Below, piece after piece: positions 1-64,000 of a DNA stretch of 64,000 nt. Every line of letters starts with the position of its first letter. Position 1 is the stretch's first letter. Under the pieces are notes generated by a model that was not told the origin of the DNA, searched no databases, and worked only from the letters and a program-made list of their open reading frames with translations. Both the position numbers and the translations under genes were made by a program. Source of the DNA: an uncultured Nitrospinota bacterium (GTDB lineage Bacteria; Nitrospinota; Nitrospinia; Nitrospinales; VA-1); assembly GCA_905612265.1 (NCBI GenBank), contig CAJQRI010000037.1, positions 26,268-90,267 of the forward strand, given 5' to 3'.

Positions 1-298
1 TGGGTTCTTTATCTATGGTTTCTTCGTTTTCGATGCCGCCCCAGTTGTCGTCGACAAAGCGGTCGGTCATGGTGTGCAGGTCTTTTTTGTTTCTTTGGAT
101 TTTTTTCAGCAGGAGTTTGGTCTCTTCATCAGGGAACAAGTCGTTGAGGTCACTTTCTTCACTGGGGAACACTTCGTTGAGATCCACTTCTGATTCTGGA
201 AAGGGCAGGTCATTTTGCGGCGCAAAAATCTTCTTTCCGTCTTCTACAATTTCATTATTTAAAGATTCCGGCGGGGTTTGTTCTGTTGCTTCGTTCAT
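1..298 (-). CDS. Hypothetical acidic protein, N-terminal part only (ORF runs off the window start)
   Basis: Own minus-strand translation. ATG at 298-296, with GGAGA 7 nt upstream (complement of 306-310). 99 sense codons follow (MNEATEQTPPESLNNEIVEDGKK...DNWGGIENEETIDKEP) with no stop before the edge. It is missing from the ORF track only because it is open-ended. No family recognised. Confidence 0.45.
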   Translation of the reverse strand, partial: MNEATEQTPPESLNNEIVEDGKKIFAPQNDLPFPESEVDLNEVFPSEESDLNDLFPDEETKLLLKKIQRNKKDLHTMTDRFVDDNWGGIENEETIDKEP

Positions 299-440
299 GC
301 TAAGGTCTCCTGAAGAATTCTACTTGGTATGGTACTTAAAAAAATTCGTCTCTTCAACTCTTCTTTAATGCGGTCGCAAGTCGTTAAGTGACTAGGCGAC
401 CCAGACTATCTGGGTTTACCCCCCCCCTGTAATACATTGG

Positions 441-917
441 CTAAAATCTTGCCAGCCAGATTCCCAGGAACAGGGCAATGGCGAGCAGCCACATGGTCAT
501 CTTACTGAGGCCGATTATTTTTCTGAGGGTTTCGGGAACTAGTTTTTTGTTTTGCGGGCTTAGGTCCAGATCCGAGATATGGATTCTTAGTGAGAAGGTT
601 ACATACATGCTGGTGAAAAAGGCCCCTGCCACGAAAACCATTTTGATTCCGAACAGGTTGTAGTAACCGGGTTTGAGTCCTACTTGCGCTGAATAGTTTT
701 CAAGCAGGAAATAGATACCTGATCCTATCAGCACGAGCAAACAGGCGAAAACGGTCGGTGCCATCAGGTCGATAATTTTATAAGCGGGCGAATTTTCGTC
801 GCGTTCGGTCTGCCCCTTTTCGACTACGGGCAGATAGACTTTCAAGCAATAGACGAGACTTCCCAGCGCTATTCCTGCGGCTAGCAAGTGAATGAATATG
901 ATGATGATATTTGTCAT
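441..917 (-). CDS. Integral membrane protein, unknown function (about 4 TM helices)
   Basis: 158-aa ORF with four hydrophobic stretches by eye (IIIIFIHLLAAGIALGSLVY, VFACLLVLIGSGIYFLL, MVFVAGAFFTSMYVTF, MWLLAIALFLGIWLA). It starts 16 nt after the pepA stop on the same strand. Confidence 0.6.
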   Translation of the reverse strand: MTNIIIIFIHLLAAGIALGSLVYCLKVYLPVVEKGQTERDENSPAYKIIDLMAPTVFACLLVLIGSGIYFLLENYSAQVGLKPGYYNLFGIKMVFVAGAFFTSMYVTFSLRIHISDLDLSPQNKKLVPETLRKIIGLSKMTMWLLAIALFLGIWLARF

Positions 918-933
918 GAAATAATTTTAGGTT

Positions 934-2457
934 TTAGCCTTTAGTGTGTTCGAGATAATGGATGAGCAGACGCACGCCATAACCGGACGGGCCTTTGGGG
1001 ATGTAAGGTTTATCGTATCCCCATGCGGTGCCGGCTATATCAATATGGGTCCAGGGCTGGTCGCCTGCAAAAACTTTGAGGAATGCTGCGCCCATGCTAC
1101 TGCCTGCACCTACTCCCGGTGATGCGATATTTTTAAGGTCAGCGATATCGCTTTTGGTGGCTTTTTCAAATTCCTCCCATAGTGGTAGTTCCCACACTCG
1201 TTCACCGGTTGCGTCTCCGGATTCTTTCAATCGTTTGATCATGGCAGGGTTTGTGCCAATGACGGCGGCGGCCTGATGCCCCAATGCCATGAGTACGGCT
1301 CCTGTCAGAGTGGCAAGGTCGATCACTTCTTTAGGTTTATAACGTTGGGCATAGGTCAGCGCATCTGCCAGTACCAGTCTGCCTTCGGCATCAGTGTTGA
1401 GAATTTCAATAGTTTTTCCAGACATGCTTTTCAAAATATCGCCGGGTTTGATGGCTAGTCCATCAGGCATGTTTTCGGCGGCGGCCACGATGCCCACAAC
1501 ATTTATTTTTAGTTTCAGGTCGGCAATGGCTTGCATAGCTCCCAGTGTTGCAGCGGCACCGGACATATCCATCTTCATTTCGTCCATGCCTGCCCCTGGT
1601 TTGAGCGAAATGCCACCGGTATCGAAAGTGACGCCTTTGCCCACTATTACGCTGGGGGCTTTGCTTTTTGCGGTGCCGAAATATTCCAACACGATCAAGG
1701 CCGGGGGCTCATTACTGCCGCGCGAAACGCCGAGGAGGGCACCCATGCCAAGTTTTCCCATTTCTTTTTTGCCCAGTACTTTGCAGGTGATTTTACTTTT
1801 GCGGGCCATTTTTTTTGCATGGTTAGCCAGATAAGTCGGCGTGGCGGTGTTACCGGGATGCGATACTAAATCCCTCGCCGCATGCACAGCGTCAACAATT
1901 TTTTCTGCCCGAGTGATGGCTTTTGTCAAAGTTGCCAGTCGAGTTTTTGTCGCTGAGACGAGAGTCAACTTTTGCAGTCGGCTTGGTGGATCGTCTTTTT
2001 TATCACGAGACTTGTATTCGTCAAAGTGGTAGAGGGCGAGTCCTGCGCCTTCGGCAACGGCTCCGGCGAGTTCTCCATTGCCTGGGTCTTTGGCGATTTT
2101 GTCGAAACAGTCGTCGTTCAAATAAACCGATGCGGACTTAAATTTTGACCCTTCGGCTAGCTTTACGGCGGTTGCCGACGCATTGCAGATTGTTTCTGCT
2201 TTCACGTCTTTGGCTTTGCCGACTCCGACCAGTAACAGGTTGTCGGATTTCAGACAGCCGGTGCTGTTGAGCAAAAGAGTCTGGTTGGGTTTTCCCGTGA
2301 AACGTTTATTTTTATATGCCAGAGTGATGGCACTGTTGAGGGCGTCATCAATTGTTTTCAGGGTTCCGCTCGGTTTTTTTTCTTCCAGGCAGGGCAGAAT
2401 CAAGCATTCGGTTTTATGGTCTAAGGGGCTATCAGATTTCTGATTTATTTTTATCAT
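934..2457 (-). CDS. pepA: Leucyl aminopeptidase (peptidase M17)
   Basis: 507-aa ORF with M17 hallmarks VGKGVTFDTGGISLKP and NTDAEGRLVLADAL. Length and two-domain layout are typical of PepA. Confidence 0.93.
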   Translation of the reverse strand: MIKINQKSDSPLDHKTECLILPCLEEKKPSGTLKTIDDALNSAITLAYKNKRFTGKPNQTLLLNSTGCLKSDNLLLVGVGKAKDVKAETICNASATAVKLAEGSKFKSASVYLNDDCFDKIAKDPGNGELAGAVAEGAGLALYHFDEYKSRDKKDDPPSRLQKLTLVSATKTRLATLTKAITRAEKIVDAVHAARDLVSHPGNTATPTYLANHAKKMARKSKITCKVLGKKEMGKLGMGALLGVSRGSNEPPALIVLEYFGTAKSKAPSVIVGKGVTFDTGGISLKPGAGMDEMKMDMSGAAATLGAMQAIADLKLKINVVGIVAAAENMPDGLAIKPGDILKSMSGKTIEILNTDAEGRLVLADALTYAQRYKPKEVIDLATLTGAVLMALGHQAAAVIGTNPAMIKRLKESGDATGERVWELPLWEEFEKATKSDIADLKNIASPGVGAGSSMGAAFLKVFAGDQPWTHIDIAGTAWGYDKPYIPKGPSGYGVRLLIHYLEHTKG

Positions 2458-2810
2458 TAGGATAAATTTTTAAAATAGTAGGATGGTTGACATTGCTGGG
2501 CAGTCTATATTTATGCTCATTGGCAATCAACCTCAATTTTTACACTCATTGCAGGGTTTGCGGTGGAACAAATAATGGGGATATTTTCCCTAAACCGAAG
2601 GGGGTGGAGCACTTTGCTGATTTTGCGCAAAAAAACCTGATTGGCTATGGTGCGGAACGAATCAGGTAAACCCTTTATTTGCAAGCCCTAATTGCTATGG
2701 AAGGGTAGTGAGAGCTCTGAGTTGCTGGTTATGTTGAGGATGTAGGAAGTTAAAAACAAGGTCTTTATAAAATTGCCCAAAGCCTTGCAAAATCAGGTGG
2801 AAAGCAAGGA

Positions 2811-2839
2811 TTGACAATCCGGGTTCGGGTCACTAAAAT
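2811..2839 (+). promoter_or_regulatory. Consensus-like sigma70 promoter upstream of the NuoF-like gene
   Basis: TTGACA (2811-2816), a 17-nt spacer, then TAAAAT (2834-2839), about 115 nt upstream of the ATG at 2957. Pattern match only. Confidence 0.5.
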
Positions 2840-2956
2840 GTCTACAATTTTCCTGAGTTATATGAGACATTTATGAATCTGGCTGGAGTGGTTTTCCCCG
2901 GCTGGATATCGAACTAATAAAGATAAGTAAAAACTTTCGCATTACGGAGATCGTTC

Positions 2957-4786
2957 ATGGAAGTCGCTGAAGAACAGAGCCAGGCCGTTGCTCAAAAACA
3001 GGGCCAGATAAAAATAACCGTCTGCATGAGTCTGAGTGGAATTGCTGAGGGAAGTCAGAAAGTTTATGACGAATTCCAGAAGCAGATTGGCGAAATGGAA
3101 GCTAATGCCGCACTTGGTGAAAGAACATGTGAAATGGGCCAGGTTGGGTGTCGCGGTTATTGTAGCCGAGATGTTCTGGTAGATGTTTATATTCCCGGTG
3201 AAGATCGTGTGACTTACGAGAAAGTCAAACCGGCGATGGTCAAAAACATTTTGAACGACCACATTGTTGGCGGCAAAGTGTTTAAGAAAGCCGCATCGAA
3301 AGAAGATTATTATACGAACCTGGGCAAGCAAACTCGTGTGGCGTTGGAGCACGGTGGTTCTATCGACCCTGAAAGTATTGACGATTACATTAAAGTCGGT
3401 GGCTATGAATCTCTGAAAAAAGTTCTGACTGCAATGAAGCCAGATGAAGTGATTGCGGAAGTGAAGAAATCCGGATTGCGCGGCAAAGGTGGTGGTGGGT
3501 TTGTCACAGCTAACAAATGGGAAAAAGCGGCCAAAGCCCCAACGGACGAAAAAGGGACCCGCTACATCATGGTCAATGGAGATGAGGGCAATCCAGCTTC
3601 TTATATGGATCGTAGCGTTATGGAAGGTGCGACGCATCAGGTTCTGGAAGGCTTATTGATTGGGGCTTATGCCATTGGAGCAACTGAAGGGATCATATAC
3701 ACGCGTTCTGATTACTCGATTGCAGTCCGACGGCTGAACATGGCTATTGAACAGGCTAGGGAGAGAGGATTTCTCGGCGACAAAATTATGGGTTCAGACT
3801 TCAGCATTAATATTAGGGTTCATGAAGGTCTTGAGGCGTTTATTGGTGGTGAGTCCACAGCATTGATGCAGTCGGTTGAGGGCAAGCGTCCTTTCCCGAA
3901 AGCGCAACCGCCACATTCCTGCGATGCCGGGTTGTGGGGCAAACCGACTGTTTTGAATAATGCCGAAACTTGGGCCACGGTTCCTTCGATCATTAAGAAG
4001 GGTGCGGATTGGTACGCGGCAATGGGCAATGAAAATGCTCAGGGTTGCAAGGTCTGGGCGATTTCCGGAAACATCAAGTACAACGGATTGATGGAACTGG
4101 ATATGAAAACCACATTTGCAGAAGCCATTAATGATTATTGTGGTGGCATTCAAAAGAAAAAAGAGCTCAAGGTGATTCATGTTGGTGGTGTAACGGGCGG
4201 ATTCCTTCCCCCCGAAAAAGCTGATACCGCAACGGACTACGAAAGTCTCATCGATGCGGGTGTGTTGATGGGGCAGGCCAGTTTTGCGGCCTATGATGAA
4301 TCGGCTTGCGTGATTGATCTTTCGCTCTTTTCTATTGGATTTAACGAAGGCGAAACCTGCGGCAAGTGTACTCCCTGCCGGATTGGTCTGACGCTGATAA
4401 AAAATAAGCTGACAGATATTGCCGAAGGCCGAGGCAAACTTGAAGACCTCGACAAGCTTCAGGAGTTGTGTGAAGAGATCAGCCAAACTTCATTGTGTGG
4501 GCTAGGTGAAACGGCACCGAAGGCGATTTTGACCGGGTTGAAATATTTCCGTAAAGAATATGAACGACATATTGTCGATCAAATCTGCGACGCAGCAAAG
4601 TGTGTTGGTCTCTATCGTTATTACGTCAAGGAAGAGGATTGTGTAGCCTGTGGCGCGTGTATCAAACCTTGTCCGACTGGGGCTATAACCGGGGGAACCC
4701 GTAAAGTTGCAGCGCATATTGATATGGACTTGTGCATCAACTGCAACGCCTGTTACCAGGCTTGTGGATTCCTGGCGATTGAATAG
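2957..4786 (+). CDS. NuoF/HndC/HoxF-type NAD(P)H-binding FMN iron-sulfur flavoprotein with C-terminal 2x[4Fe-4S] ferredoxin domain
   Basis: 609-aa ORF. Motifs seen: GLRGKGGGGF...ANKWE (FMN/NADH site), ETCGKCTPCRIG (N3-cluster motif), CVACGACIKPCP and CINCNACYQACG (two ferredoxin motifs). An N-terminal thioredoxin-like domain is present. GGAG lies 9 nt before the ATG. No NuoE, hydrogenase or FDH partner gene is adjacent. Confidence 0.85.
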   Translation: MEVAEEQSQAVAQKQGQIKITVCMSLSGIAEGSQKVYDEFQKQIGEMEANAALGERTCEMGQVGCRGYCSRDVLVDVYIPGEDRVTYEKVKPAMVKNILNDHIVGGKVFKKAASKEDYYTNLGKQTRVALEHGGSIDPESIDDYIKVGGYESLKKVLTAMKPDEVIAEVKKSGLRGKGGGGFVTANKWEKAAKAPTDEKGTRYIMVNGDEGNPASYMDRSVMEGATHQVLEGLLIGAYAIGATEGIIYTRSDYSIAVRRLNMAIEQARERGFLGDKIMGSDFSINIRVHEGLEAFIGGESTALMQSVEGKRPFPKAQPPHSCDAGLWGKPTVLNNAETWATVPSIIKKGADWYAAMGNENAQGCKVWAISGNIKYNGLMELDMKTTFAEAINDYCGGIQKKKELKVIHVGGVTGGFLPPEKADTATDYESLIDAGVLMGQASFAAYDESACVIDLSLFSIGFNEGETCGKCTPCRIGLTLIKNKLTDIAEGRGKLEDLDKLQELCEEISQTSLCGLGETAPKAILTGLKYFRKEYERHIVDQICDAAKCVGLYRYYVKEEDCVACGACIKPCPTGAITGGTRKVAAHIDMDLCINCNACYQACGFLAIE

Positions 4787-4802
4787 AATATATATTTAAA
4801 AA

Positions 4803-4834
4803 AGCCTGTCGGCATTTGCCGGCAGGCTTTTTTT
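4803..4834. terminator. Bidirectional rho-independent terminator between convergent genes
   Basis: AGCCTGTCGGCA / TGCCGGCAGGCT inverted repeat with one G-T pair. An A-run precedes it and a T-run (4829-4834) follows. It sits between the NuoF-like stop (4786) and the SBP stop (4906). Confidence 0.7.
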
Positions 4835-4905
4835 GTCTTCAAGCGGATTCGCGCTGGGAGCATATTCCTATTAAATAAGGGTTGGGGGGATTTGTTCTTA
4901 TATTT

Positions 4906-6486
4906 TCAATTGATGGTTTTTTCTAACCGAATGCGTTTTAAATATAAAAGTTCCATAGCGTTATTCTCTAGGCCCTGTACATAAGGTTTGACGAGCAGGT
5001 TCTGGGCAGAAACAAAAAGGGGAATCATTGGGACTTCCTGCTCGGTGAGCAGTATTTGTGCTTCATCATAGACGGCTTGCCGTTCGTCCGGTTTTTTCAA
5101 CGCAGAGCCCAAAGCAATCAGTTCATCGTAGCGTGGATGGGACCACCTGAGTCGGTTATTGCCACTGGTAGTGATGAACAGGTTCATGAAGTTATCAGGG
5201 TCCGGGAAGTCGGCCCCCCACCCCAGCCTGAAAATTTCTGGCGGATCCAGATCCAACCGACTGAGGAAAACTTTCCACTCCTGGCTTTCGAAATCAATAT
5301 GCACATTGAGGTGTTCTTTCCACTGTGCCTGAATGAATTCCCCGATGAAGTGGTTGAGATCGCCCGTGTTGAAGGCTGCGGTGACTTTGGGAAACCCTTT
5401 GCCTTCTGGATACCCTGCCTGTGCCAACAAGTCTCTTGCTTTTTTTGGGTCAAACTTTGATCCAATGCTTTCGTTGTAACCAAACATTCCCTTGGGAATC
5501 CATGATGAGGAGGGCAGTTCCCCTCCTTTCAAAAATATGGGGATGCGGGATCGGTCAATCGCATGAGCAAATGCTTGTCGGACGAGGACATTATTAAAGG
5601 GCGGCTTTTTCACATTAAAACCATAGTAATAACCTCTTAATTGAGGCTTGTTGCGGTATTCGGGGCTGGATTTATAATGAGGAATTGCTACTGGCGGAAG
5701 TTCGAGGTAGTCCAACTCACCAGTTTCGTAAAGGGTCAGAGCGGTGGTCGGTTCCTGCACCACAAAAACACGAATGGCATCCACAGCTGGTTTGCCTTCG
5801 TAGTGGCGCGGGTTGGCTTTCAACACCATTTTGTATTCGTGTTGCCACTCTTCTAGAGTATAGGGGCCGTTGGTGACAATATTTGCAGGCTCTGTCCAGG
5901 AGTCACCGTGCTTGGAGATAACGTCCTCACGGGCCGGGAATGTGACCATGAACGTGGTGATGCTGGGGAAATAGGGCACAGGTTTTTTTAAGCGGACTTC
6001 AAGAACATCCGGGGCCAGTGCCCGGACCCCGACCTTATCAGGGTCGGTAATTTCCCCTGAGTTATATTGCGACGCATTTTCAATGTCGAAGAGGAAGTAA
6101 GCGTATTGGGCCGCCGTTCCTGGGGCCAGCAAGCGTTTCCAGGAATATTCAAAATCTGCCGCTGTGACGGGTTTCCCGTCACTCCAGGTGACATCATTGC
6201 GCAGAAAAAAGGTGATGGTCAGGCCATCCTCCGAGTATTCCCAGCTTTTTGCGATGGCAGGTTTGGCGTTTAACTCAGAGTCGTATTGAGTCAGCCCTTC
6301 CATGATATTAGTGAGAATGGTGAAAGAAACACTGTCTGTCGCCAGTGTCCAATCTAGAGTAGGAGGCTCATTCTTTATGGACATGCGAAAAACAGACTCG
6401 TCTGTAGAAGGGGCTGGGCCGCAGCCAGCGAGAACCAAAATTATAGCCAGCAACCAGCAAGGAAAAATGGCAGTCTGTGTTTTCAT
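4906..6486 (-). CDS. ABC transporter substrate-binding lipoprotein, family 5 (peptide/nickel type)
   Basis: Family-5 SBP signature region PAIAKSWEYSEDGLTITFFLRNDVTWSDGKPVTAADFEYSWKRL. The start is moved from the track's 6552 to ATG 6486. This gives MKTQTAIFPCWLLAIILVLAGC, a lipoprotein signal with an LAGC lipobox. No permease or ATPase genes are adjacent. Confidence 0.85.
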   Translation of the reverse strand: MKTQTAIFPCWLLAIILVLAGCGPAPSTDESVFRMSIKNEPPTLDWTLATDSVSFTILTNIMEGLTQYDSELNAKPAIAKSWEYSEDGLTITFFLRNDVTWSDGKPVTAADFEYSWKRLLAPGTAAQYAYFLFDIENASQYNSGEITDPDKVGVRALAPDVLEVRLKKPVPYFPSITTFMVTFPAREDVISKHGDSWTEPANIVTNGPYTLEEWQHEYKMVLKANPRHYEGKPAVDAIRVFVVQEPTTALTLYETGELDYLELPPVAIPHYKSSPEYRNKPQLRGYYYGFNVKKPPFNNVLVRQAFAHAIDRSRIPIFLKGGELPSSSWIPKGMFGYNESIGSKFDPKKARDLLAQAGYPEGKGFPKVTAAFNTGDLNHFIGEFIQAQWKEHLNVHIDFESQEWKVFLSRLDLDPPEIFRLGWGADFPDPDNFMNLFITTSGNNRLRWSHPRYDELIALGSALKKPDERQAVYDEAQILLTEQEVPMIPLFVSAQNLLVKPYVQGLENNAMELLYLKRIRLEKTIN

Positions 6487-6691
6487 TATGATCTTCGTTT
6501 CCATGTATAGGTAAATAGCCGGTATTATGTCAGTTTTACTCCCAAAAAACACTTCTACCGTCTTGTGAAATTCGTATCAGGGGACTGTTACAGTAGGGTA
6601 AAATAAGGAATTTCCAAGTATTTTCATTTAACTCTTTACTTTTCCCTGCACCTTTATAGAATGGAGTTTTTTACCTAGTTTTGGGGCAGTT

Positions 6692-7357
6692 ATGTCAGAA
6701 GATATTTCTTATATCAGAAAATGGATCAAGCGTGGTTTGAGTAAGGATAAGAAAACCCTCGATTTTTCCAACAGAAAGATAGATAACGAGATCGCCTCAG
6801 AATTGGCAGAAAACGTGGATCTTCCTGATATTGAAATCCTATTTATGTATACCAATAAAATCAAGGATTTGGGTTTGGAGGAATTGGCTGAGTCGGTGTT
6901 TTTTGAGCCGTTGAAAGAACTTTGGATGTATGAAAATAAAATCGGGGATGATGGAGCCAAGGCTCTGGCCGAGTCAGACGCTGTGACCCGATTGCGTTAC
7001 CTTAGCTTATACAAAAATAGGATTGGCGATGATGGAGCCGTATCTTTGGCAAACTCTAAAAGCCTTTCCAAGCTTGAAAAGCTGGACCTTTCGTTTAATC
7101 GTATTGGAGACCGCGGAGCTGAGGCCTTGGCTAATTCTACGTGTCTTAAAAATTTAAAGGAATTGCATCTTGATGCCAATCGAATTGGCCTAAGGGGAAT
7201 GAAGGCTCTGTCTGAACTCTCTGGATTGCGAAACCTACAGATACTAAACCTGTCGTTTAACATCATTAATCCTCAAGGACTGGAACTCATGCATGAGTCC
7301 AAACGTTTGCAGGAATTGAATGAGGTGCAAACGGACTATCCTCATATTGGTGGTTGA
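6692..7357 (+). CDS. Leucine-rich repeat protein, ribonuclease-inhibitor (RI) subtype
   Basis: 221 aa of about 28-residue repeats of the form L..L.L..N.IGD.GA.ALA.S, for example LRYLSLYKNRIGDDGAVSLANSKSLSKLEKLDLSFNRIGDRGAEALANS. No signal peptide or other domain seen. Confidence 0.8.
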   Translation: MSEDISYIRKWIKRGLSKDKKTLDFSNRKIDNEIASELAENVDLPDIEILFMYTNKIKDLGLEELAESVFFEPLKELWMYENKIGDDGAKALAESDAVTRLRYLSLYKNRIGDDGAVSLANSKSLSKLEKLDLSFNRIGDRGAEALANSTCLKNLKELHLDANRIGLRGMKALSELSGLRNLQILNLSFNIINPQGLELMHESKRLQELNEVQTDYPHIGG

Positions 7358-7360
7358 TTG

Positions 7361-8839
7361 ATGCAGCCTGAAATAAAAGACCTGAATTTTATCGAGACTC
7401 TTAATGATAGATTGATCCGCAAGGATCCTGTTCTGGATCTCTCCTATGACCGAATGGGAGATGCTGGAATCATTTTTCTGTGCCGAAATAAAGATTTGTC
7501 CCACGTTCAAAAGCTGGATTTGAGCTGGAATGAAATCACAGATGCCGGTCTGGCAGTTCTTGTCGGCACAGGCCCCTTACCTCAGTTAAGGCATCTTGTT
7601 CTCAACGCCAATCAGATTGGCGATGAGGGTGCCAAAAGCCTGGCGCTTTCAAAAAACCTTCCCAATCTGGAAACCGTGGAGTTGGTCAACAATCAGGTTG
7701 CCGACTTTGGGGCCTTGAGCCTTGTGAAGTCCCAGTCACTGTTGAGTCTTTGGGTTATTGATTTGGAAATGAATAAGGTGGGACAAAAGAAATTAACCCG
7801 GTTTCCAGATGGAGCGGTGGTTTCTAAACTTCGCGAACTCAACCTTCGTCGCAATGTTGTTAGTGATGAAAGCCTTACTGATTGGGCGCAGGCTGGTGCT
7901 TTTGAAAAACTGGTTCAGTTGAATCTGGGTTGGAATCAAATTACCGATCAGGGTGCCCGTATTCTCGCGAATTCTCCTACTTTAAGTCGGCTGGAAATTC
8001 TGGTGCTTGACTCCAACCATATTGGTGATCTCGGAGCTGTGGATCTTGCAGGGTCAAAGCATTTGAATAACCTCGCGCAACTTTATATGCAGGATAACAA
8101 TTATAGCCGGACGGGAGAAATTGCTCTGCGGGTCATGCGATCGCGGATTTTGGTTGAGAAGAAGAGAACCAAAAATACACTCAACCTCAATGAGCAGAAG
8201 TTGGATAACAAAGATATGGCCTCTTTAGCGCAATATGAAAAGCTGAATGGTGTTGTTTCTCTTTCTCTGCGGAATAACCAATTTGATTACCACGGCGTTC
8301 AAGACCTTGCCAGTTCTCCTTATCTAAAAAACCTGACATCCTTGAATTTGATGAACAATGCAGTGGGAGACAAAGGTCTTCTATTGCTGGCGGAATCTCC
8401 TAACCTGTCTCAACTGGAATATTTGAATCTGGAAAATACAGGGATTACAGCATTGGGAATCCTTGCCCTTTCCCAATCCCCACATCTTAGTCGATTAAAA
8501 GAACTGAATTTGAGTGGCAATGATCTGAGAGAAAAAGGTCTGCGTATTTTAGCCGAGTCAGGGAATTTCAAAAATCTGGTTAAACTAAGAATTTCTGGTG
8601 TTCCTGTGGGGGATTCTGGGTTTCTGGCTCTTGTTCATTCCAATACTTTGAGTCAGCTTGAAGAACTAGAAGCCATGGGCAACACCATCACCCGAAAAAG
8701 TTTAGACTCAATGACAACCGCTTCAAAATTAGCGCGATTAAAAAAGCTGGATCTTCGCCGTAATAAACTAAAAGAAGCGGATCTTATCTTCCTGGCCGAT
8801 ACTCCAAAATTTCAAGCTTTAGAAGCTCTAAGGTTTTAA
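7361..8839 (+). CDS. Leucine-rich repeat protein, RI subtype (long paralogue)
   Basis: About 490 aa with the same 28-residue repeat (LRHLVLNANQIGDEGAKSLALSKNLPNLETVEL...). The track ORF starts at TTG 7358. ATG 7361 lies 4 nt after the TGA of the upstream LRR gene and in the same frame. Confidence 0.8.
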   Translation: MQPEIKDLNFIETLNDRLIRKDPVLDLSYDRMGDAGIIFLCRNKDLSHVQKLDLSWNEITDAGLAVLVGTGPLPQLRHLVLNANQIGDEGAKSLALSKNLPNLETVELVNNQVADFGALSLVKSQSLLSLWVIDLEMNKVGQKKLTRFPDGAVVSKLRELNLRRNVVSDESLTDWAQAGAFEKLVQLNLGWNQITDQGARILANSPTLSRLEILVLDSNHIGDLGAVDLAGSKHLNNLAQLYMQDNNYSRTGEIALRVMRSRILVEKKRTKNTLNLNEQKLDNKDMASLAQYEKLNGVVSLSLRNNQFDYHGVQDLASSPYLKNLTSLNLMNNAVGDKGLLLLAESPNLSQLEYLNLENTGITALGILALSQSPHLSRLKELNLSGNDLREKGLRILAESGNFKNLVKLRISGVPVGDSGFLALVHSNTLSQLEELEAMGNTITRKSLDSMTTASKLARLKKLDLRRNKLKEADLIFLADTPKFQALEALRF

Positions 8840-8893
8840 TGCTTGTAGTTGGTAGCGTGAGGTTCAAAGGAATTTTTGAGAGAGTCCTTGTTG

Positions 8894-10111
8894 TTAATTT
8901 TTACCCGCGTCGATAGCATTGTTAAAAAAAGAAAAAAGGTTCTCCAGCCGCGCTAAAAGCTCTTTTTCTTCCAGCCGGTGAATCCGGAAAGATACTGCTC
9001 CGGCATGACCCCCTCCACCCATATAAAGATCGCCGAATAATTCTTTGATTTTGTCTTCGCCATTGCGTAGATCCACGCCGGAAAAATCTACAGCCCTTCG
9101 AATTTTTATAAAAATACAATCTTGTGCCTCGGCATTTTTACCTTCAAAAATAATCACTCCAGCATGTCCAGATTGTTCCGGAACCGAGTTTAGAAGTAAA
9201 CCCAAGATATCGACAAACCAGTCTGACTTAAACGACTGGCAGGTTTCATTTACTGCCTGATAAGTTGACGGGAGGAGACTTAAAAACCCCATAGCTCCTT
9301 TACTCTCAATACGGGTGTTTAATAAATTTAAGCAGCTTTCCTGATCTTCTGTCAGTTTGTTCAGGTAATTGAGAACTTGTGTGGCATCACCAAACTTTGA
9401 AGTTCGACAATCCTCTGTTCTTTTTTTATCAGACTCTCTCCAGCGTGTAATATTTTTCAAATGGTCTCCGAGTTTTTTCATCCAGTGGTCGTAGTCTTCT
9501 TTGTAACGGATTACTTTACCTCCCACGGTGTCACACAGTATTCCTGTTATCAATCCCAGAATAATATTACGCTGGCTGAACGGGTGGGGTCTTTCCTGGT
9601 TTTGATCGTAAATCTTTTCGAGAACGTTCCCAATGATTTCGGTGTTGGCATTGGCATTGCGAAACAGATTGATACCAAAACTGGTTAACTCTTCGCTGTC
9701 TGCTCCGAAGTGATGGTCAATTTCTATGACCTTGGGTTTTCTCGATAATATGCATTTTTCGATATAGGGATAAAAAGGGACCAGCTTAGTGTTGGCGGTA
9801 TCACAAAAAATAACAGTTTCAATTTCATCCTTAACGGTATCAATATCCTCCTGAGTTCTGAGAATACGGATGGAGTTGTAGTGGATGATTTTTTCAAAAA
9901 AACTCAGGTTAGCTTTAAGAGGTTCAGGAATGATCAGAAAAACTTTTTTGTCCAACTGATTTAAATAAAGAGAAAGGGCTAGCATCGACCCCACTGAATC
10001 GGGATCGATATCTCCGCTGAACAAAAAACTATTACTGGAATTAATCAAGTCGACAGCTTCGCTCAGGTTGGTATCCCAAGTCGATCCGTCTACGGGCTTT
10101 TTTTCTTTCAT
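8894..10111 (-). CDS. DHH/DHHA1 family phosphoesterase (NrnA-like)
   Basis: 405-aa ORF with DHH-family motifs in order: DIDPDSVGS, FCDTAN, IDHHFG, and the C-terminal GGGGHAGA (DHHA1 GGGH motif). Confidence 0.8.
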   Translation of the reverse strand: MKEKKPVDGSTWDTNLSEAVDLINSSNSFLFSGDIDPDSVGSMLALSLYLNQLDKKVFLIIPEPLKANLSFFEKIIHYNSIRILRTQEDIDTVKDEIETVIFCDTANTKLVPFYPYIEKCILSRKPKVIEIDHHFGADSEELTSFGINLFRNANANTEIIGNVLEKIYDQNQERPHPFSQRNIILGLITGILCDTVGGKVIRYKEDYDHWMKKLGDHLKNITRWRESDKKRTEDCRTSKFGDATQVLNYLNKLTEDQESCLNLLNTRIESKGAMGFLSLLPSTYQAVNETCQSFKSDWFVDILGLLLNSVPEQSGHAGVIIFEGKNAEAQDCIFIKIRRAVDFSGVDLRNGEDKIKELFGDLYMGGGGHAGAVSFRIHRLEEKELLARLENLFSFFNNAIDAGKN

Positions 10112-10277
10112 TAGACTTTTAAACTAAGGTTGTCTTTTAAAGGTTGAGGGGATTTTATAAAGAATTTTACGGGGACTAGGCAAATAAATTTAATGATTTC
10201 AATGTAGATGAGAGGATTTTTTTCACGGGGGGATACCTGACAATTACCAAATATTTTATGAGTTTTGGGGTAAAGGC

Positions 10278-10694
10278 CTAGCTAAACCCAGGGTCATCAT
10301 CAAATACTTCATTGTAATCTTCTTTGGCTTCATGGTCCGATGCGGGACGGCACCAATCGAAATTAGGGTCGTCATCAGCATCGTCCAAGGCCTCTTTTTC
10401 CGCTTTACTAACCTCATCGGTGAAGTCTTTCATGCCTAGTTCTGTGAATTCATGACCCCCACATTGGCACTCCGACTCGCCATTTACAAAATCGGTCTCT
10501 TTTTTAAGTAATAAAGCTCTTTGACATGAATTGCATACATGACCTTGATGTGTGTCGACTAAATTGTAGGCCATCATGTTTTCCCGGCACTGATTGCATA
10601 TTGCGGGCATACCGGGGCTGTATTCATAAATCAGGTTTTCAAGCCCACAACCTCCGCATTCCATCAGCAGGTCGAATGGAGTTTTCAACTTCAT
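10278..10694 (-). CDS. Cys-rich zinc-ribbon-like protein with acidic tail
   Basis: 138 aa with paired Cys knuckles (CGGC, CNQC, CNSC, CQCGGH) and a strongly acidic C-terminus. It starts 6 nt after the preceding ORF on the same strand, so the two are a likely operon. Confidence 0.55.
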   Translation of the reverse strand: MKLKTPFDLLMECGGCGLENLIYEYSPGMPAICNQCRENMMAYNLVDTHQGHVCNSCQRALLLKKETDFVNGESECQCGGHEFTELGMKDFTDEVSKAEKEALDDADDDPNFDWCRPASDHEAKEDYNEVFDDDPGFS

Positions 10695-10700
10695 GTCAGG

Positions 10701-11087
10701 TTATTTGTTTGAGTCATCCGGAAATATTTTTGACATATCCCCCATTTTTCCCATAGCTTCTTCTTTAGACATTTTAGTTATATCAATGCCCATATCTGCT
10801 AAAGCACCAGAGAAGGGACATTTGCTGGCCCCACTCTTAGGTTCTTCGCCTTCGACAGCCGGTGCAGGTTTCTCAGTTTCAATTTCGCCTGCTTCTGCCA
10901 TGATGACCCAATGCATGGATTCAATTGTCTGTGCTTTTTCGGCAGTAATTTTTTCAAGGGATTCTTTTGTCTCAGCATGTTTCACCATAGCGGTAGCTTC
11001 CTTGTATTTTTCCAAGGCTTTTTTCTCAAATTCAACGGCTTCTCTCAACGCCGCAGCAGAATTAGACATTGTTGGGTCTCCTGACAA
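10701..11087 (-). CDS. Hypothetical helical Lys/Glu-rich protein
   Basis: 128-aa ORF. The true start is possibly the second Met (MSNSAAAL...). It contains an E...ExxH-like pair (EFEKKALEKY ... IESMH) faintly reminiscent of half a ferritin-like site. No confident family. Confidence 0.5.
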   Translation of the reverse strand: MSGDPTMSNSAAALREAVEFEKKALEKYKEATAMVKHAETKESLEKITAEKAQTIESMHWVIMAEAGEIETEKPAPAVEGEEPKSGASKCPFSGALADMGIDITKMSKEEAMGKMGDMSKIFPDDSNK

Positions 11088-11227
11088 AATTAAAAGGCTT
11101 ATTAATATATATTAATGGAACATCAAAAATATACCAAATCCTTTCGTCAAATAGCAATAACCTTATCTGTTAAATTGCAAATCTGCATCATATTGCGAGT
11201 AAAGGAGAAACCTGACATAATGCTCAC

Positions 11228-12652
11228 ATGAAAAAAATTGTTATTATAGGAGGCGGAATCGCCGGGTTGGCGGCGGCATACCGTATCCAGAAAGAGATAT
11301 CAGAAGGCGCCTCGCTAGAATGTGTCCTACTTGAGGGTGGAGATCGTTTTGGGGGGAAAATCGCCACAGAAAGGTCTGATGGGTTCCTCATCGAGAGGGG
11401 GCCGGATTCCTTTATCTCACAAAAACCGGCGGCCATTCAATTATGCCAACAATTGGGCCTTGGAGACCATCTTGTATCAACCAATCCAGGAACTCCCAAG
11501 ACCTACGTGTATACCGGAGGCAAGCTGGTGACGATGCCTGATGGGTTGAGCCTTATGATTCCCACAAAGTTTTTGCCGTTTGCTTTTACGCCTCTGTTCA
11601 GCCTGTCGGGGAAAATCCGCATGGCGTTCGATCTTTTGATCCCTAGAAAAGCCGATGAAAGCGATGAAAGCCTGGCCTCATTTGTTCGCCGACGGATGGG
11701 GGAGGAAGCGTTGAGGAAAATGGCGGAGCCCATGCTGGCTGGCATTTATGCCAGTGACCCTGAGACCATGAGTATTCGCAGTACCTTCCCCATGTTTGTT
11801 GAAATAGAACGTAAATACCGATCGTTGATTTTAGGAATGCTGGCTCGAAAAAAAGCCATGTTCCTGAACGCCAGTAAACACCCTAAAAGTAATTTCAGTT
11901 TGTTCATGACCTTGAAAGATGGCTTGGGAGAAATGGTCGAAGCGGCGATTAAAAAATCTCCCGATATCAAATTTCAGTCCGGGGCGAAGGTGGAGTCCAT
12001 TACCGGGAAAGAGGGTGATTGGTCTATACGGGTAGAAGGAGGTGGAGACCAGAAGGCCGATGTGTTAATACTGGCCACGCCGGGTCATATCACAGCCCGG
12101 ATTCTGGAGTCGGTCACGCCCAAAGCTGCTGAACTTTTAAAGCAGATCAAATATGTTTCCACTGCCACGGTGACGATTGCTTATAAAAAAGAAGGGTTTT
12201 CCCACGCTCTGGATGGATTTGGGTTTGTGGTGCCTAAATGCGAAGGCCGTAGCATACTCGCTTGCACCTGGACCTCATCAAAATTTCCGCACCGGGCCCC
12301 TGATGGGCATGTCATGCTGCGCTGTTATCTGGGAGGAGCTCTGCAGGAAGGCATCGCTGAAAAAGATGAAGAAACCATGACCAACCTTGTCAAACAAGAT
12401 CTGAAGGAAATAATGGGAATCACAGAAGAACCGGTATTCTGCAAAGTTTTTTACAACCGAAAATCCAATGTACAATACGAGGTTAACCATTCTCAGCGTA
12501 TTGACACCATCATGCAGGAACTGCAAAAGGGACTTTTTCTAGCAGGTAGTGCTTATCGTGGGGTTGGGATACCCGATTGCATTCAGGGTGGAACTAAGTC
12601 TGCCGAGTCGGCGATTGAACTACTGCTGGGAAAATCCAAAGCGGGAGTTTAG
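11228..12652 (+). CDS. hemY: HemY-type FAD-dependent protoporphyrinogen/coproporphyrinogen oxidase
   Basis: 474 aa with an N-terminal dinucleotide fold KIVIIGGGIAGLAAAY...LLEGGDRFGGKI. Length and C-terminal GSAYRGVGIPDCI are typical of the HemY family. Confidence 0.85.
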   Translation: MKKIVIIGGGIAGLAAAYRIQKEISEGASLECVLLEGGDRFGGKIATERSDGFLIERGPDSFISQKPAAIQLCQQLGLGDHLVSTNPGTPKTYVYTGGKLVTMPDGLSLMIPTKFLPFAFTPLFSLSGKIRMAFDLLIPRKADESDESLASFVRRRMGEEALRKMAEPMLAGIYASDPETMSIRSTFPMFVEIERKYRSLILGMLARKKAMFLNASKHPKSNFSLFMTLKDGLGEMVEAAIKKSPDIKFQSGAKVESITGKEGDWSIRVEGGGDQKADVLILATPGHITARILESVTPKAAELLKQIKYVSTATVTIAYKKEGFSHALDGFGFVVPKCEGRSILACTWTSSKFPHRAPDGHVMLRCYLGGALQEGIAEKDEETMTNLVKQDLKEIMGITEEPVFCKVFYNRKSNVQYEVNHSQRIDTIMQELQKGLFLAGSAYRGVGIPDCIQGGTKSAESAIELLLGKSKAGV

Positions 12653-12690
12653 CATCTAACATCCAAAACTAATAAAAAAGGAGTTCTTCA

Positions 12691-13893
12691 ATGAAGTGGG
12701 TTTCCGCGCTCTCCCGAAAAACCGATATTGACAGTGCTATTCAAGAAGCGGCGGAATCCGCCATCCAGCAACTTGGTAAAGATCAGGCCGACTTGACCGT
12801 TGTGTTTGTTTCTCCCCAGTTTAAGGAATTCTATGACAAGGTTCCCGAATTGGTCAGCCGCTATCTCAAACCTGGCTTGCTCTTTGGCTGTTCAGGAGGC
12901 GGAATCATCGGTAATGGCGAAGAGGCTGAGCAGCAGGCGGCGGTCAGCATCACGTGTGCTGAACTGCCTGGTGTTAAAATCCAGACGATCCAATCCGACA
13001 CCACCGAGTTGCCGGATCAAGATACCTCCCCTTCCGTTTGGCGTGAATGGTTGAAGGTGAACGTGGAGGACAATCCACATTTTGTTTTTCTGGCAGACCC
13101 TTTTTCATTCCAAGGTGAAGAATTTCTGGCAGGAGTTGATTTTGCCTACCCCAACAGTAAAAAAGTTGGCGGCCTCGCCAGTGGTGCTCAGGCACAAGGT
13201 GGAAATGCAATGTATCTTGGGGATAAAATTTATAATAGTGGGCTGATAGGCATCGCGTTGAGTGGTGATATCGAGGTCGATACTATCGTAGCTCAAGGGT
13301 GTCGCCCCATTGGAGAACCCATGCAAATCACCCAATGCGAGCACAACCTGCTGAAAGAATTAGGAGGAAAGCCGCCACTGGAAGTGCTTCAGGAACTGAA
13401 TGGAACTTTATCAGATGAAGATAAAAAGCTGATCCAGAGTTCGCTATTTTTGGGAATAGAAATGGACCCCATGAAAGACAATCCACAGCAAGGAGATTTT
13501 CTCATTCGCAATTTAATGGGGGTAGATCGGGAAAGTGGAGCCGTGGCTATCGGAGCGCTGTTAAGAAATGGTCAGCTGGTACAGTTTCATCTGCGCGATA
13601 AAAAGATGTCGGCAGAAGATCTGGATGTGATGTTGACCCGCTACCTAAATCAGGGTAACGCCGAAAATGCCAAGGGTGCTCTGTTGTTTTCCTGTCTGGG
13701 CCGTGGTGAATACCTATATGGAAAACCCAATCACGACACAGATATGTTTCAAGGGAAACTGGGGAAAATTCCTCTGGGAGGATTTTTCTGCAACGGAGAG
13801 ATCGGGCCAGTGGGTAAGACTACTTTTCTACACGGTTACACCAGCTCGTTCGGCATTTTCCGGTCCGCTAGGCGTGGGGCCGATGCAAAATGA
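12691..13893 (+). CDS. FIST domain (FIST_N + FIST_C) sensory protein
   Basis: 400 aa. FIST_N-like DLTVVFVSPQF...LFGCSGGGIIG. FIST_C-like AQGCRPIGEPM...LGGKPPLEVL and GALLFSCLGRGEYLYG...GGFFCNGEIGPVG. Confidence 0.7.
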   Translation: MKWVSALSRKTDIDSAIQEAAESAIQQLGKDQADLTVVFVSPQFKEFYDKVPELVSRYLKPGLLFGCSGGGIIGNGEEAEQQAAVSITCAELPGVKIQTIQSDTTELPDQDTSPSVWREWLKVNVEDNPHFVFLADPFSFQGEEFLAGVDFAYPNSKKVGGLASGAQAQGGNAMYLGDKIYNSGLIGIALSGDIEVDTIVAQGCRPIGEPMQITQCEHNLLKELGGKPPLEVLQELNGTLSDEDKKLIQSSLFLGIEMDPMKDNPQQGDFLIRNLMGVDRESGAVAIGALLRNGQLVQFHLRDKKMSAEDLDVMLTRYLNQGNAENAKGALLFSCLGRGEYLYGKPNHDTDMFQGKLGKIPLGGFFCNGEIGPVGKTTFLHGYTSSFGIFRSARRGADAK

Positions 13894-13965
13894 CTCGTTG
13901 TGTTGGTTGAATTGCAAAATGTGATTTGAAAAAAATACCATTCTTCTTCAAACCAATAAAAAACC

Positions 13966-14100
13966 AAATCCCCCCAATCCCTGCGGCATGTAACATTATC
14001 CCTCATGACCGGAACTGGTACTTCTTAGAATGGGGAGCTTTAATGGACCTCTCTCCACCGAAGAGGGGCTGAGGGGTATAGCCCCTCATGCAGTTCCGGG
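13966..14100. repeat. REP-like composite palindromic intergenic element (copy A)
   Basis: AAATCCCCCCAAT... then GGGGAGCTTTAATGGACC, a hairpin, then GGGCTGAGGGG. The whole is enclosed by CCGGAACTG / CAGTTCCGG. It shares modules with the copies at 40218-40259 and 54882-54952. Confidence 0.65.
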
Positions 14101-14151
14101 CTAGGAAAAATTGCTGCCTCAACGTCAAGTGGCGGCTAACAGGGTGAACAT

Positions 14152-14904
14152 ATGAAGGTCACAATACTGGGTTCTGGTACTGCGGTGCCATCTTTGGATC
14201 GTAATTCTTCTGGCGTACTCATTCAGGAAGAGGGCACAAACACCCTGATTGATTTCGGCTATGGAACCCTGAAACAACTTTTGCATCTGGGAATCACCTA
14301 CCACGATATCGACCGGATTTTTTTCACTCATAATCACCCGGACCATATGTGTGATTTGATTCCCTTTTTATTTGGTGCCCGTTATCGTCCCTCTGCAAGA
14401 AAAAAAGACCTGGAAATTGTTGCTGGGCCAGGCTTTCAAGAGTTCTTCGATAAACTTATGTCTGTGTTTGGGAGTTGGCTTGTTCCTACCGAATGCAATG
14501 TCTGCATCACGGAAATAGATGAAGGGTTGAAAAAGTTTGGCCTTCATCAAGTGACTTTCAAAAAAACCCGGCATATCGAGATTAGCCGGGGTTACCGATT
14601 TGAGAATTCTGCGGGAAAGTCGGTGGTGTTATCTGGAGACACAGACTATTGTCAGGGGATGATCGAGTTGGGCCGAGAGGCAGACCTTATGATTCTGGAA
14701 TGTGCCATGCCGGATGAAGAAAAAATAGCCGGGCACTTGGTTCCTTCTCTGGCTGGCAAGTTGGCGCAAGAAACTGACTGTAAAACGCTTTGCCTCACCC
14801 ATTTTTATCCACCCTGTGATTTTGATGTCATGCGCAAAACTGTATCAGCTCTTTACAATGGTGAATTAGTTCTGGCACGTGACCTAATGCAGTTTGATCT
14901 CTAA
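14152..14904 (+). CDS. MBL-fold metallo-hydrolase (RNase Z-like)
   Basis: 250 aa, MKVTILGSGTAVPS... with the HxHxDH motif as FTHNHPDHMCDL and a later GDTDY. Confidence 0.8.
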   Translation: MKVTILGSGTAVPSLDRNSSGVLIQEEGTNTLIDFGYGTLKQLLHLGITYHDIDRIFFTHNHPDHMCDLIPFLFGARYRPSARKKDLEIVAGPGFQEFFDKLMSVFGSWLVPTECNVCITEIDEGLKKFGLHQVTFKKTRHIEISRGYRFENSAGKSVVLSGDTDYCQGMIELGREADLMILECAMPDEEKIAGHLVPSLAGKLAQETDCKTLCLTHFYPPCDFDVMRKTVSALYNGELVLARDLMQFDL

Positions 14905-14912
14905 CAGGGTTC

Positions 14913-15053
14913 TTATTTTTTGCCCTCTCTTTTGTCTTCGATAAAATCCACCACAAACATAAATACCCGCAGAACTCCGATGGTTGCGAATATGCCTAAT
15001 AACAATTGCAATAAGGGTGGCAGGGCCGTGACAAAGTTTGTGATACTTTCCAT
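14913..15053 (-). CDS. Possible 46-aa single-pass membrane peptide (not in the ORF track)
   Basis: Own translation gives MESITNFVTALPPLLQLLLGIFATIGVLRVFMFVVDFIEDKREGKK. It has one clear hydrophobic helix and a charged tail, in an otherwise unassigned 440-bp gap. No convincing SD, so the call is weak. Confidence 0.25.
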   Translation of the reverse strand: MESITNFVTALPPLLQLLLGIFATIGVLRVFMFVVDFIEDKREGKK

Positions 15054-15343
15054 GAGTTTTGTTGTGTCCAAAGAATACCCCGCAAGTTTTGAATGAGTTT
15101 CTGATCAAAGTATATTAGCGGCGCAGAATACCATCTGCTAATCCTGAAGGCGAATGAGAAAGGACTACTTAAAGTGGAGAGTGTCGTTGTTGGCAGTGAA
15201 AAGCTATTACATTTAAATTCGGAGATAGTGGAACTCATTGAAAACATATAGCTCCCCATAAATAAACAGTTAGGTGTTCATTCCACTTTTTTTCTCCGGT
15301 ATAATCCAAGGGTAATCACTCAATCGCAAAAAAGGATGAGTAC

Positions 15344-15847
15344 ATGCCAGCTAATTTGAATTTTATTTCAGCAATCTTCCTTGTGTTTTTTCTTAATGTC
15401 ACTCTAGTTGGAGCGGCAGGTACTGTCGATAACAATAATGGAAGTGTGACAGATTCTGCTACCGATTTAGTTTGGCAGAAAGGCGACTCTTTTCATGAAT
15501 TGAAAAAGGGACTTAATTGGTATGAGGCCTTGGAATACATTGCTATAAAAAACTCGGAAAATTTTGCCGGACACGATGATTGGCGTTTGCCCACCTTAAA
15601 GGAATTGAACAGTTTATGGATATCTTCGGGAAAGATTAAAAGCAAGGACTCAGAAACCCTTGGACTTCCCTCTGGGTTTGCAAGTGGCGGGAGTTATTAT
15701 TTATGGAGTGGGGACGAGCGCGGACTGGATAATGCGTGGTACTTTGGCCTTGGGAAAAAAGAAAACTATTTTAACCTTAAAGACCTTGCTGACATGGAGC
15801 AAGGGGTAAAAATGGTACATATCACTAGGTCGGTCCAGTACCCGTAA
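15344..15847 (+). CDS. Secreted DUF1566 (Lcl C-terminal, C-type-lectin-like) domain protein
   Basis: 167 aa with a signal peptide (ISAIFLVFFLNVTLVGAAG). The DUF1566 signature is TDLVWQKGD...NWYEALEY...DDWRLPTLKELNSLW. Confidence 0.75.
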   Translation: MPANLNFISAIFLVFFLNVTLVGAAGTVDNNNGSVTDSATDLVWQKGDSFHELKKGLNWYEALEYIAIKNSENFAGHDDWRLPTLKELNSLWISSGKIKSKDSETLGLPSGFASGGSYYLWSGDERGLDNAWYFGLGKKENYFNLKDLADMEQGVKMVHITRSVQYP

Positions 15848-16064
15848 TACTTTTTCTTAGATTTGGTCCCTCAGGGGTAAATAGGTTTGTTTAGTTAGGT
15901 GAGTACAGTCTCGAATTTAGGGGGCTATTGAAGTCGGAGTTAAGTGCTTTGGCAGGGGGCGGCAATTAGGCAAAGGTGTATCCAGCTGAGATACACCTGT
16001 TGTTCGCCAGATAGAGATTGGCAAGGGCCACCAACGGCGGCGCGCCGGTAGGGAGTTAGTTGAT

Positions 16065-17747
16065 ATGAAACAAAAGATTATTCAATCAGGATTAGTGTTG
16101 CTGGTGTTTGTGGGTTTGTTCGTTTCTTTAGCAATAGCGCAAGAACATAAACTGGATCATAGCCCGATGGAACACTCTGTTCCTGGAGAGGAGTATCGGA
16201 TTGATGAACCTATGGACCATGGCGATCATGGTTCCATGCAGCACAGTGAAGGTTTGTTCCGAGCCAAAGGAGTTCATGATCAGCCTGAATTCTCCAAGCC
16301 TAAGGATATGGACAGTCTTCAGGCCCGTGGTCGCAACATTTATTTGCACATGTGTGTGTTCTGTCATGGGGAAGACGGAAACGGCGGTGGCCAGGCGGTT
16401 CAATATTTATATCCTTGGCCAAGAGATTTTAGGGAAGGAATTTTTAAATTCCGCTCTACTCCAACCGGCACTCTTCCTCGCGATGAGGATTTATACAGGA
16501 CTATAATAAATGGTATTCCCGGCACCTCCATGCCAGCCTGGGGAGACGCGTTGAGTCCCGAAGACACGTGGGCTTTGATCAACCATATTAAGAATTTTTC
16601 TCCGCGATTTAAAAAGGAACCGCAGGGTGAAAAAATTAAGGTAGGCAAGGTTCTTTCTTCTACGCCTGCATTGGTGACTCGGGGAAAGGAACTTTTTAAG
16701 GAGTTGAAATGTTTCCGTTGTCACGGTGAATCTTTAAAGGGGGATGGCGAGTTGGCCGAATCACTCATGGACGCATGGAAGCATGCTGTTTTTGTGCAGG
16801 ACATCACCAACCCAAATTATTTTAAAAGTGGACACAAACCGGGAGATCTTTTCAGAACCATTACTTCTGGACTAGATGGAACGCCTATGGGTTCCTATAT
16901 CCATATTCCCGAAGAAGACCGTTGGGCATTGGTGCACTATATTCGCTCAAAATTTATGAAAGAAGTTAAAGAAGCAGAGTTTGAAACGGATCTTTACTCA
17001 CTGCCTGTGGGGGCTGAACTGAACACCGATCCTTATAGCCCTGTTTGGGATGGGGTTGCCACGACAAACCTAGTGTTGCGTCCGCTATCAGCAAGGAGAG
17101 ACGCGGTGGGATTTATCAACGTGGCTTCGGTGAATAATGGCGAACAGTTGGCAGTCCGCCTGCAGTGGGAGGATCCGACTCATGACGCATTTTCCGAGTT
17201 GCATTCAGATATATTTCGTGATGGGGTGGCGGTGCAATTTGCGCTGGGGGCGGTGACCCTTCACACCCACGGACATAATGAACCATTTTTTGGTATGGGT
17301 AATCGAAACAAACCGGTAAATCTCTGGCATTGGAAAGCTGGTCTGGGCGAAACGCTTGAAGCCGAGGACGATCTTGAATATGCTGGTGGCGGGGTTGATA
17401 TGGACGCGCTGATATACGGAGGTATTATGTCAAACCCGGTTTCTAAATTAAACGCCACTGGTGATAACCCGGTTGAAGAACTGAATGCTGAAGGATTTGG
17501 CACGGTCACACCACAACCTCTTGAAAATCAGAATGTAGAGGGTTCGGGTGAATGGAAAGATGGAGTATGGACAGTAGTTTTTCTCCGAGACATGCCTAAA
17601 ACTGGTAAGTGGGATGTGGACTTTGCTGAACGCATTGACCCGGCTCTGATGGCCTTCGCCGTTTGGGATGGGGTGAAGGAGGATCGAAACGGGCGCAAGG
17701 TAATCAGTGTTTGGCAGCGTTTCAATATCAAGAAGCCAAAGCCTTGA
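16065..17747 (+). CDS. Periplasmic di-haem cytochrome c fused to an EB_dh/DOMON-like haem-binding domain
   Basis: 560 aa. It has a signal peptide followed by a His/Met-rich stretch (HKLDHSPMEHSV...MDHGDHGSMQHSE). Two CxxCH motifs are present (CVFCHGE, CFRCHGE), each followed by ...GTSMP / GTPMG. The C-terminal roughly 250 aa resemble the cytochrome c-552/ethylbenzene-dehydrogenase gamma-type domain (LQWEDPT...AVQFA...WHWKA...). Confidence 0.75.
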   Translation: MKQKIIQSGLVLLVFVGLFVSLAIAQEHKLDHSPMEHSVPGEEYRIDEPMDHGDHGSMQHSEGLFRAKGVHDQPEFSKPKDMDSLQARGRNIYLHMCVFCHGEDGNGGGQAVQYLYPWPRDFREGIFKFRSTPTGTLPRDEDLYRTIINGIPGTSMPAWGDALSPEDTWALINHIKNFSPRFKKEPQGEKIKVGKVLSSTPALVTRGKELFKELKCFRCHGESLKGDGELAESLMDAWKHAVFVQDITNPNYFKSGHKPGDLFRTITSGLDGTPMGSYIHIPEEDRWALVHYIRSKFMKEVKEAEFETDLYSLPVGAELNTDPYSPVWDGVATTNLVLRPLSARRDAVGFINVASVNNGEQLAVRLQWEDPTHDAFSELHSDIFRDGVAVQFALGAVTLHTHGHNEPFFGMGNRNKPVNLWHWKAGLGETLEAEDDLEYAGGGVDMDALIYGGIMSNPVSKLNATGDNPVEELNAEGFGTVTPQPLENQNVEGSGEWKDGVWTVVFLRDMPKTGKWDVDFAERIDPALMAFAVWDGVKEDRNGRKVISVWQRFNIKKPKP

Positions 17748-19003
17748 GAAAAAAACTCAGCATCGTAGTTATTGGTTTTCTTGTTTTTGCTGCGTTCCCG
17801 TTAAAGGCGGAAGAACTGGTGGGTTTGGGTGAGTTGGATCGTTTGATACAGCTTCACTTGCCGAAAAAATATGAGGAGGGGGTTCATGGTCCCTCTAAAA
17901 AAGTTAAGCTTGTGCCCAAAGGTGAAGAAACTGTTTTTACCATTCCGGGATTCGATGTTTATGGTTGCGGCGAATGCCACCAACCAGAACAGTTATTGGG
18001 CAAGTCGATCGACCGGATGCGGAAATCACTGAATCGTCTAACCATTATTTCCCCTGAACTTCCTCCCCCCCCTTTAAAGCAATTCATTATCCAGTCCTGG
18101 TCGGATGAGTGGTTGCGTTCCGGTCAGTTTGCACACACCACTTTTGACACGATCCGAATTTTCCCTGCTGCGATTTTGGTTGACAGTAAAGTGTATGGAA
18201 ATGCTACGCACTTGCATGAATCTTTGCATTTAACCCAATCATTTTTGGGTATGGCAAATGAACTTGAAGCGTATGGGTTGAATGTCCGGTCTGATCCTAG
18301 GTTTCTGATTTTGAATTTTCCGTATTTTTCTGACACGGTCACATTTTTTTTTATTCCAGAATTGCCAGATATTCTTAATCGATTTTTTGCCCGCGAGGTG
18401 AAACAAGAGGTGACGGTTCCGCAAGAGGTACAGTGGTTTTTGATGGCGTTTGAGGACGACACCCTGAAGAAAATAGCAGCAGCAATAAAAAAAATGGAAA
18501 CGGTTTTTCAGGAGGTGTCGCGTCTGAATCGGAAGTATCCGATAGAGTCTGCATATCTAGGAGAGCAAACTCGCGCAGCTTCCTTATTGCTGGATATCGC
18601 AGCGGTTAAAGTTCTTCCACTTCCGCCTTTGGATCTGGATCCTGCTTCACTCAAAGAGGCATTTTCCATTCTGGATATACAGTTCAATAAACTCGACAAC
18701 ACTCGGCTGGGCTATCGTATAGACCGCAAGCATGAGGCTTTAATGATAATGACCTACCATTTGCGGTTGAAGGATCCGGCAGTCAGGCTGGGTATCTATT
18801 TTCGGTTTTTAAGGCAACGGTTCATCGGAGCAGATGGAGAAGTAAAACTGGTGGTACCCGATGCAGAAGATCTTAATCTGTATATTAAGGAGAAACGCCG
18901 TGACATCTCAAAAATGTCAGACTCCCTCAAATTCACTCCGATTGAGAAAGCAGGTGCATTAAGGATGCTGAAAAGTATTCCTACCACTACTGCAAGCGAT
19001 TAA
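17744..19003 (+). CDS. Secreted hypothetical protein with HExxH motif (putative zinc metallopeptidase-like)
   Basis: The track ORF starts at ATG 17663, inside the upstream gene. I prefer TTG 17744, which overlaps the upstream TGA as TTGA. This gives (M)RKKLSIVVIGFLVFAAFPLKA, a good signal peptide. It contains HLHESLHLTQ (HExxH). No family recognised. Confidence 0.55.
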   Translation: MRKKLSIVVIGFLVFAAFPLKAEELVGLGELDRLIQLHLPKKYEEGVHGPSKKVKLVPKGEETVFTIPGFDVYGCGECHQPEQLLGKSIDRMRKSLNRLTIISPELPPPPLKQFIIQSWSDEWLRSGQFAHTTFDTIRIFPAAILVDSKVYGNATHLHESLHLTQSFLGMANELEAYGLNVRSDPRFLILNFPYFSDTVTFFFIPELPDILNRFFAREVKQEVTVPQEVQWFLMAFEDDTLKKIAAAIKKMETVFQEVSRLNRKYPIESAYLGEQTRAASLLLDIAAVKVLPLPPLDLDPASLKEAFSILDIQFNKLDNTRLGYRIDRKHEALMIMTYHLRLKDPAVRLGIYFRFLRQRFIGADGEVKLVVPDAEDLNLYIKEKRRDISKMSDSLKFTPIEKAGALRMLKSIPTTTASD

Positions 19004-19661
19004 AAGGCAAGGTTTGCCAGTTCTGGGCACACGAAGCTTTAGGTGATCACCACGTCTTCACATGGCCTGTGTTGAGTATAGCGAGGTATTCAGAATGACA
19101 AGACAAAAACTATAGCATCGTCTTCGCGGGCCGCAAAAGGGTGCGAGGGTTCAGGTTTTAATGTTTCATTAAATTAAAGTTGCCGAACTACAGTGATGAT
19201 AGGCCGATCATAACCTTTTTTGGTTGCTTCGTCGGCAAGCTTTCTCGCAAAGACACCTCCCGAGTTGTAAATCACCCCAGACTAATCTTTAAAAAAGAGG
19301 CGCTCATTGAAGTTCCTTCTTGTCTTTACAAAGGGGGAACAGGGTTAGACGTTGAAAGACAAAATAAATAGGCTGAAAGAAGACTTGTTGAAACAATAAG
19401 CCCCCGCCTAGCGGAGAAATTTTTGCAAGTCGATAAAGCGAAGAGGCGAGATGCTTCGACAGGCTCAGCAGGACAATTTCTAACGGTTTTTAGGATATCA
19501 TTCTGAACGAAGTGAAGACGTAGTAACTCACCGAATCTTTCGTGCCTTGAAAGGGTATCTCGAGGTTATGCAAAAGCCTACCTAGCGGAAGGCACATATT
19601 AAGCCGAGTAAACAATTGCTGGCCGGACAAAGCTATTGCCAGCCAAACCCCACACCTGTGG

Positions 19662-20195
19662 TTAGAGTTTGCTGGCGGGGGTGACCATTGCTGGGCCTTT
19701 GACGTGATCTTCCAGAGTTTCGGCTTGTACTTTATCCTGCAATTTCATCAAAGCGTCAATGACCATTTCGGGTCTTGGTGGACATCCCGGAATATAAACA
19801 TCGACAGGTATGAGCGTATCAATTCCCATAACGGTGGAGTAGTTATCGTAGAACCCGCCCGAAACCGTGCACACCCCATAAGCGACTACCCATTTGGGTT
19901 CGGTCATTTGGTTATAGACCTTGGTGAGAATAGGGGCTTGTTTATGGCTGATGGTTCCAACGACCATGAGCAGGTCTGCCTGCCTAGGTGAAAAGCGGGG
20001 AAACGCCGCACCCATACGATCAAGATCGTACCGGGGACCGGCCACAGACATGAACTCCATTCCGCAACATGCGGTGATAAAGGGATAGATAAAGAAAGAA
20101 TATTTTCGTGCCCAGTTAATAGCCTGGGTCATTTGCGTTACGATCACATTGTTGCCAAGACTCATTTCTGTCTCGGTTCTGTATAATCCAGCCAT
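19662..20195 (-). CDS. nuoB: NADH-quinone oxidoreductase subunit B family protein (orphan)
   Basis: NuoB signature throughout: ACCGMEFMSVAGPRYDLDRMG, PRQADLLMVVGT, EPKWVVAYGVCTVSGG, IPGCPPRPE. All four N2-cluster Cys are present. The start is set at ATG 20195, with GGGAG 8 nt upstream; the track start is TTG 20210. No other nuo genes are nearby. Confidence 0.85.
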   Translation of the reverse strand: MAGLYRTETEMSLGNNVIVTQMTQAINWARKYSFFIYPFITACCGMEFMSVAGPRYDLDRMGAAFPRFSPRQADLLMVVGTISHKQAPILTKVYNQMTEPKWVVAYGVCTVSGGFYDNYSTVMGIDTLIPVDVYIPGCPPRPEMVIDALMKLQDKVQAETLEDHVKGPAMVTPASKL

Positions 20196-20457
20196 GCCAT
20201 CTACTCCCAAATTTAGGTTTATACCGCATCTTAAAATATTTTCAGCAAAAAATCCACTACTAGCCGTAGGGGCAACTGCAAATTCCTTTCTGACCGTACA
20301 AAGATGATCTCGACTTGATGAGCCTTGCTAGTTTTTTCATATAGGAGTGGGTTCTTGCCTGTAGGACTTAAACCAGTGTATAATCGCAAAATAAACAAGA
20401 GCTCAACTCGTAGCGGAAAATCCGTTCTGAGTTATAAATTGTTGGAGAAAGGGAATT

Positions 20458-21006
20458 ATGGATACCAGTGGCAACAAGACTGCCTTTGGCCAGGAAAGGG
20501 GCATGGCTGCAACCGAATCAATTGTTCGGATGAATTTGAGCAAAGATGGCAAAACTCTTGATCTCACTGCTACTTATTTGAAGGAATATGGTGCCAAGGA
20601 TATCGCTCGCATGGAGTTTCTGCGACCTTTAACGCATTTGGCTTTTGGGACAAATTTATGTGGTCCAAAAGGACTGAAATATATAGCCCAGTCTGAAGTA
20701 TTGGTTAGCCTGACTTCGCTGAATATGTTTTATAACCGGCTGGGTAACGAAGGAGTCAAATACCTCGCGGTATCAGATAACCTTTTGAGCTTACAGAACC
20801 TGGTCCTTACAGATAATGAAATTACTGATGAAGGGGCTTTGATATTAGCGAAATTTATGCCTCTTTTTACCAACCTTGTACGTCTCGATTTGCGACTAAA
20901 CAGACTTAAGGATGAAGGAAAAGATGCCCTCAAAGAAGCGCAAAAAATGTCTACCGTCAAACACCTGCTGTTAGATAAAGTAGAAGGCTTTCAAGTTAAA
21001 GGCTGA
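20458..21006 (+). CDS. Leucine-rich repeat protein, RI subtype (short paralogue)
   Basis: 182 aa with LTSLNMFYNRLGNEGVKYLAVSDNLLSLQNLVLTDNEITDEGALILAK... GGAGAAAGGG lies upstream of the ATG. Confidence 0.75.
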   Translation: MDTSGNKTAFGQERGMAATESIVRMNLSKDGKTLDLTATYLKEYGAKDIARMEFLRPLTHLAFGTNLCGPKGLKYIAQSEVLVSLTSLNMFYNRLGNEGVKYLAVSDNLLSLQNLVLTDNEITDEGALILAKFMPLFTNLVRLDLRLNRLKDEGKDALKEAQKMSTVKHLLLDKVEGFQVKG

Positions 21007-21101
21007 CCGACCAGCGGCCGGTGGCTATAGGGCGGTGAATCTGGCGCGCCCGCCAAGAAATATTTTGAGCTGCCAATAATTTACTGCCGTTACTACCTTG
21101 C

Positions 21102-21947
21102 CTAGCCTGATGGATTTAAGGTCACCTTTTCGTTGTCGAACAGTGGTTGAATATCTCCGAAATCTATCCCCGCAAGGTCCACACATTTCTGTATGTCGGA
21201 ACTTTGATAAATAATTTGCCATAACCGGTTGCCCATTTCCTGAAGATTTTCGAGTAGGGAATTAATGCCTTGAGGGTGTTGGATTATGGCGAACAGGTCA
21301 AGTTCTGCTGCTTTCCATTTAGTCTGAATTTTAAAAATATCCCGATACAGTTCCTGTTCATGCTCAATGAGCGGGAAGGTGCTTCTAAGAGGATGCGCCT
21401 TTGTCGAGTTTGGGAAAAGTGACTTGAACTCTTTTTCGATACGCCCTGCTTTCCAACTGGTGAACAGATACCCGGTTAGATTGCCGTGCAATACTGAAAT
21501 GGACTTAACAAGGTGCTGAACCCGGTCAATATGCTCTGACCGCATTTCATTTATTAAAACGGCGTTGGGGAAATCCTTATTGATTCGTTCCTTGATCAGG
21601 AAAAGGTTGGCATAAAGTTCCCGCAGTACCGAATTCAAATTAGCGATGGTAACGGGGTCATCTGGGGCACGGGTTTCCTTTAAGGAAATCGTTTCCACTT
21701 CTAAATCCCTTTGGGTTGTTTCGATATAATTGATTTGTGGGATATTGAGAAGGCTTTGAAAAATCTCTGGTGAAAGAGCCAGATTGAGACCAAACTGCTC
21801 CTGTATAAAATCACGGATTTTTCGGCATTTAACCACATCTCGGAACGTTACAACCGTTTGCTGCAAAGGTTCTCCTGTCTCCACAAAAGGTTCAACCGCT
21901 GTTTCCGGACCCAGCAATTTTTTTAATATTCGTTTAGGGTCACGCAA
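21102..21947 (-). CDS. Hypothetical protein (281 aa)
   Basis: Long ORF with ordinary composition and a TTG start in the track. No motif recognised. It is the last gene before the tRNA-Leu 5'-half copy. Confidence 0.5.
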   Translation of the reverse strand: MRDPKRILKKLLGPETAVEPFVETGEPLQQTVVTFRDVVKCRKIRDFIQEQFGLNLALSPEIFQSLLNIPQINYIETTQRDLEVETISLKETRAPDDPVTIANLNSVLRELYANLFLIKERINKDFPNAVLINEMRSEHIDRVQHLVKSISVLHGNLTGYLFTSWKAGRIEKEFKSLFPNSTKAHPLRSTFPLIEHEQELYRDIFKIQTKWKAAELDLFAIIQHPQGINSLLENLQEMGNRLWQIIYQSSDIQKCVDLAGIDFGDIQPLFDNEKVTLNPSG

Positions 21948-22178
21948 AAATTTATCCCTCCGACACTGGGCGTAGGGCCAGTTGTAATGGCTTCGATTGA
22001 CTGATAAACCTCTTCTTGGTTTATCAGGATATTACCTATATCGTATAACGAACGATTATAGGATTTAAACGGCGTTGATGGTTGGAATTTTTAAAGGAAA
22101 CTGTTAACATTCGTGTCGGCCAGACTCTGGTGGCCCCCAATTTCTGACGGAGCATTTTTGAAACGCGCAAACACCTGA

Positions 22179-22220
22179 GCCGGGGTGGCGGAATTGGTAG
22201 ACGCAAGGGACTTAAAATCC
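22179..22220 (+). repeat. Displaced copy of tRNA-Leu(UAA) nt 1-42 (5' half through anticodon loop)
   Basis: GCCGGGGTGGCGGAATTGGTAGACGCAAGGGACTTAAAATCC is identical to 24023-24064. Identity ends after the core and is followed by a second ACTTAAAAT. Confidence 0.9.
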
Positions 22221-22315
22221 ACTTAAAATAACCCTTCATTTAACATCTACACCCACTAAACCCATTATAGACAAGGGTTTCCCGACATTAAGGTGTTTCA
22301 GAAATCGTTCAAATA

Positions 22316-22339
22316 ACTCGTAGTAAACTCGTAGTATCG
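22316..22339 (+). repeat. Tandem ACTCGTAGTA pair (left copy)
   Basis: ACTCGTAGTA-A-ACTCGTAGTA-TCG, 96 nt after the tRNA 5'-half copy. It matches 23950-23974. Confidence 0.85.
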
Positions 22340-22404
22340 CTAGTGGATTTTTGAAGGTGATATTTTTTTCTATTTATTGTTATATTAACGATCGCCATCA
22401 ACCA

Positions 22405-23703
22405 CTAAATATTATTTTTTGATCGCTTTAATTTTTGCTTTTTAAGTGATTTTGCGCGGCTGTGACGGAAAGATTCTGTTTCAGACATACTTTCCAAATG
22501 ATCGGGGTTTACACAAGCTAGTTCCTTACAGTTCTGATGAATTTTAACTGTGCCACTTATATTGCCATAATATAAGAACCATGAAATATAATGCGCGGTG
22601 TGCATAGAACCGTTAAACCAGAACCTTCCATGTCCAGCTTTTTCAATTTTATCAGTCCAGAGCCAACAACCAGTGGTACTTGACTCTTTATCTACCTTTG
22701 AAAAAAACCTTTTTTTGTTTTTCTCATCTAGATTCTTCAACGGGTTCTTTTTTTTTCGTTTATCTTTGAAATTTTTTTGTTTTTCCAGCGTTTTCATTCG
22801 ACGAATGGCATCAGCCATAAGTTCTTTTCTCACTTTTTCTGAGAAAAGAAAGTCTTCATTTATATCTAAATATTTTGATTGCGATATCCCAGCATTATCT
22901 TTAAGGGTTACTTCCTTTAAATGATCAGGGCGTACACAAACTTTGACATCAGATTTATGGTGGATGGCATATCCATCAGGAAGTGATTTGTGTTCCAACC
23001 AATAAGAAAAACGATGAGGTCTTTGTCGGTGATTCTGATACAAAAACCTTCCATAGTTCATAAAGCCTTTTCCATCTGTAACTCCAAACCATAACCAGCA
23101 ACCATCCTGTGATTTGTCAACTTTCCCCCAAAAACGATCGATACTTTTTTTATTTGGATTTACCCATCCGATACCATGTCTATTTCCTTCTAATAAATTT
23201 GCTCTTTTCGAATTTTCTTCATTGGTTATTAGTTCAAGATGATCAACATTTATACATAAACGATTACCACATGTGTGATCAACCACCGAGTTGCCAACAG
23301 GACCAATAATCTTTTCGTAAGCGTAAATGTGTGCGTAAACATTAACTTCATCATTTTTCCATCTGAATTTACCATAACCATCCCTTATAGATCCCGACCA
23401 GACAAGACAGTGGGTCTGTCTGTCACGTGTCACCTCATTATCAAGATGCCATTTCCATGTGTCTTCAAAATTCTTAAAGTAAGGTCTTCTTTTTTCTTTT
23501 TTAATATTATTTTCTTTTAAAAAAAATTCATAATGGGTGTAACAAAGCTGGTGAGTGATATTTATGGTGGGTTTATCGCAGAGTTCAAAGCTACAGCTGG
23601 TGTGTTTAGAACGCAAAAGATTTCTATAATGTTTATTACATAATCCTCGACTATTTATAGGAAGGTTACACCCATCAAATTCACATTTTTTACGGGAATT
23701 CAT
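22405..23703 (-). CDS. Multi-domain HNH endonuclease: N-terminal Cys/His knuckles plus three tandem HNH-type modules
   Basis: The N-terminus has two C-x4-C...LC-x2-HY units (CEFDGC...LCNKHY, CSFELC...LCYTHY). Three modules of the phage/homing HNH type follow: HCLVWSGS..GYGKF...DHTCGNRLCINVDHLE, GCWLWFGV...HRFSY...HHKSDVKVCVRPDHLK, GCWLWTDK..GHGRF...HQNCKELACVNPDHLE. The start is set at ATG 23703; the track start is TTG 23754. Confidence 0.8.
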   Translation of the reverse strand: MNSRKKCEFDGCNLPINSRGLCNKHYRNLLRSKHTSCSFELCDKPTINITHQLCYTHYEFFLKENNIKKEKRRPYFKNFEDTWKWHLDNEVTRDRQTHCLVWSGSIRDGYGKFRWKNDEVNVYAHIYAYEKIIGPVGNSVVDHTCGNRLCINVDHLELITNEENSKRANLLEGNRHGIGWVNPNKKSIDRFWGKVDKSQDGCWLWFGVTDGKGFMNYGRFLYQNHRQRPHRFSYWLEHKSLPDGYAIHHKSDVKVCVRPDHLKEVTLKDNAGISQSKYLDINEDFLFSEKVRKELMADAIRRMKTLEKQKNFKDKRKKKNPLKNLDEKNKKRFFSKVDKESSTTGCWLWTDKIEKAGHGRFWFNGSMHTAHYISWFLYYGNISGTVKIHQNCKELACVNPDHLESMSETESFRHSRAKSLKKQKLKRSKNNI

Positions 23704-23949
23704 CTTTTGCTCAGTTTTGTAGAATAAATAGATCGATCTTAAAACCAGACCCAAAAACGAACTATAGTTCGTTTTTAAGATATAGTCATATTAAGGGTGG
23801 GAAAATGGAAGGGGAAAAGGGGTACCATAATCTATGACAATTTCGTAAAACATTGTATCTAAATGTCTAAGGTATAATTTTGTAATTATTTTTACCGATG
23901 AATAAACTATGGTAATATTACACGAATTTTAGGCAGTGAAAAATCAAAA

Positions 23950-23974
23950 ACTCGTAGTAGAACTCGTAGTATCG
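23950..23974 (+). repeat. Tandem ACTCGTAGTA pair (right copy)
   Basis: ACTCGTAGTA-GA-ACTCGTAGTA-TCG, 48 nt upstream of the intact tRNA-Leu. It is in direct orientation relative to 22316-22339. Confidence 0.85.
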
Positions 23975-24022
23975 TTAATCTTACTACCAAATAAAACCTG
24001 TAAGTCATTGTAAAATATGGTT

Positions 24023-24106
24023 GCCGGGGTGGCGGAATTGGTAGACGCAAGGGACTTAAAATCCCTCGAGGGTAACCTCGTACCGGTTCGATTCCGGTCC
24101 TCGGCA
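24023..24106 (+). tRNA. tRNA-Leu, anticodon UAA (class II, long variable arm)
   Basis: Folded by hand. Acceptor GCCGGGG/CCTCGGC with one G-U pair. Anticodon stem AGGGA/TCCCT with loop CTTAAAA, giving anticodon TAA. Variable arm CGAGGGTAACCTCG. T arm CCGG-TTCGATT-CCGG. Discriminator A. CCA is not encoded. Confidence 0.95.
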
Positions 24107-24116
24107 TTAAATAAAG

Positions 24117-24157
24117 AAAGGAGTTACGGCATTTTGGCTGTAGCTCCTTTTTATTTT
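24117..24157 (+). terminator. Rho-independent terminator after tRNA-Leu
   Basis: AAAGGAGTTACGGC / GCTGTAGCTCCTTT hairpin with two G-U pairs, followed by TTTTTATTTT. Confidence 0.6.
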
Positions 24158-24217
24158 AAGTGGTGAGATGTGTAATCTACGTGTAACTGGGCCAGAAAAA
24201 ATTGAGTGTCTGTAAAT

Positions 24218-24846
24218 TTAAACAGCCTTATATTGCCTTTCTAGTTTGTCCAGCTCCTTTTTGATATGTTCGCCATTCTGATGGGACTATTTGGCAACCA
24301 TCGCAAGATTTTTATGATCACTGACCCTCTGAACAGTCGGAAAATTTACGTCAGCTTGAACAAGTCGCGTGATGGCCGTTTGCCTCATAGTGTTAGGTAC
24401 TGCTTCTAATCCAGCCTCTTCTTCGGCTCGCTTGAAAGGCTCCATCATATAGCTTCGATGCTGTCTCTAGGGTTTCTTTGCAGGGAACAGAAACTCTTGT
24501 CCTGCTTCCAAGGACTTCATACGCTCCTCAAGAAAGTCTGTCAGGCGAGCAGTAATATGCTGCTCTCTAGCACCAGCTTTAGCCTTAGGAATGCAGATAA
24601 TTTGCTTGGCGAGGTCAACGTGCTTGACCTGGATAGATAGAACCTCTATATCCTCATTGAGGTGTCGAGGGCAATTTGTATAAAGGGCCAAAGGTCAGCA
24701 TCTCTATCTGCTTTGGTGCCCCGTATCCCGTATGACCTGATTCCCTTCGAATATCGAGGGATCTGTGCGTGCACGCCGACCCAAACCCTCCGCAGCCGCG
24801 TGGGGGGGGGGGTGCCGGCCAGATTGGTATAACCGATGTTAGTCAA
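24218..24846 (-). pseudogene. Tyrosine recombinase (phage-type integrase) pseudogene, N-terminally truncated
   Basis: Own translation gives ...LWPFIQIALDTSMRI / (frameshift) NEDIEVLSIQVKHVDL..IPKAKAGAREQHI...FLFPAKKP*RQHRSYMMEPFKRAEEEAGLEAVPNTMRQTAITRLVQADVNFPTVQRVSDHKNLAMVAK*SHQNGEHI. There are two in-frame TAG codons. The second occupies the catalytic Tyr position of the ...RYSH motif. The HxLRHT box is degraded to NTMRQT. The N-terminal third is missing. Confidence 0.8.
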
Positions 24847-24915
24847 CCTTCACCACGTAAGTTCGTCCGCACCAATCAGTGCTGAGGCCCATTTTAAATT
24901 AATCCAGTCGAAGAC

Positions 24916-27006
24916 TTAAGCCAATATATTTAACAATAATAGGGCAACAATATTGATTATTTTGATCATCGGGTTAATAGCTGGTCCAGCTGTATCTTTG
25001 TACGGATCACCAACTGTATCCCCTGTAATAGCGGCGTGGTGAGCTTCTGAGCCCTTGCCACCGTGATTACCGTCTTCAATATATTTTTTAGCGTTATCCC
25101 ATGCGCCACCACCAGCAGTCATAGACAATGCAACGAACAAACCAGTAACGATGGTGCCCATAAGCATTGCACCCAAAGCTGAGAACGCAGCTGATTGACC
25201 ACCAATTGCATTAACCACGTAATACATAACGACTGGTGCGAACAATGGAAGCATTGAAGGAAGTATCATTTCCTTGATTGCGGCTTTCGTCAGGATATCT
25301 ACACATTTTCCATATTCTGGCTTTCCGGTACCTTCCATAATGCCCGGTATTTCTCGGAACTGGCGGCGTACTTCAACAACAATAGCGCCTCCAGCCCGGC
25401 CAACAGCCATCATACCCATGGAACCAAACAAGTATGGCAACATACCACCAATGAATAGTCCAATAACAACATATGGATCTTGTAGGCTGAATGTTACGTC
25501 CAATTTCGGAAAGTAATGCTTCAAGTCTTCTGTATAAGCTCCAAACAGAACCAAGGCGGCTAAGCCAGCTGAACCAATTGCATACCCTTTAGTTACAGCT
25601 TTTGTGGTATTACCAACAGCATCTAAAGCGTCTGTTGTTTTGCGAACGTCTTCAGGAAGGTCCGCCATTTCTGCAATACCACCGGCGTTATCCGTTACAG
25701 GGCCAAAAGCATCAAGGGCAACAACCATACCAGCTAATGCAAGCATTGCAGTTGCAGCCATTGCTATACCGAATAAGCCAGCTTGCAAATAAGAAACGAT
25801 GATACCTGCACTAATTATAATTACGGGAAGCGCTGTCGCTTCCATTGATACAGCTAAACCTTGGATGACGTTTGTGCCATGACCTGTCTCAGATGCAGCA
25901 GCAATGCTTTTTACAGGGCGGTAATCGGTACCTGTATAATATTCAGTGATCCAGATAATCAAACCTGTGACAAGCAACCCAGTGATCGAGCAAACAAGCA
26001 ATTGCATACCATTGATGTCGCGACCAGCCATGTCGTATGCTTTATCAAAACCGATGTATTTTTGAATAGTTATAGCAATCAAACCAGCAGAAATAATGGC
26101 ACTTGCAATAAAGCCTTTGTACAAAGCTCCCATAATTGAGTTATTTGAACCCAATTTAACGAACCAGGTTCCAATAACAGAAGCAATAATACATACGCCA
26201 CATACTAATAAGGGTAGAAGCATCATGCTTTCTTGTGCAGCGCCAGTGAAGTAAATAGCCCCTAAAAGCATAGTTGCAACGATTGTAACCGCATAGGTTT
26301 CAAACAAATCTGCGGCCATACCAGCACAATCGCCAACGTTGTCTCCAACGTTATCAGCAATAACGCCTGCGTTACGGGGGTCATCTTCCGGAATACCAGC
26401 TTCGATTTTACCAACCAAATCAGAACCAACGTCTGCACCTTTGGTAAAGATACCACCACCCAAACGAGCAAAGATGGAAATCAACGAGGCTCCAAAGCCA
26501 AGAGCAACCATCGCTTCTAAAATCTGGCGCATGCCTTCAGCTGAATTTGAGTCAATTATGTTGCGCAGTATGACATAATAGCCAGCAACCCCTATTAGTG
26601 CCAAGCCAACAACCAACATGCCTGTTACAGCCCCAGATTTGAACGCAACATCCAATCCACCAGCTAAACCAACACTGCGAGCGGCTTCTGTTGTCCGGAC
26701 ATTAGCACGAACAGAAACGTGCATACCTATGTAACCGGCAAGACCAGAAAGGACAGCACCAATGACGTAACCTATTGCGCTCAGCATTCCTAACCAGAAG
26801 CCAAGCAAAATACCGATGATGACACCAACAACAGCAATTGCTGTATATTGGCGGTTTAAATATGCTCCAGCACCTTCTTGAATAGCGGAGGCAATTTCTT
26901 GCATACGTTCGTTACCAGCAGGTGCTGCTAGTACGGAACGAACTGCCCAAGCACCGTAAAGCAATGCGACAACGCCACATAACAAAACTAAATAATAAAG
27001 ATTCAT
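24916..27006 (-). CDS. hppA: Membrane-bound proton-translocating pyrophosphatase, K+-independent type
   Basis: About 697 aa and highly hydrophobic. M-PPase motifs seen: [71 protein letters not shown]. The Lys in GNTTKA marks the K+-independent class. The start is set at ATG 27006 (MNLYYLVLL...), with AGAGG 8 nt upstream; the track starts at 27042. Confidence 0.93.
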
Positions 27007-27559
27007 TTTATGCCTCTGGTTAGGGTTAACCCAAATACACATAAAATGAATGCGTATGATGTAATCTTGACCTTTTGTGACATCTACTCCTCCTTCAGTA
27101 ACGATGATTGTTCAAATTTAAAACCATCTCGAATGGTGAGAATGAGATGGGAATAATACAGTAAGAACTTAGCTTTCACTATCACAAAATAGTCAGAACC
27201 ACCTCACACCTAAAGCAACTCACTCCCTCCCACGCAAAATCCTTAATAAACCGCAAGTACTCATCATGCCAAAATGATAATAAACTTTACGCATTAGGTT
27301 TACGTTAGAACGCTCCCGCAACTGCCAAAATATCACCTTTTAACGTCATCAAAGACAGCCTATTTAGGCATGTCAGTGAGGGCGAGGTTTCGGTGTAATT
27401 CCTGTGAATCTTGCCAATCAAAATAACGATTCTTAGGGTAAAACACAGAATCCATTTTGGCGAATAGGACTTGCAGTATGCCCACTTCTCTAGTAAAAAT
27501 ATATCTTTCGAGAACAAAATGGATGAGAAGCTAAAAGTGCATAAAACTTATGCGGAGTT

Positions 27560-27612
27560 ACTTAAAATCCCTCGAGGGTAACCTCGTACCGGTTCGATTC
27601 CGGTCCTCGGCA
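27560..27612 (+). repeat. Displaced copy of tRNA-Leu(UAA) nt 32-84 (anticodon loop to 3' end), att-like
   Basis: ACTTAAAATCCCTCGAGGGTAACCTCGTACCGGTTCGATTCCGGTCCTCGGCA is identical to 24054-24106. A small hairpin, CTCCC-ATAA-GGGAG, follows it. Confidence 0.9.
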
Positions 27613-27783
27613 CTCCCATAAGGGAGGGGTAACTAGCTGAATTTTTCCACTAGCCTCAAGTTTTTCCAGAGAGCATTAAAAAGCCCGGTCAATTTGACTC
27701 TTCCTAAATTAAGATATTGTCCTAATACGGAGTGAGTGTTTAACCATGAATGGATATCCATTCTACAAAATAATTCAAATACA

Positions 27784-28311
27784 ATGATTATTGATGAAAT
27801 ACCGATAGGCGAAGCACCTCCGTGGGATATCAACGTTATCATCGAGGTTCCATTTGGTCGGGAACCAGTGAAATACGAAATGGATAAGAAATCCGGTGCC
27901 CTTTTTGTGGACCGCGTCATGCACACTTCAATGCGCTACCCTTGTAATTATGGGTTTGTGCCGCATACGCTTTCTGAAGATGGTGACCCTATAGATATTT
28001 TGGTGGCATCCCCTGTAGAGTTTTTGTCCGGTTGCGTTGTTCGTTGCCGACCTGTCGGGGTTCTAAAAATGAAAGATGAAAAAGGGGCAGATGAAAAAAT
28101 TCTGGCTGTTCCGGTTGATGCCTTGAACCCTTATTATGTAGATGTCAAAGAATACACTGATTTGCCTGAAATCCTGCTAAATCAAATAACTCATTTTTTT
28201 GCGCACTATAAAGATTTAGAGTCAGAGAAATGGGTCGAATTGGAGGGTTGGGAAGATGCAGAGCATGCAGCTGGGCTAATCAAACAAGCCATTGAGCGAG
28301 CATCTTCTTAG
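27784..28311 (+). CDS. ppa: Soluble inorganic pyrophosphatase, family I
   Basis: It aligns by eye along its whole length with E. coli Ppa as recalled from memory: VIIEVP...[15 protein letters not shown]...YPCNYGF...DGDPIDILV...[21 protein letters not shown]...[19 protein letters not shown]. The start is set at ATG 27784 to match family length; the track starts at 27736. Confidence 0.93.
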
Positions 28312-28361
28312 GGTCTAGCTTCAAAGAATCAAATCTCTGCTTTTGATGGTTTTCCTAAGTG

Positions 28362-28937
28362 ATGTACAAACAGCTTCTTGGCGCTATTGCAATCGGGCTA
28401 ACAATCATTGCGTATTATCCCTATATACGTTCCATCATTCAGGGAAAAACAAAACCACATGTTTTTTCCTGGGTAATCTGGGGTACTTCCACATGCATTG
28501 TCTTTCTGGCTCAGCTTGCAGATAAAGGAGGGGCGGGTGCTTGGGTTATAGGGTTTTCCGGCATTATTTCCATCTATGTTGCATTTTTGGCCTATATCAA
28601 AAGGTCAGACAGCAGCATCACCCGAATAGATGGGCTGTTTTTTATAGTGGCCATGACCGCTCTGCCAATATGGTATCTGACCTCTGACCCGTTGTGGGCC
28701 GTGGTGATATTGACCACGGTCGATGTGCTTGGGTTTGCCCCTACCTTTAGGAGGTCATACATTCTTCCTTTTGAAGAGCAGTTGATGTTTTATGTGGTCA
28801 TGGCATTGCGTAACCTTGTTGTCGTTTCAGCCTTGGAAAACTATTCCCTGACGACCGTGTTATTCCCCTCCACGATAGCCGTAGCCTGCCTGATATTTTC
28901 CCTAATGGTGGTGTATCGAAGGCGAGTGCTGACCTAA
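28362..28937 (+). CDS. Integral membrane protein, about 6 TM, unknown function
   Basis: About 191 aa with repeated hydrophobic helices (LLGAIAIGLTIIAYYPY, VFSWVIWGTSTCIVFLA, WVIGFSGIISIYVAFLAY ...). No family recognised. Confidence 0.55.
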   Translation: MYKQLLGAIAIGLTIIAYYPYIRSIIQGKTKPHVFSWVIWGTSTCIVFLAQLADKGGAGAWVIGFSGIISIYVAFLAYIKRSDSSITRIDGLFFIVAMTALPIWYLTSDPLWAVVILTTVDVLGFAPTFRRSYILPFEEQLMFYVVMALRNLVVVSALENYSLTTVLFPSTIAVACLIFSLMVVYRRRVLT

Positions 28938-29600
28938 ACTTGTATTGCTGATATAGTTTCTGGCGCTGTTGAGCTTAAACTTCTTGGGGTAAAACGGGAG
29001 TTTTAAACCACCGGGTAATGAAGGAAGGACCTTAGGTTTTTCCGGGTCGGTTGACCCGCTGAAATGATAGAAAAAATAAGGCTCCCCATAAAAAGTATGT
29101 CATTCAGTCGGGCAAACAGGAAAATTGAATAGCTGAAGGATCCATTCCAGAGCTCTGGCATTCCCTCTGAAGTCAGAATGGCCAAACCAATTTGATGAAA
29201 CAAGAGATCAAGAATGTAGGCGATGTCTGAGAATAATAATTCAATAAGTAGAAGGGCTAAGTTTAAATTAATAATAAAGGCAAGAAACAAGGGGACGATG
29301 TTTTGAACAGTCTATAATGGCACCAAACGCAAAGCCTAGGCTGAGTTGTCAGGTTTTCTCATTTGAGTTTAAAGCTTTGAAAACTCTTAAAGCTTGCCGG
29401 GTCATTAACTTGTCTTTTTTTGAGCATTATAATGGGATTTCCGATAAGGGAAAATAAATTGCCAACATAATGCCTACTCCAGTGTGCGGGAACCAGTATG
29501 AATTCGTCAAGCGGAGATAACTTTTTTCGTCAGGTAAAGGGATAGCTCGTTATACCTCTCAGGACATAAAATTTACGGAAGGGATATCACAGCCTCACAC

Positions 29601-29963
29601 CTAGTGACTCTTGTAAAGGTATTTGACGGTTTCCAGAGAAGGATAATCAGATTTTAGTTTTTCGAGTAATAAAGTGAGGGCGATGGATTGATCATCGCTC
29701 ATTTTGTCCCGATTGCCTATTACGCAAACTCCAACGCTTGTTTTATCAAGCTCAGGGTGATGAAATCCTGTTTTGGAAACATGCCTTCCCATCAAAGTGG
29801 TGCCTTCTGCCGTGATGATGAAGTGGAAGCCGATTTCAGGCTCGCCTTCAGCAAGGTGCGACTGTTTGATATCTTCGTAGGTGGAAGAATCTTCTCCGGT
29901 AAAATGAACAAGGACAAACTGAGTGTCCTTTCTTATTGCTAAAATTTTATGATGCATGGTCAA
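29601..29963 (-). CDS. Short Amidase_2 (T7-lysozyme/PGRP-like N-acetylmuramoyl-L-alanine amidase) domain protein, C-terminally truncated relative to the family
   Basis: 120 aa. FVLVHFTGE...IGFHFIITAEGTTLMGRHVSKTGFHH...SVGVCVIGN...QSIALTLLLEKLKSDYP parallels T7 lysozyme (IFVHCSAT...VGYHFIIKRDGTVEAGR...SIGVCLVGG) as recalled from memory. The ORF ends about where the second His ligand is expected and lacks the following Cys-containing segment. Confidence 0.5.
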   Translation of the reverse strand: MTMHHKILAIRKDTQFVLVHFTGEDSSTYEDIKQSHLAEGEPEIGFHFIITAEGTTLMGRHVSKTGFHHPELDKTSVGVCVIGNRDKMSDDQSIALTLLLEKLKSDYPSLETVKYLYKSH

Positions 29964-30235
29964 TTTACCTATTCGGATTATATTGTATTATAGAAAAGGA
30001 AGTGGTCCTGAATAAGGGGCGACGGGTCATGTCATGAATTTGTGTGCAGTTATTTTCTGAAAGAGATAAAAAAATCTAGAAAGCTATTTCATTGGCCACT
30101 GCTGTATCAGTTTGTGCGGTCATTGAAGTGGTCTCGCAGGGAAGCCTGCCACATCATGGATTTTTAAAATAGGAAGATATATCGTTGGAGCTGTTTCTAA
30201 ATACACCGACGGGGAAATTCTTCAAATAGCTGGTG

Positions 30236-30829
30236 CTAAGAGTAGGTGTGAACCTTGATGTTGGGATCTAATTGGGATCGGAGGTGATTTTCAATGACCC
30301 GTAATGTGCCGCCTGTGGAACTCGGACATCCCCCACAAGCACCCTGGTAACGTATTCGGACGATTTGTCCGTCCACTTCGATCACTTCTAATCCTCCACC
30401 ATCATTTGCTAGGGCAGGGCGAACTGATTCGTCAAGAACGGCTTCAACAATGATGACTTTTTCATCATCGGAAAGTTGATGATATGTTTCCATATCAAAA
30501 TCTTTAAGAATGGATGCAGAAACCTCATTATCCCCTTCCTCATACTTCCCTAAATCTGCTTCGATTATATTTTTGATCTTGTCCTTAAAAATCACCCAAA
30601 GGTCGGCGGAGGACAGAGTGACAGAAACAAAATTCTCGCGCAAGTAGACCATGTCAACGATATCAAGGGCAAACATGTTATGGGCAAAGGCATCAACTTC
30701 CAGAAAGCCACCTTCTTCAAGGGTTTTGGAGCCTTCATCAAGCACTATCTGGTTCAAAATAAATTTTACCGAACGAGGGTTCGGGGTCAGTTCGATTTTT
30801 TCAACGGAAAAAGTTTGAGTTTCCTGCAT
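30236..30829 (-). CDS. NFU-type iron-sulfur cluster scaffold (Nfu_N + NifU C-terminal domain)
   Basis: 197 aa. The C-terminal NifU-like domain has the motif RYQGACGGCPSSTGTL, preceded by VRPALANDGGGLEVIEVDG. The N-terminal roughly 90 aa resemble the Nfu_N domain. Confidence 0.8.
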   Translation of the reverse strand: MQETQTFSVEKIELTPNPRSVKFILNQIVLDEGSKTLEEGGFLEVDAFAHNMFALDIVDMVYLRENFVSVTLSSADLWVIFKDKIKNIIEADLGKYEEGDNEVSASILKDFDMETYHQLSDDEKVIIVEAVLDESVRPALANDGGGLEVIEVDGQIVRIRYQGACGGCPSSTGGTLRVIENHLRSQLDPNIKVHTYS

Positions 30830-31076
30830 GGTTTTTCCTTAGTGAGGATTAGTCTTTGTTTTCAAAGATAAGATGGGTTTTCAGCAGATCAGGTTCAAAA
30901 AACTTTTTTTCTTATTTGCTATTCGGGAAGAACACACCTTTATAAAGGATTATACGGGCTTTATATTAAATATAAAAAGGTATGTTTATCATTTATATGG
31001 ATTATTGAAAATTACTGGGTTTGGCGATATTGATGGAAAAGGTTTGTCAGTCGCATGCTCCTCCTCCTCGGCATCC

Positions 31077-31346
31077 CGGGTTGAAATCTTTGCAGACCTC
31101 GAACCACATTTAATTAACGAGGAGCGGGTGCTTTTCCCACTGATAGTAAAATTAGAGGGCGATACAAGGGTTACAAATGCAAGCCACAACAGGGGCCAAT
31201 TCGGGTCATCTGTCATGAACATGACGAGGCAACTGTTAAAGAAAATGTGTAAGGGGTATGTTGCACCAGAAGACGACTGCCAGTCCTTTTGTTATAAAAG
31301 GGTACCTCTAAAAACAGCAATCTATCATACTGCTTATCATTCTTGA
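31077..31346 (+). pseudogene. Remnant of a RIC/YtfE/ScdA-type di-iron (haemerythrin-like) Fe-S repair protein
   Basis: IFADLEPHLINEERVLFPLI ... GQFGSSVM ... KGYVAPEDDCQSF parallels YtfE ([20 protein letters not shown]...MGPISVMESEHDEAG...PPPEAC) as recalled from memory. The conserved EHDEA is present only in a different frame (cat gaa cat gac gag gca). This implies two local frameshifts. The N-terminal half of the family is absent. Confidence 0.55.
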
Positions 31347-31495
31347 GGAGCAACAGGCGACGTAGAATCTCTTAACACTTAATAAGTCAAAGGTTAGGTT
31401 CTTCACTCCGCTCAGAATGACAATATTTAAAACAGATTGCTCGCAAAAAAATAAATTTTTAGAGGTGACCTTAAGTTAAATACTTTTGCGCCAGA

Positions 31496-32467
31496 TTAAT
31501 ATTTTCCGCGGATATGCGGGGAGACATCTTTAAAATAAAAATCACTCAGAACCCTATGTGTTTCTTCTGTCAATGGAGGCAATGCGCTGGCCGCGCAATT
31601 GTTCGCCACCTGTTGGGGAATTTTAGAACCGGGAATTACAACAGTGACTGCATCAAAATCGAGAACCCATCTCAAGGCGAACTGCGATAGATTTTCCGGC
31701 GTGATATTTTTCAAACCTTCTACAAGTTCGACTCCTTTTTCAAAGGGAAGACCAGAAAAAGTTTCTCCTACATTAAACTCCTGTCCATCACGGTTGAAGT
31801 TGCGGTGATCGTTCTTGGCAAACTTCGACTCTCCATTTAATTTTCCGGAGAGAAGGCCAGAGGCGAGTGGCAGGCGGACAATAATAGCCACCTGTTTTTC
31901 TTGCGCTTCTTTGAAAATGGCGGTAATGGCTTTTTGGCGAAAAACATTGAAAATAATTTGTAATGAGGCCACCCCTTCTTGCTGTAGGCAGATTTGAGCC
32001 TCTTCCATTGACTCCACGCTGAATCCGTATTGTTTTATTTTACCTTCCTGTTTCAAGGTTCTCAGCCAGCCAAACACCTCTCCCTGCCGCAAAAGGTCGG
32101 TAGGCGGGCAGTGTACCTGGGTCAGGTCAAGGCATTCCAAGCCCAGGCGTTTAAGGGAGTCTTCTGTGTGTTTGCGAAACTGATCTTGAGAGAAATTGTC
32201 TGGCCAACCGGGTCGAGGGAACCTGCCCAGTTTGGTGGCGATCACTACTTCAGAAGATAAGGTTTTAACAAACCTGCCAAGTCGGGTTTCTGAAAGACCT
32301 TCTCCATAGCAGTCGGCGGTATCAAAAAAATTCACCCCATTTTCAACAGCAGTTGCGAGAACTTTTTCGGCGGTGGAATCATCAACATTCCCCCAGTCAG
32401 CTCCAAGCTGCCAGGTGCCCAGCCCAATTTCTGAAACATTGATTTTGCCAAATTTTCGGTATTTCAT
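31496..32467 (-). CDS. Aldo/keto reductase family oxidoreductase
   Basis: 323 aa. Motifs: MKYRKFGKINVSEIGLGTWQLG, GVNFFDTADCYGEG (catalytic Asp/Tyr region), HCPP, and a C-terminal IPGSK. Confidence 0.85.
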   Translation of the reverse strand: MKYRKFGKINVSEIGLGTWQLGADWGNVDDSTAEKVLATAVENGVNFFDTADCYGEGLSETRLGRFVKTLSSEVVIATKLGRFPRPGWPDNFSQDQFRKHTEDSLKRLGLECLDLTQVHCPPTDLLRQGEVFGWLRTLKQEGKIKQYGFSVESMEEAQICLQQEGVASLQIIFNVFRQKAITAIFKEAQEKQVAIIVRLPLASGLLSGKLNGESKFAKNDHRNFNRDGQEFNVGETFSGLPFEKGVELVEGLKNITPENLSQFALRWVLDFDAVTVVIPGSKIPQQVANNCAASALPPLTEETHRVLSDFYFKDVSPHIRGKY

Positions 32468-32500
32468 GTCGTCTCACTAAAAAAATGATAAATTGGGGAG

Positions 32501-33007
32501 ATGAACTCACATTCCCTCACACGCCTGATTTGCTCCACTGGTAATAGCATTTATTATCCTGCAGCAAAAGGGATTTTAATCGTTTTTGTGTTAACCGGGA
32601 TTTTTGAGGCCCAGACAGCAGTGGCTGTGGATTTTAAAACCTATCTTCAAGGAGCTAGGTCTGAAATAACGCATCACAAGGAAAGCATTCGCGAAGACCC
32701 TCTGGATGCGATCGCTTATTTTGAATTAGGTAGGTCTTATCTTGCCCTAGGAAAACACGAAGCAGAAGTGAAAGCCTATAGGGAGGCGATCCAGCTTTAC
32801 CCCAACTACATTGGGGCACATTATAACTTGGCCATGGCGTACGATTTATTAAAGGATGGTCCGAAGTCCATCAAGCACATGCTCAGTGCCCTGAACCTGT
32901 ATCATGCTAAAAGGAACCATGCGCGGATAAGAAATGTGCAACGCCAATTAAAACGCCTATATTTAAAATATCCAAGTAAAACTATAGCTCAGGAAAAATT
33001 GGACTAA
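32501..33007 (+). CDS. Small TPR-repeat protein with N-terminal hydrophobic segment
   Basis: 168 aa. TPR-like units AYFELGRSYLALGKHEAEVKAYREAIQLYPNYIGAHYNLAMAY. Confidence 0.6.
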   Translation: MNSHSLTRLICSTGNSIYYPAAKGILIVFVLTGIFEAQTAVAVDFKTYLQGARSEITHHKESIREDPLDAIAYFELGRSYLALGKHEAEVKAYREAIQLYPNYIGAHYNLAMAYDLLKDGPKSIKHMLSALNLYHAKRNHARIRNVQRQLKRLYLKYPSKTIAQEKLD

Positions 33008-33265
33008 GAGCTTTACGTGAAAAATAATTTTTTTCCAGTAAGCATTGATTTTTATTTGATTAGTGGTTCCACCCCAATAGTGGGGATTGAAAATGCCGAC
33101 AGAATTTTTTATAGTGTCAACGATATCATGTGAATTCGCTACGGGGTCGAAAGAGCGCCTCAAAAATAAATAATAGTTCGCAGATTACCTGTAAAGTTTA
33201 CGAAAATATTTTTCCTCTAGTTTTACTCAATTGCAATACCACACTTTGAAGGCTAGTATTAAGGC

Positions 33266-33505
33266 ATGGAACAAGACTTTGAACCGTTAAAAAACCGGCT
33301 CCGAGAAATTTGTGGTCGACTGGATGAAGATGAAAAACTTTATTTCAGTCCTCTTATTGAAAAATTTAAGGGTCAGACCCAGGAGTTTCAGCGCATCATG
33401 CGTGACCTTGGCAAGTTCGGAAAAAAAATCGGAGAGGGTAGTACATTCAAGGTTTGCCGGGAAGTCCAACACCTTTTTGATGACGCGTCCCGCAAAAATA
33501 AGTGA
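33266..33505 (+). CDS. Hypothetical small protein (79 aa)
   Basis: The ORF has ordinary composition and lies directly upstream of acyP. An antisense ORF of similar size also exists. No family recognised. Confidence 0.4.
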   Translation: MEQDFEPLKNRLREICGRLDEDEKLYFSPLIEKFKGQTQEFQRIMRDLGKFGKKIGEGSTFKVCREVQHLFDDASRKNK

Positions 33506-33511
33506 CCGGGT

Positions 33512-33799
33512 ATGTTGATGAGTGTTCACCTTATTGCGCATGGCAAGGTACAAGGGGTCTGGTATAGAGCTGGTGCACGTGAGAAGGCTTTGCAACTGGG
33601 TCTATGTGGTTGGGCAAAAAATTGCTCGGATGGCACTGTTGAAATCCACGCTGAAGGAGAAAAAGGAATCCTTGAGCAGTTTATCAACTGGTGCAGAAAA
33701 GGCTCGCCGGCGGCTCAAGTCTCTTCTTTGGGTATTGAGTGGGTCGAATCTCAAGGCCTGACCAGTTTTAAAATCCGACCCACCTCCGTTGTTAACTAG
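33512..33799 (+). CDS. acyP: Acylphosphatase
   Basis: 95 aa with the family signature VHLIAHGKVQGVWYRAGAREKA..LGL.GWAKNCSDGTVEIHAEGE. Confidence 0.85.
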   Translation: MLMSVHLIAHGKVQGVWYRAGAREKALQLGLCGWAKNCSDGTVEIHAEGEKGILEQFINWCRKGSPAAQVSSLGIEWVESQGLTSFKIRPTSVVN

Positions 33800-33838
33800 T
33801 AATAACTAACTGTGTCAGCAACAATTTTCCATAGTAAA

Positions 33839-34594
33839 ATGAGCCAATTTTTGTGATTTCCATCAACGGGCTGGTTAGAAATTACGACAAGCTCCTGGCG
33901 TTAGGTGGACTTAATCTGGAGACCCTAATGGAGAGCTGTTCGGTTTCATTGGTTCCAATGACGGGGGCAAAACCACCACCATCAAACTTTTAGCCGCTCC
34001 ACTCAAACCTTCTTCGGGGACCATGCATATCGATGATGTGGATATAAAGCAAGTTTGCATTCGAGTAAAAAAATCATCGGCTACATCCCCGACCGACCCT
34101 TTATCTATCACAAACTAACAGGTTGGGAATAACTGGAATTTATCGCCGGACTGTATTCGATGGAACAGGGTGTTACACGTGAAAAGGCAGAAAAGTTTTT
34201 CACCTTTTTTAATTTGCAAGATTTCACCGATGAACTGATGGAAGGTTACTCACATAGCATGAGGCAGAAGCTTGTCATTGCCGGGGCATTCCACAACCCT
34301 AAAGTCGTCATAGTCGATGAGCCTCTGGTGGGGTTCGACCCTAAAGGTGCGCGGCAGGTGAAACAATTGTTTCAAGATTTATGCGAAAATGGCACAACGA
34401 TTTTTATCTCCACTCATTCTTAAGGAGTGGCCGAAACCATGTGTCACAGAGTTGGCACTACCCAGAAAGGAAAGATGATAGGGGTGGGAACGGCGGAACA
34501 ATTGTGCTCCCAAGCCGAACATCAGCACGGCGCTCTGGAAGGTGTGTTTTTAAAGTTAACTTCGCCCTCTGGTGAGGAAAGTGACCAGCATTAA
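33839..34594 (+). pseudogene. ABC transporter ATP-binding protein pseudogene (multiple frameshifts and nonsense codons)
   Basis: Pieced together across frames: MSQF/VISINGLVRNYDKLLALGGLNLE/PNGELFGFIGSNDGGKTTTIKLLA (Walker A)...RVKK/IIGYIPDRPFIYHKLTGWE*LEFIAGLY...YSHSMRQKLVIAGAF..PKVVIVDEPLVGFDP (signature/Walker B)...IFISTHS*GVAETMCHRVG...KGKMIG. Frameshifts lie at the T-run near 33848, at about 33922-33926, and in the A7 run 34067-34073. In-frame TAA codons lie at 34130 and 34421. Confidence 0.8.
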
Positions 34595-34639
34595 TCCATT
34601 TATTAAGAACTGGTTTTTGTATGGAGAAGGAGTTTTAAG

Positions 34640-35035
34640 ATGAGTGAAGTCAGTAAATATATGAGCACCCAGATTTTTTCAATAAGTCCCGATAGATTTG
34701 CTTATGAAGCGGTCGATCAAATGTATGAGAATAAAGTGAGTGCGATTTTAGTGAAGGAGGGTGAGAAATATATTGGAATTATTACAAAAACGGATTGGAT
34801 GTTTTTAGTTTTAAAGGGAGAATGTGACCCTAAAGCGATGAAGGTATCTATCGTGATGACAAAAATTTCAAATACGATTGACGAGAATCAAACGATTTCT
34901 GAGGTCTGTAATATTATAGAGACCAAAAAGATTCGCCATGTCCCCGTGACAAGAAACGGTGAAATTGTAGGGATGTTTTCGGTCAAGGATTTAGAAAAAT
35001 ACTATTTACAATTACACAAGAAAACTGATTTTTAA
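34640..35035 (+). CDS. CBS domain pair protein
   Basis: 131 aa. Two CBS-like units (MSTQIFSISPD...AVDQMYENKVSAILV and VMTK..NTIDENQTISEVCNIIETKKIRHVPVTRNGEIVGMFSVKDL). Confidence 0.8.
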   Translation: MSEVSKYMSTQIFSISPDRFAYEAVDQMYENKVSAILVKEGEKYIGIITKTDWMFLVLKGECDPKAMKVSIVMTKISNTIDENQTISEVCNIIETKKIRHVPVTRNGEIVGMFSVKDLEKYYLQLHKKTDF

Positions 35036-35060
35036 GTACTTGTCATTGATCAGTGGTTTG

Positions 35061-36275
35061 CTATTTTGACTGTTTAAACACCACTTCAACGGTCAGAGTT
35101 TGGTTGTCGCGTTGGAGTTGAAAGGTGGAGCGGTCGTCGAAATTTTTGTAGCCCAATAATTCCAGCACATCGTCTACGCTTGACAGAGCTTTGCCGTCCA
35201 TGCTGACAAGCAGGTCGCCAGGTTTCATGCCTGCGGTTTCGGCATTTGAGAGTTTGCCCACGGCTTTGATGCGCACGCCACTATCCTTTTCTTGCGCGAG
35301 GCGCACTCCTAGCTTTACTTTGTTTTGTCCTGGCACACGGTATTCCACCTGCCAGACATAGTCTGCGGCGTAAAGAGGGATGGAGACTTTTTTAACCTCC
35401 ATTTCCCGGTCTTTCAAGTTCGCGGGAACTTTGGTGATATTGGGCAAAATGATGGAATAAGCATGTGGTATTCTTCGGTAAGCGCGTTTTGGGATGCCGA
35501 ATCCATATTGAACATGAAACCCACCTGCCAGTACTACCAACTTCTTGTCTTTATTAATAGGGTCGCGCAAAAACTCCGCCACCGTTTGGGCCATAGTTTC
35601 CTCCCAAAGTAATAACATGCGATAAGGTTTTTCCAATGCCTTTGCCGTGTGGCCGCCAAATATGGACATGGAAAATGCCCGGTGGTAAGGGTCGGTTTCA
35701 TCTATTTCCGGATACAGCGTGTCGCCGGGTGCCGAGTCGCCTGAGCGAAAATGATTTTCTACTTTGCGGCTGGATTTGAGTCCGATTAGCGGCAGGTTTT
35801 TGCTTCGGGCGAATTCAAATATCGGCTTGTAGAGTTCAAACCCGCTGCCCCAATTGCTGAGAAAGAGATGTTTGAACTCCTGGTCTGATAGTTGGCCTTG
35901 ATTGAAGAGGTTCAGTTTCTTCTGGCCTGAGCGCCGGAACATTTCGAGTCCAATAGCTACCGGGTATTTTTTAGCTAGAAATTGTATGATCTGCAATTGA
36001 ACTTTATGAGCTTCTATATTGTCGTGAGTTTCTCCGATATAGATGACCCGGGAGGCTGAAATGGAGTCGAGCATTTGCTTTCGGTTGACTCCCAACCCGG
36101 TCGGAAGATGGAGGATTTGTCCCGCATCCAAATCTGCTAGGTTTTTATAGGGAGACCCGCCATAGGGAACGGCAAATTCTTCAGAATAGCCGTCGCGGTA
36201 AAAAAGTAATAACCAGAATAAAAAAAATGTCGCCAGGACAATGCGAATGATTTGTGTGACTGGGTTTTGGCTCAT
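35061..36275 (-). CDS. ChaN/Tiki-like (DUF399) domain protein with C-terminal PDZ domain, secreted or membrane-anchored
   Basis: 404 aa with an N-terminal hydrophobic anchor. ChaN-like VIYIGETHDNIEAHKVQLQIIQFL...AIGLEMF. C-terminal PDZ-like GVRIKAVGKLSNAETAGMKPGDLLVSMDGKAL. Confidence 0.65.
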   Translation of the reverse strand: MSQNPVTQIIRIVLATFFLFWLLLFYRDGYSEEFAVPYGGSPYKNLADLDAGQILHLPTGLGVNRKQMLDSISASRVIYIGETHDNIEAHKVQLQIIQFLAKKYPVAIGLEMFRRSGQKKLNLFNQGQLSDQEFKHLFLSNWGSGFELYKPIFEFARSKNLPLIGLKSSRKVENHFRSGDSAPGDTLYPEIDETDPYHRAFSMSIFGGHTAKALEKPYRMLLLWEETMAQTVAEFLRDPINKDKKLVVLAGGFHVQYGFGIPKRAYRRIPHAYSIILPNITKVPANLKDREMEVKKVSIPLYAADYVWQVEYRVPGQNKVKLGVRLAQEKDSGVRIKAVGKLSNAETAGMKPGDLLVSMDGKALSSVDDVLELLGYKNFDDRSTFQLQRDNQTLTVEVVFKQSK

Positions 36276-36479
36276 GGTTTTAGGGGGCTTGAACTAAGTT
36301 CGTTTGGAAAAACTACTGATAAGCTCATTTAACCGAAGAGTTAGCAGTAATATTAAGGGTGTGGTAACGGTTCACAGATTTAGCTCATTAGGGTTTGAAA
36401 TTTGATCCATTGGGTGAAGGGATCAAGGCCAATGTTGTGATTCTATCAGGAAGTTTAAACGGGGAGTGCAGAAATTTAT

Positions 36480-37604
36480 TCAGGAGGGGAGTTGGCACAT
36501 ATCCTGGTTTTTAGATTTTCCGTTTTGGCTGGAGGTTCCATTTTTTCTCTCAGGCTGGCTATAGCGAAAAACTTTCCCTTCATAATTGGTGATGACCACT
36601 TCATCCTTGTTGTGTTCGACAACACTGTTGGGAAGCAGTCTTACTTTGCCACCTCCACCCGGAGCGTCGATAACGAAATAGGGCACTGCCATACCTGAAG
36701 TATGGCCCATGAGGTCTTTTATTATATCGAGCCCTTTTTGTACAGAGGTACGAAAATGGTCGGTTCCCTCTGTCATATCTGCTTGATAAATATAATAAGG
36801 TTTGACACGGTTCTTCAGCAATTTCAGCATCAACTCTTTCATGACCTGTGAGTCGTCATTGACTCCTTTTAATAGCACTGTCTGGCTTCCTAAAGGGATG
36901 CCAATATCTGCAAGCATGGCGCAGGCTTTTTCCACTTCGGGAGTGATCTCCGCGGGGTGGTTGAAATGCATATTGAAGTATAGAGGGTGATACTTTTTTA
37001 GTATCGAACATAGGTTTTCTGTGATTCTGGCTGGCAAAGTTCCGGGAACCCGCGTGCCAATACGAATGATCTCGAGATGCGGGATGGACCGAAGTTCTCC
37101 TAGAATGCGGTCTAGTTCCTTATCAGGAACTAGAAGCGGGTCTCCACCAGACATAATTACATCGCGGATTTCAGGGTGGTTACGGATGTATTCTATGCCT
37201 TGCCTGAGAGTTTCGCGTGTAACGACTCCGGGAAAGCCGATTTTTCGTTTTCTTGTACAGAACCGGCAGACAATGGGGCATTGGTTGTTAATCATCAGCA
37301 ATACCCGATCGGGATAGCGGTGAACCAGCTCGGGCACAGGCATGTCGACTTCTTCGTTAAGCGGATCGGCGACCAGAGTATCGCCATCTATATAATCGTC
37401 CAACTCTTCGAGTGTGGGCACTACTTGCTTCCACAAAGGATCATCGGGCCCCTTGATGAGACTCAGGAAATAGGAGTTGATTCGTATAGGATAAAGTTCC
37501 CCTACCTTTTTAAGTCGTTCCCGATACTCTGGAGATTCGGGGATGAATGGCAGGTCTTTAATCTTCACTGCGCTCTGGCTGAGTTGTTGTTGCCAAGGCT
37601 CCAT
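36480..37604 (-). CDS. kamA: Lysine 2,3-aminomutase family radical SAM/PLP enzyme
   Basis: 374 aa and closely parallel to clostridial KamA as recalled from memory. Motifs: HRYPDRVLL, CPIVCRFCTRKRK (CxxxCxxC), SGGDPLL, NMHFNHP, GVND, KPYYIYQADM..G..HFRT, GHTSG.AVPYFVIDAPGGGGK (PLP lysine). Both Asp positions that bind the lysine epsilon-amino group in KamA appear conserved (YQAD, IDAP). Confidence 0.85.
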   Translation of the reverse strand: MEPWQQQLSQSAVKIKDLPFIPESPEYRERLKKVGELYPIRINSYFLSLIKGPDDPLWKQVVPTLEELDDYIDGDTLVADPLNEEVDMPVPELVHRYPDRVLLMINNQCPIVCRFCTRKRKIGFPGVVTRETLRQGIEYIRNHPEIRDVIMSGGDPLLVPDKELDRILGELRSIPHLEIIRIGTRVPGTLPARITENLCSILKKYHPLYFNMHFNHPAEITPEVEKACAMLADIGIPLGSQTVLLKGVNDDSQVMKELMLKLLKNRVKPYYIYQADMTEGTDHFRTSVQKGLDIIKDLMGHTSGMAVPYFVIDAPGGGGKVRLLPNSVVEHNKDEVVITNYEGKVFRYSQPERKNGTSSQNGKSKNQDMCQLPS

Positions 37605-37629
37605 TTTTTTTCCTTACTTTCCTGAAAGA

Positions 37630-37869
37630 TTAAGAATTGACCGGATAGGTCTTTTTTAGATAGTCGATGATATCGTATTCATCGTCAAGAACGGTATTGC
37701 CATCCACCAAAACCGGAACGGCGGTTTGACCCGATACTTCGTGAACTTCCTTACGCTCATGGTGAGGCCATGGAACATCTACTTTTTCATACTCCAGACT
37801 CATTTGTGCAAGCACATCTCTAACCATGGTGCAGTAACCGCATCCATCGATATTATAAAGCTTCATCAT
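37630..37869 (-). CDS. Glutaredoxin/NrdH-like small thioredoxin-fold protein
   Basis: 79 aa. MKLYNIDGCGYCTMVRDVL... has a CxxC at the position and spacing of glutaredoxins, followed by ...TAVPVLVDG. Confidence 0.65.
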   Translation of the reverse strand: MMKLYNIDGCGYCTMVRDVLAQMSLEYEKVDVPWPHHERKEVHEVSGQTAVPVLVDGNTVLDDEYDIIDYLKKTYPVNS

Positions 37870-37882
37870 AATAAAACTACCT

Positions 37883-39286
37883 TCAGTCTCTTATAGCACA
37901 CGGCATCATTACCGCGTCTACCATGCCGTGAATTTTCTTTTTATTCTGCGGACAAAGTGTAGCCAGAATTCCCGCCAAATGAGTGGTGTTTTCCACCACA
38001 AAATAATAAGGCGTCAGCCGCACCCGGCTCTGCATGGTTTCCATCCGGCCTGTTTTTGGGTCCAGATACGAAACCGGTACTCGTTTTCCCTTGTAAAACT
38101 TCTGTAATATCGAAGTTTGGTCGGGGAATTGTTGTAACCCTTGCTTCAATGTTGCCTGCCAAACTTCCCCAGAAACATCGTGCCCGACCACAACCCCTCG
38201 GCTCCCCCAAGACTCCGGTGAGAAACCCGAAGGCTTGATCACCATTTCTCGTTCCTTTTGGGTCAAACCCATCAACTTCTGCCAATTCTGAACCGGAGCA
38301 CCTTTTATATCCAATCCCGGAATTGTTCCATGAGGAGGCATGGGACGAGAGTCTAGAATCCATGTTTCAGGAATTAGATGAGATAAGGTGTTAAAAGTTT
38401 CGGAACCTAACGCTTTTTCCCAATCGGTTTTTAGAGCAGGGTGATGGAATAATGCAAAGCTGAGTTTTTCCTCCAGACTGGCTTTATATGGAGGGGTAGT
38501 TACGACCTGGTTTTTTTTTGCCGCATACATCATCAATTCAGATTTAGGGATATTTTTGAGGTCAAATAGCTCAAAAAAACGGTATAGGACATCGACCCGA
38601 AGCCATTTCCCCTCATCTTGGATAAATAGTCCCTCTTCACGAAACTGGATCTCTTTAGGGTGAACTGTGTACACCGGAAAACCCTTTTTCCTTAAAAGGA
38701 TTGACAGCCATTCCATCTCGCTACGATAGTCTTGAGCTTCATCTGAGACAACAATGGCGATGCAGGGTTTTTCCTCTTTAGATAGAGATTCGGCCATATT
38801 GTAAAACATCGATGGAATTCCACCCTCAGAGTCTCCAATAATCTGCCACGCAGGGTCTTTGTAGAGCGACATGAGTTCTGCAGTCAGACCAAAGCCTCCG
38901 GGAACCGAGTCAAGTTCAGTCACAGCAAATCCATCTTCCGTTACAATTACGTCAGGTCTTAGGATAGACGGCAAGGTTTGGCGGAACCGTTTCATCCTGC
39001 CAAAATCGATCAGTTCTTGAGGTTTTCCAGCATCCAGATACGGGGCGACCCACTCTAGGCCGGTTCCTTTGGCACTTTCCAGGTAAAGCTTGTTCCAGGC
39101 AGAGTAGAAGTTGAGGAGTTTGGGGCCAAGCTGGTGGAAAAACTCGGCATCTTCTGTGGAGAGAAAATATGGTTCCGGCGAGATACGCCAGCAGTTTCCC
39201 TGGTCAGACTCTGATTCCGTAAACAAACCGGAACGAGTCAGCGAGGCTTGGATTTCTACACAAATGTTTTCAGGTTGGGTAATCAT
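37883..39286 (-). CDS. Putative ATP-grasp-superfamily amide ligase (glutathionylspermidine-synthase/YgiC-like), function unknown
   Basis: 467-aa ORF. The weak by-eye resemblance to YgiC/GSP-synthetase-type proteins is limited to RPDVIVTEDGFAVTELDSVPGG (compare RLDLAWDG.GEPKLLENNADTP) and MVIKPSGF...SRGVVVG...ILQKF (compare YVVKPIFSREGANVSII...IVQQF). That it is a CDS is firm. The family assignment is tentative. Confidence 0.4.
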   Translation of the reverse strand: MITQPENICVEIQASLTRSGLFTESESDQGNCWRISPEPYFLSTEDAEFFHQLGPKLLNFYSAWNKLYLESAKGTGLEWVAPYLDAGKPQELIDFGRMKRFRQTLPSILRPDVIVTEDGFAVTELDSVPGGFGLTAELMSLYKDPAWQIIGDSEGGIPSMFYNMAESLSKEEKPCIAIVVSDEAQDYRSEMEWLSILLRKKGFPVYTVHPKEIQFREEGLFIQDEGKWLRVDVLYRFFELFDLKNIPKSELMMYAAKKNQVVTTPPYKASLEEKLSFALFHHPALKTDWEKALGSETFNTLSHLIPETWILDSRPMPPHGTIPGLDIKGAPVQNWQKLMGLTQKEREMVIKPSGFSPESWGSRGVVVGHDVSGEVWQATLKQGLQQFPDQTSILQKFYKGKRVPVSYLDPKTGRMETMQSRVRLTPYYFVVENTTHLAGILATLCPQNKKKIHGMVDAVMMPCAIRD

Positions 39287-39391
39287 GCGTACTCAAATTA
39301 AAAAAATAAACTTTAATCGTCAAATTTATTGTGGGCAGATGGGATGTTATAATATTACAAATTGTAATGTAATTACTTAGATAAGGAAATC

Positions 39392-40075
39392 ATGAAAAAA
39401 GATTCAGAACAGGGAGGAATCATTCCCATCTTCCCTTTGCCCTCAACCGTGTTTTATCCCGGTACCCCTTTGCCCCTGCATATTTTTGAACCTCGGTACC
39501 TGCAAATGACAGCCGATGCCCTGGAAGGCGAACGCAAAATAGGTATGATTCTTTTAAAACCAGACTGGGAAGCTGCCTATTTTGATTGTCCAGAGGTATC
39601 TCCCATAGGTTGTGTAGGAAGTATTGAACAGGAAGTTTGCCACCCTGATGGCAAATATAATTTCACTCTAGTTGGTTTGCGCCGGTTTCGTATTGCGAGA
39701 GAGGTAGAAGGAAAGCCTTACCGTCTCGCAGAAATAGATCTTTTGGAAGAAAAAAATGAACAGGAAATTGGTGAAGCACTCAATGCCACTCGTGATGGAC
39801 TGATTGACAGTTATAGAGAATTCATCAGTCTGATTCCCGAAAGCAATCCTTTGAAAGAGGAGCCCGACTGGAACTTGGGTGAAAAACTCAGTCAGTTTGT
39901 TGATCGGTTCGCCTACAGGTTGGATCTTACTCTGGAACAGAAACAAACCTTTCTGGAAGAGCAGGATGTTCTACACCGCGCCGAGTTTCTTCAAAAATTC
40001 CTTAAAATGAAAGTCGACCTCGTCCACCTCTCCAAAATTCGTAACCCCACCCCGGACTCCGCCCGATGGAACTAA
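39392..40075 (+). CDS. LON N-terminal (substrate-binding, PUA-like) domain protein
   Basis: 227 aa. IPIFPLPSTVFYPGTPLPLHIFEPRYLQM and GCVGSI... are typical of stand-alone Lon-N domain proteins. Confidence 0.8.
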   Translation: MKKDSEQGGIIPIFPLPSTVFYPGTPLPLHIFEPRYLQMTADALEGERKIGMILLKPDWEAAYFDCPEVSPIGCVGSIEQEVCHPDGKYNFTLVGLRRFRIAREVEGKPYRLAEIDLLEEKNEQEIGEALNATRDGLIDSYREFISLIPESNPLKEEPDWNLGEKLSQFVDRFAYRLDLTLEQKQTFLEEQDVLHRAEFLQKFLKMKVDLVHLSKIRNPTPDSARWN

Positions 40076-40217
40076 CCATTAGCTTAGGGCTGCGATGCCC
40101 CTTCCTTAAACTTCATGCCCCGGAAGGGGTAAAACTAGCAATGGATTTTTCTTGTGAGCGAAGATAACTCTTTGTCAGCGGTAAAAAGCTATTTTTCTGT
40201 CCCAAAATAGAAAAAAC

Positions 40218-40259
40218 AAATCCCCCCAGTACCCCCTTCCACGAAGGGGGACTGGGGGA
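40218..40259. repeat. REP-like palindromic element (copy C) between convergent genes
   Basis: AAATCCCCCCAGTACCCCCTTCCACGAAGGGGGACTGGGGGA forms a long imperfect hairpin. Its 5' module is shared with 54882-54914 and 13966-13980. Confidence 0.65.
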
Positions 40260-40267
40260 CTTAGAAC

Positions 40268-41062
40268 CTATTGTGGAATCTTCTGGAGGGCGGCTCGCCG
40301 CGGAATGATCAAGCTCAGACAAGTGATGCTGCCATCGGCTTTTTCGAACTCGCTCATTGCCAGTTCGATTGTTTCTCGTCCATGCGACTGAATTTTATCT
40401 CGGACATTTGGGAACCCGGCTGGCATTAGTACTGTGTTTCCCAATGCCAGGCAATTGCTAGAATAAGATTCGTTCTCGCTCACTTCTATCCAGTCGAAAT
40501 ATTGCAAGTTTGAAGCATCCACCCGCGTTGGATCTATGATCAATAGATTGTTGCCGAGAAAGGTGGCAGCACTTTTGAGGTGCAATCCTTTTGTAACGGA
40601 GACAGGCACAACTTTTTTAGATGTGAGTTCAGAGAGTGCTTTTATGGCTCTTAAATTGGTGCGCTTTGAAAGACCGACAAAAATTGTGTCGGGAGTGTCC
40701 ATTACATCACCACCATCGAGGGTTGCAGGAGGGTCCATTTCTATGCAGTCCCGGTATGTTTTCAGCACTGTAGCAGTTGATTGGACTTCGGTTTGACGCG
40801 AGAGTTCTTTCATAGGGCAAAGTAGGAACTTGTCTTCTAAAACAATGGCGGTGTCTTCCACAAATGTGGCATCTGCAAGTTGATCCTGAGAGGGTAGATG
40901 TTCGACGTTACCCCCTGCTTGCTGGAGAGCTTTTACATAATCTTCATGTTGGCTGAGAGCGGTAGCAAGATCGATACTGCTTTTCTCTGGATGTCCCGAC
41001 AGGGCTTGGGGGAAACTCAGCCCGGGTTTTCTCACTAATGCAGTGAATGCGAGATAGGGCAC
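40268..41062 (-). CDS. N(G),N(G)-dimethylarginine dimethylaminohydrolase (DDAH) family amidinotransferase-fold enzyme
   Basis: 264 aa, collinear by eye with P. aeruginosa DDAH as recalled from memory: ALVRKPG.SF..AL, ATFVEDTAIVL, ESYSSNCLALGNTVLMPAGFPNVRDKI, SEFEKADGSITCLSLI (catalytic Cys region). Confidence 0.8.
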   Translation of the reverse strand: MPYLAFTALVRKPGLSFPQALSGHPEKSSIDLATALSQHEDYVKALQQAGGNVEHLPSQDQLADATFVEDTAIVLEDKFLLCPMKELSRQTEVQSTATVLKTYRDCIEMDPPATLDGGDVMDTPDTIFVGLSKRTNLRAIKALSELTSKKVVPVSVTKGLHLKSAATFLGNNLLIIDPTRVDASNLQYFDWIEVSENESYSSNCLALGNTVLMPAGFPNVRDKIQSHGRETIELAMSEFEKADGSITCLSLIIPRRAALQKIPQ

Positions 41063-41536
41063 TCAATCGCAGGTCGGAGTATTCATCAGGCGGGAAAAAT
41101 AAAGCATGGGAAAAAGCTTTTTGGCTTTCCTAAAAATTTTCAAAGTGGCCTTATCGGGTTTGAGACCTCTTTGTATTTTGTCAGGACGGGCGATATAGGT
41201 CAGTCCATTAATCATTGTGAAGTCATGACGGTTAAAACGCATGACTTTGCGTTGATATTCATCAGGATGACCAAAAAGTTTATCCAGTTGCGGAAGCAAC
41301 TTTTCATCCATAGCATAAAGCTCACCATGCATCATCCCAGCATTATCGTTGGTGGGTTCGATGTTGGCCATTCCCAGTCCTTCAACTCCTGCGTTATCAA
41401 CAGGGATCTTGTTAAAAACGCGTTGCCAAGCTGAGAGGGTTACCGAGGATTTGGATAGATACACCAGGCCCTTTTCTTTAAAATAATCTTCGTTTATCAA
41501 TTCGTTATACGCAAAAAAATGGACGACATCTGCCAT
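41063..41536 (-). CDS. Gamma-glutamylcyclotransferase-like (AIG2/GGCT fold) protein
   Basis: 157 aa. The N-terminus is VHFFAYNELIN. It continues ...MHGELYAMDEKLLPQLDKLFGHPDEYQRKVMRF...GLTYIA, matching the GGCT-like pattern (v.G.ly.l....l..LD..Eg.p..Y.R). Its stop directly abuts the DDAH start codon. Confidence 0.55.
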   Translation of the reverse strand: MADVVHFFAYNELINEDYFKEKGLVYLSKSSVTLSAWQRVFNKIPVDNAGVEGLGMANIEPTNDNAGMMHGELYAMDEKLLPQLDKLFGHPDEYQRKVMRFNRHDFTMINGLTYIARPDKIQRGLKPDKATLKIFRKAKKLFPMLYFSRLMNTPTCD

Positions 41537-41820
41537 TATAAAAACTCCTATTCCAAGTCATTTAACTTATGGGCCTTATTTGATTTCCTCGCACGAGTCA
41601 CCGGCAAAGAGCTTGCCGGTCATGGGGAAGTTATGATAATATCAAAAAAATCATTCCTACGTGGTCGTCATTTTCACTTTGATTGAATATATTTTCAATT
41701 CAGGGCGATTCATTGCAAATGAATTATCAAAATTAGGCTAATTCTCTAAAAATATTTATATTTTCCCCGAAGAATCCGATTCAAGGGTGATTTATTTCTT
41801 TCTAAACTAAGGAGTTGTTT

Positions 41821-42150
41821 ATGTCAGACAAAGTGGTCACGGTCTCCGACGCCGAATTTGAGCAAACGGTTCTAAAGTCTGACAAGCCGGTTATGCTGGA
41901 TTTTTGGGCCGAGTGGTGTCAGCCTTGCAAAATGCTCACACCTACTGTTGAAGAACTTGCCGGTGATTTTGAAGGTCAAATCTTGGTAGGGAAATTGAAT
42001 GTAGACGATAACCCTAACACCGCAACCACCTATGGTATACGTGGTATTCCTACTTTGCTTTTCCTTAAAGATGGCAAGGTTGTGCAACAAATTGTTGGTG
42101 TGAAATCAAAAGCAGAAATTAAAAAAATCATCGAAGAAAACCTGCTTTAA
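41821..42150 (+). CDS. trxA: Thioredoxin (active site WCQPC)
   Basis: About 109 aa. VVTVSDAEFEQTVLKSDKPVMLDFWAEWCQPCKMLTP...YGIRGIPTLLFLKDGK. AGGAG lies 7 nt before ATG 41821. The active site reads CQPC rather than the canonical CGPC. Confidence 0.9.
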   Translation: MSDKVVTVSDAEFEQTVLKSDKPVMLDFWAEWCQPCKMLTPTVEELAGDFEGQILVGKLNVDDNPNTATTYGIRGIPTLLFLKDGKVVQQIVGVKSKAEIKKIIEENLL

Positions 42151-42180
42151 GTCGACGGGTTTTCTGCGGCAGTCTTAATA

Positions 42181-42225
42181 AACAAACCCCCTTCTCCCAT
42201 ATGGGAGGAGGGGGTTTGTTTTGTT
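42181..42225 (+). terminator. Rho-independent terminator of trxA
   Basis: An 18-bp stem AACAAACCCCCTTCTCCC / GGGAGGAGGGGGTTTGTT with loop ATAT, followed by TTTTG. Confidence 0.8.
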
Positions 42226-42393
42226 GGGTCGGTATATTACCCCAGCCTCTGTTTAAATGGAGCTTTGCATAACCCCGAGGTTCTTCACTTTATTCATAAT
42301 GACAATAAATGCGAGTTTGTCATCATCGAGGAGCTAACGGCAACGAAGTAGCTCGCTTTTTTGGAGTGCAATGCTACTTGTGCAAAAGCTTCC

Positions 42394-43398
42394 TTAAATT
42401 GATGTGTAAACTGGGCGGAGTCCCAGACCTTCGATCATATCTATATCTCTTTTTGGGTCCTGGCCCTTGGTCGTGAGATAGTTACCCCCCAGAATTCCGT
42501 TAGCCCCGGCAGAGAACAGTCGTTCCTGTTGGTCGGTCAGCACTTCTTCCCGCCCTCCACAGACGAACAGGTCGATATTCGGTAAAATCAGACGTAATAG
42601 GGAAATGGTTCTAAGGGCTTCATAATGTTCCAGAGGTTCAAGATGATCCAGACCGGTTCCTTCAATGGGTTTGAGGAAATTGATAGGAAATGATTGTGTG
42701 CCCAAATCGCGAATGGAAAAACCCAACTCAGCCCTTTGAGCGAATGATTCTCCCATCCCGAAGATGCCACCTACGCATACTTGCAATCCTGCAGCCTTGG
42801 CATTTTGTACGGCATTGACCTCATCTTCATAGGTGTGAGTTGAAACGATTTTATCAAAATGGCTTTTTGCGGTTTCCAGATTATGGTGGCAGCGATCCAG
42901 CCCGGCTTCTTTCAGTTCTTTCAAGTGCTCCATAGGCATTAGTCCGAGGGAACAACAGGTTTCAAGGTTGGTTTCAGCCTTGATACGTTTGATCGCTTCA
43001 ATCACCCGGTCGAGTTCTTTCCGGTCATCGAGAGAAGTTCCAGAAGCAACGATAGAGAATTCATTAGATCCAAAAGCTTCCGCTTCTTTTGCGGCCGCAA
43101 CAATTTCCTCGACATCCATCAACTCGTATTCCGGCGAATCGGTTTGGAATGAGCTCGATTGAGCACAGAAGGAACAGTCTTCCACGCATTTCCCGGATTT
43201 TGCATTGACGATGGAGCAGATTTTAACGTCCTGTCCCTTAAATTGCTCACGAATGCGGTTGGTCCCGATAAAGAGATAGTCCAATTCTTCGTGGGTCAGA
43301 GTTTCCAACTCTAAAGCCTGGTCATAAGAAATCGATTCGCCTGTTAAGGCGGTGTTGACCATATTATCTATCAATTCTGTTCGCATTGAATTTATCAT
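42394..43398 (-). CDS. bioB: Biotin synthase
   Basis: 334 aa. Radical SAM motif CVEDCSFCAQS, then ...CCSLG...HNLET...GGIFGMGE..., typical of BioB. Confidence 0.9.
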   Translation of the reverse strand: MINSMRTELIDNMVNTALTGESISYDQALELETLTHEELDYLFIGTNRIREQFKGQDVKICSIVNAKSGKCVEDCSFCAQSSSFQTDSPEYELMDVEEIVAAAKEAEAFGSNEFSIVASGTSLDDRKELDRVIEAIKRIKAETNLETCCSLGLMPMEHLKELKEAGLDRCHHNLETAKSHFDKIVSTHTYEDEVNAVQNAKAAGLQVCVGGIFGMGESFAQRAELGFSIRDLGTQSFPINFLKPIEGTGLDHLEPLEHYEALRTISLLRLILPNIDLFVCGGREEVLTDQQERLFSAGANGILGGNYLTTKGQDPKRDIDMIEGLGLRPVYTSI

Positions 43399-43438
43399 TC
43401 TCGAAGGTTTGAAATTAGTATTCTATAATAGAGCTTCT

Positions 43439-45523
43439 TCATTCATAACTCAATAGTTTCACTAATTCTTCTGGAGACTGAACGGGTGCCAGGCAGGCTC
43501 CCTGCCGACAGACATAAGCGGTGCCTTTTCCGTTCATCAGTTTCCGGTCTTTCAGTAAAGGAATGAGTTTTCCGGTATTTTCAATTTCATCCTCATAGGC
43601 AAAAGCAAAAACCGCATTGGGGTAAAACCCTTTACGCAGGGTATCGAGCATTTTTTGAGTGGTTGGATCATTTCTTTTTCCCACCACGGCAACTTCTTTG
43701 AGTCCACCAAGATACAAATGCAGGGCTTGAAGCATGAATGCCGAATTGAGGCCGTACTCCATCAGTTCATCGCTAAAGCTTAAGAATATTTTCTCTGCTT
43801 TGAGCGACAGTGCAGGTTCAGCCAGATAGGCAGAAAGCCTCAGGAAGGCCAGAGCGGCGTTACTGTTTCCCGAAGGTTCAACTCCATCATAACCACTGAT
43901 TTGTCGCACTAACAGTTTTTCCCCATCGCTGGAAGTCTCGTGAAACGTACCGTTTGCATTGCAAAATTTATCCTCGACCCTTTGCATCAACTCGCGCGCA
44001 GTTTGAATATAATGAGATTCGTAAGTGGCTTCGTATAAGTCCATGCATGCGGTTGCGGTAGCGGTGTAGTCGCAGAGGTAAGCATCATAGCGGGCTTCTC
44101 CATCACGATAACGCCGCAGGAGTTTTCCTTCCGGTGTTCGCAAGTGGGTGAGAATAAATTTCATAGCGCGTGCGGCTTTCTCTATTCGGTCGGCATCGTC
44201 AAGAACCCTTCCCGTTTTTGCCATGGCACTGATCATCAGGGCATTCCAAGAGGTGAGGATTTTGTCATCGAGTAATGGACGGATGCGCTGACTGCGGACT
44301 TCAAGAAGCTTGTCTCGGGCAATCTCTAGTTCGGTCATGACAACGGCTTCCTGCATGCCGACTTCCTTGGCGAGGGTTTGTGGTCCCCGAGTGACGTTTA
44401 AAATATTTTTTCCTTCAAAGTTGCCTTTTGCAGTGATGTTGTAATAAGGGATTGCAACACTTGCAGTTTTTCTACCCAGAATTTTTTCGACTTCCTCCTT
44501 GGTCCACACATAGAACTTGCCTTCAACGCCTTCACTATCTGCGTCTTCAGCACTGAAGAAGGCTCCTTCTTTGGATGTCATGTCGCGATCAATATATTGC
44601 AGAAGGTCGTTGGCAAACTCGGCAAACTCTTTTTTGCCAGAGACCTGATAGGTTTCGATCAGAGCGGTGGTGAACAGGGCGTTGTCATAAAGCATTTTTT
44701 CGAAATGCGGCACTAACCATTTATAATCCGTGCTGTAGCGTGAAAGTCCTCCTCCGATCTGGTCATAAATCCCACCGAACTTCATGGCTTTGAGTGTGTT
44801 TTCTGTGATTGTCAGGCTGTTGGTATGTCTCGTGCGGTGGTAATGCCTGAGCAAGAGTGACAGGCCCATTGAAGGTGGAAATTTGTTTTGCTGTTGAAAC
44901 TGGAAGCCGTGGTTGAGTGGGTCGTAATATTTTTCGAATTGTTGGACAGATTTATCTTCACCGTCGAAGTCCAAATCGTCTGGCTCGGCGTTACTCGGTT
45001 CGCGGGTGGAAGCTTCACGGATGTAGTCGACCAATACTTTAGTTTGCATACCAATCTTGTCCTGCTCGTTCGTCCAGGTCTTGATGAGAAACTCAAGGAC
45101 ATCCAGGAAAGAGGGTAGACTGTGCCGACGTTCGGGTGGAAAATAAGTTCCCCCGTAAAAAGGAACTCCATCTGGAGTCAGAAAGACATTGAGCGGCCAG
45201 CCACCTTGTTGGCCCAAAGCCTGCACGGCTTGCATGTAGATGCTGTCGATATCGGGTCTTTCTTCCCGGTCTACCTTGATGCTGACGAAACTTTCATTGA
45301 GCACTGCTGCTAGAAGGGGGTCTTCAAATGACTCCCCTTCCATAACATGGCACCAGTGGCAGGTGGCATAACCGATGCTCACCAGAACAGGTATGTTTTT
45401 CTCTTTAGCAATTTTAAAAGGTTCGTCGCCCCATGGGTGCCAGTTGACCGGGTTATGCGCGTGTTGCAGAAGGTAGGGGCTTTTCTCTTTGATGAGGGAG
45501 TTTGTGAATCTGTGTTCAATCAT
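43439..45523 (-). CDS. Thioredoxin-domain protein of the DUF255/YyaL (SPATA20-like) family with (alpha/alpha)6 glycosyl-hydrolase-like C-terminal domain
   Basis: 694 aa. N-terminus: [53 protein letters not shown]. Confidence 0.85.
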
Positions 45524-45592
45524 TTTCTATGCTGGAGTAAGAGGTTTGTAGGCTGAGATTGTTTCTCGCCTGAATGCTGGATATAAACACTT

Positions 45593-45628
45593 AACCCCCT
45601 AGCCCCCTTGCCAGCGGGCTAGGGGGTT
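45593..45628 (-). terminator. Strong hairpin downstream of aroA (terminator candidate)
   Basis: Perfect 13-bp stem AACCCCCTAGCCC / GGGCTAGGGGGTT with a 10-nt loop, 19 nt after the aroA stop. The trailing U-run on the minus strand is weak (AAGTGTTTAT). Confidence 0.4.
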
Positions 45629-45646
45629 GCTTCTTACCACACCTGA

Positions 45647-46969
45647 TTACAGGTTTTCAAATCGCTGAAAAAAATCAGGGAACGATTTGTCAACGCAACT
45701 GGGGTTCTTGATACGAACCCCGGGGATTTTTAATCCGGCCACGGCAAAGCTCATGGCCATGCGGTGGTCGTTATAAGTTTCGATTTCGGCACCGGAATAA
45801 ACTCCCGGCCTCACGATGAGGTGGTCTTCACCGGCTTCGACCTCTGCACCCAGACGGGTTAACTCTTTGGTTAGGGCAGAGATGCGATCTGTTTCTTTAA
45901 TCCTGAGATTACTAATTCCCTTAATCACGGTTTCCCCTTCGGCAAACAAAGCTGTCACAGCTAAGGTCTGCACCGCATCGGGCATGTTATTCATATTGAT
46001 GGTGATTCCTTTTAAAGGATTACCCTTAATATGAAGTGAGTTGGCTTTTTTATCCACATAGCAACCCATTTTTTCCAGAGCAGATGTAAATTGCATGTCT
46101 CCCTGAACGCTTTGAGGGTTGATGCCGTTGAGGGTCACCTCTCCGCCGGTTACTGCCGCCGCCGCCAAAAAATAAGAGGCGCTGGACCAGTCGCTTTCCA
46201 CTTGGTAAGTCTGGGCTTTATAGTGGTCTCCTGCTTTAACTTTGAAATGCTGATAACTCTCATTTTTAACATGGACACCGAAGGTCTTCATGATGTCCAG
46301 AGTGATGTCGGCATAAGATTTTGAAGTGAGGTCCCCTTGTATATGGACGCAGGTATCATTTTTAAAATAAGGAGCAGAAAGTAAAATGGAAGTGAGGTAT
46401 TGACTGCTTTTGTCACCGGCGAGTTGAACATCTCCTCCCGGTACCTCTCCACCTTTAATGTCTATTGGAGGGCAACCGTTGTCGTTGACGGAAACTGCAT
46501 GGACCCCCATTTGCGTGAGACAATCCAAAAGGTCTGCCAGCGGTCTTTCATGCATCCGTTCATCACCATCCAAGCGAACTTTTCCAGGAGCCAGCGTTGA
46601 GAAGGTGGTGAGAAACCGCATGGCGGTTCCGGCGTTGCCAATAAAAATATCGTTATCAGGTGCACAAAGTTTTCCACCTTTTCCGGAAACGATAAAGGCT
46701 CCTTCTTCCTCACGAACTGGAACCCCGAAGGCTTTCAAGGCTTGGATCATGTATTTTGTGTCATCGCTCACCAATGGTTTTTCTAACCGACATTCTCCAT
46801 CGGTGAGTCCCGCTATCAGCAATGCCCGGTTGGTATAACTCTTGGAACCGGGTACGGTAACGGTCGCTTTAAGATTCTGTAAAGGCTTAATTTCTATCAA
46901 GGTCTTAAACAAATGAGGTTTAAAACAAAGAAATATACCATACCTCCTATCAGGGTAGGTAATCAGCAA
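45647..46969 (-). CDS. aroA: 3-phosphoshikimate 1-carboxyvinyltransferase (EPSP synthase)
   Basis: TVPGSKSYTNRALLIA, GNAGTAMRFL, LAGDKSSQY, RIKETDRI and NDHRMAMSFAVAGL are classic AroA motifs. The start is uncertain. The track uses TTG 46969, and in-frame TTG 46900 would give the usual N-terminal length. Confidence 0.9.
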   Translation of the reverse strand: MLITYPDRRYGIFLCFKPHLFKTLIEIKPLQNLKATVTVPGSKSYTNRALLIAGLTDGECRLEKPLVSDDTKYMIQALKAFGVPVREEEGAFIVSGKGGKLCAPDNDIFIGNAGTAMRFLTTFSTLAPGKVRLDGDERMHERPLADLLDCLTQMGVHAVSVNDNGCPPIDIKGGEVPGGDVQLAGDKSSQYLTSILLSAPYFKNDTCVHIQGDLTSKSYADITLDIMKTFGVHVKNESYQHFKVKAGDHYKAQTYQVESDWSSASYFLAAAAVTGGEVTLNGINPQSVQGDMQFTSALEKMGCYVDKKANSLHIKGNPLKGITINMNNMPDAVQTLAVTALFAEGETVIKGISNLRIKETDRISALTKELTRLGAEVEAGEDHLIVRPGVYSGAEIETYNDHRMAMSFAVAGLKIPGVRIKNPSCVDKSFPDFFQRFENL

Positions 46970-47158
46970 TGACCAACAAGCCGTTCTATCTTTTTCTGTC
47001 AGACTGAGACACTGCTATTTGCAATCTGAGGCCTGCGAACCTACCCGGCCAGTCCAGTTGTGTCATTTAGGGGATTCTGATATGATCGTGCTTTCCAGAG
47101 GTTTCGGGTTCTAGTATCTATATGTATTTAAAGGATTTTTTTCTGGTAGGGAGTGAGT

Positions 47159-47452
47159 ATGGCCGAGGATGAAAAAGAATCCTTATGGTACCGGTTGTGG
47201 GACCACAAGTCACTGAAAGAGAAACAGCGTCTGCGATCACTGGTTCCATGGTTACTTTATGGGATTGCTGTGTTTTACGGGATCATTTATTTGTCTATTC
47301 TTAATACTGTCAATCGGGAGAAGACCGGAACTGCTGTTAAAAGCTGGTTTGGCGGAGACCGTCAGGAAATTATCGATGCGCGGGAACGAGAAGAGCGCCA
47401 AATTAAAGAAAGTTTTAAAGCTATGCGCAAACGGGTTTCTGGTGGGCATTAA
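47159..47452 (+). CDS. Hypothetical single-pass membrane protein
   Basis: About 97 aa. AGGGAG lies 5 nt before ATG 47159; the track starts at GTG 47153. One TM helix (LVPWLLYGIAVFYGIIYLSIL). Confidence 0.45.
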   Translation: MAEDEKESLWYRLWDHKSLKEKQRLRSLVPWLLYGIAVFYGIIYLSILNTVNREKTGTAVKSWFGGDRQEIIDAREREERQIKESFKAMRKRVSGGH

Positions 47453-47530
47453 GGATAGCTTTCGATATCTATACGAGTAAAGTGAAGCAATGAGAGTTTA
47501 TGCACGTAACTTCTTACAAGTCAGGTTGAA

Positions 47531-48076
47531 ATGAAACGTTTAGTATTTATTTCCAATTGGTTTTATCTGTTTTCTCTTTGCCTGTGGGTTGGGGGTATGT
47601 TTCTGCTTGGTCTTCTGGTGGAAATCATGGTGCGGATTAATTTAAAGGATCAGCCGGAGGTGGCCAGCACCATCATGAATAAGGTCATGGATGTTTTCAA
47701 TGTCCATATCATCTATACCTGCATCACTTTCATGGTATTGGCCGAGGTGATCAAATTTCTCGTGGCCAAATACAGTTCTGCTGGTTACGAACCGCAAGTG
47801 GTGACCAAACGTAAATACACCCGTGAGGTCTGTCTGGCAGTCATGGTCGTTTTGGCTTTATACATTGGTAGCGTTCTCAGACCAGAAATGCATGTTATGG
47901 ACCAACTCAAGAAAGCCAATCCCGCCGATCAGAAACTGCAAATCCAGTTTGACCGTTACCACTCCAAATTGACCTGGATCTATACCGTAAATATGATCCT
48001 GGGTCTGACCTTGTTTTACATTAACGGCAAAGAGATGGCTCGATTTCGGGTCACTGGGCGTGAGGTCAATGAGTAA
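47531..48076 (+). CDS. Integral membrane protein (4 TM; DUF4149/TMEM205-like, tentative)
   Basis: 181 aa. The N-terminal FYLFSLCLWVGGMFLLGLLV pattern is reminiscent of DUF4149. The family call is weak. Confidence 0.5.
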   Translation: MKRLVFISNWFYLFSLCLWVGGMFLLGLLVEIMVRINLKDQPEVASTIMNKVMDVFNVHIIYTCITFMVLAEVIKFLVAKYSSAGYEPQVVTKRKYTREVCLAVMVVLALYIGSVLRPEMHVMDQLKKANPADQKLQIQFDRYHSKLTWIYTVNMILGLTLFYINGKEMARFRVTGREVNE

Positions 48077-48156
48077 TAGCATTGATTTGTTAGCAAAAGG
48101 TGCAGATGGCTTGATAAGCTTTCTCTCTCCTGCTGGAGTGGGGGCAGATTGAGGGC

Positions 48157-49131
48157 ATGATAAAAATATTGCAAGTTGGTAGCGTGAGTTCTCCGCTCAA
48201 ATGGGTTTTGCTATGTTCTACCGTTTTTCTTTTTTGGGTTTCTTCTGCCCAGGCCAAACATGATGGTGTTGAGCATGATAAAACTGAGAAGCTTAAAATC
48301 TCCGCAGTTCAATCCGACCCCGAAGATGTTTTAGACATGGCCTTTATTCGCACCGGAAAGTTTTTCCGAGGTTCTAGTTTTAAAGAGAACAAGGCTGCAT
48401 TTAAAATGTGCCGTAAGTTTGATAAGTTCTGCAAGCTCTGGTGGTTTTCTGATGAATTCCCAGGAACACTGGTGATGTTGGATAATTATTGGATAGATAT
48501 TTATGAAGTGACCAACGAAAAGTATTTAGAGTTCGTGAAAGCCACCGGACACTCCCCTGCATTAGATGCCTCTTGCGCTACTGATGGATGCCGGGATGGA
48601 AATTTGTGGGAGGGAGAGTCCTTTCCTCGGATGATTCGAAAGCAACCTGTCACACAGGTAAATTGGCATGATGCCCAGGCCTACTGCAAATGGCGCGGCA
48701 AACGTTTACCTACGGAAGCGGAATGGGAAAAAGCTGCACGGGGTCCGAGTGGTAGTTTGTATCCATGGGGAGGCGGATCTCCCAAGGGTCGGGCTAACTA
48801 TAATCGAAAGTGGAACGGAAATTATACCATGACCAATGTTGGCAGTTACTCTAAGGGTGCTTCCATTTACGGGCTGCATGATATGGCAGGCAATGTCTGG
48901 GAGTGGGTGGATGATTGGTATAATCGAACTTATTATACCCATGGCACTAAGAATAACCCCAAGGGCTATACTGAAGGTGAGTTCAAATCTCTTCGCGGTG
49001 GCTCATGGGTCAATTTCCCGGACTCTTTGAGAAGCTCGTTTCGCCGATGGAGTCGGCCCGATGTCCGTTTTAACGATACCGGTTTTCGTTGCGCCAAGTC
49101 CGCATCCCCTGATATAAAATTCAAAAACTAA
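48157..49131 (+). CDS. Secreted formylglycine-generating-enzyme (FGE/SUMF1) family protein
   Basis: 324 aa with a signal peptide (LLCSTVFLFWVSSAQA). FGE-family motifs: PVTQVNWHDAQAYCKWRGKRLPTEAEWEKAARG, GNVWEWVDDWY, RGGSW, GFRCA. Confidence 0.8.
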   Translation: MIKILQVGSVSSPLKWVLLCSTVFLFWVSSAQAKHDGVEHDKTEKLKISAVQSDPEDVLDMAFIRTGKFFRGSSFKENKAAFKMCRKFDKFCKLWWFSDEFPGTLVMLDNYWIDIYEVTNEKYLEFVKATGHSPALDASCATDGCRDGNLWEGESFPRMIRKQPVTQVNWHDAQAYCKWRGKRLPTEAEWEKAARGPSGSLYPWGGGSPKGRANYNRKWNGNYTMTNVGSYSKGASIYGLHDMAGNVWEWVDDWYNRTYYTHGTKNNPKGYTEGEFKSLRGGSWVNFPDSLRSSFRRWSRPDVRFNDTGFRCAKSASPDIKFKN

Positions 49132-49133
49132 TC

Positions 49134-50804
49134 ATGACTGACAAACCCAAAAGATCAGACGAGTTGACCGACCGGGAGCGGGAGATGTTAAAGCCCTACC
49201 TTTCGGATGTCGATGCCAATGTGTTTGCGTTAGGGAATCTGAACCCTGAAGTGATCGGCGGGGCGCTGGCTCGTTACAGTCGAGCACCTACGGGACTTAA
49301 GGAAACGATCGCCCGCGAGTTTTTGAATCCAGATGGCAGTCCTAATGATGTCAAGGGCTCTCAGATGATCGACCGAGTGGTCAACAAGTATGGTGACGAA
49401 TCTGTCGCCGAGTTGGCAGTTGCTCCCTTATGTATGGAAGAAATTTCTAACCTGATGACCAAGGTCATTGAGGATTGCAGGATAGGGGGTTCGCCTATCG
49501 AAGAGTCAACCCGTTACGTTCTCTACGATGTCAAAAAGAATGGGCGATGGCGTTATGTATGCCCGGATAATATCAAGCAATCGGGACTGGGTAAGGCTTT
49601 TGTGGATAACATGGATTTTCTTTTTGAGACCTATGCCGCAATGGTAGGACCCATGCAAGATTTGTTCAGGAAACGCCTGACTGCAGAGGCGTTTGAGATT
49701 GAAGTGGAGCGCGACGGCAAGGTTCAAAAAGCGGGACGGAGTTCTCTGAAAAACGATAATGAAATCAAAGCTCATCGTATCGCATACAGCTTCACCATTC
49801 GTAGTGCGGCTTGTGATGTGCTTCGCTGTATCCTACCTGCCTGCACTCAGGCTAATGTTGGGCTGGTGGGTAACGGGCGGTTTTATTCCGGTTTGATCAC
49901 TAAACTGTTGTCGCATGATTTAGGCGAAGCACATGAGCTTGCGGTGTCGATTAGAAAAGCCCTCAATACGCAGATTCCCACTTTCATCAAGCGGGCCGGG
50001 CGTAACGATTATTTGGCGGACAACCACCATGCGATGAGGAAATTGTGTCAGGAACTTTTTGCTTTTATCCAGATAGAAACCTCAGCCGAAGTGGAGTTAT
50101 TGGAAGATAGCCACGAAGACCAGCGGATCAACTTGCTCTCCAATATGATATTCCCTTATGTCCGGCATTCTTCCTGCCAGATTCGCGAAATTGTAAAGGC
50201 TTTGCCTGAAGAGCGTAAAAAACAAATTTTTGCTACCTATATAGGGACACGACAAAGCAAGCGCGACCGCGCCGGCAGAGCGTTGGAATATGGCTACCCC
50301 ATTCAATTTGATATTCTTGCTGGATTCGCCGAATATCGGGATTTGCAACGCCACCGCATGCTCACCCAGCAAAGGCAGGATCTGGGAATTGATTTGGGTT
50401 ATTCGGTGCCAGAGGAAATTGAGGAGATTGGCATGGGCTCTAAGGTGCAGGAATGTTTCGAGCGCACCGAATCTTTACACCGTGACCTTAAACGGGCAGG
50501 TATGGAGCAGGAAGCGCAATATGCTACCTTGTTCAATCACTTTATCCGATGGAATGTGGGCATGAACCTCAGGGAGTTAGGGCATCTTGTTGAATTGCGC
50601 ACCCAGAAATCCGGTCATCCCAAATATAGACGCACGGCGCAAATGATGGCGCGTCACTACCTCAAACGCCACCCGGAGATGGAACCGGTCCTGCAATTTG
50701 TCGACTACAACGACTACGATGGTGGTATCACCCGCGCCGATCAAGAGGCCCGCACAGCCCGCAAAAGCCTGGCCTCCAACCTCTTCGACGATCAAGACGA
50801 CTAA
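49134..50804 (+). CDS. ThyX (Thy1, flavin-dependent thymidylate synthase) family protein, long two-lobed form
   Basis: 556 aa. The C-terminal half shows the Thy1 core (FDILAGFAEYRDLQRHRMLTQQRQ ... RWNVGMNLRELGHLVELRTQKSGHPKYRRTAQ). The N-terminal half has ...GGALARYSRAP. The canonical RHRxxSxxxxSxRY is not intact in a single lobe. The start is 3 nt after the FGE-like stop. Confidence 0.55.
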   Translation: MTDKPKRSDELTDREREMLKPYLSDVDANVFALGNLNPEVIGGALARYSRAPTGLKETIAREFLNPDGSPNDVKGSQMIDRVVNKYGDESVAELAVAPLCMEEISNLMTKVIEDCRIGGSPIEESTRYVLYDVKKNGRWRYVCPDNIKQSGLGKAFVDNMDFLFETYAAMVGPMQDLFRKRLTAEAFEIEVERDGKVQKAGRSSLKNDNEIKAHRIAYSFTIRSAACDVLRCILPACTQANVGLVGNGRFYSGLITKLLSHDLGEAHELAVSIRKALNTQIPTFIKRAGRNDYLADNHHAMRKLCQELFAFIQIETSAEVELLEDSHEDQRINLLSNMIFPYVRHSSCQIREIVKALPEERKKQIFATYIGTRQSKRDRAGRALEYGYPIQFDILAGFAEYRDLQRHRMLTQQRQDLGIDLGYSVPEEIEEIGMGSKVQECFERTESLHRDLKRAGMEQEAQYATLFNHFIRWNVGMNLRELGHLVELRTQKSGHPKYRRTAQMMARHYLKRHPEMEPVLQFVDYNDYDGGITRADQEARTARKSLASNLFDDQDD

Positions 50805-51056
50805 CCTCGACTCGGGGCGGGGCCGGTCTGCATTAAGTTCCTGGGCGATCAAGGTTGTTGAGCGCGTTTAGTATCTCTTCATTCACGGCTTCATTCTCGT
50901 GAGATAACCTCGATTATTTGCCGGAATATCTTAATTAATCCCTATTTAGAGATTGAGACTATTTTTATGAGATTTTTAGATAAACCAGAGGTTTTATGGT
51001 AATCTTATGCGCTTAATTATTCCCCCAAAACCATTCTTGAATGAGAGATAAAAGCG

Positions 51057-52607
51057 ATGAAGATTGGTATCCCAAAAGAAGTACATGCTGGCGAAAAAAG
51101 GGTGGCCACCACCCCGGAAGTTGCTAAACAGCTTATCAAACTCGGCTATGAAGTCGCGATTGAGGCAGGTGCTGGTTCGGCCGCTCATTTCTCAGATGCT
51201 TCGTATATAGAAGCGGGCGTGACTGTTGTCAAAAATGCAAAAGAGATCTGGAGTGAATACGACATTATTTTAAAAGTCCGTGGCCCTGAACTTAATCCGG
51301 ATCTGAACACCGAAGAAGTGGACTTGCTGAAAGAAAATCAGATTTATATTTCGTTTCTCTGGCCGGCACAAAATCCTGAATTACTCAAAAAATTAGCAGA
51401 GAAAAAAGTCACGGCTATAGCCATGGACATGGTGCCGCGCATATCGCGTGCTCAGAAAATGGATGCACTCAGTTCCATGGCGAATATTGCCGGATACCGT
51501 GCAGTGGTCGAGGCGGCTCAGCATTTTGGTCGGTTCTTCACCGGACAGATCACGGCAGCGGGTAAAGTTCCTCCTGCTAAGGTAATGGTTATTGGTGCAG
51601 GTGTTGCAGGCCTTGCCGCCATCGGTACCGCAAAAAGTATGGGAGCAATAGTGAGGGCTTTCGATACTCGACCGGAAGTGAAAGAACAGATCGAAAGTAT
51701 GGATGCGGAATTCCTCGAGCTTGATTTTGAAGAGGATGCTTCAGGAACCGGCGGTTACGCAAAATTGATGAGTAAAGAATTCATCGCAGCGGAAATGGCC
51801 CTCTTCGCCGAGCAGGCGAAAGAAGTGGACATCATCATCACCACCGCGTTGATTCCCGGAAGACCAGCACCAGAATTGATTTTAGAAGATCATGTTATAG
51901 CCATGAAGGATGGTGGTGTGATCGTTGATCTTGCCGCTGAACAAGGCGGTAACTGTAAGTTGTCTGAAGCTGGAAAAGTGGTTAAGAAGCATGGCGTTTC
52001 CATCATCGGATACACAGACCTGCCCAGCCGTATGGCGGCACAGGCCAGTCAGTTATATGGCACGAATCTGCGCCACTTGCTTACAGATATGACTAAGGAA
52101 AAAGATGGCAACGCTAAAGTCGACTTTGATGACGAAGTGGTTCGAGGCGCTACAGCGGTTAAGGAAGGCGAGATCACCTTCCCGCCACCGGCACCAAAAC
52201 TGTCAGCGGCACCAGCAAAACCGAAGGAGGAAGCCAAGCCTATAAAACCTGTGGAAGAAAAGCCTTCGGTAGTGGGGCCTATAGTCACTTTCGGCGCAGG
52301 TGCATTAGCTCTGTTTGGGTTGGGTGCGGTCGCACCGGCTTCTTTCATGGCTCACTTCACAGTTTTTGTTCTAGCTTGTTTTGTTGGCTACATGGTCATC
52401 TGGAATGTGTCGGCGGCTTTGCACACTCCGCTCATGAGCGTGACCAACGCCATCAGCAGTATCATCATCATTGGTGCTTTATTACAAGTCAGTTCGGCGG
52501 ATATGACAATCACATGGATTGCTGGATTCGCAGTGCTGATAACTTCCATTAATATAACAGGTGGGTTTGCGGTTACACGACGCATGCTCGAAATGTTTCG
52601 TAGATAG
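51057..52607 (+). CDS. pntA: NAD(P) transhydrogenase subunit alpha (dI plus membrane segment)
   Basis: 516 aa. [43 protein letters not shown] (Rossmann fold), and a C-terminal set of 4 TM helices. Confidence 0.9.
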
Positions 52608-52618
52608 GAGGCGGAAAG

Positions 52619-54016
52619 ATGAGTGAAGGTATCGTAACCGCCTCTTATGTCGGGGCAACTATTTTATTTATTTTAGCGTTGGGCGGATTGAGCAATCAGG
52701 AAACCGCGAGACGCGGAAACCTTTTTGGAATGATCGGGATGGCTGTGGCTCTGATCGCCACTATGTCTGCTGTGACGGCCAATTTGGAAATACTTATTGC
52801 AGGTCTACTGATAGGCGCAACTATTGGGCTGGTTTTAGCCAAGCGAGTACAGATGACGCAAATGCCTGAACTAGTCGCCATGTTGCACAGCCTTGTAGGG
52901 TTGGCAGCGGTTCTGGTCGGGTATGCCAATTTCATGGACCCAGAACGATTGCAACATTTCGCTGGTATTGAATTAACCATTCATGATGTGGAGACTTATC
53001 TGGGAATCCTCATCGGTGCCATTACAATGTCGGGTTCCGTCATCGCGTTTGGAAAATTGGGCGGTAAGATTGGCGGGAACCCAATGTTATTACCGGCCCG
53101 ACACTGGCTTAATTTGTGCTTGTTGCTGGCGTCCGTTTGGTACTGTGTTGAGTTTGTCGAACAATCTGCAGCAGGCGGTGGACTCACACCATTATTGATC
53201 ATGACGGGGATCGCTTTGCTGTTCGGGATTCATATGGTCATGGCTATTGGTGGTGCTGATATGCCGGTTGTCGTTTCCATGCTTAACAGTTATTCCGGTT
53301 GGGCGGCTTCTGCAACTGGGTTTATGCTGAGCAATGATCTACTCATAGTTACCGGCGCTCTGGTTGGTAGTAGTGGTGCGATTCTTAGTTACATCATGTG
53401 TCGCGCCATGAACCGGAAATTTATAGCGGTTATTGCTGGCGGCTTCGGTACGACATCAGGGGGTTCCTCTTCGGCTTCTGTTGAAGAACAGGGTGAAGTG
53501 ATCGCTTTGCAAGCTCCTGAGGTTGCGGCTTTGTTGATGGAGTCGAAAGAAGTCATGATCATTCCGGGTTACGGAATGGCAGTGGCGCAGGCTCAGCATA
53601 TCGTCAATGAAATCACCAAAACACTCAAAAGCAAAAAAATTAATGTGCGGTTTGGCATCCATCCTGTTGCAGGACGAATGCCGGGGCATATGAACGTTTT
53701 GCTGGCTGAGGCGAAGGTGCCTTATGACATCGTTTATGAAATGGATGAGATCAATGACGATTTTCCAAAAATTGATGTTTCCATTGTCATCGGTGCTAAT
53801 GACATTGTTAATCCTTCGGCGCAAACCGATCCTGACAGCCCGATTGCCGGTATGCCGGTTATGGAATGCTGGAAGGGTAAAACCACTATCGTGCTGAAAC
53901 GCGGTATGGCAACTGGTTATGCCGGGGTGCAGAATCCGCTATTCTTCAAAGAGAACACGAGAATGCTGTTTGGTGATGCACGAAAAAGTCTGGATGAGGT
54001 TTTCAAAAACCTTTAA
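52619..54016 (+). CDS. pntB: NAD(P) transhydrogenase subunit beta (dII + dIII)
   Basis: 465 aa with a multi-TM N-terminus. The dIII domain has [32 protein letters not shown] and [10 protein letters not shown]. Confidence 0.92.
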
Positions 54017-54105
54017 GGGATGGTGAAGGAAAGATTGCCTTTTGAAGAAGGTACAAGAATAAGGTTGCGGGCGTAGTCAAAAGAGATGCCTGCTGTAGTC
54101 AGAAT

Positions 54106-54142
54106 ATTCTCCCGGACGATTTCTGTTCGGGAGAATTTTTTT
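54106..54142 (+). terminator. Rho-independent terminator of pntAB
   Basis: ATTCTCCCG / CGGGAGAAT stem with a 13-nt loop, followed by TTTTTTT (54136-54142). Confidence 0.65.
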
Positions 54143-54198
54143 ATCCTGTAAATTTTTCCCGCGGATTCATCAGAGACCAATAAATCATCCTCCCGGCC

Positions 54199-54849
54199 CT
54201 AGTCTATTCCATGTAGATTTTTAAATGTCTTTTGCATAACGAGGGAGATCTTCCGGTTCATGCCAACTGCTAAAATTTCCCCAGTGGCGCGAGTAACAAC
54301 AATCAGTCGCTTGCGCACGGAGTCATAAACCATCCCGCTGGGATTGCCCAAACGGTTATCTTTTTTGAAAATAGAAATTTTGTGATCATTCCCGGTTTCT
54401 ATTTTGTAAATGGTGTTCGAGAAAACATCGGAGACATAAAGATTGCTTTCGTCATCAAATGCCAAGCCTCTCAATCGTTTCACGCCAACTCCAGTAAAAT
54501 CAATATGCCCTAGAGGTTTGCCGTTATTTTTATCGAACCAGCGCAGAGAATCGATATCGGTGACATAAAGGTGGTTGTCTTTAAGTGCTAATCCGTCGGG
54601 GGCATGCAGAGTTATTTGAGGGCTCCCTCCACGGATAGAAAGTAGAAGTTTTCCGGAACGATCGAGTTTTATGATGAAACCGTTGTTGTCTCGGCTCACT
54701 GGATTACCGTTGATATTTGAGATGAAGTAGTTCCCCAAAGTAGGATCAACAATAAAGCTCTGCGGAGTTTTTAATCCGTCAACACGGAAGGCCTCAGCAG
54801 GCAGGATTAAAAAGAAGCTGATGAATAAATTTGTTAGTATGATTTTCAT
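54199..54849 (-). CDS. Secreted NHL-repeat / beta-propeller protein
   Basis: 216 aa with a signal peptide. Repeated ...P.GLA.D....LYV.D....I... units (PDGLALKDNHLYVTDI, LRGLAFDDESNLYVSDV, PSGMVYD). Confidence 0.6.
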   Translation of the reverse strand: MKIILTNLFISFFLILPAEAFRVDGLKTPQSFIVDPTLGNYFISNINGNPVSRDNNGFIIKLDRSGKLLLSIRGGSPQITLHAPDGLALKDNHLYVTDIDSLRWFDKNNGKPLGHIDFTGVGVKRLRGLAFDDESNLYVSDVFSNTIYKIETGNDHKISIFKKDNRLGNPSGMVYDSVRKRLIVVTRATGEILAVGMNRKISLVMQKTFKNLHGID

Positions 54850-54881
54850 AAAGTGATTTTTCTAGAGCTCGAACAAAAAAG

Positions 54882-54952
54882 AAAATTCCCCCAACCCCCT
54901 TCGTGGAAGGGGGAGCTTCAATGGCCCATCTTTGCAAAAGATGGGCTGGGGT
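54882..54952. repeat. REP-like composite palindromic element (copy B) in a divergent intergenic region
   Basis: AAAATTCCCCCAACCCCCTTCGTGGAAGGGGGAGCTTCAATGGCCCATCTTTGCAAAAGATGGGCTGGGG. It has two hairpins, CCCCCTTC/GAAGGGGG and CCCATCTTT/AAAGATGGG. It shares its 5' module with copy C and the GGGGAGCTTYAATGG module with copy A. Confidence 0.65.
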
Positions 54953-55026
54953 AATTTATAACCTTCGTGCATCACACAAACTAACTTTAGCATAAATGAT
55001 TTCGTAACGATTCAATCAAGGTTTGT

Positions 55027-55362
55027 ATGCCCAAGTCGAACAGCAAAAATGAGATTTATATGGGAATGGTGTTGATGGGCGCCACCGGGCTGGCAATGGG
55101 CTTTGTAGTTCACAGTCCACTGCTGATGACCATCGCTGGAATATTGGGGCTGGTCGTGGGTGGATTCGTAGGATGGATTGGGGGTCGTCGCTATATGTTC
55201 ATCATTTGCCTAGGGATTTTAATCGGCGCCTTCTTTGGTTACCGCACCGGAGACCAGGACATCCTCATCATCGCTGCAGGAAGCGGAGGTGCCATCGCCG
55301 GATTCATCGGCGCACAAATTGAACAATTCTTCACTACTGGCCGTGGGGGCAGTGAACAATAG
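55027..55362 (+). CDS. Small Gly-rich membrane protein
   Basis: 111 aa with three hydrophobic Gly-rich helices (GATGLAMGFVV, IAGILGLVVGGFVGWIGG, IICLGILIGAFFG). No family assigned. Confidence 0.45.
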   Translation: MPKSNSKNEIYMGMVLMGATGLAMGFVVHSPLLMTIAGILGLVVGGFVGWIGGRRYMFIICLGILIGAFFGYRTGDQDILIIAAGSGGAIAGFIGAQIEQFFTTGRGGSEQ

Positions 55363-55465
55363 CCCGTTGAGCAGATAAGCTTTTCGCGGGTTAACTAGTA
55401 TTTGCTCCGTTGATGGTAACAACAACTCTTATTCATTTCAGTTAACTTTCGTCGGTAAGAAATAG

Positions 55466-55801
55466 TCATTTCTTCTCCTCAACAGAGGGATCTCCCCACA
55501 TTCTATTGACACGGCCAAAGTCGAACATGATATTTTGATGCCAAATTTTATCCTGTTCTGTGATGATATTGTTGTATGTCCAGATTTCTTTGCCTCTATG
55601 CTCCCACTTAACATCTGGTTCGCCGAGATTTTTTAGTACTTTTTCTCTTTTCGAGTTCATGAAAGTGGACTCGAACTCAATGACGGTATAGATATGTTTT
55701 TCGTTCTGAACTTTTCCTGCTTCTTCGTTTGCCCATACAGGGGAAAGGAGCAGGGTGACTATGAAAAAAATTATTACTTTTACTGAATGCACAGGAAACA
55801 C
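55466..55801 (-). CDS. Small secreted hypothetical protein co-transcribed with msrP
   Basis: About 108-111 aa with a signal peptide (VKVIIFFIVTLLLSPVWA). The more likely start is the second GTG at 55792, with GAGGTG 6 nt upstream. It begins 4-13 nt after the msrP stop. Confidence 0.5.
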   Translation of the reverse strand: MFPVHSVKVIIFFIVTLLLSPVWANEEAGKVQNEKHIYTVIEFESTFMNSKREKVLKNLGEPDVKWEHRGKEIWTYNNIITEQDKIWHQNIMFDFGRVNRMWGDPSVEEKK

Positions 55802-55805
55802 CTCA

Positions 55806-56771
55806 TTAATATAAGTGGGCTACTAAATCCCCATAACCATTATAGGGAAGGGTGGGGCGGATGTCTCCGGTGTCGATCATTTTTTCCTGGGTTTGAGGCC
55901 AGCGTGGGTGAGGGATTCGTGGGTCAACGTTGGCGGTGAAATCATATTCAAGTCCCTGCAAAGTGTTCCAGAACGTTGCCGGACGATAGTTGACCAACTC
56001 AATTTTTACAATGGATTTTATATTTTTAAACCCATATTTCCAGGGCACAACCAGACGAATGGGTGCGCCATGCTGCTTTGGAAGGGGGTGCCCGTAAATA
56101 CCGGTGGCTAAAAATGCCAATTCATTCATGGCTTCTTTAATTGTTAACCCTTCTACATAAGGCCATGGCTCCCAGAAAGCTAGTTGGCCTTGAGCTGTGA
56201 AGGGCTGGTAAAAAGTTTCCAGCCTAACATGAGTGGCTTCTGGTTTCGGTTCGACCTGCTTGAGAAGTTCGCGAAAGGCGAACCCGGTCCACGGAACGGC
56301 CATAGCCCAGGCTTCGACACAACGCAGTCTTAATACACGTTCTTCCAATGGCATAGTTTTTAGTAAGTCATCTATGTCGAACGTTGTGGGTTTGTTGACC
56401 AATCCGCGAACCTGAACAGTCCAGGGCCGGATGTTCAACTTTTGTGCGTAATGCACCGGGTCGATTTTATCGGTTCCAAATTCATAAAAATTATTATAGC
56501 TAGCGGCGATTTTTTCAACAGTTATGGGGCGGTCCAATTTATAAGCCGGATTTCTTTTTGCGGGATAGATGGATTTTTCCAGTTCACTCCACTTAACTTC
56601 AGGCAAGAAATTAGGAGGAGAAGAAGGGCCACAACCATAAAGCACTCCAACCGTGGCGGCGGTGGTCAGGGCCGTGCCTTTGAGGAATTCCCGACGCCGC
56701 ATATAGGCCGATTCTGGAGTAGCCAGGTTATCTGATATTTCCCAATCCTTTTTTATATGGATATGAGGCAT
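55806..56771 (-). CDS. msrP: Periplasmic molybdopterin-dependent protein-methionine-sulfoxide reductase catalytic subunit (YedY/MsrP family)
   Basis: 321 aa with a Tat signal (RRREFLKGTALTTAATVG). It has a sulfite-oxidase-family core with CVEAWAMAVPWTGF and APIRLVVPWKYGFKNIKSIVKIEL. Confidence 0.85.
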   Translation of the reverse strand: MPHIHIKKDWEISDNLATPESAYMRRREFLKGTALTTAATVGVLYGCGPSSPPNFLPEVKWSELEKSIYPAKRNPAYKLDRPITVEKIAASYNNFYEFGTDKIDPVHYAQKLNIRPWTVQVRGLVNKPTTFDIDDLLKTMPLEERVLRLRCVEAWAMAVPWTGFAFRELLKQVEPKPEATHVRLETFYQPFTAQGQLAFWEPWPYVEGLTIKEAMNELAFLATGIYGHPLPKQHGAPIRLVVPWKYGFKNIKSIVKIELVNYRPATFWNTLQGLEYDFTANVDPRIPHPRWPQTQEKMIDTGDIRPTLPYNGYGDLVAHLY

Positions 56772-56773
56772 GG

Positions 56774-57097
56774 TCAGTCCTTTGCGACCCAGTCATCAAT
56801 TCCCTTCAGGTATGCGGGCAGGCCTTGCTCGATAGGTAGCGCTATAATTTCAGGCACTTCATAGCTGTGGTTGTTCTTGACCCATGTTTCGAGAGCTTCA
56901 TATTGGTCCTGCCGGGTTTTGACGATTAAAAGGAATTCTTTGTCGACATGGATTTTATCTTCCCAGTAATAGGTCGACTGGACTTTTGGGAGAGTGCTGA
57001 CACAGAACGCCAGTTTGCTTTCGACAAGTCCCCGGCTTATTTTATCGGCTTCCTCTTTTGATCCGGCGGTGATGAATATTACGCAATGCTCACTCAT
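56774..57097 (-). CDS. cutA: Divalent-cation tolerance protein CutA
   Basis: 107 aa. VIFITAGSKEEADKISRGLVESKLAFCVS...STYYWEDKI...EFLLIVKT...HSYEVPEIIALPI is typical of CutA1. Confidence 0.85.
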   Translation of the reverse strand: MSEHCVIFITAGSKEEADKISRGLVESKLAFCVSTLPKVQSTYYWEDKIHVDKEFLLIVKTRQDQYEALETWVKNNHSYEVPEIIALPIEQGLPAYLKGIDDWVAKD

Positions 57098-57109
57098 GGC
57101 TAGGCTCCG

Positions 57110-57697
57110 TCAAAGAACAAATTTTAATAGATAAAAACCTAAAACCAGCAGGATGAAAAACACTATGCTAAAGAGGTTGAAATATTTTTCGATCCATAAT
57201 TTAATGGGAGGTCCAAATTTATAGATGATAAATCCGACGAGAAAAAACCTTGCTGAACGACTGATTGCCGATGCTAGGACAAATGTCGGGAAATCGATTT
57301 TGAACGCCCCTGCCGCCAAAGTGAAAACTTTATAAGGCAAAGGCGTGAAGCCTGCCGCCGCAACAGCCCATCCCTGATGTTCGTCATAGAGACCGCCAAT
57401 TTTTTCAAACTTGTCCTGCAAATGATAGAGCTCTACGATGCCATTGCCGATCAGGTCCATAAATTGATAGCCGATGAAATAGCCGAACATTCCTCCTAGA
57501 ACGGAGGCCGCAGAGCAGAACAAAGAAAATCGGATCCACAATGCCGGTAAGGCGACCGTCATGGCGATCAATAATATGTCGGGTGGAATTGGGAAAAAGG
57601 ATGACTCAACGAACGAAATAAAAAATAACGCCGGAAGTGCATAAGGAGTGGCGGCCCAGTGAAGGACCCAGTCGTAAATGGTTCGAATAATTTTCAT
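57110..57697 (-). CDS. DedA/YqaA (SNARE-associated) family membrane protein
   Basis: 195 aa. FISFVESSFFPIPPDILLI... and later GFTPLPYKVFTLAAG are typical of the YqaA/DedA family. Confidence 0.7.
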   Translation of the reverse strand: MKIIRTIYDWVLHWAATPYALPALFFISFVESSFFPIPPDILLIAMTVALPALWIRFSLFCSAASVLGGMFGYFIGYQFMDLIGNGIVELYHLQDKFEKIGGLYDEHQGWAVAAAGFTPLPYKVFTLAAGAFKIDFPTFVLASAISRSARFFLVGFIIYKFGPPIKLWIEKYFNLFSIVFFILLVLGFYLLKFVL

Positions 57698-57717
57698 AGA
57701 TAATAGTTTTATAAAAT

Positions 57718-60258
57718 TTATAGAAGGTTGAAGGGATCTACATCAATGGAAAGTTTGAATTTCCCGCTGGAGGTCGATCTAAGTTCGTTTAGTTCGCGGC
57801 AGTCTGCCAGAACACCTTGCAGGGCCTGCATGCTCTGACCTCGCAATATCAAGTGCCAGCGGAATTTATTTTGAATTTGATACAGAGCTGCTTTAGAGGG
57901 CCCCAATATTTCTACTCCTGATCTGGCCTGTCGGGTCAGGGCCCGTCCTATTTTTGCGGCAGTGTTTTGGCCAAGTGATTCATTCGCGCTGACAATTTCG
58001 ATAGCAATAAGCCGGGTGAAGGGAGGGTAGTTGAGTTGTTGTCTCAATTTTAATTCCCTCTCGTGGAAAGCGTTCACATCGTGTTCTCGCACAAACTCAT
58101 ACATATAGTGTTCGGGATTGTTGGTCTGGATGATAACCCTTCCAGGTACTTCCCCTCGCCCTGCGCGGCCTGCGACTTGAGTCATTAGCTGGAACGATCT
58201 CTCGCACGATCTGAAATCCGGTATATTCAATGACAGGTCAGCATGAACGACTCCAACAAGAGTGACGTTGGGAAAGTCATGTCCTTTAGTGATCATTTGC
58301 GTGCCGATGAGAATGTCGATATTGCCTGCGTTCATATTCCTGTGCATATCTGCGAAGGCGTTACGGCCTCGGGTGGTGTCTCGGTCAAGCCGGGTTACCC
58401 GGGCACCCGAGAAATTTTTCAGGACTTCTTCTTCCAGTTTTTGGGTACCAAAACCGCTGAAGCGAATCACTTCTCCATGGCATTCCACGCAGCTGTTGGG
58501 CATTCGCGCTGTGAAATTACAATAGTGGCAGAGCAGGCGGTCTTCCTTGCCGTGAAAGGTGAGGGTGACACTGCAATGGGCGCATTCTAATACGTAACCG
58601 CAATCAGGGCAAAAAACAAATCGGGCTGTTCCCCGGCGATTGAGAAACAGAAAAATTTGTTCGTTGCGAGAAAGTCTGTCACGAATCGCGCTACGTAAGG
58701 TTCCAGAAAGCATGGAAAAATTTTTAAACTCTTTGCGCTCGCGTTTCATATCTACTAAGCTGACGAGGGGTAACATGCGCTCGCCAATCCGACTGTCCAA
58801 CGACAGGTATTGATATTTCCCCAGTCGGGTGTTTTGCGTCGACTCGAGGGAGGGTGTGGCCGAACCCATAACAACGATGGCGTTTAACGAGCGCGCTCGC
58901 ATGACGGCGGTATCACGGGCATGATAACGGGGGTTAGAATCCTGTTTATAAGAGCCGTCGTGTTCTTCATCTATCACAATGATACCCAGATTTTTAAAGG
59001 GTGCAAACACCGCTGAGCGAGCTCCTACCGCAATCGAAACTTTCTCGTCACGAATTTTCTTCCACTCTAGATAGCGTTCGGTTTGCGATAAGCCACTATG
59101 CAGAATGGCCACCCGGTCTCCAAATCTTTGCCGAAACCGTTCCACTGTCTGCGGGGTGAGGGAGATTTCGGGAACCATCATAATTGCGGTTTTCCCAATT
59201 TCAAGAATGCGTTGGATGCACCGGATGTATATTTCCGTCTTGCCGCTTCCTGTTACTCCGTGGAGCAGAAAAGACTCGAACTTTCCGGCCTCGATGGCCA
59301 TATTGAGTTTTTCGAATACAGCTTTTTGTCCGGGTGTGAATGTCAGAGAAGCACCAAAAGGTTGGGTTAACGTTCCTTCAGCGACGAAAGCTGCACGTTC
59401 TTTTTTATCGGTAAAAATCTCGACCAGATTTTTTTCTTTGAGACCGCGCAATGCGGCTTGGCATTTTGGGATTTTGGTTTGCAGTTCTGGCAGACTGATT
59501 TCCTTTTGCTTTATCAGGTCGAATAACAATTTTTGTTTGGGACTGCGTTTAAGCAGGCTTTCTATTTTCTCTTCGTCCGGCAAGGGGCTGGTTGGGCGTA
59601 CCGATTTAATAAACTGATAGCCAACTTTGCTTGTTTTGGTATGGTGCGAAGCACCTAGAAACCCATCCTGCTTTAAACGGGCGAGGGTGTATGCGCTGAA
59701 ATTTTTCCCCAGTCCTTTTTGGCATTGCTTTAAAGTGGCAGAACCTTGCTGGCGAATATAGGCCAGAGTGTTGAGTGCTGATTTTGAGAGAGATCCTCCC
59801 TGTAGGGTTGCCTGTTCTGTCACAGAAAAAAATTCCCGGCTTTCATCATCAATTCCAGCTGGCAGCGCGGAACGGATGGCCTCTCCCCAGGAGGATTGGT
59901 AATACTCTCCCAACCATCGGGTGAGAACTAGAATCTCTTTGCTCACAATGGGGTGGGTGTCAGGCAGATCGGCAATGCTCTTGAGTATTATGGGCTTGTC
60001 CCATTTGTCTGCAAGGCTTACCACATATCCGGTGATACGCCTTCTGCCAAAAGGAACGAGAACCCGCATTCCGACCTGAACTTTACCCAGGAATTGCGGG
60101 GGAATCTTATAGGTAAATGCATCCTTGAGAGGAAGGTTGAAAACCACTTCGACAAAAGTCTTCTCGTCGCCGGAATGTTTTGCATCAAAAGACTCAATTT
60201 GGGTTTGTGTACTCATCAAGGGCAGGGCTTTCAGAAATTTATCAATTATACCATCCAC
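57718..60258 (-). CDS. priA: Primosomal protein N' (replication restart helicase PriA)
   Basis: 846-aa ORF. Motifs: LLHGVTGSGKTE (Walker A), IVIDEEHD (DEXH box), the Cys-rich zinc module CPDCGYVLECAHCSVTLTFH...CHYCNF...CVECHG, and GTQMITKGHDFPNVTLVGV. The start could instead be the internal MSTQTQ at 60216. Confidence 0.92.
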   Translation of the reverse strand: MDGIIDKFLKALPLMSTQTQIESFDAKHSGDEKTFVEVVFNLPLKDAFTYKIPPQFLGKVQVGMRVLVPFGRRRITGYVVSLADKWDKPIILKSIADLPDTHPIVSKEILVLTRWLGEYYQSSWGEAIRSALPAGIDDESREFFSVTEQATLQGGSLSKSALNTLAYIRQQGSATLKQCQKGLGKNFSAYTLARLKQDGFLGASHHTKTSKVGYQFIKSVRPTSPLPDEEKIESLLKRSPKQKLLFDLIKQKEISLPELQTKIPKCQAALRGLKEKNLVEIFTDKKERAAFVAEGTLTQPFGASLTFTPGQKAVFEKLNMAIEAGKFESFLLHGVTGSGKTEIYIRCIQRILEIGKTAIMMVPEISLTPQTVERFRQRFGDRVAILHSGLSQTERYLEWKKIRDEKVSIAVGARSAVFAPFKNLGIIVIDEEHDGSYKQDSNPRYHARDTAVMRARSLNAIVVMGSATPSLESTQNTRLGKYQYLSLDSRIGERMLPLVSLVDMKRERKEFKNFSMLSGTLRSAIRDRLSRNEQIFLFLNRRGTARFVFCPDCGYVLECAHCSVTLTFHGKEDRLLCHYCNFTARMPNSCVECHGEVIRFSGFGTQKLEEEVLKNFSGARVTRLDRDTTRGRNAFADMHRNMNAGNIDILIGTQMITKGHDFPNVTLVGVVHADLSLNIPDFRSCERSFQLMTQVAGRAGRGEVPGRVIIQTNNPEHYMYEFVREHDVNAFHERELKLRQQLNYPPFTRLIAIEIVSANESLGQNTAAKIGRALTRQARSGVEILGPSKAALYQIQNKFRWHLILRGQSMQALQGVLADCRELNELRSTSSGKFKLSIDVDPFNLL

Positions 60259-60507
60259 CCGGAGTGAGGCTGTGATATTTTTTCACTGCTTTCTTGCCCA
60301 GGAGGGGTGCAATAGGGCGAGATAACCGCTTTTCCAGCTTGAATAATTTATTTCTAGTAGTCTCGCTGATAGCCTTAGAGAAGGAAGAAAACATTGACTC
60401 GCTGGGTGTTTTCCTCTAATCTCAATTATTTTGAAAATACAGTCGTTATTCTGATAGTAGAAATGCTGTTATGAGCTGATTAATAGTTTTTAGCGAGAGG
60501 TTAAGTT

Positions 60508-60681
60508 ATGAAAGCGGGAGACAAGATTAAAATTGATTTTGCAGGAAAGAAAAAAGACGCCACAGTAGATAAAGTATTCGATAAAACGGTTTACTTGAAA
60601 GTGGATTTTGACAAGGACAAGCAAAAAACCGTTAAGCGTAAACTTAGTAATATAGACGGCGGGAAATCCAAGAAAAAATAA
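60508..60681 (+). CDS. Possible 57-aa basic protein (below the ORF-track size cut-off)
   Basis: Own translation gives MKAGDKIKIDFAGKKKDATVDKVFDKTVYLKVDFDKDKQKTVKRKLSNIDGGKSKKK. GAGAGG lies 9 nt before the ATG, and a hairpin plus T-run follows the stop. No family assigned. Confidence 0.4.
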   Translation: MKAGDKIKIDFAGKKKDATVDKVFDKTVYLKVDFDKDKQKTVKRKLSNIDGGKSKKK

Positions 60682-60702
60682 CTTCCTAGAGTCCTCTATG
60701 TT

Positions 60703-60740
60703 TTCCTATTCCCCTCCTATGGAGGGAGAGGAATATTTTT
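60703..60740 (+). terminator. Hairpin plus T-run after the small basic ORF
   Basis: TTCCTATTCCCCTCC-TAT-GGAGGGAGAGGAA imperfect stem, followed by TATTTTT. Confidence 0.45.
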
Positions 60741-61372
60741 AGGTGTTTTTTTAGCTGAATGCCTGACTAGTAATCAGCGGAAACTTTAATGTGCTCCTAA
60801 GCTGACTTAACTCCATCGGTTGCACGAATGATAGAAACAACCATTTAACCTGCCCCGTTCTTTTCGTCACCGCCTTCTTCTTTCTGTTTGCTCCGTGCTT
60901 CTTTTTCTGCTTTGGTAACTATTTGAATATGATTGTGAATAACTTTAATGCGCGACTCTGTTGGGGCTAGGCTATGGCGGGTATAATTCAACGCTATGAA
61001 AGTGATCAGTATAGAATCCCTATTTTCTGCTTATTTTTCGGACAGAAGATTTTTGATCCAGATAATTTGGAAACCCCTTGTTCCCATAACCTTTTCATTG
61101 CCCATGACGCAGGTTTTTCCTACTGATCATCTTCCTTTAACAGCTCCGTGGGCCACTCAGGGGTAAGATTTAGAATCAAATTGAAGAATTTAGAAAATGA
61201 CTGTTTCCGACCCAAAGCGGACATTGAACGTTATCGATCTCCTAAGTTGGAGGCACGGGTTTGATTCCCCTTAGGGCTAACATATTTTATTCCTTACGCT
61301 CACCAAATTTTTTTTCAGCTTTATAGAATTAAAATTATATACCGCTTGAATTTTTATTTTTAAAATTAAAAA

Positions 61373-63619
61373 ATGGCCAAAAAAAGAAAACATAATAAAA
61401 AAAATACTTCCAATCGCAGTCGCCACTTAAAACCTTTTAAGGACGTTGCTCATCCTCTAACTGGCGAGGAAAATAAAATCATAAAAGTTGCAATTTGCCT
61501 ATTTCTAATGGTAGCGACATTTTGTGTTTACTCGCAAGTTCAAGACCATGAGTTTATTAATTACGATGACTATCAATATATAAAGGATAACTGGAAAATA
61601 AAATCCGGGCTCACAAGTGAAAGTATCTCTTGGGCATTTACTACATTTTATGGGTACAACTGGTTTCCGATAACCTGGCTTTCACATATTTTTGACTATC
61701 AACTGTATGGATTAAACCCTAAAGGTCACCACCTGACCAATTTATTATTTCACATAGCTAATGCCCTGATACTGTTCATGGTTCTATTGCGCATGACAGG
61801 AAAGCTGTGGCAGTGTGCCTTTATTGCTGCCATGTTTGCATTCCACCCTCTGAATGTTGAGTCAGTTGCATGGGTAGCAGAACGTAAAAATGTTCTAAGC
61901 ACTTTATTCTGGTTGCTAACCATGTGGGCTTATATCCATTATGCTGAGAAACCGACTATCAAGAATTACGGCTTAGTATTATTATTTTTTGCCTTGGGTC
62001 TGATGTCAAAGCCCATGCTAGTAACCTTACCATTTGTGCTTCTTTTGCTGGACTACTGGCCCTTGAGACGATTGAAATTGGAACAAGGAGGATCTGACAA
62101 CGAAGTTCCAGTAAAGTCTCAATATCATGTGAAGTCCGAGTTTTTGAAACTTATGCTTGAAAAAGTACCCTTGTTTGCACTGACCACAGGGGCATGTATT
62201 TTAACTTTTATCGCTCAACAAGAAGGGGCATTGATAAATGCTAATAACCTATCATTACCCACTCGCCTTACCAACGCAGTGGTTTCATACCTAGAGTATT
62301 TAAAAAAAATGATTTGGCCAAATGATCTGGCAGTATTCTACCCTCATCCCGAAAGTACTTTGGCCGCATGGAAATGGGTTGTGTGTTTTGTAGTGTTAGT
62401 TACCATTACTGCTATTGCCATTAAGTTTATCAAGAAAGCACCTTATTTTGCAGTTGGCTGGTTTTGGTATCTTGGAACTCTGATACCTGTAATTGGAATT
62501 GTTCAGGTTGGGGTGCAGGGTATGGCAGACCGTTATACTTATATACCCCTAATTGGAATATTCATTATTATTGCGTGGGGAGTGCCTGAGCTTATTTCGA
62601 AGTGGAACCACAAAGAAAAGGTGCTGTCTGTTTCAGTCGGAATAATAATCTTGATATTACTGATAACAACTTGGGGGCAAGTGAGTCACTGGAAGAACAG
62701 TATTACAATTTTCAAGCATGCCCTTAAAGTAGCTAACGAAAATTCTTATAGCTCTTATTTAATAAATTACCACCTTGGAGATGCTTTTTGGAATAAACGA
62801 AAAACTGCCAAAGCGATTTCTCATTACAAGATGGCTATTAAGGTCAACCCTGACTATGCCCCCACATATAACAATCTTGGAATTATTCTGGGTGTTGAGG
62901 GGAAAACTGAGGAAGAAATTTCTCATTACAAGATGGCTATTAAGATCAACCCTGACGACGCCAAGGCGCATAGAAATCTTGGGAATGTCTTGCAAAAAGG
63001 AGGAAAGAATAGCGAAGCAATTTTTCATTACAAGATGGCTATTAAGATCAACCCTGATTACGCCAAGGCGCATAGCAATCTTGGGAATGCCTTGGGGAAA
63101 GAAGGGAAGTTTAGCGAAGCAATTTCTCATCACAAGATGGCAATTAAGCTCAACCCTGACTACGCCCCCGCATATAACAATCTTGGAACTGTTCTGGGTG
63201 CTGAAGGGAAAATTGAGGAAGATATTTCCTGTTACAAGATGGCAATTAAGCTCAATCCTGACTACGCCCAAGCACATAACAACCTGGGATTTGCTCTAGG
63301 CGCTGAGGGGAATAATGAGGAAGCGATTTCTCATTTTAAGATGGCTGTTGAGCTCAAGCCTGACCTCGTCGATGCACATTACAACCTGGGGTTTGCTCTA
63401 GGCGCTGAGGGGAATAATGATGAAGCGATTTCTCATTACAAAATGGCTATTAAATTCGACCCTGACCACTTTTGGGCCCACAATAAACTAGGGCATGCTC
63501 TGGTTCAAAAAGGAGAGATGAAAGAAGCTGTTGATCATTACAGGGAAACTGTAAGACTTAGACCCGATCTTGATGCGGCACGTAATAATCTTGAATTTGC
63601 TCTACTCCTTTCAAAATAA
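61373..63619 (+). CDS. Polytopic membrane protein of the PMT/TMTC-like (GT-C fold, DUF1736-type) family fused to a C-terminal TPR array
   Basis: 748 aa. The N-terminal roughly 440 aa are multi-TM with FINYDD..YI, NLLFHIANALILF and FAFHPLNVESVAWVAERKNVLSTLFWLL, typical of bacterial TMTC-like O-glycosyltransferase homologues. The C-terminus has eight 34-aa TPR units (AISHYKMAIKINPDYAKAH.NLG...). Confidence 0.8.
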   Translation: MAKKRKHNKKNTSNRSRHLKPFKDVAHPLTGEENKIIKVAICLFLMVATFCVYSQVQDHEFINYDDYQYIKDNWKIKSGLTSESISWAFTTFYGYNWFPITWLSHIFDYQLYGLNPKGHHLTNLLFHIANALILFMVLLRMTGKLWQCAFIAAMFAFHPLNVESVAWVAERKNVLSTLFWLLTMWAYIHYAEKPTIKNYGLVLLFFALGLMSKPMLVTLPFVLLLLDYWPLRRLKLEQGGSDNEVPVKSQYHVKSEFLKLMLEKVPLFALTTGACILTFIAQQEGALINANNLSLPTRLTNAVVSYLEYLKKMIWPNDLAVFYPHPESTLAAWKWVVCFVVLVTITAIAIKFIKKAPYFAVGWFWYLGTLIPVIGIVQVGVQGMADRYTYIPLIGIFIIIAWGVPELISKWNHKEKVLSVSVGIIILILLITTWGQVSHWKNSITIFKHALKVANENSYSSYLINYHLGDAFWNKRKTAKAISHYKMAIKVNPDYAPTYNNLGIILGVEGKTEEEISHYKMAIKINPDDAKAHRNLGNVLQKGGKNSEAIFHYKMAIKINPDYAKAHSNLGNALGKEGKFSEAISHHKMAIKLNPDYAPAYNNLGTVLGAEGKIEEDISCYKMAIKLNPDYAQAHNNLGFALGAEGNNEEAISHFKMAVELKPDLVDAHYNLGFALGAEGNNDEAISHYKMAIKFDPDHFWAHNKLGHALVQKGEMKEAVDHYRETVRLRPDLDAARNNLEFALLLSK
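62813..63526 (+). repeat. Tandem array of seven 102-bp units (plus a degenerate eighth to 63619) encoding TPR repeats
   Basis: Units start at 62813, 62915, 63017, 63119, 63221, 63323 and 63425, all in frame. Unit pairs 1/4, 2/3 and 5/6 share long identical nucleotide runs, for example CTAGGCGCTGAGGGGAATAATGA in units 5 and 6. Confidence 0.9.
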
Positions 63620-64000
63620 AATGAGTAAAAAAGCTTGTAAAAATTTACCACCATGTTGAGTCGACATCATCTAACTTGCGGACAGTCTGTGGACACCTTA
63701 GAAGGGTCTATCCGCTATTGAGGGGAGCCCATAAGCACTTTTAGAATGGTAGCTTGGGGAAGAACCGGCAAGTTTCAATCGGGTAAATTTTTTCGATGTA
63801 CTCAGGCTTCTCACACCGGAGGCTTTTGCCAGAATCTTTTAGGCCACTCCTTGCGGTTTATATTCTATTTGAAACACAGAACGTCCGTTATTGGCCGGAA
63901 GCAGAAGAAGCAACCATTCCAGTTAACCCGCTCCTAACAACCAAAGATCGTGGGTCCAAAGTAGGCTTTCAACTTAAGAGAACAGTCTGGCATCATCCAG

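What the first reader, a model, noticed from the sequence alone, without database searches (positions are those of the whole stretch)
22179..27612. tRNA-Leu(UAA) bracketed by a displaced 5' half and a displaced 3' part: a two-sided (or split-and-replace) integration site
Seen: the intact tRNA-Leu(UAA) gene is 24023-24106 (84 nt, + strand). It has two partial, identical, same-strand copies. 22179-22220 equals its nt 1-42, and 27560-27612 equals its nt 32-84. The fragments overlap only in ACTTAAAATCC (anticodon loop plus adjoining stem bases), so together they would rebuild exactly one tRNA. At the left junction the core is followed at once by a second ACTTAAAAT. The left segment (22221-24022) is AT-rich by eye, and its only gene is a three-module HNH ORF. 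The right segment (24107-27559) begins with a decayed tyrosine integrase next to the tRNA 3' end and then carries hppA.

Established: tyrosine-recombinase islands and prophages commonly use tRNA genes as attB, with crossover in the anticodon or T loop. They rebuild the tRNA from element-borne 3' sequence and leave the displaced 3' fragment as the distal att site. A displaced 5' half is not the usual outcome.

Inference, two models:
- (a) Two elements occupy both sides of one tRNA gene, and the left one carried a 5' tRNA segment in its attP.
- (b) One element of about 5.3 kb carrying its own complete tRNA-Leu inserted into the anticodon loop of the resident gene, split it and replaced its function.

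Either model would be an uncommon tRNA-targeting architecture.
Basis: partly seen in the sequence, partly recalled or inferred. Interest (0 to 1): 0.75.

Follow-up and report, generated by a model that had tools for sequence, protein, structure and literature searches.

The report
Two mobile elements flanking one tRNA-Leu
A Nitrospina tRNA-Leu gene was hit twice: first by an ordinary, now dead, integrase island on its 3' side, and later by a rare 1.8-kb element on its 5' side that has only an HNH nuclease gene, no integrase, and its own replacement front half of the tRNA.

Summary
tRNA-Leu(UAA) lies at 24023-24106. 22179-22220 equals its nt 1-42 and 27560-27612 equals its nt 32-84, both 100% identical.

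Natural alleles settle the history. Relatives L003 and L111 have an empty site (281-aa gene, tRNA, ppa). L110, 97% identical to the window, has the native upstream flank, an intact tRNA and the right-hand island, but no left element. So there were two independent, sequential insertions.

The right element (24107-27559) is a conventional tyrosine-integrase tRNA island. It is fixed in this population. Its integrase is a pseudogene whose catalytic Tyr codon is now a stop, and its cargo is hppA.

The left element (22221-24022) is the interesting part.
- It is AT-rich (GC 0.34 against 0.45) and rare: 2 assemblies carry its protein, against 137 for the flanking gene.
- It has no integrase. Its only gene is a triple HNH nuclease of the phage homing-endonuclease type.
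- A relative with 61% protein identity sits in a tRNA-Leu(CAA) gene with the same layout.
- Its non-coding ends are better conserved than the gene. They carry 2+2 direct 11-nt repeats that change in concert between elements.

How the left element moves is unproven. It could be HNH-promoted, or carried out by an integrase acting in trans.

The parts
21102..21947 (-). Conserved 281-aa Nitrospinaceae gene, the left chromosomal flank
   Evidence: Syntenic in L001, L003, L005, L008, L110 and L111. 362 homologues, some named as Nitrospina or Nitrospinae.
22082..22110 (+). Putative native tRNA promoter (TTGGAA, 17 nt, TAACAT). It now sits in front of the displaced 5' fragment only.
   Evidence: Read directly from the sequence. 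The block is conserved in L003, L110 and L111. Function is inferred.
22179..22220 (+). Displaced native 5' fragment of tRNA-Leu (nt 1-42), the left junction of the HNH element
   Evidence: 42/42 identical to 24023-24064. Contiguous with the native upstream flank, as in L003 and L110.
22221..24022 (.). E_L: 1802-bp AT-rich HNH element with no recombinase. The inserted DNA is 1844 bp when one 42-nt repeat is counted.
   Evidence: Absent from L110, L003, L111, L005 and L008. GC 0.339. 99.75% identical copy in L112. Diverged relative in tRNA-Leu(CAA) in L081.
22221..22229 (+). Second ACTTAAAAT at the element's left tip
   Evidence: The homologous position in L081 reads CATTAAAAC, so this is an element feature and not a target duplication.
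22315..22336 (+). Left pair of 11-nt direct repeats, AACTCGTAGTA x2
   Evidence: The motif occurs only 4 times in the window, all inside E_L; 0 of 100 shuffles reach that count. It lies 94 nt from the left junction (96 nt in L081).
22405..23703 (-). Triple-module HNH (His-Me finger) nuclease gene, 432 aa, with two N-terminal Cys/His motifs
   Evidence: Pfam and PHROGs. PADLOC 'homing endonuclease'. AF2 model with pLDDT 77.6 and weak Foldseek matches to I-PpoI, SMAD-MH1 and I-HmuI. Ser251 replaces a Cys that all relatives conserve.
23753..23776 (.). Perfect 24-nt palindrome AAAAACGAACTATAGTTCGTTTTT upstream of the HNH start; candidate operator or terminator
   Evidence: 100% conserved in L081.
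23949..23971 (+). Right pair of direct repeats, AACTCGTAGTA (G) AACTCGTAGTA
   Evidence: It ends 51 nt before the tRNA start (50 nt in L081, 52 nt in L007). The motif differs in concert between elements: AACTGGTAGTA in L081 and AGTTATAGAA in L007.
24023..24106 (+). Functional tRNA-Leu(UAA). Its upstream DNA comes from E_L and its downstream DNA from E_R.
24054..24064 (+). 11-nt segment ACTTAAAATCC (anticodon loop plus adjoining bases) shared by both junctions; the probable crossover region
   Evidence: Overlap of repeats D1 and D2.
24107..27559 (.). E_R: 3.45-kb decayed tyrosine-integrase island
   Evidence: Absent in L003 and L111. Present in L110 and L100-L109 at 96-99% identity.
24115..24152 (+). 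Island-borne terminator-like hairpin after the tRNA
24284..24915 (-). Tyrosine-integrase pseudogene, with its C-terminus towards the tRNA
   Evidence: Pfam Phage_integrase. Three-frame translation shows a frameshift, an in-frame stop, TAG at the catalytic Tyr and N-terminal truncation. The same lesions occur in L104 and L110.
24916..27006 (-). hppA (H+-translocating pyrophosphatase), the island cargo
   Evidence: Pfam H_PPase, E = 2e-264. A 696-aa gene is called in L104. Not found within 10 kb of ppa in the eight other Nitrospinaceae loci.
27560..27612 (+). Displaced native 3' fragment of tRNA-Leu (nt 32-84), followed by the native downstream hairpin
   Evidence: 53/53 identical. The downstream flank matches L003. 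It carries 0-3 mismatches in population contigs.
27784..28311 (+). ppa (soluble inorganic pyrophosphatase), the right chromosomal flank
   Evidence: Pfam. Served as the anchor.

Best explanation
**Shown.** The locus records two separate insertions into one tRNA-Leu(UAA) gene of a Nitrospina population.

1. A tyrosine-integrase island (E_R, 24107-27559) integrated at the anticodon loop. It brought its own tRNA 3' part and pushed the native 3' part (27560-27612) next to ppa. It became fixed in the population and its integrase decayed.
2. Later, a 1.8-kb AT-rich element (E_L, 22221-24022) entered the same gene from the other side. It displaced the native 5' 42 nt (22179-22220), together with the native promoter. 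The working gene was left with an identical nt 1-42 copy, preceded by E_L DNA.

E_L is a discrete mobile unit of a small family.
- A relative with 61% protein identity sits in a tRNA-Leu(CAA) gene with the same junction position.
- Its non-coding ends are conserved.
- It carries the same 2+2 subterminal direct repeats, which differ in sequence between elements.

**Inferred.** E_L moves as a unit by one reciprocal (Campbell-type) exchange between its own copy of tRNA nt 1-42 and the chromosomal gene. The exchange happens at or beside the anticodon loop, probably through a circular or tandem form. An outward promoter in E_L probably drives the rebuilt tRNA.

**The enzyme is my committed guess.** The element's only protein, the triple HNH nuclease, docks on the co-varying repeats and nicks or cuts the tRNA gene. 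Host recombination then completes the exchange. I put this at about 45%. An unlinked tyrosine integrase acting in trans is about 30%, and plain homing among conspecifics about 20%.
For: **Sequential, independent insertions**
- Empty sites in L003 and L111, and an allele with E_R only in L110 at 97% identity.
- E_R is present in all 10 population contigs that reach the region.
- The 90% cluster of the E_L protein has 2 members. The cluster of the flanking 281-aa protein has 137.

**E_L as a unit**
- A 99.75% identical copy in another sample, L112.
- L081 has the same architecture at tRNA-Leu(CAA), with the junction after AAAATCC.
- The start of L007 carries the homologous right end directly abutting tRNA nt 1 in another Nitrospina species.

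**No cis recombinase**
- HNH is the only ORF, and there is no integrase.
- The E_R integrase already carried its lesions, including the TAG stop, in the E_L-free allele.

**attP-like layout**
- The repeats lie about 94 nt and about 51 nt from the tRNA segment. This spacing is conserved in three elements.
- The repeat motif changes in concert: C to G in all four copies in L081, and a different motif in L007.
- The non-coding ends are 85-87% identical, against 75% for the coding sequence.

**Circle or tandem form**
- In L081, the 13 nt before the left 5' half are identical to the element's own right end.

**HNH type**
- Phage homing-endonuclease families.
- Free-standing homing endonucleases that cut tRNA genes are documented: SegB and F-TflI, II and IV (PMC2330249).
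Against: - No cleavage, excision or circle was observed directly. The L081 junction could be an assembly effect, or a true 55-nt duplication.
- His-Me finger nucleases are not known to carry out site-specific integration. According to PMC4383910, only tyrosine recombinases are known to target tRNA genes.
- The junction beside the anticodon loop and the arm-like repeats are exactly what a tyrosine integrase would leave.
- The occupied allele keeps an intact tRNA gene, so a tRNA-directed nuclease would have no sequence-based self-immunity.
- This copy has Ser in place of a conserved Cys (residue 251). It may be inactive.
- Only 3-5 family members are known, and only two have both ends readable.
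- The promoter assignment rests on weak consensus matches (one search lists none of them).
Confidence: 0.5

Rival explanations
1. E_L is a non-autonomous integrative element of the CIME or satellite type. A tyrosine integrase encoded elsewhere (another island or an infecting phage) recognises the anticodon-loop core and the four subterminal repeats as arm-type sites, and inserts or excises E_L. The HNH gene is selfish or accessory cargo.
For: - The junction lies at the anticodon loop, the classical integrase sublocation. About half of Islander islands use it, and 159 have 5' fragments.
- The repeat pairs sit roughly symmetrically about 80-100 nt either side of the core in the circular permutation.
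- The conserved non-coding region is about the size of an attP site.
- Only tyrosine recombinases are known to target tRNA genes.
Against: - No integrase lies in the element or in its relative L081.
- The neighbouring E_R integrase was already dead, and E_R has no such repeats.
- A motif scan found no intact tyrosine-recombinase signature in the 64-kb window. This is a weak test.
- Three repeat variants would need three matched helper integrases. The full-length HNH ORF is kept in all three readable full-size relatives.
Confidence: 0.3
2. E_L is a conventional free-standing homing-endonuclease cassette. It spreads only between conspecifics by double-strand-break repair, with a double crossover in the chromosomal flanks. 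The 5'-half duplication arose once by accident, is simply inherited, and keeps the tRNA functional. The repeats and the palindrome regulate HNH expression.
For: - The protein is of the phage homing-endonuclease type.
- There is presence/absence polymorphism at one site among 97%-identical genomes.
- Free-standing homing endonucleases that cut tRNA genes are documented.
- A palindrome overlaps a promoter-like site in front of HNH.
Against: - The same element family sits in a different tRNA gene (CAA), with a perfectly cognate duplicated 5' half. Flank-dependent homing cannot produce that without extra steps.
- The occupied allele retains the whole target gene, so there is no immunity.
- The non-coding ends are more conserved than the gene.
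- L081 shows an element-to-element junction.
Confidence: 0.17
3. One reading: one 5.3-kb element (22221-27559) carrying its own complete tRNA-Leu inserted into the anticodon loop of the resident gene and replaced it.
For: The two fragments together rebuild exactly one tRNA and overlap by 11 nt. Empty-site relatives alone (L003) cannot tell this model from model (a).
Against: - L110 has E_R and an intact tRNA on the native upstream flank, without E_L.
- L005 and L008 have right-side islands only.
- E_L relatives occur with other partners or at another tRNA (L007, L081).
- E_R is fixed while E_L is rare.
- The two segments differ strongly in composition.
Confidence: 0.01
4. E_L is a disguised intron of the tRNA-Leu(UAA) gene (a group I intron with an antisense endonuclease gene), or else the repeats are an assembly artefact.
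For: tRNA-Leu(UAA) is the classic host of a bacterial group I intron, and the element sits at the anticodon loop. That background is recalled knowledge, not tested here.
Against: - Rfam Intron_gpI scores only 14.6 bits against a gathering score of 50, with E = 1.2.
- A complete uninterrupted tRNA gene follows the element.
- The base before the would-be 3' splice site is T, not G.
- The architecture recurs in independent assemblies: L081 has both junctions and L007 the right one.
Confidence: 0.01

Closest known systems
Tyrosine-integrase genomic islands in tRNA genes (Islander-type; PMC4383910)
   Same: - E_R fits completely. It has a regenerated tRNA, a displaced 3' fragment on the correct side and strand, an integrase next to the tRNA, a boundary at the anticodon loop and an empty site in relatives.
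- E_L shares the signature of a tRNA gene plus a displaced fragment with foreign DNA between them.
- 4% of Islander islands (159 of 3919) likewise displace a 5' fragment.
   Different: - E_L has no integrase and is only 1.8 kb. Islander discards candidates under 2 kb or without an integrase, so such elements are systematically missed.
- E_L's single gene is an HNH nuclease.
- E_R differs only in being a fossil with a dead integrase.
Free-standing homing endonuclease genes that cut tRNA genes: T4 SegB (GIY-YIG) and T5 F-TflI, II and IV (HNH) (PMC2330249)
   Same: - A stand-alone nuclease gene of a phage homing-endonuclease family, associated with tRNA genes.
- Sporadic presence among close relatives.
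- No recombinase.
   Different: - Those sit between genes in phage genomes. They spread by break repair with flank co-conversion and duplicate nothing.
- E_L lies inside a chromosomal tRNA gene, is flanked by a 42-nt direct repeat of the target, has conserved repeat-bearing ends, and occurs in two different tRNA-Leu genes.
Integrase-less integrative elements mobilised in trans (CIMEs of streptococcal ICEs; IMEX elements using XerCD). Recalled from memory, not checked here.
   Same: An element bounded by att-like repeats, with no recombinase of its own. It could in principle be moved by a recombinase supplied in trans.
   Different: - CIMEs are decay products of a neighbouring ICE. E_L is a conserved family with its own gene and element-specific repeats.
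- IMEX elements use dif, not tRNA genes.
- No candidate helper was found here.
Organellar free-standing endonuclease genes that bring a replacement end of the invaded gene and leave the old end as a pseudogene (for example fungal mitochondrial atp6 or cox1 cases). Recalled from memory, not checked here.
   Same: A 'split and replace' outcome. The element carries a copy of the gene segment it displaces, so the host gene keeps working.
   Different: Those replace the 3' ends of protein-coding genes in mitochondria. Here it is the 5' half of a bacterial tRNA gene, which also requires a new promoter.
Group I intron of tRNA-Leu(UAA)
   Same: The same gene and the same region (anticodon loop). Such introns can host endonuclease genes.
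   Different: There is no ribozyme. The functional gene is uninterrupted, and the HNH gene is on the opposite strand.

Membership tests
Tyrosine-integrase tRNA-gene island (applied to E_R, 24107-27559) | Intact tRNA gene plus a displaced end fragment, on the same strand and the correct side | tested here: met
   24023-24106 and 27560-27612, 53/53 identical.
Tyrosine-integrase tRNA-gene island (applied to E_R, 24107-27559) | Tyrosine recombinase gene inside the island | tested here: met
   Pfam Phage_integrase on 24287-24448. It is a pseudogene with a frameshift, stops, a lost catalytic Tyr and N-terminal truncation.
Tyrosine-integrase tRNA-gene island (applied to E_R, 24107-27559) | Unoccupied site in relatives | tested here: met
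   L003 and L111 have tRNA directly followed by the native flank and ppa.
Tyrosine-integrase tRNA-gene island (applied to E_R, 24107-27559) | Current ability to excise or integrate | not testable with these tools
   The integrase lesions make it unlikely. Reads or PCR would be needed.
Tyrosine-integrase tRNA-gene island (applied to E_L, 22221-24022) | Intact tRNA gene plus a displaced fragment on the correct side (a 5' fragment upstream) | tested here: met
   22179-22220 equals nt 1-42, upstream and on the same strand.
Tyrosine-integrase tRNA-gene island (applied to E_L, 22221-24022) | Tyrosine recombinase gene inside the element | tested here: not met
   The only non-overlapping ORF is the HNH gene. 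The relative L081 likewise has a single HNH gene.
Tyrosine-integrase tRNA-gene island (applied to E_L, 22221-24022) | Unoccupied site in relatives | tested here: met
   L110 at 97% identity joins 22220 to 24065. L003, L005, L008 and L111 are also unoccupied.
Free-standing homing endonuclease cassette (applied to E_L) | Encodes a nuclease of a homing-endonuclease family | tested here: met
   Pfam HNH_3 and zf-His_Me_endon. PHROG HNH families with E down to 1e-65. PADLOC 'HEase'. Weak fold matches to I-PpoI and I-HmuI.
Free-standing homing endonuclease cassette (applied to E_L) | Presence/absence polymorphism at one site among close relatives | tested here: met
   Window against L110. Cluster sizes are 2 against 137.
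Free-standing homing endonuclease cassette (applied to E_L) | Target site destroyed or altered in the occupied allele (self-immunity) | tested here: not met
   The occupied allele keeps a complete, identical tRNA gene and the native flank plus nt 1-42. Only a site more than 43 nt long, reaching from the upstream flank past nt 42, would be lost.
Free-standing homing endonuclease cassette (applied to E_L) | Endonuclease cleaves the empty allele | not testable with these tools
   Needs the purified protein and L110-type DNA.
Group I intron in tRNA-Leu(UAA) | Group I ribozyme core interrupting the gene in the anticodon | tested here: not met
   RF00028 scores 14.6 bits against a gathering score of 50. 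There was no hit at E <= 1 in the 10-kb scan. The tRNA gene is uninterrupted.
Transposon or insertion sequence | Transposase gene and terminal inverted repeats | tested here: not met
   No transposase domain. No terminal inverted repeats between the ends. The 42-nt direct repeat is far longer than known target-site duplications.
Integrase-less element mobilised in trans (CIME or IMEX type) | A cognate recombinase encoded elsewhere that acts on its att sites | tested here: inconclusive
   None was seen in the 64-kb window by a motif scan, and the adjacent integrase is dead. The rest of the genome could not be searched.

The most novel reading that the evidence does not exclude
E_L represents a class of autonomous, tRNA-gene-specific mobile elements that need no tyrosine recombinase. 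A multi-module His-Me finger (HNH) protein recognises element-specific subterminal repeats and the tRNA-Leu anticodon region. It drives insertion that regenerates the gene, either from a carried copy or from a target-derived copy of the 5' 42 nt. Because such elements are under 2 kb and lack an integrase, current island finders would miss them.
Probability: 0.3. Interest if true: 0.85.

Novelty: new variant of a known kind. Interest (0 to 1): 0.55.

Why it matters
- **A complete natural series.** The site has empty, once-occupied and twice-occupied alleles, so the order of events at a tRNA integration hotspot is documented rather than guessed.
- **An unusual left element.** It moved as a 1.8-kb unit into a tRNA gene with no recombinase of its own, at a time when the neighbouring integrase was already dead.
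- **If the HNH protein is responsible.** That would be a new enzymatic route to site-specific insertion in tRNA genes. It would also be a compact nuclease plus DNA-site system that is worth testing.
- **If a helper integrase is responsible.** E_L would be one of the smallest integrative satellites described.
- **A blind spot either way.** It exposes a gap in island-finding pipelines that require an integrase and a length of at least 2 kb.
- **A side observation.** A proton-pumping pyrophosphatase reached this Nitrospina lineage as island cargo. That may matter for the energy budget of this nitrite oxidiser.

Tried and rejected
- **Group I intron or other known RNA.** Rfam on 10 kb, then on the 2-kb element with lax filters, found only the tRNA. 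Intron_gpI scored 14.6 bits, which is noise.
- **More family members.** The metagenome scan with the HNH alignment returned 9 distant homologues (47% identity or less). None had a tRNA or tRNA-fragment repeats. The viral scan gave one weak hit.
- **Element DNA in viral contigs.** Four patterns were tried: two conserved end blocks, the junction, and the repeat pair. They gave 0, 0, 0 and 18 hits. None of the 18 showed further similarity to E_L, so they look like chance matches.
- **Distant HNH homologues.** P0006 sits in phage-like contigs with no tRNA context. P0009 and P0017 were uninformative.
- **JGI contigs of P0002, P0004 and P0005.** No DNA was available.
- **PDB sequence search with the HNH protein.** No hit.
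- **E_L left end as a decayed tRNA 3' part.** Not significant once the ACTTAAAAT motif is removed.
- **Subterminal repeats as mimics of the tRNA D-loop (AATTGGTAGAC).** Matches of 7-8 of 11 are not significant; 11-58% of shuffles do as well.
- **An intact tyrosine recombinase elsewhere in the window.** A motif scan found none. This is a weak test.
- **A sigma-70 promoter for the rebuilt tRNA inside E_L.** The scanner lists none facing the tRNA near the right end. TTGTAA, 17 nt, TAACT-type matches seen by eye fall below its threshold.
- **Exact look-up of the 281-aa protein.** It found nothing, so its 98% homologue P0026 was used instead.

Full report
**Observation.** The window holds one tRNA gene, tRNA-Leu(UAA), at 24023-24106 (ARAGORN; Rfam 58.4 bits). 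22179-22220 is 42/42 identical to its nt 1-42. 27560-27612 is 53/53 identical to its nt 32-84. All three are on the same strand. The two fragments share only ACTTAAAATCC, which covers the anticodon loop and adjoining stem bases. A second ACTTAAAAT follows the left fragment at 22221-22229.

**Organism and comparative series.** The ppa protein placed the window in Nitrospina (Nitrospinaceae MAGs at 86-91% identity). BLASTN of the region against these loci and direct reading gave a graded series.
- L003 has the 281-aa gene, the native upstream flank, one intact tRNA-Leu, the native downstream hairpin and ppa. This is an empty site.
- L005 and L008 have the native flank plus an intact tRNA. An island of 6.4 or 2.7 kb follows, then a 3' tRNA fragment before ppa.
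- L007 has a different 2.8-kb island on the right. Upstream of the tRNA, where the contig begins, it has about 90 nt homologous to the right end of the window's left segment.

An exact-protein look-up with ppa returned ten contigs of the same population (96-99% nucleotide identity). Wherever they reach the region, they all carry hppA or the island's right end, the 3' fragment and ppa. A 98%-identical homologue of the 281-aa protein led to L110. That contig is 97% identical to the window. Window 20746-22220 runs straight into 24065-24407. In other words, it has the native flank, an intact tRNA and the left end of the right island, with the left segment missing. L111, an 87-92% relative, is empty on both sides.

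The history is therefore empty site, then the right island, then the left element. The two are independent.

**The right element, E_R (24107-27559).** It is a textbook tRNA-gene island.
- It supplies tRNA nt 43-84 and a terminator-like hairpin (24115-24152).
- It carries a tyrosine integrase directly beside the tRNA (Pfam).
- It leaves the native 3' part as the distal repeat.

The integrase is dead. It has a frameshift after the box I arginine, an in-frame stop, TAG in place of the catalytic tyrosine codon, and a truncated N-terminus. The same lesions occur in L104 and L110, so the gene was already dead before the left element arrived. The displaced 3' fragment carries 0-3 mismatches across the population, as expected for a relic. 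The cargo is hppA. GC is genome-like.

Other Nitrospina species carry unrelated, integrase-less islands at this tRNA, with boundaries at about nt 26, 34 and 52. The site is a general hotspot.

**The left element, E_L (22221-24022).**
- It is compositionally foreign. GC is 0.339 against 0.451, and no background window of equal length is as low. The tetranucleotide distance is also the most extreme.
- Its only gene encodes a 432-aa protein. This has two N-terminal Cys/His motifs and three HNH_3 (His-Me finger) modules (Pfam; three matched stretches for each PHROG HNH profile; PADLOC 'homing endonuclease').
- An AlphaFold model (pLDDT 77.6) gives only weak Foldseek matches, to I-PpoI, SMAD MH1 domains and I-HmuI (E = 0.05-0.3). 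That fits strung-together His-Me finger modules and nothing more.
- Distant homologues are free-standing HNH genes in phages.
- There is no integrase, transposase or terminal inverted repeat.

**E_L is a family, not a scar.** Among 5.8 billion proteins only five are close relatives.
- L112 is 99.75% identical in DNA, from another sample.
- L081, with 61% protein identity, shows the whole architecture again but in a tRNA-Leu(CAA) gene. It has nt 1-42 of that tRNA, the element, and then the same 42 nt continuing into the rest of the gene. The junction falls after the same AAAATCC.
- Between the window and L081, the non-coding ends are 85-87% identical while the coding region is 75%.
- Each end carries a tandem pair of 11-nt direct repeats. 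In the window these are AACTCGTAGTA, found only at 22315/22326 and 23949/23961 (0 of 100 shuffles reach four hits).
- All four copies in L081 read AACTGGTAGTA. The two visible copies in L007 read AGTTATAGAA.
- Spacing to the tRNA segment is conserved: 94 and 96 nt on the left, and 51, 50 and 52 nt on the right.
- A perfect 24-nt palindrome in front of the HNH start is identical in both elements.

**Rarity and timing.** The 90% cluster of the HNH protein has 2 members. The cluster of the neighbouring 281-aa protein has 137. E_L is thus a low-frequency, strain-specific insertion. The two 42-nt repeats are still identical.

**Mechanism.** The following is shown.
- The 1844 bp (E_L plus one repeat) is the exact difference between L110 and the window.
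- It came in as a unit.
- No recombinase is linked to it.
- The adjacent integrase was already inactive.

The rest is inferred. The structure is what a single reciprocal exchange would give, between a circular E_L carrying tRNA nt 1-42 and the chromosomal gene. The contig L081 hints at such a form. The 13 nt preceding its left tRNA half are identical to the element's own right end, and they align with the window's right end. That is an element-to-element junction through the tRNA segment, meaning a circle or a tandem copy. An assembly effect or a genuine 55-nt duplication cannot be excluded.

For the enzyme I favour the element's own HNH protein (about 45%).
- It is the only conserved gene.
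- The repeats co-vary with the element.
- Free-standing homing endonucleases that cut tRNA genes are documented (SegB and F-TflI, II and IV; PMC2330249).
- In two different tRNA-Leu genes, both copies of the 5' half are cognate and identical.

Against this view:
- The position beside the anticodon loop and the arm-like repeat layout are the hallmarks of tyrosine integrases.
- Tyrosine integrases are the only enzymes known to target tRNA genes (PMC4383910).
- The occupied allele retains a complete target, so a tRNA-directed nuclease would have no sequence-based immunity.

A helper integrase acting in trans (about 30%) and plain homing among conspecifics (about 20%) remain open. This particular copy has Ser at a Cys conserved in every relative, including the 99.75% identical copy. 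It may no longer be fully active.

Because the native promoter-like block (22082-22110, conserved in L003, L110 and L111) now faces only the orphan fragment, the working tRNA must be transcribed from within or across E_L. Candidate promoter hexamers in the conserved right end are weak, and the scanner did not call them.

**Comparison with known systems.**
- E_R is a member of the tyrosine-integrase tRNA-island class, as a fossil.
- E_L shares the tRNA-plus-fragment signature. It belongs to the minority that displaces a 5' fragment (159 of 3919 Islander islands). It fails the defining test of an internal integrase, and it is below the 2-kb cut-off of that pipeline.
- E_L shares its nuclease type and its patchy distribution with free-standing homing endonuclease genes. 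It fails the test that the target be altered in the occupied allele, and it has repeat-bearing conserved ends that those genes lack.
- It is not a group I intron and not an insertion sequence.

**Verdict.** Half of the finding is ordinary. The other half is a small, rare, recombinase-less HNH element family in tRNA-Leu genes. It is a new variant of known kinds, with a testable chance of being a new insertion mechanism.

Noticed in passing
window 24916-27006 and 27784-28311: The island cargo is a membrane H+-pyrophosphatase (hppA). It landed directly beside the chromosomal soluble pyrophosphatase gene ppa. hppA is absent from the 10 kb around ppa in eight other Nitrospinaceae genomes, but fixed in this population. 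Its origin (Nitrospinota or foreign) was not traced.
   Followed up: partly
window 24802-24812: The window has a run of 11 G here, where the population contig L104 has 74 extra bases between two GCGTGGG repeats. This is either a deletion in the integrase pseudogene or a collapse in the window's assembly.
   Followed up: partly
window 22951-22953 (codon 251 of the HNH gene): Ser replaces a Cys (HHKCD motif of module 2) that is conserved in all relatives, including the 99.75% identical copy L112. This copy of the nuclease may be impaired.
   Followed up: partly
L081 1-66 and 1842-1896: A 55-nt exact terminal repeat of the contig includes 13 nt of the element's own right end ahead of the left tRNA half. 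This suggests a circular or tandem form of the element in that sample.
   Followed up: partly
L001 5793-8461: This Nitrospina MAG has an extra 2.7 kb (629-aa and 202-aa ORFs) between the 281-aa gene and the tRNA upstream flank, with no tRNA fragments. It is a separate indel at the same intergenic region.
   Followed up: no
L005 2190-8520; L007 300-3070; L008 2100-4815: Other Nitrospina species carry unrelated, integrase-less islands at the same tRNA-Leu. In L005 these are a 949-aa methyltransferase-like protein and neighbours. In L007 they are a CBS-domain protein and small ORFs. In L008 it is a 673-aa secreted protease-like protein. The 3' fragments start at about nt 26, 52 and 34.
   Followed up: partly
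L002 759-843: In an unclassified relative (ppa 89% identical), the tRNA upstream of ppa is tRNA-Leu(CAA), not UAA, with different surroundings.
   Followed up: no
L086 1-170 and 345-474: A distant HNH homologue is preceded by two arrays of a 15-16-nt unit in opposite orientations: GACAATTTGCCCCGAG (about 11 copies) and its complement.
   Followed up: no
window 24023-24106, compared with L003, L005, L007, L008 and L111: The T-stem of this population's tRNA-Leu has an A-T pair where other Nitrospina have G-C, a compensatory double change. Both the island-borne copy and the displaced native 3' copy carry the A-T version.
   Followed up: no
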